NCBI GenBank assembly: GCA_045805065.1
Contig: JBJMMA010000217.1
Location: 1-36,434 of the forward strand
Direction: 5' to 3'
Length of the DNA stretch: 36,434 bases
DNA from: Bdellovibrionia bacterium
GTDB lineage: Bacteria > Bdellovibrionota > UBA1018
Shown here: positions 1-36,434 of the stretch, one piece after another
Layout of the letters: every line of letters starts with the position of its first letter
Position numbering within the stretch: position 1 is the stretch's first letter
The notes under the pieces: generated by a model
Database searches by the model: none
The model's input: the letters and a program-made list of their open reading frames with translations, nothing else
Told to the model about the DNA's origin: nothing
Program-made: the position numbers and the translations under genes

Positions 1-54
1 AACGAGAAGATGGGCAAAGGCTCCGGCGGGTCCAACCTCGCGAACTGTGACTAA
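1..54 (+). CDS. 3' end of an upstream gene (partial, unknown product)
   Basis: Frame 1 is open from base 1 (NEKMGKGSGGSNLANCD) to TAA at 52-54; too short to identify. Confidence 0.4.
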   Translation, partial: NEKMGKGSGGSNLANCD

Positions 55-62
55 AACTTCGA

Positions 63-91
63 TTGCCGGCCGGGCCAAGGCATAGTACCGT
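63..91 (+). promoter_or_regulatory. Putative sigma70 promoter of accD
   Basis: TTGCCG(63-68)-17 nt-TACCGT(86-91), 9 nt before ATG 101; no Shine-Dalgarno visible. Confidence 0.45.
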
Positions 92-100
92 CGGGCCCAT

Positions 101-979
101 ATGGCATGGTTTGATGATCTCAAGACACCCAGGATCAAGACGCAAGTCTCGGCCCGGACCTCGAAAGTTCCCGAAGGTCTTTGGGTCAAGTGCACTCAAT
201 GCGGCGAAATTCTTCAATCCAAGACTTTGAAAGACAACCTCTCGGTTTGTACGGAGTGCTCGTTGCACTTCCGGCTGACGGCCGCAGAGCGGATCGCGAT
301 GCTGACCGATGAAGGAAGCTTTGACGAGTACGCCGAAGATCTCGTCTCGAACGACCCGCTCGAGTTTGATGATACGAAGCCTTATAAGGCTCGTCTTCGC
401 TCGGCTGCAGGGACTACGGGCCTCAGAGACGCCTTTGTTGCCGGTAAGGCAAAGCTGGGCGGCCTCCCATATCATTTGGGCACGTTTGAGTTCAAATTCA
501 TGGGCGGAAGCATGGGCGTGGTGGTCGGCGAGAAGATCACGCGCCTTTATGAGAATGCTTTGAAAGACAGGCTTCCTGCCGTTGTGGTTTCGTCGTCGGG
601 CGGCGCTCGCATGCAGGAAGGGATTCTCTCCCTGATGCAAATGGCGAAAACGACCGCTGTTCTTGCGCAAATGCGCGAGCAGGGGATTCCTTATATTTCG
701 ATTCTCACTGATCCAACCACAGGTGGCGTTGCGGCTTCCTTTGCGATGTTGGGCGATATCATTATTGCTGAACCAGGAGCCTTGATCGGTTTTGCTGGCC
801 CCCGCGTGATCGAGCAGACGATTCGTCAAAAGCTCCCGCCAGGGTTCCAAAGAAGCGAGTTCCTGCTTAAGCACGGTTTTGTGGACCGGGTTGTTCATCG
901 TAAGGACCTGGCTCACGAGCTTCGCCAATGGATGTGGAGACTTGGTAAGCAGACATGCAAGTTCCCGTCCGGAGTTTAA
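101..979 (+). CDS. accD: Acetyl-CoA carboxylase carboxyltransferase beta subunit
   Basis: PEGLWVKC, C4 zinc finger (CTQC..CTEC), FMGGSMG, SGGARMQEG, DPTTGGVAAS, IGFAGPRVIEQT, FQRSEFLLKHG. Confidence 0.97.
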   Translation: MAWFDDLKTPRIKTQVSARTSKVPEGLWVKCTQCGEILQSKTLKDNLSVCTECSLHFRLTAAERIAMLTDEGSFDEYAEDLVSNDPLEFDDTKPYKARLRSAAGTTGLRDAFVAGKAKLGGLPYHLGTFEFKFMGGSMGVVVGEKITRLYENALKDRLPAVVVSSSGGARMQEGILSLMQMAKTTAVLAQMREQGIPYISILTDPTTGGVAASFAMLGDIIIAEPGALIGFAGPRVIEQTIRQKLPPGFQRSEFLLKHGFVDRVVHRKDLAHELRQWMWRLGKQTCKFPSGV

Positions 980-3423
980 GATCACTCCTTCCGGGAATTT
1001 CTTGGCTGGGGCTTGCTTTACTGGCCGCGACTTTGGGCGCGACCTCTTCGTTTGCGCTTGAAGATGGCTCGCCCATTCAGGCGTCAGGCACGAAAGAAGT
1101 CTGGAACCGCGCTCAGAACAAGGTCGAGCTTTTTGGCAATGCGGTGGTTCGTCAGCTGGGGGAATCCCTGCAGGCTGACTACATCGTTCTGGATCAGAAG
1201 CTCAGAACCCTGGATGCGCGCGGCAACTGTATCTACATGACCGGCGATGCGGTGATCTATGGCGAGGAGATGCATCTGAATCTCGACTCGCGTACGGGCA
1301 CCGTGGTCGAAGGCCGTGTCGCGACCGATCGCTTTACCCTGGCGGGTGAGCGGATTAATAAACTGGGCGCAAGTCGCTTTCAAACACACTGGGGTGAGTA
1401 CTCAACCTGTAAAGACTGTCCGCAAAGCTGGACCTTCACGGCAAAAGACGTCGACATGGAAGTGGAGGGTTATGCCTTCATGTCGGACGTTATGCTGAAG
1501 GTCAAAGACACGTCCGCACTTTGGTTTCCGTATCTCATCCTGCCGATGAAAAGCCGTCGTCAGACGGGCTTTCTCTTTCCGCGCTATCAGCTGACCTCGC
1601 AGGACGGCTTTGTTTTCGTCGAGCCTTTCTTCTGGGCGATCAATCGAAGCTCCGACATGACGATCGGGCTCGGAACTTACGCCGATCGCGGTTTCAGAGG
1701 GGAGTGGGAAGGGCGTTATGCGCTTTCTCCAAGAAGCGCTGGTACGGCTGATTTCTTCTATATTCACGATAGAACGATGCGCGATAAGGACAAGGACGGT
1801 GAATACAATCCGTCCAATAACGTCAATCGCTGGGGCCTCGACGTTACGCAGACCCAGGAGCTGCCCTGGGGCCTGGAAGAAAAGCTTCGCGTCACGGATG
1901 CGAGCGATAATCTTTATCCATTCCGCTTCGGGGATCTCTCTCAAAAGAACGAAGCCTACCTTGAGTCGAGTCTGAACTTTTCGTATTCGACCTCAGATAT
2001 CAGCGTTAATTTGAATGGGCGCGTTTATCGCAATCTTCTGGCATTGGGGCCGCTCAATACCGTTTTTCAAAATGGTCAGTACCAGCTTCAGCTGGGCGAA
2101 GTGGATATCAGAAAGTTTGATACCAATACGGTTCAAGCTTACCCGTCGCTCGTCATGACGACGAACGATCGATTCTTGCTCAATACCGGAGTCGTAGGCG
2201 GACTGACGGTGGGCGTGACAAACTTCACTCGTGGTGCCGGAGGTTTCGATAACGCTTATGAGGATCAGGTCATTACCAATCCAAATCTCCCGCCCGAGAA
2301 CAATTATGACCCAGGCGTCGATCCCCTGAGAAAAGCAACACGCTTTTCGCTCACTCCGTCCATCTATACCACTTTACAGCCGATTGATGGAATCGCACTG
2401 ACTCCGTCACTTCAGTACAATAGCTTTTATTATTTTTTTCGCGAAGCCCCAGGCGTTACGCCGCTTTATCACGCATGGCCACTTTTGCAGCTCGATCTCT
2501 CCACGCAGCTTGAGCGTGTCTATGATCTCGATAGCCCGGAAGTTCCAAGGCGCAAGCATCTGATCCGTCCATTTGTCACTTATTCGAACATCCCTTGGGA
2601 GCAAAAACCCGGCTCGCACCCATTCATTGAGCAAATCAATTACGCTAGAAGCAATCTCAAGGGTAAAGTGGGTTACAACTTCGACGATAACGACATCGTC
2701 CCGCGCGATAACGCTCCCTTTACGCAGAACTACTTTGTTCCGCTCGGAAACTCAGTGAGCTACGGTTTCCGAACTCAGCTCATTGATCGCGTGGGAGCGG
2801 TGGATCAGCCTGCAGCGAACTATCGCATGCCGATGGAATTCAGCGCGGGTCAGACTTTCAACTTCCGCGAGTATCAGATCAATCCAAGCGGCCCGCATCC
2901 GCTTTCGCGACTCTTCTCAAACTTAAAGACGAACTATCTGGATAAGATCACGACGGATACGACCTATTACTATTATCCGTATATTTCAGGGATCAAGAAT
3001 CAGGTCTCGTCTTCGATCACGTATATTCTGGAACGAAGCCTTCATCAACGCATCATGGCGTTCGATCGAAGCTTGAACCTCAATTACACCTATAATCGTA
3101 TCGGTTACACGGGTACCGATCCCACGGGTGTGGGTACGCATCAGCTTCAGGGCTCATTGAATTTCTCGATTAATGACTATCTGATGCCTTCGGCCTCAGG
3201 CTATTATAACTTCATCACGCATCATCTTGACGGTTGGGGTTATGGTCTTGCGTTCCAAAGCCCATCGCAATGCTGGAAGATTTCAACGGCTGTGACGTTT
3301 GACCCGACGCAAGGTCACGTGTTCAGTGCGCCATCCATCAGCTTGAATCTGACTGGATCCGGGTTTGAAGGCATGAACGAGATCTCGCAGCAAACCAGCG
3401 CCTCCAGTTCCACGTCGCGCTAA
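955..3423 (+). CDS. lptD: LPS-assembly outer-membrane protein LptD (OstA/Imp family)
   Basis: Signal peptide, N-terminal OstA-like beta-jellyroll, YSTC..C..SW, RRQTGFLFP, PFFWAI, aromatic-rich beta strands, C-terminal QCW; overlaps accD by 25 nt, exact start uncertain. Confidence 0.88.
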   Translation: MQVPVRSLRSLLPGISWLGLALLAATLGATSSFALEDGSPIQASGTKEVWNRAQNKVELFGNAVVRQLGESLQADYIVLDQKLRTLDARGNCIYMTGDAVIYGEEMHLNLDSRTGTVVEGRVATDRFTLAGERINKLGASRFQTHWGEYSTCKDCPQSWTFTAKDVDMEVEGYAFMSDVMLKVKDTSALWFPYLILPMKSRRQTGFLFPRYQLTSQDGFVFVEPFFWAINRSSDMTIGLGTYADRGFRGEWEGRYALSPRSAGTADFFYIHDRTMRDKDKDGEYNPSNNVNRWGLDVTQTQELPWGLEEKLRVTDASDNLYPFRFGDLSQKNEAYLESSLNFSYSTSDISVNLNGRVYRNLLALGPLNTVFQNGQYQLQLGEVDIRKFDTNTVQAYPSLVMTTNDRFLLNTGVVGGLTVGVTNFTRGAGGFDNAYEDQVITNPNLPPENNYDPGVDPLRKATRFSLTPSIYTTLQPIDGIALTPSLQYNSFYYFFREAPGVTPLYHAWPLLQLDLSTQLERVYDLDSPEVPRRKHLIRPFVTYSNIPWEQKPGSHPFIEQINYARSNLKGKVGYNFDDNDIVPRDNAPFTQNYFVPLGNSVSYGFRTQLIDRVGAVDQPAANYRMPMEFSAGQTFNFREYQINPSGPHPLSRLFSNLKTNYLDKITTDTTYYYYPYISGIKNQVSSSITYILERSLHQRIMAFDRSLNLNYTYNRIGYTGTDPTGVGTHQLQGSLNFSINDYLMPSASGYYNFITHHLDGWGYGLAFQSPSQCWKISTAVTFDPTQGHVFSAPSISLNLTGSGFEGMNEISQQTSASSSTSR

Positions 3424-3470
3424 GCTAGGCTCTTTACTTTCTCCAAGCCTTCGGGGATGACTAAGGAACT

Positions 3471-4208
3471 ATGGTGAACGTTCGAACCTATTCGCAGACT
3501 GCAATTCCTCATCTTGAGTCCTTGATCTCGAAAAACGAGAAAACCATGGAGCGCATCGCAAGCCAATTGGTCAGCGATGTCTCTCAAGGTAAGTCGCTTC
3601 TTGTTTTTGGAAGCGGACACTCTTCGATCTTCCCGCTTGAGCTTTATCATCGCGCGGGGGGCGCATCGTTTGTGGTTCCGGTCGTTGCCGATTATCTATT
3701 GCCGACAGCAGGACCTCCTGTGGTTCGCGTGCTTGAGCGCACGGCGGGCGTAGCTACTGCAATTCTGGCTCGCGCGGAACCTAAAGAAGGGGAGATGCTT
3801 TGGCTATCGTCTAACTCAGGCATCAACGCTGCGGTTGTCGATCTTGCGCTTGAAGCAAAAAAGAAGGGGATGAGAACGGTTGCATTCACAAGCCTTCCAC
3901 ACTCTCAATCTGTGGCGTCTCGTCACCCTTCCGGAAAACGCCTTTTTGAAGTCTGCGACGAGACGATTGATATTGGTGGCGTGCGTGGAGATGCCTCAAT
4001 CGCAATTGCCTCAGGCGTTGCAGCTGGACCGCTTTCCACGTTGAGCACTGTGATGCTGGGCCACTCGATCTTGGTTGCTGCGATTGCGGGCCTGGAAGCC
4101 AAGGGTATTCCTTGCGTTTACACGAGCGTGAACACGCCTGAGGGCGAAGCTCGAAACGTTGAGCTGGAGCGCATCGCTCAGAAGCGCGATCCGCTTTTGC
4201 GTGGCTAG
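3471..4208 (+). CDS. SIS-domain (sugar isomerase-like) protein
   Basis: VFGSGHS, SSNSGINAAVVDLA, TSLPHS..SRHPSGKRLFEVCD, GP.ST motifs of single-SIS proteins. Confidence 0.85.
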   Translation: MVNVRTYSQTAIPHLESLISKNEKTMERIASQLVSDVSQGKSLLVFGSGHSSIFPLELYHRAGGASFVVPVVADYLLPTAGPPVVRVLERTAGVATAILARAEPKEGEMLWLSSNSGINAAVVDLALEAKKKGMRTVAFTSLPHSQSVASRHPSGKRLFEVCDETIDIGGVRGDASIAIASGVAAGPLSTLSTVMLGHSILVAAIAGLEAKGIPCVYTSVNTPEGEARNVELERIAQKRDPLLRG

Positions 4209-4213
4209 CTCGC

Positions 4214-5674
4214 TTACTGGCTCATTTCTTTCTTGAAGTAGAAAAAGGGCGCATCAGGATTAATCACCTTTTTCCAATCCGAGTAGGTTCCTAAAAGTTT
4301 AAAGATGCTGCCGGAGTCTGGGAACTTGAAGCTTGAGTTCACCTCGACCGGTTGTACTCCTTCAAAGGTCTTGCGGAGTCCAGCCTCGTACTTCTGAGTG
4401 CTGATGGGTTTTGTTTTCCCATCGAGGGATGTGGCGCCAAACCAGGCGCCTGCCGCAGCTTGAGTCAAGTCCAAGCGGATATTGTTGTTGTAGTTGGAGA
4501 ACGCGTTTTCCCGGTAAGGTCTTGTCCGGTCTCGCCCGGGTGTTACCGTCATGAACTGGTACCCCTTGTCGGCAGAAAACGCTGCGGCTGCAGCGGCCTC
4601 GATGTCCTTCGTCTTTTTGGCGACTTCTCTTGCGAGATAGGCAGCCATCCAGAAATGATATTCTTTGCCGTAGTCACAGTTGATCGGCACATCCTTTGGG
4701 TAAGAATAGAGCGCACCTCTGCCCGCGCTTAATCGATCCAAGGCAGGGGCACCGGTGGAAATGACGTGAAAGACCTGCAGGAGCGCCCGGTTGCCTGAGT
4801 AGCCGCAGACTCGTGATGCATGATAAGTCAGGTTGGAGCCTGAGGTTGCGAGAAATCCCATCGACTTCCAGGTGTACTCCTCGGCAAGGCTCGGGTCTTT
4901 GACTTCCTTCAGGAACAAGCGTTTCAGATCATCAAAGAGATGTCCGGCTGGAGCCTTTTTGTTTTCCAGCTGATCCAGCATCTCAAGAGATAGGGTATGA
5001 AAAACGCGGTAGTAGACAGGATCGTTCACGACCTGCTGCCAGACGTCGATCAGGGTAATGAATTGCACCGGGCGCGCAATATCCTGAATGATGCCTAACC
5101 CTTCCGCACAAGAGGAGAGGTGGGTGAGCGTGAGATCCTTGCACGCAAAGCTTGCTTGAGCAAACCCTGCTTTGTAATCGGCTGCCGCACTGGAGGTTTG
5201 ATTTGCGCGCTCCATTCCGGCCATCAGCTTGCCTGACTTTCCGGAGAGGGAGGCAAGCCCTCGATTGCAGGCAGCGGCTTCTTCCTGTCCGATTTCAGGG
5301 TGGCTTTTCAACTCATTGCGAATGGATTCGTACGTGTCTCTTGGCTGAGCTTTTGCGGAGAGATCCTTTTTTACACGGGCGAACATTGCAAGGAATGTGT
5401 TCTCTCTTGCTTCCAGAGATGCTGCAAAATTATCAATCCAAACCTGGCCCCCTGATGGGGTTTCTTCAGAGTCACGGTATCCGTTGACCCGGCAATATTC
5501 AGGGATATTGCTCATTGTGCTCAAGTTGACGAGCGATGGAATCTTTTTGGAAAGTTCCTTCAAGTGCTGAAAGCTCTCCTCGATACTGGAAGGGCAGTCT
5601 TCTGCGAGTGCAGGGATCCAGGCGGTGCTCATGCTGAATATGAGCAATAATCCTATAGCCTTTTTGCCAATCAT
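4214..5674 (-). CDS. Secreted Cys-containing, largely helical hypothetical protein
   Basis: Long ORF; ATG 5674 gives a signal peptide MIGKKAIGLLLIFSMSTAWIPALA (ORF track starts at 5755). Confidence 0.8.
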   Translation of the reverse strand: MIGKKAIGLLLIFSMSTAWIPALAEDCPSSIEESFQHLKELSKKIPSLVNLSTMSNIPEYCRVNGYRDSEETPSGGQVWIDNFAASLEARENTFLAMFARVKKDLSAKAQPRDTYESIRNELKSHPEIGQEEAAACNRGLASLSGKSGKLMAGMERANQTSSAAADYKAGFAQASFACKDLTLTHLSSCAEGLGIIQDIARPVQFITLIDVWQQVVNDPVYYRVFHTLSLEMLDQLENKKAPAGHLFDDLKRLFLKEVKDPSLAEEYTWKSMGFLATSGSNLTYHASRVCGYSGNRALLQVFHVISTGAPALDRLSAGRGALYSYPKDVPINCDYGKEYHFWMAAYLAREVAKKTKDIEAAAAAAFSADKGYQFMTVTPGRDRTRPYRENAFSNYNNNIRLDLTQAAAGAWFGATSLDGKTKPISTQKYEAGLRKTFEGVQPVEVNSSFKFPDSGSIFKLLGTYSDWKKVINPDAPFFYFKKEMSQ

Positions 5675-5826
5675 GTCTTGGAGAATTGCAGCTGGAGTGC
5701 CACTGGGGCAAGATGAAAAGTTCAACAAGTTTAGAATGTGTCTCAGAAAACACATGTTAAATGCTTTGCATTTGATTGTGGGATTGGCAGCTCGAGGCTG
5801 AGTAATATCTAGTCAGTCTTTCCAGG

Positions 5827-8529
5827 TCAGTTTAAGGACAGGAAAGACATCGGTGTAGTTGACGAATCGGTGATCGCGCCATTTCCGATTTGTCCGATGT
5901 CATTATTTCCTTTGCAGTGAAGTCCATCGTCCGTTACAGCGCACACAACGGGGTTGTTACTTCGGAGTGCGCCGATCGATACGGAATGGACTCCTGATGA
6001 AAGGCCTGGGATCAGAGTTGCGACTGGAGAAGAGCTTGTTCCCCAGCATTTCGCTGCGCCATTATCGACAGCACAGGCGTTGAATTCCGTTACCGCAAGG
6101 TTCGTCACATTGCCGCTGAGTCCAGCCACGGTAATCGGAGTGTTGCTCGTTCCGATTCCCCAGCATTTCACGCCACCACTTACGATAGCGCAGGCGAAGA
6201 CACGGCCAACTGCAATTGCAGTGACTCCGCTGGTTAATCCCTGAACCTGTACAGGCACAAGACTGTCTATGCCTGTGCCGTCTCCCAATGCGCCGTAGCT
6301 GCTGGATCCCCAACACATGGCTGCTCCATTCACTACTGCGCAAGAGTGAGCGGGACCCGTAGCGATTGAGGTAACCCCAGAGGAGAGCCCCTGAACCGCG
6401 ACAGGGACATTGGTGCCGGTAGTTGAGTTGTTGCCAAGTTGTCCTGAATTGTTCGCGCCCCAGCACCAGGCTGCGCCGTTGACGATCGCGCAGCTTGTGC
6501 CCCCACCTGTAGCGATCGCGGTCACTCCGCTGGTGAGGCCTATGACTTGCTGAGGGATTGCTCCGTTCGGGGAGCTACCTGTTCCTAAGGCTCCGTAGAC
6601 ACTATCACCCCAGCACATGGCGCCCCCGTTAACGATCGCGCAGGTATGAACCGCCTCAGAACCCGAAGCAGAAATAGCGGTTGCTCCGCTGGTGATGCCA
6701 ATTGCCTGCACTGGAGTAAAACTTGAAGAGCTGGAGTTGTTTCCTAGGAAGTTGCCTAATCCCCAGCATTTCACCGCTCCATTGACGATGGCGCATCCAT
6801 GGGCTCCGCTTCCAGTAGTTAGAATCGTCGGGATCGAGTTGGTAATATCAGCGAGGAAGGATCCGGTGGTCAAACCCGTTGCCGATGCAGAGAGATTGAC
6901 CATTTCAGCATTGGAGTCCATGAAATAGAACTGCATGGCACTTGTCCCAGAGGTCAGTGTGACGTCAGTGATAGGGATCGTGCACGTGTCATCGATATAA
7001 AAGGCTCCGCCCGTTCCATCGTTCGTCAGATTGACAGTAGTATCAGAAGAAACAGGACTGATGTTCCTGTAAGTGTCCAGCGATGTTACGGTATAGGCTA
7101 CGCTGCAGGTATTTGGTTGTACAAACGAAGGACCGGTGATCATGAGACGGTTTTCCGTCGTTGGGGTCACCGTAAAAGTGAACGCGGGTCCTCCCGTAGA
7201 TAGGGATGAGGAAGCGCCAATTGAATGTTGAGTGGAGCCTGCTCGGTTTATCTTGGCGTAGAAGGTGATAGAGCTTTGACCCATCGGTATCGTCATATAG
7301 CCAGTGTCGCCACCGGATCCAAGTGTGGTCGTGCAAGAGGCATCGCTGTAGAACGTTTCATAGCGACCGCTTGTGGTAGGATTATAGACCGATGCCGTTG
7401 TGTTCACTGGAACTGGAAAATCAGCACCAGTGGCGTCCTTTGTCGTCACAGTGAAAGTGCCGCAGGTTCCAGCTATCAATAGAGTCGGCCCGCTGATCAC
7501 AAGTCGAGTCTGGATTGCAACCGCTAGGGTTCCGTCTGTGAGCCCGGTAGTGGAAGCATCCAAGGTCAGAGCTTCGGACACAACGTCCTTGAAATAAAAG
7601 TTTGCGTTGCTGCCGCCTGCACTGATGTTCACGCTGGTGACAGGTGTTGCGCATCCTGAGTCACTATAGAAAGTTCCTGAGCCTCCACCGGAGAGCGCAA
7701 CGCTTCCTCCGGCACTTAATGCAGAGGTGTTTCCAAAGGTGTCTGTGCTTCGAATGGTGTAGGCAGAGCTGCATCCATTCACAATGACGCCTGTTGGGCC
7801 GGTGAGTGCTAACTTTGCGGGTGGTCCCGCCAGGATAGTGATACTCAGAGAGCTTGAGGTGAGCCCAGTGGCGCTTGCCGTGAAAGTAAAAGTTTCTGCC
7901 TTCGTATCTCTCAGATAAATCGTGGTCGAGCTTGATCCTGCTGCGATGCTTGCGCTGGATGTAGGAGTCGCGCAGCTTGAGTCTGAGTAGAAGACGCTTG
8001 AGGCACTTCCGGTGACATTAACTGTTGTTGCGGTCGATGCCGCATTCGCCAGATTGCCGTAGGCATCTTTCTGGGTGACGGTGTAGGGGCTGCAATCTCC
8101 TGCCGTCAGCGATGTAGCGCCGCTGAGCAAGAGCTGAGAGGGCGCGCCGGGCTGAATGGTGATCGAAGCGTCTCTTGTGACGCCTCTGAGGTCAGTCAGT
8201 CTGACGACAGCGCTTCCGGGAGCCGTGGGTGCTTGAAAGAGTCCCGTGTTTGCGTCGATTGATCCGCCGCCTGAAACGACTTGAAAGATATAGGGAGGGA
8301 CGCCGCCTTGAGCGGTGAAGGGTAAAGTGCCTCCGGCTGAAGCGATGTTGGAAGGGGATGAAAGAGTGAGTTCCTCAATGGTGGAATGAATTGCGTTCGC
8401 AAGCTCGTGAGCGCCGATCAGCTTGGCTTTCACGCATGAGCTGAGAAAAAGAAGTGAAATGCCCATGGCCACGGCCACGGCAATCCTAGATTGTGAGCGC
8501 GTTGTTGAGAACGTCCTGCTGCTGCTCAT
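5827..8529 (-). CDS. Surface lipoprotein with tandem Ig-like repeats and C-terminal RCC1/BLIP-II-type beta-propeller
   Basis: Lipobox LSSC; four ~105-115 aa Ser/Thr-rich repeats (L..TGP..C..YTV...D..FYSD..C); repeated CAIVNG...CWG....G.LG blades. Confidence 0.85.
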   Translation of the reverse strand: MSSSRTFSTTRSQSRIAVAVAMGISLLFLSSCVKAKLIGAHELANAIHSTIEELTLSSPSNIASAGGTLPFTAQGGVPPYIFQVVSGGGSIDANTGLFQAPTAPGSAVVRLTDLRGVTRDASITIQPGAPSQLLLSGATSLTAGDCSPYTVTQKDAYGNLANAASTATTVNVTGSASSVFYSDSSCATPTSSASIAAGSSSTTIYLRDTKAETFTFTASATGLTSSSLSITILAGPPAKLALTGPTGVIVNGCSSAYTIRSTDTFGNTSALSAGGSVALSGGGSGTFYSDSGCATPVTSVNISAGGSNANFYFKDVVSEALTLDASTTGLTDGTLAVAIQTRLVISGPTLLIAGTCGTFTVTTKDATGADFPVPVNTTASVYNPTTSGRYETFYSDASCTTTLGSGGDTGYMTIPMGQSSITFYAKINRAGSTQHSIGASSSLSTGGPAFTFTVTPTTENRLMITGPSFVQPNTCSVAYTVTSLDTYRNISPVSSDTTVNLTNDGTGGAFYIDDTCTIPITDVTLTSGTSAMQFYFMDSNAEMVNLSASATGLTTGSFLADITNSIPTILTTGSGAHGCAIVNGAVKCWGLGNFLGNNSSSSSFTPVQAIGITSGATAISASGSEAVHTCAIVNGGAMCWGDSVYGALGTGSSPNGAIPQQVIGLTSGVTAIATGGGTSCAIVNGAAWCWGANNSGQLGNNSTTGTNVPVAVQGLSSGVTSIATGPAHSCAVVNGAAMCWGSSSYGALGDGTGIDSLVPVQVQGLTSGVTAIAVGRVFACAIVSGGVKCWGIGTSNTPITVAGLSGNVTNLAVTEFNACAVDNGAAKCWGTSSSPVATLIPGLSSGVHSVSIGALRSNNPVVCAVTDDGLHCKGNNDIGQIGNGAITDSSTTPMSFLSLN

Positions 8530-8535
8530 AACAAA

Positions 8536-8564
8536 ATCTTAACAACTGATGTGAGCCAAGTCGA
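8536..8564 (-). promoter_or_regulatory. Putative sigma70 extended -10 promoter, leaderless, for the RCC1-repeat gene
   Basis: Minus strand TCGACT-17 nt-TAAGAT with TGn extension, then 6 nt, then ATG 8529. Confidence 0.65.
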
Positions 8565-8712
8565 TGTGTGTCAGTTGGGACAAAGTGTGGTATATGCTGG
8601 ATTCTTAAGGTTTTAATTTGGTATGAAAATAAATTTACTAGCATACGAAATAATAAACTGAAATTGTGTAACCGAGCTGCAATTAATCGTAGTGCCTTTG
8701 AGGGATCAGAAT

Positions 8713-9324
8713 ATGAGCAAAATCATCACCGGGCCGGATGGTAAAACGCGCTGTCATTGGTGTGCAGCGACGCCCGAGTACGTGAATTATCACGACAACG
8801 AATGGGGTTTTCCCGTTCGTGACGACGTTCGGCTTTTTGAAAAGCTCAGTCTGGAGGGGTTTCAGTCAGGCTTAAGCTGGCGCACGATTCTCACCAAGCG
8901 CGAAAACTTTCGTAAAGCCTTCGAGGGTTTTGATTTCAACAAGGTGGCGCGCTTTACTCAGCGGGACGTGGCTCGCCTTCTCAAGGATGCGGGCATTGTC
9001 CGCCATAAAGGAAAAATCGAGGCCGTAATCAATAACGCCAAAAAAGCGCAAGAGCTTGTCGAGCGCGAAGGGTCGCTTGCGGCTTATATCTGGAGTTTTG
9101 AGCCTGATGCGAAAGCGCTGGGCAGGCCTCAGTCTGAGACGACCTCTGAAGCATCGGTTGCTCTATCCAAGGCGCTCAAAAAACAAGGCTGGAAGTTTGT
9201 GGGCCCTACGACGATGTATGCCTTTATGCAGGCCATGGGATTGATTAACGATCACGTCGAGGATTGTGTGATTCGAGCGGACGCTGAACGGAAACGAAAA
9301 GCATTCAAGCGTCCCAGAAAATAA
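8713..9324 (+). CDS. tag: DNA-3-methyladenine glycosylase I
   Basis: RC.W, YHDNEWG.P, LEGFQSGLSW.TIL.KR, GWKFVGPTT.YAFMQA.G..NDH...C; ATG 8713 preceded by GAGGGA. Confidence 0.95.
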   Translation: MSKIITGPDGKTRCHWCAATPEYVNYHDNEWGFPVRDDVRLFEKLSLEGFQSGLSWRTILTKRENFRKAFEGFDFNKVARFTQRDVARLLKDAGIVRHKGKIEAVINNAKKAQELVEREGSLAAYIWSFEPDAKALGRPQSETTSEASVALSKALKKQGWKFVGPTTMYAFMQAMGLINDHVEDCVIRADAERKRKAFKRPRK

Positions 9325-9326
9325 GC

Positions 9327-9363
9327 AGGCTCATGCCCTTATAGGTGAAAGGCATGAGCCTTT
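9327..9363 (+). terminator. Intrinsic terminator-like hairpin after tag
   Basis: AGGCTCATGCC(9327-9337)/GGCATGAGCCT(9351-9361) perfect 11-bp stem with a short T run, 2 nt after the stop. Confidence 0.7.
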
Positions 9364-9570
9364 GGATTGTCGCTGATCACGTTTTACCTTTTTTGCAGAG
9401 GCATTGGACTTAATTGGGTCATTAGAAAGCGCCGACCTGAGTAGGTGGGGCCAGCGTCGACTTCTAGAGTTCTCATGCTGCCGCGGCATCCTGTCTTAAG
9501 AGCTCGGACCTGGCCACCGATCGAGATGATCACGGACTGTGATCCTGGATCGTAAGAGTCGTGCCGGACC

Positions 9571-9882
9571 ACTCCTGATCCCAAAGCACTTGGGTTCGGA
9601 ATCCTTGCCTTTGTGGGCGTGCATGTAAACCGCACTCAGGACATTCCAGAGCTTTTGAATGAAGTTCGCGCACTAAGAAACGTTGTGGAAGCGCACTACA
9701 CGACGGGGGATTATGCGCTTTTCTTGAAGGTCTACGCCAAGGACATGGAAGATTATTACTTCTTCCTGATGAAACGCTTGCAGAAGATCAAAGGGATCCG
9801 CTCGACTGAGTCCTTCATGTGCATGGCGACGCCGATTCAGCGGGAGCTTGAGGTTCCATCAGCTCACGCTCGGGGGCGTTGA
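9571..9882 (+). pseudogene. Lrp/AsnC-family regulator fragment (linker plus ligand-binding domain, no HTH)
   Basis: In-frame PDPKALGFGILAFVGVHV..VVEAHYTTGDYALFLKV..IKGIRSTESF; in-frame TAA at 9553-9555 and no HTH-like sequence seen upstream. Confidence 0.7.
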
Positions 9883-9932
9883 TTAGGACTCAGGAGCCAG
9901 GTGCGACTGTGGGCATTCGATTAACGAGTGCT

Positions 9933-10757
9933 CTATCGGCAGTGTTTTTGGAGAAACTGCATGACATCGTCAAACCAGATGGCATGCCCTAAATAAGCAA
10001 AACTGTGACCGTCTCTGTTTGTTGTGCCAAAAGAAGGGTAAATTTTCAATTCGCTGACTTTACCGGCAGACTTCATTTCAGCGGATAGAATCCTACTGGG
10101 TTCTAGGTTAAAGTCGTTCTCCGCTTGAAAGAAAAAGATGGGTGATTTTGACTTTCGGACAGAGGTCTTCAGTAGGCTTTGCAATATGGGCGCTTTTTCC
10201 CAGCTTTCCGCCGCGCCGGAAGCGTCTACGGCTGCGCAATAGTCTGCTTCACTTGCCCCAAAGACGACTTCAATGCCTCCAAAAGAATTACCTGCCACGG
10301 CAATTCTTCCTTTTAGAACATTGTCTTGTTCTTTCAGCCATTTTAATGCAGCCATTTGATCATTCAGATGGTCCTCTTTAAGAAGTTGGACCATTTTCGC
10401 AGCTGCTGACCGTTCTCCGCCAGTTTCGGCGGCCTTTTTAATTTCATCACCGATGTAAGGGCCGGCTTCCGAGCTCAAGCCTTGCCCTCTACGGTAAGGC
10501 ATAAAGAAGATCCAACCGCGTGCGGCAAAGAGAGGTCCCAGCTGTTTACTTGCCTCGCTGTTGAGCATGCCTGGTGCGCTTCCGTGATTGTAGAGGACAG
10601 CTGGAAAAGGGCCTTTGCCTGAAGGCACGTACATTTCTCCGCCCAGATTCAGGTCGCCATTTTCAAAATGGACAATCCGTGGCGGGTCAACTTTGCTGAC
10701 ACCAGCGTGAGTTGAAACACTCATTGTGAGGACCAATAAGAGAAGGACTATCTTCAT
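9933..10757 (-). CDS. Secreted alpha/beta serine hydrolase (dienelactone hydrolase / S9-like)
   Basis: Signal peptide, PSGKGPFPAVLYNHGS, nucleophile elbow GNSFGG, candidate Asp (END) and His (DGHS). Confidence 0.85.
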   Translation of the reverse strand: MKIVLLLLVLTMSVSTHAGVSKVDPPRIVHFENGDLNLGGEMYVPSGKGPFPAVLYNHGSAPGMLNSEASKQLGPLFAARGWIFFMPYRRGQGLSSEAGPYIGDEIKKAAETGGERSAAAKMVQLLKEDHLNDQMAALKWLKEQDNVLKGRIAVAGNSFGGIEVVFGASEADYCAAVDASGAAESWEKAPILQSLLKTSVRKSKSPIFFFQAENDFNLEPSRILSAEMKSAGKVSELKIYPSFGTTNRDGHSFAYLGHAIWFDDVMQFLQKHCR

Positions 10758-10767
10758 TGCCAGAGTC

Positions 10768-11535
10768 TTATTTCGCCAGGGCCGAAAGCGACTTTTGAGC
10801 CGCAGGCAAAAGCTCTCGCTCTTTGCGACTTTTACTTTGGGTCATCTTGGCCCAATCGAGCCATTTAGGATCCTGAGGATTGGAGATCAAAGGGATGGGC
10901 TTGGCGGGCGCGGCTTGATGGATTTTAGTATCGAGCTGTTGTTCGGATTGCAAAGCGGCGCGAGGATAGTCTACGAGTTTGCGCTGAGCGAGGCGGGTCG
11001 CTGTTTCAATAATATTAGTGTACTGAGAATAGGTGATCGGCTGATTGATCTGGTTGGTGACCCAGGACTTCCAGGCTCCGGCAAAGCGTTTGTGAAAGTT
11101 AATATCCGTCTTTTTCGCAGCAATCGCACGGTCCGCGATCAAGCGCCAGGCTCTGGAATCACCGTGCCCTGAGCACGCGATCTCGGTCTGACCAATTCGT
11201 CCATCCATGGCTGAGTAGTCGCGCGCGGAATTAATGTCCTTGATCGGATACGAGGCTGCGCGATCGCGAATGGTCCAATAAGCTTGAGGAAGGTTAGGAG
11301 GGCGAGAGAGAAGAGCAAAGCCTTCAGTTACCATTGCGTCGCTGAACGGAGCGCTTGCGGGATATCTTTTGATGAAGTCATCAATCCTGGCCTGACGGTC
11401 CTTGCAAGCTTTGGCGATGGTCTGAAGCGCTACCGTCTCCTTGGGTGTCAGGCTTGCGTAAGCTGAAAATGACCCGAAAGCCAGAAGAGAGGCAGCCAGA
11501 TAAAGCACCTTCCCGCGCGACGATTTGGTTTGCAT
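10768..11535 (-). CDS. Secreted hypothetical protein
   Basis: 255-aa ORF with signal peptide ending SAYA; 10 nt upstream of the hydrolase gene, probably co-transcribed. Confidence 0.78.
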   Translation of the reverse strand: MQTKSSRGKVLYLAASLLAFGSFSAYASLTPKETVALQTIAKACKDRQARIDDFIKRYPASAPFSDAMVTEGFALLSRPPNLPQAYWTIRDRAASYPIKDINSARDYSAMDGRIGQTEIACSGHGDSRAWRLIADRAIAAKKTDINFHKRFAGAWKSWVTNQINQPITYSQYTNIIETATRLAQRKLVDYPRAALQSEQQLDTKIHQAAPAKPIPLISNPQDPKWLDWAKMTQSKSRKERELLPAAQKSLSALAK

Positions 11536-11541
11536 AAATTA

Positions 11542-11570
11542 AGTATAAGAAATCAGACATGAGCCGACAA
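11542..11570 (-). promoter_or_regulatory. Putative sigma70 promoter, leaderless
   Basis: Minus strand TTGTCG-17 nt-TATACT-6 nt-ATG 11535; no SD. Confidence 0.75.
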
Positions 11571-11600
11571 GTCCGATTGAAAAACGGCAGATATTGCCGG

Positions 11601-11628
11601 TTGTGAGTCGGGGAGAGGGGTTTACAAT
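11601..11628 (+). promoter_or_regulatory. Putative sigma70 promoter of surE, leaderless
   Basis: TTGTGA-16 nt-TACAAT-6 nt-ATG 11635. Confidence 0.7.
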
Positions 11629-11634
11629 GAGAGT

Positions 11635-12441
11635 ATGCGGATCCTCTTGTCCAACGATGACAGCGTTCATGCTCCAGGTCTCAAGATCTTGCAGAAAGAG
11701 CTCAGCAAGCTCGGAACGGTCTATGTGGTTGCGCCACTCGAAGAGAAAAGCATCACCGGCCACTCTCTCACGCTTCATAAGCCGTTGCGATTGATTGAGA
11801 TGGGTAAAAACTTTTACGGCGTGAGCGGATCTCCTGCCGATTGCGTTTATCTGGGGATTCGGCAGGTCATCGGAAAAATGCCTGATCTTGTGATTTCAGG
11901 GCCTAATCGGGGCGCAAACCTGGGCCAGGATGTTTACTATTCGGGAACAGTTTCTGCCGCGCGCGAAGCCTGTATTTTAGGAATTCCATCCATGGCAGTC
12001 AGTCTTGCGGTGGATTTCCAGAAGATAGTTCCTGAAAGTGCGTTGCATTATGCAAGCGCCGCTAAGATGGCGGTGCGCGTTTTGCGCGGCATGAGAAAAC
12101 TTCAGCTTCCAGCGCATACGCTTCTCAATCTCAACGTTCCTGATTTGCCAATGAATCGAATTAAGGGCATTCAGCTCACACGACAGGGATTTCGCTACTA
12201 CAGTGGAAATATCCTGCGCCGTAAGGACCACCGTGGCAAAGATTACTTCTGGGTCGGGGGGAAGTACAAAGGTTTCAGGAAGGAAATGGGAACCGATTGC
12301 TATGCAGTTGAGTCAGGTTTTGCCTCACTCACGCCTTTGAAATTAGATTCGACTGACCTGCAGTGTCTGGCTTCATTCTTGGATAGCTCGGATCAGTTCG
12401 ATTTGCCCGCTGACAGTCGTGCGTCGCGGCGAAGAAAATAA
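11635..12441 (+). CDS. surE: 5'/3'-nucleotidase SurE
   Basis: MRILLSNDD..APG, VVAP, GSPADCV, PDLVISG.N.G.NLG.DV.YSGTVSAA, LNLNVP, SLTPL. Confidence 0.95.
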   Translation: MRILLSNDDSVHAPGLKILQKELSKLGTVYVVAPLEEKSITGHSLTLHKPLRLIEMGKNFYGVSGSPADCVYLGIRQVIGKMPDLVISGPNRGANLGQDVYYSGTVSAAREACILGIPSMAVSLAVDFQKIVPESALHYASAAKMAVRVLRGMRKLQLPAHTLLNLNVPDLPMNRIKGIQLTRQGFRYYSGNILRRKDHRGKDYFWVGGKYKGFRKEMGTDCYAVESGFASLTPLKLDSTDLQCLASFLDSSDQFDLPADSRASRRRK

Positions 12442-12451
12442 AAGGAAACGA

Positions 12452-13219
12452 ATGAGGTTTATTGTTTCACTCATGGCTTTTGCGTTGCTCACGGGATGCT
12501 CCAGCGTCTCGCCGAGCCATTCAGGCAGGCACGGCCTGTTTGATGACTTAGCCATGGGATCTAATGGACATCATGAAGCACGGGCAAGCTCAGGGCGCGC
12601 GATCGCGGTTCAGGATCTTCCTGCAAGGCCTACCGGAAATCCTGTGATCGATAAGCCGCGAAGCAAGAAAGAGCGCGCTGAGAAGGCTGCAGCTCTTGAA
12701 GCATCGCCTCAGGCCGTTGAGCTCAAGAACGCTGGCCTCCATTGGCCGTTGAATCAAGTCGAAGTAACCTCCCATTTTGGAAAACGCGGACACGAATTCC
12801 ATGAAGGTATTGATCTTCGGGCAAGTATCGGCACACCCATTTATGCGGCGCAATCGGGAACTGTGATTTACTCGGACTCAAGAATTCGCGGCTACGGTAG
12901 AATGATTGTCATCAAGCATCGCGAAGGGCTTGCAACGGTTTACGCCCACGCCTCAAAACTTTTGGTCCATAAAGGCCAGAAGGTAAAAATGGGCCAGAAG
13001 ATCGCGATCTCCGGAAAAAGTGGGCACGCGACCGGACCTCACCTTCACTTCGAAGTCAGAAGCGGCGTGATTGCGGTCAATCCTTACCAGTTTCTTCCAA
13101 AAACCAATATCGAAGTCGCTCAGGTGGCATCTCATCAAGAGAAGACTTCAAAGAAACGCCGTCATAAACATCCCCATGCGACCGTACTTGCGATGCGCTC
13201 AGGCGCCCAAAAGCGTTAG
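12452..13219 (+). CDS. M23 metallopeptidase lipoprotein (NlpD-like, no LysM seen)
   Basis: Lipobox LTGC from ATG 12452 with AAGGA SD; HEGID, YAH, TGPHLHFEVR; position after surE. Confidence 0.88.
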   Translation: MRFIVSLMAFALLTGCSSVSPSHSGRHGLFDDLAMGSNGHHEARASSGRAIAVQDLPARPTGNPVIDKPRSKKERAEKAAALEASPQAVELKNAGLHWPLNQVEVTSHFGKRGHEFHEGIDLRASIGTPIYAAQSGTVIYSDSRIRGYGRMIVIKHREGLATVYAHASKLLVHKGQKVKMGQKIAISGKSGHATGPHLHFEVRSGVIAVNPYQFLPKTNIEVAQVASHQEKTSKKRRHKHPHATVLAMRSGAQKR

Positions 13220-16200
13220 TGCGATGCCGGTACTGGTACCGCAGAGGAGCTGACGATCTTCACTGGCAAGCTGGACAGTGTTGTCTGATCTGCCATTCGA
13301 ATTGATAGTGCTCCCGTTGCGTAATACTTGCCTTGGGTAAAGAGCGGGTGCTTCAGCAGGATTGAGCTCTCGGGTGAGAATGCAAAACTTACATCAAAGC
13401 GCGGGGCTGCTCCTTTGATCTCAACTTTTCCTTTCTCTGGCGCAAAGTTGAGAATCTCAGTTGAGACAAAACTTCCGTTGCCGTTTCGGATGGTCGCGCC
13501 TTCGATCCTGACTGCGTACTTGGATCCGGCCCTTGGCACAATGAATACTTTTTCTTCATCGGTGGAGCCTGTGCCACTTCCAGCGAGCGAGCAGCGCGTA
13601 TCGGTTGGGTTTTGAGCGTCGGCGGGACACTCCATGACATAGACGTCGATATCGTTCTCTGGAGATTGTCCGGTAAGAATGCTGACGCTGATGACTTTCT
13701 CCGGATAGCTGCGCAGAATTCCCAGCGGGCTCTCAATGTACTTGGACTCGTCTTGCGCGATGGTTGCCTTGGTTTCGGCGTTCAGGCTGACCAGCTCATA
13801 GTCGCTTGCCTGGGTCTCAGGCTTTGCTGCGAATGAGCTATCCTTTAAAAGCCAGTTCACGGAGCCATTGAGCGCGGTAGTGTCGCCGCTGATTCCCTTA
13901 AGGCTAGTGTCGCCATTAACGTAATCGACTCTGAGTTTGTACTGTGACATCGGATAGCGGTATTGGCCAAAAACGTGAACATCCCAAAGGCCCGATCGCG
14001 GGTTAGTGCGAGTCACGACAAGCTCATGCAACTTCGGATTCAGAAGCGGCGCACCGGTTCCGTTTCCGAGTGTCGCATCGCAGTTATAGGCGCGCGCCTT
14101 AGTGCGATCTTCAACGGCCTTGGAAATGTTCTGTCCTTCATAAGCCATCAGTTCAACGCCGGAGCAAAATTCATTGGCAGCAACGCTACCGTTTGCATCT
14201 GTTTTGATCGGAGGGACGCTGAGGCTCATTTTCAGAACGCTCGTTCCTGGAGGAACCATCACGTAGTGACGATCCACCCCAAAGGAAGGCACCTTTTTCT
14301 GAACCTCAAGAGCTGAGCCCTGGGCCATGACTTTTTCAGGAACGCTCAAAAAGACCGGGACGATGAAGGATGCAATCGGCGAAACTTGTGCTCCCACTTT
14401 TCGATAAGCATAGACCAGAGCACCATGATCACCGGGGGGAAGCTGCGAGATCTTCTCTCGATCCAGACAAAGATTCAGGATGCTCCCTGTAAAAGCGTTG
14501 TAACTTCCGACGCCATCGACAACGCTGATGGCCACACCTTGCCCGACGACCGTGAGATCTGACACGGGGCTTGTCATGCAATCTGCGGATTCCTGAACTC
14601 CGGCTTTGAGCCAGGATTCATTGGATCCGTAGATCACCGTACGAAGCGCGAATCGGTCCGCGGTGGACTTGAGTTGCTCAGTCAGCTCTCCTGCTGATTC
14701 GCCCGCAGCATAAAGCTCAGGCAGGGAGCGTTTGATGAACACCGAGCGGTAACGAGATGGATCATTGGCGGTCAGATAAACGCCTGCGCCAAAGACAGGA
14801 GTGCCGTTCACGATCTTGGTGCCGTTATAGGAGTTGCTATTGGGTGCGTGAAAAGAAGTGACGACTTCATAATCAAGCTCCACAGGTTGATCTCCCAAGG
14901 TTACGGCCGTTGGAAGTTTTGAGTCGCGAAGAGCAAAAAGCGCTCGCCATGCTGACTTGAGATCCACCATTCCGGTACCTTGGTCGGCCCAGGTGTATTG
15001 TCCTTGAGACTTTGCGCCGGATGAATCATCCAGTCGGGTGACATCAAAAGGACGCGCGGATTCGATCAGGACTCGACGGAGGGTCAAAGCATCGGTTGTG
15101 AGTTTTTCTTGCGGTTGTGGATGGCGCTCGTTGTATTTCTTGATGGCATCCAAAAGCAGAGCATAGGAACCCGTGACCGTTGGAGCTGCCATGGATGTTC
15201 CCCAATAGACGTCCAGGCCCCCGCGAACTTCTGACGCCGTATTAAATGGGACGGAGCTCAGCTCAGTTCCTGGCGCACTCAGGTTGGGCTTGAATCCACC
15301 GTTAGCACTGGGTCCACGGCTACTGAAAAAGAGCATGAAGTCTTCGCTTGGATCAGCGAAAGAAGAATTTCCAGCTCCAGGCCACTCGTACTGCTGGCGG
15401 ATCAAGGAGCGCGTTGCTGTGGCTCCGACAGAAAGCGCAAGGCGAGCGACGGATGGGCTGCCTACGGTTTGTCTTCCCGGCCCGGAATTTCCCGCCGATA
15501 CAATGACTGCCGTGTTTCTGACTGAGACCAGGCGATTGAGGAGCGTTTCGCCAACGCCCACGCCGTCGTTGGATGCGCTCAGGGAGCCGAGTGACATGTT
15601 GATGACTTCGGCACCGCCGTTGACTGCAAGGTCTGCCACGCCAGCATTTGAGCTGCAGCCTGAGTTATTTGCGCAAACGCGAGCCATGGCGATTTGAGCT
15701 TCAGGGGCGACACCGCGAGCAAGAGTTGTTGCGAGGTCATTTGCGATCGTCTTTGATCCTGCGGCGATGCCCGAGACATGGGTGCCATGGGCGCCAGGGT
15801 CAAAGCCGACGAACGAGACCGCGCGAACGGGAATTGCTTTCGTCCCATCTTTGCTTGGCAGCTGCGCATCGCGGAAAGCAAATCCGATCTTTTCCGCAAA
15901 GACACGCATCGTATCATGACTTGCATTGAAGTCGCGAAGCGCTACTGACTTTCTGAAGTCCAGAGTCCCGGTTGAATCAAAGTAGACGCGCTCTGGAAGA
16001 GTGCCTGAAGCAGGGAAGTAAAGGACACGAAGAAGGTCATTCTTCTTTCCGTTAGCGTTCAGATCGACTGCATCCGAGAGTGAGTTCAGGCGTTCCTCAA
16101 AGATCACGCCAAATTTCGCACCCGAGGCGTTGGGAGCCAGAAGAAGCGCGCGTTCTTCGGCGTTCACCTTGATCTTTAAATTCTCCACTTTCTTGAATTC

Positions 16201-17091
16201 ATCTCCCGCAGGCATGGCAGGAACTGTGGGACTCTCGATATAATCAGCCGTGATGGATAGATCTTCTTCTGATCCGTTTGGCGATCCGTTTGGTACGGCG
16301 CTCGCCGTCAACTGGGCGCTTGGATGAATGTAGACGGTGCCATCGCCCGTGAAATCCTGGATGCGGTTGATTCTGACTTTTCCGCTGAGCTGTGAGCGGA
16401 AGGTCGGATGATTGTAGGTGATGCCGCTGTCAGCGATTCCGATCTGAACGGAAGAGCCATCGACTTTGACGCCTCCACCGATATCGGCTTCAGCCTGCTT
16501 GACGAACTCAATGGCGCCGATTCGTTCAAGGCCGCTATAAGAAGAATGCTCAGAGCGCGGATCAATGGAAAGCGCTTCGTTTTGTTCTTGAGAGAGAGCC
16601 TGAATCTCCTGGATCTCGCCTTTGTTATAGACCAGAGGCTCAACGATGATCTCGCGGTTTTTGATGCGAAGGGTTTTCAACGCACGCGTGAGCTCCGGCT
16701 CATAAGGGAGCATGATCTCAAAGTATCCCACTTCAGGAATCGAGCTTTGAGCGATTGCCCCGATGGCTTGCGTGCTCTCAAATACGTTTTCGATCTCCTG
16801 CTTGAGAATCGCCCGGCGCTCAGCCATGGGCTTTGAAGCGATGTTTTGCTGGATCTGCGCAAAGCTATCGCGGCTGAATGTTCCTTCCAGCCGATACAAG
16901 AGGCGATCTCCCACGCGCTGAACCTGGATCGGGGTCTCGTTGCTCAAAACAACGGTTCTGGATTCGCCGGCCTTATAATCCGCAATATTTAGATCCGGGC
17001 CACGAAGATCTGGAGCGTGTACGCTTGGAGACGAGCTGGAACAAGCCGTGATCAGCAATAAAACAGTAAGACTAGCTAGCTTGTGAATCAT
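13216..17091 (-). CDS. Large S8 subtilase lipoprotein (TPP II/pyrolysin-like D-H insertion)
   Basis: Triad IADSG, HGTHVSGIAAG, GTSMAAP; SAGNSG oxyanion motif; lipobox ITAC; GGGGGAG SD before ATG 17091 (alternative start 17121). Confidence 0.92.
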   Translation of the reverse strand: MIHKLASLTVLLLITACSSSSPSVHAPDLRGPDLNIADYKAGESRTVVLSNETPIQVQRVGDRLLYRLEGTFSRDSFAQIQQNIASKPMAERRAILKQEIENVFESTQAIGAIAQSSIPEVGYFEIMLPYEPELTRALKTLRIKNREIIVEPLVYNKGEIQEIQALSQEQNEALSIDPRSEHSSYSGLERIGAIEFVKQAEADIGGGVKVDGSSVQIGIADSGITYNHPTFRSQLSGKVRINRIQDFTGDGTVYIHPSAQLTASAVPNGSPNGSEEDLSITADYIESPTVPAMPAGDEFKKVENLKIKVNAEERALLLAPNASGAKFGVIFEERLNSLSDAVDLNANGKKNDLLRVLYFPASGTLPERVYFDSTGTLDFRKSVALRDFNASHDTMRVFAEKIGFAFRDAQLPSKDGTKAIPVRAVSFVGFDPGAHGTHVSGIAAGSKTIANDLATTLARGVAPEAQIAMARVCANNSGCSSNAGVADLAVNGGAEVINMSLGSLSASNDGVGVGETLLNRLVSVRNTAVIVSAGNSGPGRQTVGSPSVARLALSVGATATRSLIRQQYEWPGAGNSSFADPSEDFMLFFSSRGPSANGGFKPNLSAPGTELSSVPFNTASEVRGGLDVYWGTSMAAPTVTGSYALLLDAIKKYNERHPQPQEKLTTDALTLRRVLIESARPFDVTRLDDSSGAKSQGQYTWADQGTGMVDLKSAWRALFALRDSKLPTAVTLGDQPVELDYEVVTSFHAPNSNSYNGTKIVNGTPVFGAGVYLTANDPSRYRSVFIKRSLPELYAAGESAGELTEQLKSTADRFALRTVIYGSNESWLKAGVQESADCMTSPVSDLTVVGQGVAISVVDGVGSYNAFTGSILNLCLDREKISQLPPGDHGALVYAYRKVGAQVSPIASFIVPVFLSVPEKVMAQGSALEVQKKVPSFGVDRHYVMVPPGTSVLKMSLSVPPIKTDANGSVAANEFCSGVELMAYEGQNISKAVEDRTKARAYNCDATLGNGTGAPLLNPKLHELVVTRTNPRSGLWDVHVFGQYRYPMSQYKLRVDYVNGDTSLKGISGDTTALNGSVNWLLKDSSFAAKPETQASDYELVSLNAETKATIAQDESKYIESPLGILRSYPEKVISVSILTGQSPENDIDVYVMECPADAQNPTDTRCSLAGSGTGSTDEEKVFIVPRAGSKYAVRIEGATIRNGNGSFVSTEILNFAPEKGKVEIKGAAPRFDVSFAFSPESSILLKHPLFTQGKYYATGALSIRMADQTTLSSLPVKIVSSSAVPVPASH

Positions 17092-17130
17092 GAATCTCGC
17101 TCCCCCCGAAGCATCGTTCATATAAAATAC

Positions 17131-18270
17131 TTAGAGATAAAAAGACCCCATTAAGAAGCCTGATGTCTCGTTTTGATCCAATGCGGAGTTATACTCCCGA
17201 CCCAGCTGGGCCTGAAACTCAAAGTGTGGCCTTGGGTAAAATAAAATGCCTGGCGCAAAAGAGTGATCATGCGCCGTAGGCTCGCCCAAGTGCGAGAAAT
17301 TGTTCTGATGTTGAATGTAAAAGTGTAGCCCTTGGATCAGCTCGTAACCTAAGCGATTAAACGAGACAAATCCTGAGGCGCCGCTGTTTGTTTGACTGAT
17401 GCCATGGCGGAACTGCCAATCCCATTCCGTTAACAGATAAAAACGCTCAGTAAATCCTAGGATTCCGTAGGGGCCTGCGACTTGGCGAGATGCGCCCGTG
17501 CTATAACCTTGGAAAAAACTCAGGCCGAATTTGTATTTCTCAGCCAGATGAATGGCTCCCGTGAGAGCGAGACCTTGCTCGCTTTTGAGGTTGGTTCGCT
17601 CAGGTCTTCCAAAAACTCCGGTAACGGCTCCCGAAAAGCGCTCGCCCTGATAGCCGGCCTCTAAGTTGTAACTCTCTGCGTAAGGTCCAAAGCCCAAGCC
17701 CTGGCGAATGGAAACCGTATGATCGGGCTCATGGATTCCGTAATCCATCATGAACCGACCCAGGCGAAGAGACGTGTTCTCAAGCGCACCACTGTCAGGA
17801 CGGTACATGACATAATGCTCGCGACTGAAGAATTTGTTATCGGTCGTGGGTTTTCCGCTCAGAGTGTTTGGATTGAGTCCGCCCGTGGCAACGACGGTGA
17901 ATTGATTAACGACGGCCGAGGCGGAAAGATCAGCCTGCATGAACTGAGAATCACCAGAGCTTGCTTGCGGCGTATCTTGATAAACCTGAATTCCGCGAAC
18001 AAATGCCTGGATTTGAAACGCTTCAGGAAGGGGCGCGACGCCATACATCGGAAGTGATTCGCGCTCCTGCCCGTAGGCGCTTAAGACCGCTTGAGAAGTG
18101 GAGCGTCCGTAGGCATTCAGGATTCCGCCACCGCTTGGGCTGGAGTGACATGCGGTGCAGTTTGAGTAACCATGACGGACCATCTCAGGAAATGCATAGG
18201 CATTTGAGGTGAGTGTGCTTGCTCCTAAAAGCAAGGCGGTCATGAATGGCGTGTGGCGGAGAAAATTCAC
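17131..18270 (-). CDS. Cytochrome c-porin fusion (Cyc2-like outer-membrane beta-barrel with N-terminal CxxCH)
   Basis: Signal peptide ending AYA; FPEMVRHGYSN-CTACH-SSPSGGGILNAYGR; remainder amphipathic aromatic beta strands ending GFLMGSFYL. Confidence 0.72.
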   Translation of the reverse strand: MNFLRHTPFMTALLLGASTLTSNAYAFPEMVRHGYSNCTACHSSPSGGGILNAYGRSTSQAVLSAYGQERESLPMYGVAPLPEAFQIQAFVRGIQVYQDTPQASSGDSQFMQADLSASAVVNQFTVVATGGLNPNTLSGKPTTDNKFFSREHYVMYRPDSGALENTSLRLGRFMMDYGIHEPDHTVSIRQGLGFGPYAESYNLEAGYQGERFSGAVTGVFGRPERTNLKSEQGLALTGAIHLAEKYKFGLSFFQGYSTGASRQVAGPYGILGFTERFYLLTEWDWQFRHGISQTNSGASGFVSFNRLGYELIQGLHFYIQHQNNFSHLGEPTAHDHSFAPGILFYPRPHFEFQAQLGREYNSALDQNETSGFLMGSFYL

Positions 18271-18893
18271 TTCTTTTTGGTTCCTTGCGCTGGTGCTGAT
18301 GCGGGTGAGGACTCTGCTGCTTTTGCCTGAACATCCACGTCGATATCGATATGGTCAGCGACTTTCACTCCCATGTAGGTCGGAATATCGATCTTATAAT
18401 CAGTGATCTGCGTACCAAATTCGACATGGCCTGTGGCAGCGCCTGCATTGCTTATGATCGTAGCTGTCCCTTTGACGGGTTTCGTCTCACCATGAAGCGT
18501 GAGATCGCCTTCCATCGGCAACTTTTCCGCGGAAAACCCGCTCGGAGTGAAATCGCGTGGAAGTGTGAGTTTAGTGATCTTGAATTTCGCTGTCGGGTTC
18601 TTGTCGGTTTGAAGGTATTTTTCCTTCATATGGCGATCACGAAGATCGATTCCCGTGTTGAGGGAATTCTCATCAAAGGTGAGCTCGCCCGAGACTTCTT
18701 TGCCGCTGATCTGAATCTGTCCTTGAGGAGCCGATCCCTTGCCACGGATTTTGATCGCGCTTGGTTTTCCAATCGCAAGAAATCCAACGTTTCCGCCTGT
18801 CACTTGATAGCTTTGAGCGTTTGCAGCGAGCGCACTTGCGGCTGCAAACGAGCTGAGTACTGCAAACATGGTAGCAAAGTGATTTCTTTTCAT
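18267..18893 (-). CDS. YceI-family lipid/polyisoprenoid-binding periplasmic protein
   Basis: Signal peptide; SLNTGIDLRDRHM...YL.....P.A.F and GDLTLHG.TKPV signatures; AAGGAG SD. Confidence 0.92.
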   Translation of the reverse strand: MKRNHFATMFAVLSSFAAASALAANAQSYQVTGGNVGFLAIGKPSAIKIRGKGSAPQGQIQISGKEVSGELTFDENSLNTGIDLRDRHMKEKYLQTDKNPTAKFKITKLTLPRDFTPSGFSAEKLPMEGDLTLHGETKPVKGTATIISNAGAATGHVEFGTQITDYKIDIPTYMGVKVADHIDIDVDVQAKAAESSPASAPAQGTKKK

Positions 18894-18910
18894 AAGCGAT
18901 GAGCTCCTTT

Positions 18911-19579
18911 TCAGTCTTTAGCCCCGTTTAAAATCCAGGTTCGGATGACGTCGATTTGTTCGGGAGTCAGAGGATCCACTGCGGGTTTGCCGGGCTTTGC
19001 AATCGGAGGCATGCGGCCTTTGCCGGTTTTAGTGATGTCCTGATAGAGTTCGCTCTTTTCAGGATCATAAGGAACGACCCAGCCTTGCGCTCCTGTGACA
19101 ATCGATTGATCAAAAATATTGATGTCATCATGGGACTCGCCCGGACCATGGCATCTCAGGCAGCGTGTTTCGAGAATAGCAGCGCGGATGCTTTGAAAGG
19201 TAGGCGCAAGCGCTGGAACAGGCTCTGCGGCTTCTCCTTGATTGAGCGGCATGCCGGCATCAATCCAGGTTTTCAGAATTTTTGATTCAGATTTTGAGAG
19301 AGGACCGCTTGGCGGCAAGTCCTTGCGAACAAGCGCGCGATCCTGAATTTCAGAGATGCGTTTTCTGATGGCGTCGTAAGAATTGAACTCGTTAGCGTGG
19401 CAGCGAAGGCAACGGGAGCTGATCACGTTCTGCATGACCATTCGGTACGAAACAGTTTTGACCGAGACGAGTGCCGCTTCATCGCCTGAATCTTTCTCGT
19501 GATAGAACTGGCAGCTCACTCCAAGAAAAAGCAAAACAACGAGGCTGGCTAGATGATTCGACCGTATCAAGTTGACCAC
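18911..19579 (-). CDS. Dihaem c-type cytochrome lipoprotein (two small Planctomycete-type cytochrome domains)
   Basis: Lipobox GVSC; CLRCH at 19397-19411 and 19148-19162; each domain ends PP...L...(E/Q)...(L/I)..WI..G. Confidence 0.85.
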   Translation of the reverse strand: MVNLIRSNHLASLVVLLFLGVSCQFYHEKDSGDEAALVSVKTVSYRMVMQNVISSRCLRCHANEFNSYDAIRKRISEIQDRALVRKDLPPSGPLSKSESKILKTWIDAGMPLNQGEAAEPVPALAPTFQSIRAAILETRCLRCHGPGESHDDINIFDQSIVTGAQGWVVPYDPEKSELYQDITKTGKGRMPPIAKPGKPAVDPLTPEQIDVIRTWILNGAKD

Positions 19580-19604
19580 GGCGACTTTTTAATACAGACG
19601 GCTT

Positions 19605-19646
19605 AAAAAAACAAAGAAGGTCCGAACCTTTTTAGGTCCAGACCTT
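19605..19646 (-). terminator. Intrinsic terminator of the BPL_N-like gene
   Basis: Minus-strand 13-bp stem AAGGTCTGGACCT-AAAA-AGGTTCGGACCTT (two G-U pairs that form only on this strand) followed by CTTTGTTTTTTT. Confidence 0.85.
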
Positions 19647-19685
19647 CCTTTGCTCGAATCTGCTAAGTTTTCTTCAGTTTATGGA

Positions 19686-20570
19686 TTACATCGCAGCCAT
19701 GGGTTGCTGATGAAGTGCCGCATTAAGCAGGGTGTATGCGGTGTCTTGGTGCGTTCCATCCGTTGAACTCACGCCCAGAGCAGACAGGGTGGCTTGGTTT
19801 GCAGTCGGGTGAACTCCCGAAAGAATGACAAAGCCTTTACCTGACCAAAGTTCTGTAATTGCTGGATTACCATCAGGATACTTGGCAATCACGCCACCCG
19901 GGGTACTCGGGGTTACTGGGCCACCGTACCAAAGAATATCCTGAGTAGAACCATCGGCGAAGGACAGCAGGGTCATCGCGATGTCCGTGCCTTGATTTTC
20001 AAGATAGTAATAGTCAAGTTCTGGTCCGTTCACAATGCCCAGGCCATAGCTCACGTCTCCACCTGGAGCGGGGGCGGGGGCTTGCGCGATGAAGGATCCT
20101 GCACAGAATCCAATGTAGCTTACGCCACGGCTCTGAACGGCTTCGCGCAGATTGGCGTGCGTTTGGGAAGTCAGGCTGTCGGCTTCAGTGCCGCCGGATC
20201 CACCCGGAAAAATCAAAAGACCAAATTGGGAAATCTGATCGACGCTCATCGCATTGAGCTGAGATGAGGTAACGACCTGATAGCTCATGCCATGGGAGTC
20301 CATGATGCTTTCGAGATTGGCGACTTCAGTGCCCCAGGTTCCGCTTCCCGCGAAAAGCATTGCGTCTGTGCTCCACGTTCTGGACGGAGCTGAAGGGGTG
20401 GATGGCGCTGAAGGGCTTGATGGGGATGAAGGATCCTGAACAAGTCCCGTACCAGGGGAATTGGAGCCGCTGCTCGATACATCAGAGCTTGCGCTGTTTC
20501 CGTCGCAGGAACTCAGGGTAAACAAAGCTGCGACCACAGCAGCAGGGTAAGCGAAACGTAGTTTTTTCAT
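19686..20570 (-). CDS. Lipoprotein with stand-alone BPL_N-like (class I glutamine amidotransferase-like) domain
   Basis: Lipobox LSSC, Ser/Pro linker, LLIFPGG, YIGFCAGSF, GKG.VILSGVHP; AGGAG SD. Confidence 0.75.
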   Translation of the reverse strand: MKKLRFAYPAAVVAALFTLSSCDGNSASSDVSSSGSNSPGTGLVQDPSSPSSPSAPSTPSAPSRTWSTDAMLFAGSGTWGTEVANLESIMDSHGMSYQVVTSSQLNAMSVDQISQFGLLIFPGGSGGTEADSLTSQTHANLREAVQSRGVSYIGFCAGSFIAQAPAPAPGGDVSYGLGIVNGPELDYYYLENQGTDIAMTLLSFADGSTQDILWYGGPVTPSTPGGVIAKYPDGNPAITELWSGKGFVILSGVHPTANQATLSALGVSSTDGTHQDTAYTLLNAALHQQPMAAM

Positions 20571-20604
20571 TTTCTCTCCTCGTGTCTCTCGTGTTGAAGA
20601 GGCT

Positions 20605-20630
20605 TACGAGGCGGAGATCGAAAAAGTTTC
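20605..20630 (-). promoter_or_regulatory. Possible ECF-sigma promoter
   Basis: Minus strand GAAAC-17 nt-CGTA, 34 nt upstream of ATG 20570. Confidence 0.3.
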
Positions 20631-20700
20631 GCTCAATCATCAAATTTTTGACAGCGAGCGGGCCAGCCCAGAATGAGCGGCTCGCTTGAGACTTCGAGGA

Positions 20701-22002
20701 CTACTTTCCCTGAAAGTGTTTTTTGAAGCCTTGCCAGCACGATTGGTAATCGTCTTGAAGGAGTTCTTTTTCAAGCGCGTAGTCCGTCACAAGATACGGT
20801 GAGCGAGACTCGAACATGAACGCCAGCGTGTTCTCAATCTTGTGAGGCTTGAGATCCGCGTTGCTTGCGGCTTCAAAGGATCCACTGTCCGGGCCATGCG
20901 CGGAATAAAAATTATGCAAGCTTCCGCCACCAGGGATAAAGCCACCGCTGGTCTTTGCATCATAAACACCCTGGATCAGTCCCATGTACTCGCTCATGCA
21001 GTTGCGATGGAAGTAAGGCGGGCGGAACGTATGCTCAGCCACCATCCAGCGAGGAGGGAATATCACGAAGTCCACATTGGCCACGCCTGGCGTATCGCTT
21101 GCCGAGGTGAGAACCGTGAAAATGGATGGATCCGGATGATCAAAACTCACCGTGTTGATCGTGTTGAACTTTCTGAGGTCATATTTGAATGGAACGTAAT
21201 TGCCATGCCAGGCGACGACATCAAGCGGCGAGTGGTTAAGTTCAGCCGTCCAGAGGGCTCCTGCGAATTTTCCAACAAGTTCAAACTTGCCATCGAGATC
21301 TTCAAATGCCGCATGAGGCGTCAGGAAGTGGCGACGATGTGCAAGACCGTTTGCGCCGATCGGGCCAAGCTCAGGAAGCCTGAAAGGCGCACCAAAGTTT
21401 TCGCCGATATATCCGGTGCAAGTTCCCGAAGAGGCAGGATTGATCTGAAACTTCATGCCGCGAGGAATGAGCGCGATCTCGCTGGGCTCAACTGTAAAAA
21501 ACCCAAGCTCGGTTTTGACTTCAAGAGTCCCGGTCTGAGGAACGATCAGGAAATCTCCATCCGCGTTCATGAAGTAGCGCGAACCCATCGCTTGATTGAG
21601 GGAGTAAAGATGAACGTGAAGGCCACGGCCTTCAAGCGGGGAGCCTGTTCCGCAAACCGTGCGGATGCCTGAGACAAAGTCCGTCTTGCTTTTTGGTGCA
21701 GGAACTGGATTCCAGCGCATTTGATTTGGATTGATGTGCTTCGGAGTAAAGAATGTCTGAGAGGTCAGCTCCGCGAGTGGAGAAAACTTCCCATGCATGA
21801 CGGAGGGGCGGATCCGGTAAAGCCAGGAATAGAGATTGGCTGAACGTGGGGCCGTGAAAGCGGAGCCGCTGAGTTGTTCCGCATAAAGACCCAGTCCCGG
21901 CTTTTGAGGAGAGTTTTGCTCCATGGGGAGCGCGCCTGGGATCGCCTCAGAGGAGAAGTGATTTCCAAATCCAGTCAAACTTGAGCCAAGCTTATGATCC
22001 AT
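20701..22002 (-). CDS. hmgA: Homogentisate 1,2-dioxygenase
   Basis: [67 protein letters not shown]. Confidence 0.97.
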
Positions 22003-22008
22003 AAAGGC

Positions 22009-22039
22009 AAGCTAAACAATAGCGGGCCGCGAAAGTCAA
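22009..22039 (-). promoter_or_regulatory. Putative sigma70 promoter of hmgA, leaderless
   Basis: Minus strand TTGACT-19 nt-TAGCTT-6 nt-ATG 22002; spacer is long, no SD. Confidence 0.5.
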
Positions 22040-22080
22040 TGAGTGGGTCTGGCAGAGGGGGTCTTCTTGCATGGCGCCCC

Positions 22081-22110
22081 TTGCAAGATAATCCAGATGT
22101 CGAGTAGTCT
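22081..22110 (+). promoter_or_regulatory. Putative sigma70 promoter of the AGE-family gene
   Basis: TTGCAA-18 nt-TAGTCT-7 nt-ATG 22118. Confidence 0.5.
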
Positions 22111-22117
22111 TAGGACC

Positions 22118-23329
22118 ATGCCGACGGCGCCCCCTGAGCTCCATAAAAAGACGCTGCATCAACGCTCGCAAGACTGGCTTGCGCAAGACGCCATTCCGCT
22201 CTGGCTTGCCCAGGGAGTTGATTGGGAGCGAGGTGGTTTTTTTGAAGCGCTGAGCCCTCGCGGAGAAGCGCTCGATGGCCCGAAGCGCTCCATGGTTCAA
22301 GCGCGGCAGATCTATAGTTTCAAAACGGCAAGTGAGCTTCAATGTCTGGAGAAGAGTGCCGCTCATCAGGCGATCTCTCATGGTCTGAAATTCATGCTCG
22401 AGTTCTGCTCGCTTCCCTCGGGTGCCTTTCTGCACGCAGTGGATCGCGACGGAAAGCCTCATCATACAACGCCTGATTTGTACGCCCAGGCCTTTGCCTT
22501 GTTTGGACTGGCTCAAGCCTTTTCTGTTGAATCTTCTTCGCCTCGGGCTCCTGCCTTGCGGGATCGCGCCAAGGCGCTGGTGGATTATCTTCAAAGAGAG
22601 CGCAAGGCCTCTGATGGAGGCTATTTTGAGCTCAAGGGCTCGGAGCGTTTTTATCAATCCAATCCGCAGATGCATCTTTTTGAGGCAGCTCTGGCCTGGA
22701 TGGAGGTGGACTCCGATCCCGTCTGGACAAAGCTTGCGGATGAGATGGCGTCGCTCTGCCTGGAGAAATTCATTGATCGCGACTCAGGGGTTTTGGGCGA
22801 GCATTTTGAGGCGGGCTGGACTCCGGTACGCGACCCGGTGGGCGAAAAGAACTGTTTTATGTTTGAGCCAGGGCATCAATATGAGTGGGCCTGGCTTTTG
22901 GGACGCTATCAAAAACACACGGGAAAAGATCTATCGGCCGCACGATTGAGACTTTTTGAACGAAGCGAGCGAAACGGGATTTGTCCTACTCGCAAGACTG
23001 CTTTTGATGAGCTCTGGAGTGATATGCGCTGCAAGACGGCGACGTCCCGCTTTTGGCCGCAGTGCGAGCGGATCAAAGCTGCGGTTCAGCTTGGGAGTGA
23101 AGCCTCTGAGTCCGAGCGCGAGGGATATTATCGCGCAGCGGACGAGGCATTGAGTGCGCTCTTTCGCTTTTTAGAAACGCCGAAGCGAGGGCTTTGGTTT
23201 GATCGCTGCTCCACGGATTTCGCTTTTATCGATCAACCAGCCAAAGCCAGCTCGCTGTACCACATTATCGGCGCAATGAACGAATACTTAGCTTACAGAC
23301 CTGCTCGCCAAGCATGCTCGGGTGACTGA
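22118..23329 (+). CDS. AGE-family epimerase/isomerase, probably type III mannose-6-phosphate isomerase
   Basis: VQARQIY, DLYAQAF.LF, NP.MHLFEA, EPGHQYEW.WLL, RFWPQ.ER.KA, SSLYHI; start uncertain (22043/22097/22118). Confidence 0.88.
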   Translation: MPTAPPELHKKTLHQRSQDWLAQDAIPLWLAQGVDWERGGFFEALSPRGEALDGPKRSMVQARQIYSFKTASELQCLEKSAAHQAISHGLKFMLEFCSLPSGAFLHAVDRDGKPHHTTPDLYAQAFALFGLAQAFSVESSSPRAPALRDRAKALVDYLQRERKASDGGYFELKGSERFYQSNPQMHLFEAALAWMEVDSDPVWTKLADEMASLCLEKFIDRDSGVLGEHFEAGWTPVRDPVGEKNCFMFEPGHQYEWAWLLGRYQKHTGKDLSAARLRLFERSERNGICPTRKTAFDELWSDMRCKTATSRFWPQCERIKAAVQLGSEASESEREGYYRAADEALSALFRFLETPKRGLWFDRCSTDFAFIDQPAKASSLYHIIGAMNEYLAYRPARQACSGD

Positions 23330-23515
23330 TTAAGGCAAGCTACGGCCACGTCCGCCGCCACCAGCGAGCGAAACAACGTAGCTGATCACTGCCAACGCCA
23401 AGAAAACAAAGAGCAAGATCTTGCCGATCGAGGCAGATTCGCCTGCGATTCCGCCGTAACCAAAGAATGCCGCAATCAGTGCAATGATGAAGAAGATGAT
23501 AGCTGCTCGTAGCAT
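23330..23515 (-). CDS. DUF1328 (UPF0391) small membrane protein
   Basis: [46 protein letters not shown] before ATG 23515. Confidence 0.92.
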
Positions 23516-23544
23516 AGCGTGTGGGCTCCTTTGACGTGTCAAGA

Positions 23545-23560
23545 AGCAATTGACGGGCCA
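23545..23560 (-). promoter_or_regulatory. Sigma54 (-24/-12) promoter of DUF1328 gene
   Basis: Minus strand TGGCCCG-TCAA-TTGCT versus consensus TGGCACG-N4-TTGCW. Confidence 0.75.
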
Positions 23561-23578
23561 GCTGCTTCACCTCAAAGT
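23550..23578 (+). promoter_or_regulatory. Putative sigma70 promoter, leaderless
   Basis: TTGACG-17 nt-CAAAGT-6 nt-ATG 23585. Confidence 0.5.
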
Positions 23579-23584
23579 ATTGAG

Positions 23585-24013
23585 ATGCAGTGTAACAAAA
23601 TGCGTCTTGCGGCTCTGGTTCAGCAACTTGAGGGAAGAGGGTGTGTCATTCAGCACGATCATAACACCCGAAGTCAGGCATCCTCGGTTCTAGCCCTTGT
23701 TCCAGGCGTGGATCAATGGTGTCCGTTGCCTGAGGGCTCCATCGGTGCGGTTCTGCAGAGATTGTTCTGGAATCAGATCGAGTTTCGCTTGAATGAAAAA
23801 AGCGGAAAAATCAGCGCAAGCTGGAACTATACTTCGCTGAGCAGTCTTTTCATCCATGGCACCGTCTCGGTGATGGTCGCACTTTGTTCGCTGGGACGTG
23901 TTGGATTGATCGACGGGATCTTGATACTCACGGCCGCAAACTCAGTGCCGTTCATTGCCGCTTATCTTGAAACGCGGTCGATCCTGAAACTGGTTGGGAA
24001 GCTTGAAGAATAG
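23585..24013 (+). CDS. Hypothetical membrane protein
   Basis: ORF fills the gap between genes; two C-terminal hydrophobic segments; start uncertain. Confidence 0.6.
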   Translation: MQCNKMRLAALVQQLEGRGCVIQHDHNTRSQASSVLALVPGVDQWCPLPEGSIGAVLQRLFWNQIEFRLNEKSGKISASWNYTSLSSLFIHGTVSVMVALCSLGRVGLIDGILILTAANSVPFIAAYLETRSILKLVGKLEE

Positions 24014-24018
24014 AGAGG

Positions 24019-24050
24019 TGGACGAGAGATGTTTTATGATCTCTCGCCCA
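24019..24050. terminator. Hairpin between convergent genes
   Basis: CGAGAGAT(24023-30)/ATCTCTCG(24039-46), extendable by TGG/CCA; no long U tract. Confidence 0.45.
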
Positions 24051-24072
24051 GCCGGAAAATGAGCCGAGAGAT

Positions 24073-24549
24073 TCAGCGACGGCCACTGATCTTGGCGTAA
24101 GGGATCATCTCATACGGTGGTTCGAAGTGACAGACGTCATTGGATTCCATCACGCCGACCGAAACATTCAAGTGGTCCGCGCGGATGAATCCAGTTTCTG
24201 ATTCACCTTCGATTTTCAAATACGCTTTCAGTCCGTAACTGCAGGTGTACTGCCAGTCGTTCACAAGCAAAGCCTCGGCAGCGAAGAAGTAGCGATCTTC
24301 ATTGTGGCGAGAGAGGCGCGTGATTTTGATCGACTCAGGCATGCTTCCGTCGTGGCTTTCGATTTGGAGAACGTTTTGAAGTGCGGACTCATAAATTCCA
24401 TCCAGGCAAAGGATGCTTGGGACGGCTTTTGGCACGCGCTTTGTGGCCTGATAGCAAACCGTGATTGGGCTTGCGGAGGCAAAAAGCGGCATCGCGAGAA
24501 GAGATGCGACCATGAGTGCTAACTTTGCGGAAAGTTTAAAAGAGAACAT
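24073..24549 (-). CDS. Secreted hypothetical protein with four Cys
   Basis: Signal peptide ending LFA, AAGGAG SD. Confidence 0.8.
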   Translation of the reverse strand: MFSFKLSAKLALMVASLLAMPLFASASPITVCYQATKRVPKAVPSILCLDGIYESALQNVLQIESHDGSMPESIKITRLSRHNEDRYFFAAEALLVNDWQYTCSYGLKAYLKIEGESETGFIRADHLNVSVGVMESNDVCHFEPPYEMIPYAKISGRR

Positions 24550-24854
24550 GGGGGGCTCCTTTGTTTACAGTTTTTTCAAAGTCGCGCTGCTTCTAGCATG
24601 TGAGCCGTCAAAACAAAGACAAGATTCTGTTAAGGCGCTGAAATTGCGCTTTATAACTTATTACTTATTCGCAAGATCTCATGACCCAATCAGACGGCTC
24701 ATGCGGCAGAAGCGCTCATGGCTCGAGCGGGGAGTTTGAATACGATCGTTGGCAGACTGACCTCGCTGGTCCCGGGAAGAAAAAGCATCACAGCCAAAGC
24801 TTAATCTGACAGTTTTGCTTGCTCTTCGTGCTTCAATTAATGATGTTTGTTTAG

Positions 24855-27800
24855 ATGCAGTTCGAAAAACGTGGGCTCAGGCGCCTGAAACAAGTTTTTG
24901 TTCATCTCGCTCCACACAGCTCACGCAGAAACCCGGTTCTCCTTCAGCTGGCCGTCATTGGAGCGATTCTTGGACTTTTATTCGTGGCTTCTCGTTGGAG
25001 AATTGAGCGTCGTTCAAAAATTGAGATGCAGGTTTTGTCTATCGCCTCAGCGCGCTCAAGCGTGATTCAGTCCTGGATCAATGAGCGGGTGGCGGATTCT
25101 GAGGTACTCGCTCTGGATTTGAGTCAGCAGGCGGAAGAAGGTTGGCCCTCCTCAGCGCTCGAGTCGATGAAAAACCGCCTCGAGCTGATTCAGAAAGTTT
25201 ATAAATATGACGGGATCTATTTAATTGATCAAAACGCGAATCCGTTTTTTGCAAACAACTCCTCGACGGACCTGGATCAGTTTCCGATATCAAAAAACGA
25301 GATTCGCGCAACGCCGGCGCAGGGAGTGCATGCCTGGTTACACGAGGCAAAGAGAGTGCACGGAGATACCGAACTCGTCGCAAACTTCTCAACCAGGATC
25401 GGACATCACCGTGCCGGGCGCGATGTTTATCTGATGATGAGAATAATCTGCCCTACGGCTTCCTGGGCCGTCGGAGGGGTGTCATCCATAGCGCAAGTTC
25501 AAGGGCAGTTTACTTTGTCATTGAAGCAGGCATTTGGTCCGAAAGTGTTTTTGGGTCCTCCGGAGAGCAGTGCTCGGTTTGAGCGGGAAGTGAAGCTTCA
25601 AGGCGTTGATTGGTCGTTGGTTGTCGGAGTTCGGGAGAAGTACTGGAACGAGCTCATGGCTCAGGAGTTTCTGACTTATTTTGAAATCCTGACACTCGGT
25701 TTAGTGTCGATGGGACTTCTGATCAGAGAGTACTTCAAGCGGCGCGCGACGAGGGAGCATGCTGCAAGCGAATCCCGGATCCGGGAGGAGAAGAATCTCG
25801 CGCAAAAATATCTCGACGTTGTGGGTGTGATGCTGGTCGTGGTGGATGCCTCGCAGGAAGTCAGTCTGATCAACCGACGTGGGCTTGAGATTCTCAAGGC
25901 AAAGGACGAAAGCGACGTTCTAGGAAAAAACTGGTTTGAATCTTTCATTGATGAAGTAGATCGCGCCAAGATGAAGACGGCCTTCAGCCGGCTGTTGGGG
26001 AGCGATGAGGATTTCGATTCGAGAGAAATGGAAAACGAAGTAGTGACGCTGGATGGCGAGCGGCGCCTCATCTCATGGAGGAATACCGTGCTCCGGGATG
26101 CCATGGGCAAAGTGACCGGGGTGTTGAGTTCTGGTGAAGACATTACCGAAAAAAAACGGATCACAGATGAAATCCGGGAGACTCAGGCGAATCTGCTCAA
26201 GGCGCAGGAACTGGCCCACATCGGCGCCTGGACACGCAGTATTGACACTGATGAAGTCATCTGGAGCCCGCAGGTTTTCAAGATCTTTGGCCTAAAACCC
26301 GGTGAATTTCAGGTAACTCTCGAGAGTCTTCTTTCCCTGGTGCATCGGGAAGACCGGGAAAGAGTACAAGACGTGATCATCGAAAGCGGAAAAACCAGCA
26401 CCGACTTTTCGCTCGATTACCGAATACTGATGCCCGATGGCTCAATCCGCTGGGTCAGCTCCAAATGTCAGTTCGATCGGGACCCTACGGGAAGGCTCTA
26501 TCGACTTTTTGGGATCATTCAGGACATTACGGATCGAAAAGAGCTTGAAGAGAATCTTCGCGCCGCCACCGAAAGCGCAAAAACTGCGACGCAGGCTAAG
26601 TCCGAGTTTTTAGCGAATATCAGCCATGAAGTGAGAACTCCGCTCAATGCTGTCATTGGCCTGAGTTACCTTCTGACGCAGACGGAGCTTACCTCGGAGC
26701 AGCGCTCCTATCTTGATAAGATTTCTTTCTCAGCCAAGCTCTTGCTTGGGATCATCAGCGATGTGCTCGATTTCTCGAGAATTGAAGCTCGAAAACTTGA
26801 ACTGGTCGAAGAAGAGTTTGACGTATTGGAGCTTGAAGGGGCACTGTCGAGTCTCCTTTCGGACCAGGTGAAGAGAAAGGGGCTTCGGTTCATCTTTGAG
26901 CGGATGCCTGACGTCCCATGCATTCTTTATGGGGACCGCTTGAGGCTCATTCAGGTTTTGATCAATCTTTGTTCCAATGCGATCAAGTTTACTGACAAAG
27001 GTAAGATCAGTGTTCAAGTTAAGAATCTTGGGCGCCTGCCGGATGGAAAATATCAGTTGCAGTTTTCGGTCCGTGACACCGGGATTGGAATCGCCAAGGA
27101 GCACGTTGCGAAACTTTTTCAGTCGTTCAGTCAGGTCGAAGGTGCTGCTCACAGGAGATTCGGTGGAGCTGGGCTAGGGCTTGCCATCAGCAAACAGATT
27201 GTGGAACTCATGGAAGGGCAGATCTCAGTTGAGAGCGTTTACCGCCAGGGAAGCTGTTTCTCATTTACTTTGCCGCTCGTAGCGTTTTCAAAGGCGCGAG
27301 AGCATCAGAGGGACGCGTTTTCCATTGAAGATAAAACAACTGATCAAGGTATGTCCCACACCGAATATAAAATTCTTCTTGTAGAGGATAACGAGATCAA
27401 CCAGATGGTCGTGAAGGACATCCTCGAGGGCCATAGGTACAAGGTGGTACTTGCTGAGAGCGGTTTGCAGGCCATTCAACTCATCATTCAACTCATCAAG
27501 GAAGAGGGAGATCAATTTGACCTGATTCTCATGGATGTTCAGATGCCGAAGATAGATGGTTATGAGGCTTCCAGGCGGATTCGAAAGTACTTAGAGGAAC
27601 AGTCGGTAGAGCCGGTGCCCATTGTTGCTTTGACCGCCTATGCGCTGAGCGCCGAAAGGGAAAAATTCGTCCAGGCGGGCATGTCCGCATTTCTCACCAA
27701 GCCCATCGATCCAGTAGAACTCTTGAAGGTCATTTCAAAGTTTCTTTCCGGCCGGAGAAAGAGTCGCGCTTCTTCCATGATTCTGAATGTCGAGCAGGCT

Positions 27801-28184
27801 CTCCCAAGGCTTGGACAAAAACAGGCGCTTTATTTGAAGCTTTTAAAGATGTTCAAAGAGAAATATGCCCGCTCCGTCGCGACGATCGAAGGCACTGTTG
27901 CGCAGAGGAGCCTGAAGGCGTGCCATGACTACCTTCACAACATGAGAGGGGCATCGGAAAATATATCAGCGACTCGCATCAGTGAAACTCTTCGAGACCT
28001 GGAGGATTTGACGTTTTCTGACTCGCCCTTGGACTCAGATGAGAGGCTTCGATCCATCTCTGAGGCGCTGCCTGCTTTCCAGGATAACCTGCAGGAGCTT
28101 CTTGTTGAGATTGATCTGACGATCAAGGAGCTAGAGAAGCGGTTGGGGGTACGAACTGATATCCAAGGCCATGAATCGCTTTAA
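24855..28184 (+). CDS. Hybrid sensor histidine kinase (2 TM, periplasmic domain, PAS-PAS-HisKA-HATPase-REC-HPt)
   Basis: KSEFLANISHEVRTPLN, NLCSNAIKFT, DTGIGI, GAGLGL, LMDVQMP, HPt-like LHNMRGAS. Confidence 0.95.
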   Translation: MQFEKRGLRRLKQVFVHLAPHSSRRNPVLLQLAVIGAILGLLFVASRWRIERRSKIEMQVLSIASARSSVIQSWINERVADSEVLALDLSQQAEEGWPSSALESMKNRLELIQKVYKYDGIYLIDQNANPFFANNSSTDLDQFPISKNEIRATPAQGVHAWLHEAKRVHGDTELVANFSTRIGHHRAGRDVYLMMRIICPTASWAVGGVSSIAQVQGQFTLSLKQAFGPKVFLGPPESSARFEREVKLQGVDWSLVVGVREKYWNELMAQEFLTYFEILTLGLVSMGLLIREYFKRRATREHAASESRIREEKNLAQKYLDVVGVMLVVVDASQEVSLINRRGLEILKAKDESDVLGKNWFESFIDEVDRAKMKTAFSRLLGSDEDFDSREMENEVVTLDGERRLISWRNTVLRDAMGKVTGVLSSGEDITEKKRITDEIRETQANLLKAQELAHIGAWTRSIDTDEVIWSPQVFKIFGLKPGEFQVTLESLLSLVHREDRERVQDVIIESGKTSTDFSLDYRILMPDGSIRWVSSKCQFDRDPTGRLYRLFGIIQDITDRKELEENLRAATESAKTATQAKSEFLANISHEVRTPLNAVIGLSYLLTQTELTSEQRSYLDKISFSAKLLLGIISDVLDFSRIEARKLELVEEEFDVLELEGALSSLLSDQVKRKGLRFIFERMPDVPCILYGDRLRLIQVLINLCSNAIKFTDKGKISVQVKNLGRLPDGKYQLQFSVRDTGIGIAKEHVAKLFQSFSQVEGAAHRRFGGAGLGLAISKQIVELMEGQISVESVYRQGSCFSFTLPLVAFSKAREHQRDAFSIEDKTTDQGMSHTEYKILLVEDNEINQMVVKDILEGHRYKVVLAESGLQAIQLIIQLIKEEGDQFDLILMDVQMPKIDGYEASRRIRKYLEEQSVEPVPIVALTAYALSAEREKFVQAGMSAFLTKPIDPVELLKVISKFLSGRRKSRASSMILNVEQALPRLGQKQALYLKLLKMFKEKYARSVATIEGTVAQRSLKACHDYLHNMRGASENISATRISETLRDLEDLTFSDSPLDSDERLRSISEALPAFQDNLQELLVEIDLTIKELEKRLGVRTDIQGHESL
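27473..27496 (+). repeat. Exact 12-bp in-frame tandem duplication
   Basis: CATTCAACTCAT twice, giving IQLI-IQLI in the receiver domain. Confidence 0.9.
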
Positions 28185-28836
28185 TGGACCGAGAGTGGCT
28201 CCGGAGTTTTTTTCGAAGCGAGCAGACATGAACGTCAACTGCGCGGTCAAAAGCTTTTGAATCATTTCCCCAAGCACCCGTTAGGATTTGCTCTCGAGTG
28301 AGCACTCGCTCCCTGTTCTTGATGAAGAAGGCAAGTATCTTGAACTCAATGGGGCTAAGGCCCAGATCCACCTTGTCGCTTCCAACAGTCAACGTCGCGC
28401 GATAGGTGTTTCGATCCAGCTCGAGCGCCCCAGACTTCAGTACGCTTTGATCGCTTTCTTGTCTTTGGCGCTTCTTGATTTTTGCCTCAACTCTTGCACG
28501 GAATTCGATGAACTCAAATGGCTTTACAAGGTAATCATCGGCTCCCAAGTTGAAAGCCATGACTTTCTCCGGAAGGCTCCCGCGCGATGAGATGCAAATA
28601 ATCGGTATATCGCTGAGCTCGGGATCTCGTTGAAGCTCGGAAAGAACGCGATAGCCGCTTCCTGACAAGAGGACGATGTCGAGCAAGATCAGATCAAATT
28701 CCGATTGACTGAGGGCTGTCAGCGCCTCTTTCTCCGTTGAGGCAAAGGAAATGTCAAAGTCCCGACCCAAGAATTCTGAAACTACAATCTGAAACTCTTC
28801 TGAGTCTTCAACTAATAGTACTTTCGGCCGTTGCAT
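28123..28836 (-). CDS. OmpR/PhoB-family response regulator
   Basis: VLLVED, LILLD, GADDYLVKPF, winged-helix LSPIEFKIL...R.VDVHV..LRKKL...GLGY. Confidence 0.95.
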   Translation of the reverse strand: MQRPKVLLVEDSEEFQIVVSEFLGRDFDISFASTEKEALTALSQSEFDLILLDIVLLSGSGYRVLSELQRDPELSDIPIICISSRGSLPEKVMAFNLGADDYLVKPFEFIEFRARVEAKIKKRQRQESDQSVLKSGALELDRNTYRATLTVGSDKVDLGLSPIEFKILAFFIKNRERVLTREQILTGAWGNDSKAFDRAVDVHVCSLRKKLRSHSRSIKAIHGLGYQFVPPTASLAP

Positions 28837-28908
28837 TCCAATTCATCTTTCCTTGAAAGTCGATCAAATGGAAGTCATTTCGTAGAGCGGTAAGTCTTAA
28901 CGGCCGTG

Positions 28909-30591
28909 TTAAAAGCTGTCTTGAAATCGCTGATCATTTTGGAGAGGGACTGTCTTGGCTGAGCTATCTGGAAGCGGCTTGGACGAGGCTGCTTCAATCC
29001 GAGGGTCCTCGTTGGATCCTCTGACGAGAGTGTCCAGTTGCTGGATTGAAGTACGCAGGCGCTCAGCCTGATTTGAAAGTTGGCCTGAGGCAGTGGCCGA
29101 TTGCTGGGACGCAGCTGCGTTTTGTTGAGTGACCTGATCAAGTTGCGTCATGGCTTTTGTGATTTCCTTGACTCCTTGAGACTGCTCCTGAGACGCGGTC
29201 GTGATTTCCTGAACCAGTTGGTTGACCAAGACGACTTTTTCCACCAGTTGCTCCAGAGTCTCGGCGCAATGGCGTGCCTTTTGAGTGCCAGTTTCGATTT
29301 TGTCTTTTCCGGTAGAGATCAGTCCTTCCACATTTGATTTCGTGGTGGTCACGATACCTTCAACTTTTGAGATGCTTGATTCGAGCATTTCAAAAATTTC
29401 TTTGGCGGCATTTCCGCTCATTTGGGCAAGATTACCGACCTCTTCTGCAACGACTGCGAAGCCTTTCCCTTGTTCACCGGCTCTCGCTGCCTCAACGGAT
29501 GCATTGAACGAAAGCAGCTTGGTTTGAAAGACGATGTCATTGATGACTCGCGTTTTAGCCGAGATATCGCTGATGACCTGAACGATCTCCGTCAGCTCTT
29601 TATTGCTCCTCTCAACCTCATGCATGATGCGGGCGTTCGCTTCATTGATTTCGAGGATGGCATTCAGCATTTCACTGGTGGATTCTTTCCCCTGATGCGC
29701 AATCGTCTCGCTGGCGCACGCAGTCTCGCCCGATCTTTTCGCGGATTCCGCGTTGCGGGAAATCATGGCGCTCATTTCTTCGATGGATGCTGATGTCTCC
29801 TGGAGTGAGGAGGATTGTTCAGCAGTGCTTGCTGAGAGTTCTTCGCTTGTGGAGGACATCTGCATAGAGGCGGATGCGACTTCTTCGGAAGTGTGCCGCA
29901 GAGTCTCTGTCAGCCGTTGGAGAGTGGATGAGATGTTCCGGGCTAAAATGTATCCCACCGCCATTCCAAACGTGACCGCAAGCAGAGATAATGCGAATAT
30001 GGTGTGATCCGTTCGATCCGCCTCACTCAGTGCTATGGTGGTCCATTTCTTTGCTTCTCCATCTTGAAAGGCGATCATATTATCGATCGCGTTGTAGAAG
30101 TCGTTGCATAAATCCGACATAGGCTTGATTTTCAAGTCTGAGGACGCGTTCGGTGAGGTCGGTGAGGCGGCCCATGCTTTGTGATAGTCTGCTTCAATCT
30201 GTTGTTTTAGAGTTTTGATCTTTTCCCAGGTTTGCTCGATCGGCTTGTATTTTTCCTCTTCTCCGTCAACAAAGGGCACAGCCTTGTAGATCTCGTTGGC
30301 TTTTTCAAAGTGCGTTATATTGTCTGTTATGGAAGCGAGTAACTTATCTTTTTCGGCTTTTGTGTATTCGGAGGAGGCGAGGCGCATCAGTCGTGCCTGG
30401 ATTCGGCTGACTTCAAAGCGCATGATTCCCAAATTGGTTGAATTGGGAAAATTGATCTCAGCGACATGCTTGAAATTCGCTGTCACGCCTTTCAGGCCTC
30501 GATAAGACGTGAGTCCAACGAAGAGAATAAATAATGATAGAACCGCGCACAGTCCTAATAGCTTGGTTTTCAGGCTCCAGTTGAGTTTCAT
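28909..30591 (-). CDS. Methyl-accepting chemotaxis protein with periplasmic four-helix-bundle sensor
   Basis: Two TM segments; INDIVFQTKLLSFNASVEAARAGEQGKGFAVVAEEV. Confidence 0.95.
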   Translation of the reverse strand: MKLNWSLKTKLLGLCAVLSLFILFVGLTSYRGLKGVTANFKHVAEINFPNSTNLGIMRFEVSRIQARLMRLASSEYTKAEKDKLLASITDNITHFEKANEIYKAVPFVDGEEEKYKPIEQTWEKIKTLKQQIEADYHKAWAASPTSPNASSDLKIKPMSDLCNDFYNAIDNMIAFQDGEAKKWTTIALSEADRTDHTIFALSLLAVTFGMAVGYILARNISSTLQRLTETLRHTSEEVASASMQMSSTSEELSASTAEQSSSLQETSASIEEMSAMISRNAESAKRSGETACASETIAHQGKESTSEMLNAILEINEANARIMHEVERSNKELTEIVQVISDISAKTRVINDIVFQTKLLSFNASVEAARAGEQGKGFAVVAEEVGNLAQMSGNAAKEIFEMLESSISKVEGIVTTTKSNVEGLISTGKDKIETGTQKARHCAETLEQLVEKVVLVNQLVQEITTASQEQSQGVKEITKAMTQLDQVTQQNAAASQQSATASGQLSNQAERLRTSIQQLDTLVRGSNEDPRIEAASSKPLPDSSAKTVPLQNDQRFQDSF

Positions 30592-30639
30592 TCCGAATAT
30601 CCCCTGGATATATATTCGGAAGAGGTGGTTTGAGGTTTG
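30591..30639 (-). promoter_or_regulatory. Possible sigma28 promoter and 10-bp inverted repeat upstream of MCP
   Basis: Minus strand CAAA-15 nt-TCCGAATA; TTCCGAATAT(30591-600)/ATATTCGGAA(30612-621). Confidence 0.45.
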
Positions 30640-30693
30640 TTATGGAGTTGTTTGAAAACCTTAATATGTGAAAATATTTCATTTCACGGTCCC

Positions 30694-30737
30694 AAAATAA
30701 AGAACGGGCATTGCCGTTGAGCAATGCCCGCTCTTTT
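30694..30737 (-). terminator. Intrinsic terminator (possibly bidirectional)
   Basis: CGGGCATTGC/GCAATGCCCG 10-bp stem flanked by A-rich and T-rich tails, about 30 nt after stop 30769. Confidence 0.85.
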
Positions 30738-30768
30738 CAGACTCGTGCCACGCTGAGTGGGTCAGTGA

Positions 30769-31956
30769 TTAGACGCCGATGATTCCACCGCAGAATGGAC
30801 CCGAGCAGCTCGTAGGGCTCGGGGATGGGGTCACCGTGGTCGTAGGCGTAGGAGTTGCCGAAGAACCCGTAGGTGAAGCCGTTGGACTTGGCGAGGCCGA
30901 AGGATCGCTACTAGGCGAATCCGATGGAGTTGGGCTTACCGTAGGATCAACCGTAGGCGAAGCTGACGGTTCTACACTAGGCGAAGCTGACGGTTCGACA
31001 CTAGGAGTAGCCGAAGGCTCAACACTTGGGGAACTCGTTGGTTCAGCACTTGGCGAAGCGGATGGGCTAGCCGAAGGACTTGCCGAAGGTGAGCTCGAAG
31101 GAGTTGGGATTGGATCGATCACAGCAACTGGGCAGAATGGAGCTGGATCAAAGGTAAAGCCGTTGCCCGTAAGTGAGATGCTGTTCCAGGCAAGGACAGA
31201 ACCTTGGATGCGGCCATTACCAGAGATCTGTGCCGTTCCGCGAGGAACGATGAACGTTCCTTGCACATTTCCGTTACCGGAGAGGTGTACGCTTGCTCCT
31301 GAGCCAGGCAACCGGAAAAGCACATTTGCTGGAGGAAGGGTTCCAGAGACTACAATGTTGCTGTTGCCGGAGAGCGAAACGTTTCCTGCAACATTGATCA
31401 GAAAGAGATCATTCGCGGTGCCATCCAGAGTCAACGTCTGTTTTCCGGAGAGCGAGACGTTGCCATTCACCTGAATGACATTCAAAGATCCATTTCCGTG
31501 AAGGGTCATGGACGAATTGATCTGTTGGATGGATCCAGTCTCAGGCAAGGATGCCAGGCTGTCGACAAAATCGAGCACGTTTTTCTCATTGCCTGTTAAG
31601 TCACGTACAACAACCGCTCCAACGCTTGCCTTACCGGAAGTGGTGACTTTGTCATTGGAAGGCGTGTAGAGATTTTCCGCGATCTTTGCGTTACCGCTCA
31701 GATGGATGCTTGAGCCACCGAGCAGAACGACGCTTCCCTTGATGGTCGCATTCCCAGAAAAGCTCACGCTCGTGTCTGAGAAGGCCACCAGGCTGGCAGA
31801 CGTTGACAAGCATTGATTCATGCCTGATCGAGCATCTGCTAGTCCCAACAAGGAGAGGTGAGAATTTGAAGAATCAGCAGGAGCTTGGCATCCTGCGGTG
31901 GTGATCGTCGTTAAAATTGCAGCGCCAGTGATGATCGAGTTTTTTGAGATACGCAT
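30769..31956 (-). CDS. Beta-solenoid lipoprotein (DUF3494 ice-binding / choice-of-anchor-A-like) with Pro/Ser/Thr tail
   Basis: Lipobox TAGC; eight S-x-x-L-SGN-like rungs; LTLDG..NDLFLINV, NVLF, QGTFIVP; AGGGAG SD before ATG 31956. Confidence 0.7.
   Translation of the reverse strand: MRISKNSIITGAAILTTITTAGCQAPADSSNSHLSLLGLADARSGMNQCLSTSASLVAFSDTSVSFSGNATIKGSVVLLGGSSIHLSGNAKIAENLYTPSNDKVTTSGKASVGAVVVRDLTGNEKNVLDFVDSLASLPETGSIQQINSSMTLHGNGSLNVIQVNGNVSLSGKQTLTLDGTANDLFLINVAGNVSLSGNSNIVVSGTLPPANVLFRLPGSGASVHLSGNGNVQGTFIVPRGTAQISGNGRIQGSVLAWNSISLTGNGFTFDPAPFCPVAVIDPIPTPSSSPSASPSASPSASPSAEPTSSPSVEPSATPSVEPSASPSVEPSASPTVDPTVSPTPSDSPSSDPSASPSPTASPTGSSATPTPTTTVTPSPSPTSCSGPFCGGIIGV
30810..31110 (-). 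repeat. 12/24-bp periodic coding repeat (SPSA, SPSVEPSA)
   Basis: AGGCGAAGCTGACGGTTC(T/G)ACACT units at 30955-30978 and 30979-31002, degenerate copies on both sides. Confidence 0.85.
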
Positions 31957-31995
31957 ATAACACACTCCCTGACCTGATTTGACTAACTGTTAATA

Positions 31996-32024
31996 AGTGT
32001 AAACAATGTGATTCTCCGCGTCAA
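31996..32024 (-). promoter_or_regulatory. Sigma70 promoter of the beta-solenoid gene
   Basis: Minus strand TTGACG-17 nt-TACACT with AT-rich upstream tract. Confidence 0.8.
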
Positions 32025-32113
32025 TAATTTAAAAACCTTTAAGTTTAAATGACTTAGGCTCAATCTAGGGATTCTGTTTGAAATTTAGAGACTTAAAAAG
32101 GCGCTAATCAAAA

Positions 32114-32129
32114 AGGCATAAATCCCGCA
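32114..32129 (+). promoter_or_regulatory. Weak sigma54-like site upstream of PAS kinase
   Basis: AGGCATA-AATC-CCGCA keeps GG-N10-GC spacing but lacks the TT. Confidence 0.3.
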
Positions 32130-32142
32130 GCGCAAGTTGCGC

Positions 32143-33777
32143 ATGTCTACGGCAAGGAAGCAGCGCGAGCAGCATTCGGATTTCTCACCCGAGTATGAAG
32201 CCATATTCGATGCATTGCCGCCGATGTACCTGGTGCTAACGCCTGACTTTCGAATGGTTGCGGCAAATCGCGCCCGTTTTCAAGGCACGATGTCAGCACC
32301 AGAAAATGTGATCGGGAAAAATGTCTTCGATGTGTTTCCGGATAATCCCAATGACCCTAATGCCACTGGGGTCACAAACCTTCGCGCATCGCTCGAGCGC
32401 GTACTGGCGCTTCGCGTCCCTGATCGGATGGCGATTCAAAAATATGATATTCCGCGTCCCGCTTCACAGGGCGGGGGCTTTGAGGCGCGCTACTGGAGCC
32501 CGCTCAATACGCCAGTGCTCAATGAGGCGGGCGAAGTTCAGTACATCATTCATCAGGTCGAGGACGTTACTGATCTGGTGAAGCTCAAGGAAAAGGAGGT
32601 CGAATACACCGCCTTTAATGAGCAGATGAAGCGTGAGATCGATGAGCGGCGAAAAGTCGAAGCAAAGCTTCGCGCGAGTGAGAAGTTCATCAATGAGGAA
32701 AGGAAGAAGTTCGAGGCGCTTTTTACGGTTTCTCCCGCTGCCATGGCATTGCTGAATGGACCTGATCATATGCTCGAGAAAGCGAACGCAGGCTTTTATG
32801 AGCTTTTTGGAGAGTGCGATATCCTTGGAAAGAGCATTCTAGAGGTCTTCCCTGAGCTGAGAGGCACGGCTTTAAAGGGGATGCTGGACCAGGTGTTCGC
32901 AACAGGCGAGCCCTATTCAGCAACTGAATTCAAGCTCTCGATCAGACGAATCCCGCAGGAAACACCCGAGGACATCTACATCGACTATACCTGCCAAAGG
33001 ATTTCAAACGGTTCCGGGCGCCCTTACGGAGTTTTCATTCACGCAGTGAACGTGACCGATCAGGTCATTGCGAGGATGCTTCGTGAGAGATTTGTCGCGA
33101 CTCTCTCGCATGATCTTAGAAACCCCTTATCGACAGCAAGGATGAGTACGCAGCTGGCTCTGAGGAATCGAAATAAGCCCGACGCCCTCGAGCAAAATCT
33201 CTCCCGCATCACGAGAAGTCTTGCGCGCGCAGATCGCATGATTCAAGACTTGCTGGACGTCAACCGCATCAAAGCGGGACAGAAGCTCTCGGTTCAGGCC
33301 ACGGAGTGCGACCTCAAGAAGATCTTCTCTGAAAGCCTTGAAGAGTTGTCCGTCGTTCATGGAAACCGGTTTCATCTCCAATCGCCCGATCACGTCTCGG
33401 GATATTGGGGCTGCGATGATTTGAGGCGAGTGCTCGAAAATCTCTGCAACAACGCTGTAAAATATGGCGCACCGGAAAGTCCGATCACTGTGTTCATCCA
33501 GCCTGAGGAGGAACGTGTGCTTTTCTCCGTTCATAATACGGGATCGGTGATCCCAGCTGAACAACGGGACACGCTTTTTGAAGCATTCCAAAGATCAGTG
33601 GATGCACAAGAAAGCGGCAAGCAAGGCTGGGGGCTTGGACTGGCGCTGGTCCGCGGAATTGCCGAAGCTCACGGGGGCGCCGTGTCGGTTACAAGCACTC
33701 CAAATGAAGGAACGACATTCACAGTCACTCTGCCTTGGGATGCTCGATCTCGAAATCACGAAAAAGAGAGCGAATGA
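32143..33777 (+). CDS. Cytoplasmic PAS-PAS histidine kinase
   Basis: No TM; PAS with RYWSPLN.PV...YIIHQVEDVT; LSHDLRNPL, NLCNNAVKYG, GWGLGL. Confidence 0.93.
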   Translation: MSTARKQREQHSDFSPEYEAIFDALPPMYLVLTPDFRMVAANRARFQGTMSAPENVIGKNVFDVFPDNPNDPNATGVTNLRASLERVLALRVPDRMAIQKYDIPRPASQGGGFEARYWSPLNTPVLNEAGEVQYIIHQVEDVTDLVKLKEKEVEYTAFNEQMKREIDERRKVEAKLRASEKFINEERKKFEALFTVSPAAMALLNGPDHMLEKANAGFYELFGECDILGKSILEVFPELRGTALKGMLDQVFATGEPYSATEFKLSIRRIPQETPEDIYIDYTCQRISNGSGRPYGVFIHAVNVTDQVIARMLRERFVATLSHDLRNPLSTARMSTQLALRNRNKPDALEQNLSRITRSLARADRMIQDLLDVNRIKAGQKLSVQATECDLKKIFSESLEELSVVHGNRFHLQSPDHVSGYWGCDDLRRVLENLCNNAVKYGAPESPITVFIQPEEERVLFSVHNTGSVIPAEQRDTLFEAFQRSVDAQESGKQGWGLGLALVRGIAEAHGGAVSVTSTPNEGTTFTVTLPWDARSRNHEKESE

Positions 33778-34720
33778 CGGATCGATCGAGACCTCGTGCG
33801 TGGACGGCAGTCATCAGGCCCAGGAAAAATGAAACGCCCAGGTTGAGGACAGTAATGACGAGAAGCCCTAAAGCCGCGGCAGGAAGGCCTGCATGCCAGG
33901 CTTCATGAATTCCGGAGGAGCAAACAGCCAGAAGAAATGCGCCTGCGGAAAGAGTCATATGTCTTACGTCCAGGGCAATGCCTAGGGTGGATCCCAGCAC
34001 AGGAATCACGCTGAACAAAACTCCCAGAGAGATGCTCGAAGCGATTCCATAGGCACGACCTGAAACGGCCGAACCACGGCTGAGAGCCCGGTGCTCAAAC
34101 CAGCCTCCGATCTGGCTCGATAGCCAGAGCAGGATCCCTGTCACGACGGCGCAAGGAATAGTGAGACTGCGGAAAGGGTGGAGCGACTCAATCATGTGGT
34201 GACTTGTCTCAAGATCAAGAAAACTCTGGCCATGATGAAGGATGCGGTAACCAAAATGAAACACGATGACGGACGCAAAAACCAAAGCGAGATTGGTCGC
34301 AGCCGTGATTGCGATGGAGCGGATGATTGCAGACAGATACCGAAGCGCTTTGTGTACTCTTTGTGAGTCATCGGGATGAGATTTAGTGCTAGGCTCGATG
34401 GATTCCAGCACGCGCGCAAACGCAGCTCCTGCGATTGCAGGCTGCTTGGTCACAAGCTTGAAGCTCAAAGCATAAATCAGAAGAAAACTTGCAGCATAGT
34501 TCGTGGCAATGAGCGCGCCGCCAAGAAGAGCCGGAATCCGAAGCCAGAAAATCAGATATTTTCCGATTACGGTCAGAAGCGTGATCAGGCCTCCGCCACT
34601 TCCTGCTTTGCACAGCTTAAGACACTGGGCCCGCGTTCGTGCAACAAACTGGTCTCCAGAGGATGCCGTACGTTCGGCGATGTTTCGGGCCATGATCATC
34701 AAGTCTTTCTTCAAGCGCAC
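33725..34720 (-). CDS. Gcr / SpecificRecomb-family polytopic membrane protein, C-terminal half only
   Basis: MARNIAERT..SGDQF, GGGLIT, NYA.SF......F.L.TKQPA, G..LDVRH.TLSAG, LNLGVSF; start may be TTG 34714. Confidence 0.78.
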   Translation of the reverse strand: MRLKKDLMIMARNIAERTASSGDQFVARTRAQCLKLCKAGSGGGLITLLTVIGKYLIFWLRIPALLGGALIATNYAASFLLIYALSFKLVTKQPAIAGAAFARVLESIEPSTKSHPDDSQRVHKALRYLSAIIRSIAITAATNLALVFASVIVFHFGYRILHHGQSFLDLETSHHMIESLHPFRSLTIPCAVVTGILLWLSSQIGGWFEHRALSRGSAVSGRAYGIASSISLGVLFSVIPVLGSTLGIALDVRHMTLSAGAFLLAVCSSGIHEAWHAGLPAAALGLLVITVLNLGVSFFLGLMTAVHARGLDRSVIRSLFRDFEIEHPKAE

Positions 34721-34760
34721 CGTCCTTTCTTAAATCGCAAAAACAGAAGGGCAGTGTGTG

Positions 34761-34776
34761 AGCAAGACGTGTGCCG
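34761..34776 (-). promoter_or_regulatory. Sigma54 (-24/-12) promoter of the Gcr-like gene
   Basis: Minus strand CGGCACA-CGTC-TTGCT, 40 nt upstream of the start. Confidence 0.75.
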
Positions 34777-34909
34777 GTAAAAATCTTCAAAATAGGGTGA
34801 AAACCGTTCTTAAAAGAGTACAGATGCGGTCAAAAGTGCCGGGTAAGAAAAAACAAGTGTAGGAGATCAAGTACAGAAAGGAGCGGTTCCTCGCTTACTT
34901 GCTTGAGGC

Positions 34910-36160
34910 TTACTTGTTTGAATCGTTATCGGAGCTTTTTTGAGCGATTCTCTTGCCAAGCTCTTCTAGCTCGAAGTCCGCGTCCGAAATATCGATCTCG
35001 ATTCTTCCATCTTCTGACGGCGCTGATGGGGTCGATGGGGTGGAGGGGCGAGGACGCGCGGTTCTGAGTGGGGATGGGGAATGTATTTCCGTTTTGCGTG
35101 TCACAGCGGAACCTAAGCTTGGCGCCGCGAATTTGTGATCTTCAAGGGGAGTGGCTTGCGATGGTTTGACCCAGTCGCGTTTCTGATCGATCCAGCGCTG
35201 ATAGCGCTCGAAGGACCACATTCCATCGTTTGCGCCCGTTTGCAGCGATGTTGGAATCTGTCCGAACGCTCCGGTTCGGATATGAGATTTTACTCCGGAA
35301 TTGGCAACCAGGATCTCCAGATGGGGAACCAGAATTTGCGATTGAGGTTGATAGGTGAGCCGCTGGCAAACGACACCAATGAGACAATCGGCAAGCTGCG
35401 CCCGAACGCTGGCTTGCGCTTCTGCCGGAAATGACATGCACACTCTTGCCAAGGCCTCAGCACAAGTAGACGAGTGCATGGTGGCAAGAACCAAATGTCC
35501 GGTTTCTGCTGCATTGAGGGTGAGGCGCATGACATCTGGCGTTCTCATCTCACCGATGACCAGAACGTCGGGGTCCTCGCGCATCGAATCGACAATGGCT
35601 TGCTCAAAGCTTGGCGTATGGGTTGGGACTTCTCGCTGACGGATGATCGACTGGCGATTGGAAAAAAAGTATTCGATTGGGCTCTCAATCGTCAGAATGT
35701 GTTTTCTGGATGAGGCATTGAGTTCTTCAATCAAAGCGGCCAGAGTCGTTGATTTTCCACTTCCCGTTGGACCTGAAACAATTAAAAGTCCTGTCTCAGA
35801 GCGGATCAGATTCTTTAAGTCCGGGTGAAGATTGCAGTCTCGCAAACTGTTTCGAAACGAAGTTAAAAGTCGGATCGCAAAGCCAACACCACGCACAGTC
35901 TGGAAGATATTGATCCGGCACCGGGTCCCTGCGATCGTTTGCGAGAGATCGGCAGAGCGCCTATCCAAAAACTCCTGCCACTGGCTTTGGTTCAGCAAGT
36001 CTTTTGCTTCTTGCAGAAGCAGGTCAGGGGAGAGCGGCTCGCCCATCGAATGAAGCTCACCTCGAACCCGAAGTACCATCGGTATTCCACCTTCCAGGTG
36101 AAGGTCGCTGGCTCCAGTTTCCTTTGCGTGTCGGATCCAATCTTTTAACATCCGCAGCAT
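34910..36160 (-). CDS. pilT: PilT/PilU-family type IV pilus retraction ATPase
   Basis: GASDLHL, Walker A GPTGSGKSTT, QREV, REDPDVLVIGEMR, AAETGHLVLATMHS; GGGGAG SD; divergent paralogue. Confidence 0.88.
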   Translation of the reverse strand: MLRMLKDWIRHAKETGASDLHLEGGIPMVLRVRGELHSMGEPLSPDLLLQEAKDLLNQSQWQEFLDRRSADLSQTIAGTRCRINIFQTVRGVGFAIRLLTSFRNSLRDCNLHPDLKNLIRSETGLLIVSGPTGSGKSTTLAALIEELNASSRKHILTIESPIEYFFSNRQSIIRQREVPTHTPSFEQAIVDSMREDPDVLVIGEMRTPDVMRLTLNAAETGHLVLATMHSSTCAEALARVCMSFPAEAQASVRAQLADCLIGVVCQRLTYQPQSQILVPHLEILVANSGVKSHIRTGAFGQIPTSLQTGANDGMWSFERYQRWIDQKRDWVKPSQATPLEDHKFAAPSLGSAVTRKTEIHSPSPLRTARPRPSTPSTPSAPSEDGRIEIDISDADFELEELGKRIAQKSSDNDSNK

Positions 36161-36272
36161 ACGAAGGTCTCCCCGTTGCGTCCTTTTTACGCCTCTAAGA
36201 GATGATTTCCAGTGAATAAGTTTTCATGCCGAGCGGCAAAAAGGCAAAAGAGACTATTCAATCCGTTTTCTC

Positions 36273-36300
36273 TCAAGTAATGCGGTCTCATGGCCGATAA
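36273..36300 (+). promoter_or_regulatory. Sigma28 (FliA) promoter
   Basis: TCAAG-15 nt-GCCGATAA, exact sigma28 -10 octamer. Confidence 0.75.
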
Positions 36301-36306
36301 GATGAT

Positions 36307-36434
36307 GTGGCAAACCATTGTCTGCAACTCAGAAAAGCTGCTTGGATATCGCGCATCTATTTAACTGGCTGCTTAACCCTCTGTTTAAATCTGGGGCTTT
36401 TGTCCGTGCAGAGCTTTGCGAACGAGTATGCGGA
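36307..36434 (+). CDS. 5' end of a secreted protein (partial, runs off window)
   Basis: GTG 36307 opens MANHCLQLRKAAWISRIYLTGCLTLCLNLGLLSVQSFA-NEYA, signal-peptide-like, no stop before window end. Confidence 0.6.
   Translation, partial: MANHCLQLRKAAWISRIYLTGCLTLCLNLGLLSVQSFANEYA

Follow-up and report, generated by a model that had tools for sequence, protein, structure and literature searches.

Homologues of the cytochrome-porin Cyc2 are widely taken as markers of iron oxidation. Their role in organisms that do not oxidize iron is described as an open question (PMC8406198). The same source gives 16-strand porins of the OprP/OprO type as structural templates for Cyc2 and defines the protein by a motif upstream of CxxCH, AXPXFAR[Q/K][T/Y], together with PXL 4 residues after CxxCH. 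The Cyc2 comparators considered here are Mariprofundus Cyc2PV-1, Ghiorsea Cyc2TAG1_1 and Acidithiobacillus Cyc2 (PMC8406198, PMC13692758). In the MtrCAB, MtoAB and PioAB systems, a decahaem wire runs through a barrel of 26 strands (PMC8406198). Structures of YceI proteins hold ubiquinone-8 or polyprenyl ligands, and the YceI protein BcnA acts with the cytochrome b561 LcoA in limiting lipid peroxidation in the envelope (PMC9113575). In Cellvibrio Cbp2D, a YceI-like X158 domain is fused with an X183 c-type cytochrome, and this cytochrome reduces an LPMO (PMC12542752). For Bdellovibrionia, a preprint mentions unspecified oxidative/reductive electron-transfer proteins with a speculated role in predation (10.1101/2022.03.26.485925).

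Our window was positions 1-36,434 of contig JBJMMA010000217.1 of a Bdellovibrionia bacterium (GCA_045805065.1). Its minus strand carries a candidate trans-envelope redox module with the following features.

19613..19650, minus strand: intrinsic terminator that ends the upstream BPL_N-like lipoprotein gene and sets the module apart
18911..19579, minus strand: cytochrome gene, encoding a 222-aa c-type lipoprotein with two PSCyt1-type CxxCH...MP domains and a flexible linker
19397..19411, minus strand: CxxCH motif 1 of the cytochrome, residues 57-61, invariant in 21 aligned sequences
19316..19318, minus strand: Leu88 codon TTG, replacing the family's axial Met at haem 1 of the cytochrome
19148..19162, minus strand: CxxCH motif 2 of the cytochrome, residues 140-144, with axial Met190
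18904..18909, minus strand: ribosome-binding site AAGGAG
18267..18893, minus strand: YceI gene, encoding a 208-aa secreted protein of the polyisoprenoid/quinone-binding lipocalin fold family
17131..18270, minus strand: barrel gene, encoding a predicted 379-aa outer-membrane cytochrome-porin
18145..18159, minus strand: CxxCH motif of the barrel protein, residues 38-42

As originally predicted, the three genes are co-oriented and exported and carry three CxxCH motifs in total. AAGGAG lies inside a 17-nt gap (18894-18910) between the cytochrome and YceI genes, and GTGA is common to the YceI stop and the barrel start, a 4-nt overlap. The strong upstream terminator was also found: positions 19650-19613 form a 17-pair stem followed by a U-tail (-28.8 kcal/mol; z = -5.4; matched by none of 200 shuffled sequences). 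Only ~26 nt separate the U-tail from the cytochrome start, and neither a clear ribosome-binding site nor a sigma-70-like promoter was found. A subtilase gene lies closely downstream of the barrel gene, and the hairpin downstream of the module was not significant as a terminator (z = -0.64). With no consensus promoter and no significant downstream hairpin, it is only the spacing that points to co-transcription, and both ends of the operon are putative. The 4-nt overlap was repeated in 29 of the 61 loci with YceI directly upstream of the barrel (ORFs called from the first start), and the barrel CxxCH is invariant in homologues, which argues that neither gene order nor motif arose by chance. A simple artefact or chance gene order was accordingly rejected on the conserved neighbourhood and the repeated overlap. 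Neither the subtilase nor the BPL_N neighbour was accepted as a module part, since each occurs in 1 of 79 loci. Four DNA runs from a single soil study agree with the locus over the parts that they cover, with the Leu88 codon outside the pieces listed, and a plasmid collection gave no match.

The YceI product matched Pfam PF04264 (E = 1.4e-22; 81.1 bits against a cut-off of 23.7), with residues G51, R85, H88 and P171 invariant and the RDxH motif kept. Its 14 YceI-type matches in the PDB include E. coli YceI (1y0g; E = 1.3e-11) and X158 (2x32; E = 2.4e-07). These matches are consistent with a protein of the polyisoprenoid/quinone-binding type that is predicted to bind such a ligand. The cytochrome matched PF07635 (E = 5.6e-07) and, under that model's cut-off, NF047812 (E = 2e-08). 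It carries the lipobox LGVS-C23; a simple rule found a lipobox in 59 of 74 cytochrome neighbours across loci, and only 1 of these 59 has Asp at +2. Under the E. coli sorting rule, lipoproteins without Asp at +2 are anchored in the outer membrane, so outer-membrane anchoring is predicted for the cytochrome, with the reservation that a rule from E. coli may not hold in this phylum. Haem sites per cytochrome (n = 74) numbered one in 35, two in 29, three in 8 and four in 2, and a downstream Met-Pro was present in 118 of 125 haem domains. The cytochrome model consists of two domains without a fixed mutual orientation (pTM 0.50). The locus had been thought to encode a periplasmic dihaem carrier. Two CxxCH motifs are indeed present, but the protein is lipid-anchored rather than free, nearly half of its counterparts have a single haem site and the axial Met of haem 1 is missing. 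P0283, a cluster mate, has Met at the position of Leu88; judged from this alignment, Leu88 reflects either strain variation or a mistake in the assembly.

The 379-aa barrel protein has a signal peptide (read by eye, with cleavage probably after residue 26), an N-terminal monohaem domain and a barrel of about 16 strands with the C-terminal end FYL. No Pfam or NCBIfam family matched it at E <= 0.01, and Porin_O_P weakly matches 17 of 49 family members. The AlphaFold2 model (mean pLDDT 83, pTM 0.80) has ~16 strands starting at residue 85, a count from DSSP that is approximate; the haem domain is poorly modelled, with residues 21-50 below 50 pLDDT. Its top fold matches were 16-strand porins (OprP, E = 1.7e-11; OprO, E = 2.9e-10), and a wide fold search placed OprP first (Z 23.2, rmsd 3.2, 278 aligned). 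The CxxCH is invariant in 49 and in 64 aligned homologues, and Met111, His184 and His349 are also invariant. Structure prediction thus agreed with the expected 16-strand porin behind a conserved N-terminal haem site, which is predicted to face the periplasm. In a PDB sequence search the single protein was unmatched and the family profile gave weak haem-domain matches only. A DUF5777 search of the genome gave no match, nor did its positive control.

The original prediction called this protein Cyc2-like. The description holds for the architecture, namely a signal peptide, a single N-terminal CxxCH and a 16-strand OprP/OprO-like barrel, and for a remote homology of the haem domain. It fails for the defining motif: PxFAR[QK][TY] was found in 0 of 253 homologues, and so was PxL after CxxCH. 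The family has A[FY]PEM[VI]RHGY instead of AxPxFAR[QK][TY], and PxGGGxL follows CxxCH in 199 of 253. In 221 of the 253, CxxCH is preceded, as in Cyc2, by Pro at -10 and Arg at -6. A length of 379 aa passes the FeGenie Cyc2 filter (at least 365 aa), and many homologues, at 355-370 aa, are near or under it. A comparison profile built from 56 complete proteins with the Cyc2 motif, taken from 80 metagenome loci, reached a best E of 9e-06 among 261 barrel family members. Profile against profile, the match extended over 82-91 columns (haem domain and first strands; 75.5% and 87.3% probability), and the barrel alone scored 13.6% against 1.7% for a reversed control. Since the match covers the haem domain and the barrel alone scores so low, the haem domain is, on profile evidence, remotely homologous to that of Cyc2. 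Common descent of the two barrels is suggested by predicted fold only. Three Cyc2-motif proteins matched no NCBIfam model. By sequence, then, the module barrel falls outside the definition of Cyc2 and is a cytochrome-porin variant undescribed in the literature searched.

A search for the barrel family returned 432 matches among 6438 candidates, and 1362 representatives were collected at E <= 0.001. With weaker subfamilies included, the family is present in 195 of 301 Bdellovibrionota genomes. Named relatives nearly all belong to Bdellovibrionota (Oligoflexia, Bdellovibrionales, Bacteriovoracaceae), and in the ESM Atlas the family forms unnamed clusters, commonest in Myxococcota and Bdellovibrionota. 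Its members carry the label "hypothetical protein." The N-terminal CxxCH is present in 253 of 261 homologues; seven of the eight others begin within the barrel, and one has a long N-terminal extension. Subfamily II matched subfamily I with 100% probability over 340 columns at 21% identity. Both subfamilies occur in the cultured Bdellovibrio bacteriovorus s4, which makes questions about the module directly testable. The genome studied here has two further barrel copies with no YceI nearby.

Gene neighbourhoods were surveyed at 79 genome loci, drawn from the best 80 of 148 matches, with profiles iterated on those same loci. Within 1.8 kb of the barrel gene, YceI was present in 71 loci, a cytochrome in 65, both in 60 and neither in 3. 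The corresponding counts for the 57 loci with full flanks were 53, 49, 46 and 1. The exact gene order of the query locus recurred in 40 of 79 loci, and YceI plus barrel without a cytochrome in 11. Because the genomes are kin, these counts are not independent trials. They nevertheless bear out the expectation that homologues of the 379-aa protein keep the three genes together. In a control search, the same YceI profile, which detects the ordinary YceI of the host genome at E = 9e-09, found no YceI at 120 Cyc2-motif loci (80 with flanks, 40 with at least 4 kb).

The tighter linkage of the barrel to YceI than to the cytochrome (71 versus 65 loci, and the 11 with YceI and barrel only) would suit redox-gated transport of a lipophile, in which the haem domain plugs and gates the pore, YceI takes or delivers a quinone or lipid and the cytochrome sets the redox state of the gate. 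Scavenging of prey quinones would be one example, in keeping with a lipid-binding fold for YceI and with predatory hosts. The barrel fold speaks against this reading, as the general 16-strand porin OprP (Z 23.2) scores well above lipid channels such as FadL (Z 12-13), and the cytochrome-YceI fusions and added multihaem proteins described below better fit electron transfer. We regard gated transport as unlikely.

Handling or sensing of a metal such as copper, or of a gas, is more improbable still. Here Met111, His184 and other His residues would bind a metal in the pore and the haems would control its oxidation state, in the service of resistance or uptake. Both subfamilies keep Met111 and His184 invariant, a divergent TPR/HTH regulator occurs in 12 of 79 loci, and 7 of 79 have a nearby match to a multicopper oxidase, P-type ATPase or RND pump. 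Some of these seven are not copper-specific, the other 72 loci lack such a neighbour and YceI is left unexplained. A copper link as a general feature was rejected on these counts.

Subfamily II was sampled at 14 hand-picked loci. Of these, 10 have YceI nearby, 13 a cytochrome and 9 both, which leaves 4 without YceI; six subfamily I loci fetched alongside all had both partners. A quick tree of YceI used 48 rows (every second row of a 64-row alignment, 15 from fetched loci and 1 ordinary YceI). In it, the subfamily II partners fell 10/10 on one side of a branch with SH-aLRT of 96, at a place where long branches meet and with the careful search unfinished. One genome has both barrel-YceI pairs (L236, L237). 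Since the subfamily II partners sit on their own YceI branch, the barrel and YceI appear to have duplicated together.

In one locus (L251) the cytochrome and YceI are fused in a single frame. The fusion occurs in four clusters, at 100, 74, 60 and 58% identity to the query, which are one lineage, probably derived from a single event, and its linker holds a relic of the YceI signal segment. A search for YceI fusions of 392-2000 aa found 0 among 7998 candidates, which is weak evidence. The fusion bears on the predicted soluble quinone or lipid shuttle: the YceI identity of the protein stands (PF04264), but since in one lineage it is joined to an anchored cytochrome, YceI need not be freely soluble. 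Some loci have additional redox parts, including tetrahaem lipoproteins of 865-876 aa with a second porin (L106, L237, L238) and a 21-haem cytochrome near the module (L041). Among the neighbours of the 79 loci (clusters judged by eye, some scanned), no recurring inner-membrane quinone-reducing partner was found.

The host genome (4.2 Mb, 94% complete) has a menD match over the cut-off, among ORFs that by eye resemble the rest of a men cluster, and futalosine MqnC was not found in it. It holds one cytochrome c synthase gene, of CcmF or CcsBA size, and ActA-like pentahaem proteins identified by eye. Two PF01292 (cytochrome b561) matches lie on contigs different from both YceI genes; in the locus and host contigs, YceI is not linked to a b561 gene and its neighbours are c-type. 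No RuBisCO was found in this 94% complete genome, in line with the prediction of a heterotroph not expected to oxidize iron.

Taken together, these data argue for an envelope redox relay that links YceI-bound quinone, the cytochrome and the barrel haem in one direction or the other, and we consider such a relay probable. YceI is the most constant neighbour (71/79) and its gene often seems translationally coupled to that of the barrel; the separate YceI branch of subfamily II, the cytochrome-YceI fusions and the added multihaem parts point the same way, as do the predicted menD and cytochrome c synthase genes of the host. In the proposed mechanism, the quinone pool would feed the relay. YceI would bind an isoprenoid quinone, which for this host would be menaquinone, and the quinol would give electrons singly to the lipid-anchored cytochrome, which would hand them to the haem presumably attached in the barrel protein. 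That haem would then reduce a small oxidant, either one that has come into the pore or one that has arisen at the outer membrane; reactive oxygen or lipid peroxyl species, oxidized metal ions and external quinones are candidates.

Menaquinone usually has a lower potential than His/Met class I haems, so electron transfer from quinol to cytochrome runs downhill, and in this direction YceI has a part to play. Outward flow is favoured because of this downhill role for the most constant partner in a menaquinone host and because of the BcnA-LcoA and Cbp2D precedents; we hold this quinol-fed version tentatively, at somewhat under even chances. Cyc2 potentials range from +208 mV (PMC8406198) to -130 mV (PMC13692758), so that of the barrel haem cannot be assumed. 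Several observations count against outward flow. The neighbourhoods offer no recurring inner-membrane quinone-reducing partner, and where YceI is joined to an anchored lipoprotein, as it is in the fusion, it is not free to cross the periplasm by diffusion. The relay in general must also accommodate the lack of YceI near 4 of 14 subfamily II loci and near the host's two other barrels, and a haem 1 without its axial Met at this locus. A predicted barrel-YceI complex, with haem riding along, scored 0.29 against a mark of 0.32, with controls not folded, and is not counted as evidence either way.

The closest characterized relatives of both haem proteins, Cyc2 and FoxE, function in Fe(II) oxidation and point inward. 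In an inward, Cyc2-like uptake system, the barrel haem would oxidize Fe(II), Mn(II) or reduced humics or quinones and the cytochrome would pass electrons to the respiratory chain, with YceI as a bound cofactor carrier or accessory; the gain to a heterotroph would be an energy supplement or metal detoxification. The Cyc2 architecture, OprP-like fold and haem-domain homology (75-87% probability) fit this proposal, as do the numerous conserved acidic residues of the barrel and the pentahaem proteins. In the PDB, moreover, the profile of the cytochrome family matches FoxE best (E = 7.6e-12). The cytochrome of this locus alone matched FoxE at E = 0.04, and a fold search, with the two-domain model of pTM 0.50 as query, gave no whole-fold match (E = 0.9). 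The Cyc2 motif is missing in 253 of 253 homologues, the barrel-only match to Cyc2 is low, Cyc2-motif genes lack YceI and the host lacks a detectable RuBisCO. The barrel family is moreover phylum-wide in predators and not tied to iron oxidizers. Inward uptake therefore seems to us an improbable account, if a better one than gated transport.

The barrel family, a sister family of considerable size with a fixed partner of the quinone-binding type, occurs in most of the phylum's sampled genomes and would escape the published Cyc2 motif screen. The module is also relevant to how YceI proteins use their bound quinone. That it constitutes a phylum-wide third route of electron transfer across the Gram-negative envelope, with YceI-carried quinone replacing the haem wire between the quinone pool and an outer-membrane cytochrome-porin, is an attractive proposal that we consider doubtful. 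On this proposal, predators might exploit or recycle the quinones of their prey or protect themselves from oxidants inside it, and the Cyc2 chassis would have a non-iron branch.

The module is real, conserved and undescribed in the literature searched. That search covered the open literature; it returned no module combining Cyc2, YceI and a cytochrome, nothing linking Bdellovibrio with YceI and, as originally stated, no characterized three-gene system of this make-up. Compared with MtrCAB, MtoAB and PioAB, the module shares an outer-membrane barrel and c-type cytochromes, but it has 16 strands and one fused haem in place of a 26-strand barrel and decahaem cytochrome. One fused haem does not reach across the membrane, which means that the substrate has to come into the pore or act on the periplasmic face. 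Like FoxE of Rhodobacter ferrooxidans SW2 (PDB 5mab, PMC10654088), the cytochrome here is a predicted dihaem protein of the His/Met type; unlike FoxE, it is a lipoprotein whose family has 1-4 modular domains, and no FoxY or FoxZ was noticed beside it when neighbours were read without a family search. Unlike Cyc2, the barrel has a sequence that cannot be aligned with the Cyc2 barrel, a constant YceI partner that is absent beside Cyc2-motif genes, and predatory heterotrophic hosts. Cbp2D likewise joins YceI-like and c-type cytochrome domains as one unit, as in the module's fusion, and X158 structures match the YceI profile; Cbp2D is secreted, targeted to cellulose, serves LPMO and has no porin. 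BcnA-LcoA resembles the module in the co-inheritance of a YceI gene with a haem protein gene, in its envelope location and in a proposed quinone-based redox role. Its partner is an inner-membrane dihaem b cytochrome, whereas in the module YceI is accompanied by a lipoprotein of the c type and by a haem barrel of the outer membrane, and the module's YceI belongs to a distinct subfamily. The relay may thus be pictured as a b561-YceI pair of the LcoA-BcnA kind that has moved to the outer membrane on a Cyc2-type chassis.

The haem barrel of the window (17131-18270) lacks several residues conserved in its family, at the positions of Asp90, Glu116, Arg151 and His376. Some of its nearest relatives likewise lack several of these residues, which hints at an altered pore in this subclade.

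The source genome (G000) encodes further copies of the barrel and of its partner families:

G000:C144:2133-3332, haem-barrel copy (L025), 41% identity
G000:C145:22519-23829, haem-barrel copy of a distant third type (L031), profile match 96.6%
G000:C253:9066-9485, stand-alone monohaem lipoprotein of the module's cytochrome family
G000:C229:5971-6585, ordinary YceI, adjoining a LysR-like gene

Neither YceI nor the module's cytochrome lies alongside either of these two barrel copies, and cytochrome b561 is absent beside the ordinary YceI. The third-type barrel has men genes about 5 kb away.

Other arrangements were found around barrel homologues elsewhere:

L233-L236, L250, L257 (e.g. L257:1477-3854), subfamily II loci, Bdellovibrio-type genomes
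L251:3704-4870, cytochrome-YceI fusion lipoprotein (also clusters P0285-P0288), immediately upstream of the barrel
L041:7090-8772, 21-haem cytochrome of 560 aa, convergent to the barrel gene

At the subfamily II loci, which represent a second barrel subfamily, a small outer-membrane barrel gene accompanies the haem barrel; convergent to this pair are YceI and larger cytochrome lipoproteins, either one or two of them, and folE- and pepN-like genes lie alongside. In one family within the host phylum, 38 of 38 genomes gave a match. Three loci (L106, L237 and L238) carry an extended operon of an 865- to 876-aa tetrahaem lipoprotein, YceI, a dihaem lipoprotein and the haem barrel, to which L237 and L238 add a Porin_5 protein.

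Three other genes of the window were annotated:

13216-17121, subtilase of 1301 aa with a likely lipobox; the second Met is the probable start
19686-20570, lipoprotein in which a Ser/Pro-rich linker leads into a BPL_N domain, of the class I glutamine-amidotransferase-like type
30769-31965, protein with domain matches to DUF7305 and an ice-binding-like beta-solenoid

Among relatives, just the closest one also has the subtilase next to its barrel. Among the 79 loci surveyed for neighbors, two exported protein families of approximately 210 to 230 aa and 320 aa repeatedly adjoin the module (7 and 5 loci, respectively; L052, L056 and L067-L071), and neither matched anything in Pfam. A divergently transcribed gene recurs at 12 of the 79 (L101:2863-4665 and 11 further loci); its 600-aa product, which combines TPR, winged-helix and DeoR-HTH domains, is a candidate regulator of the module.
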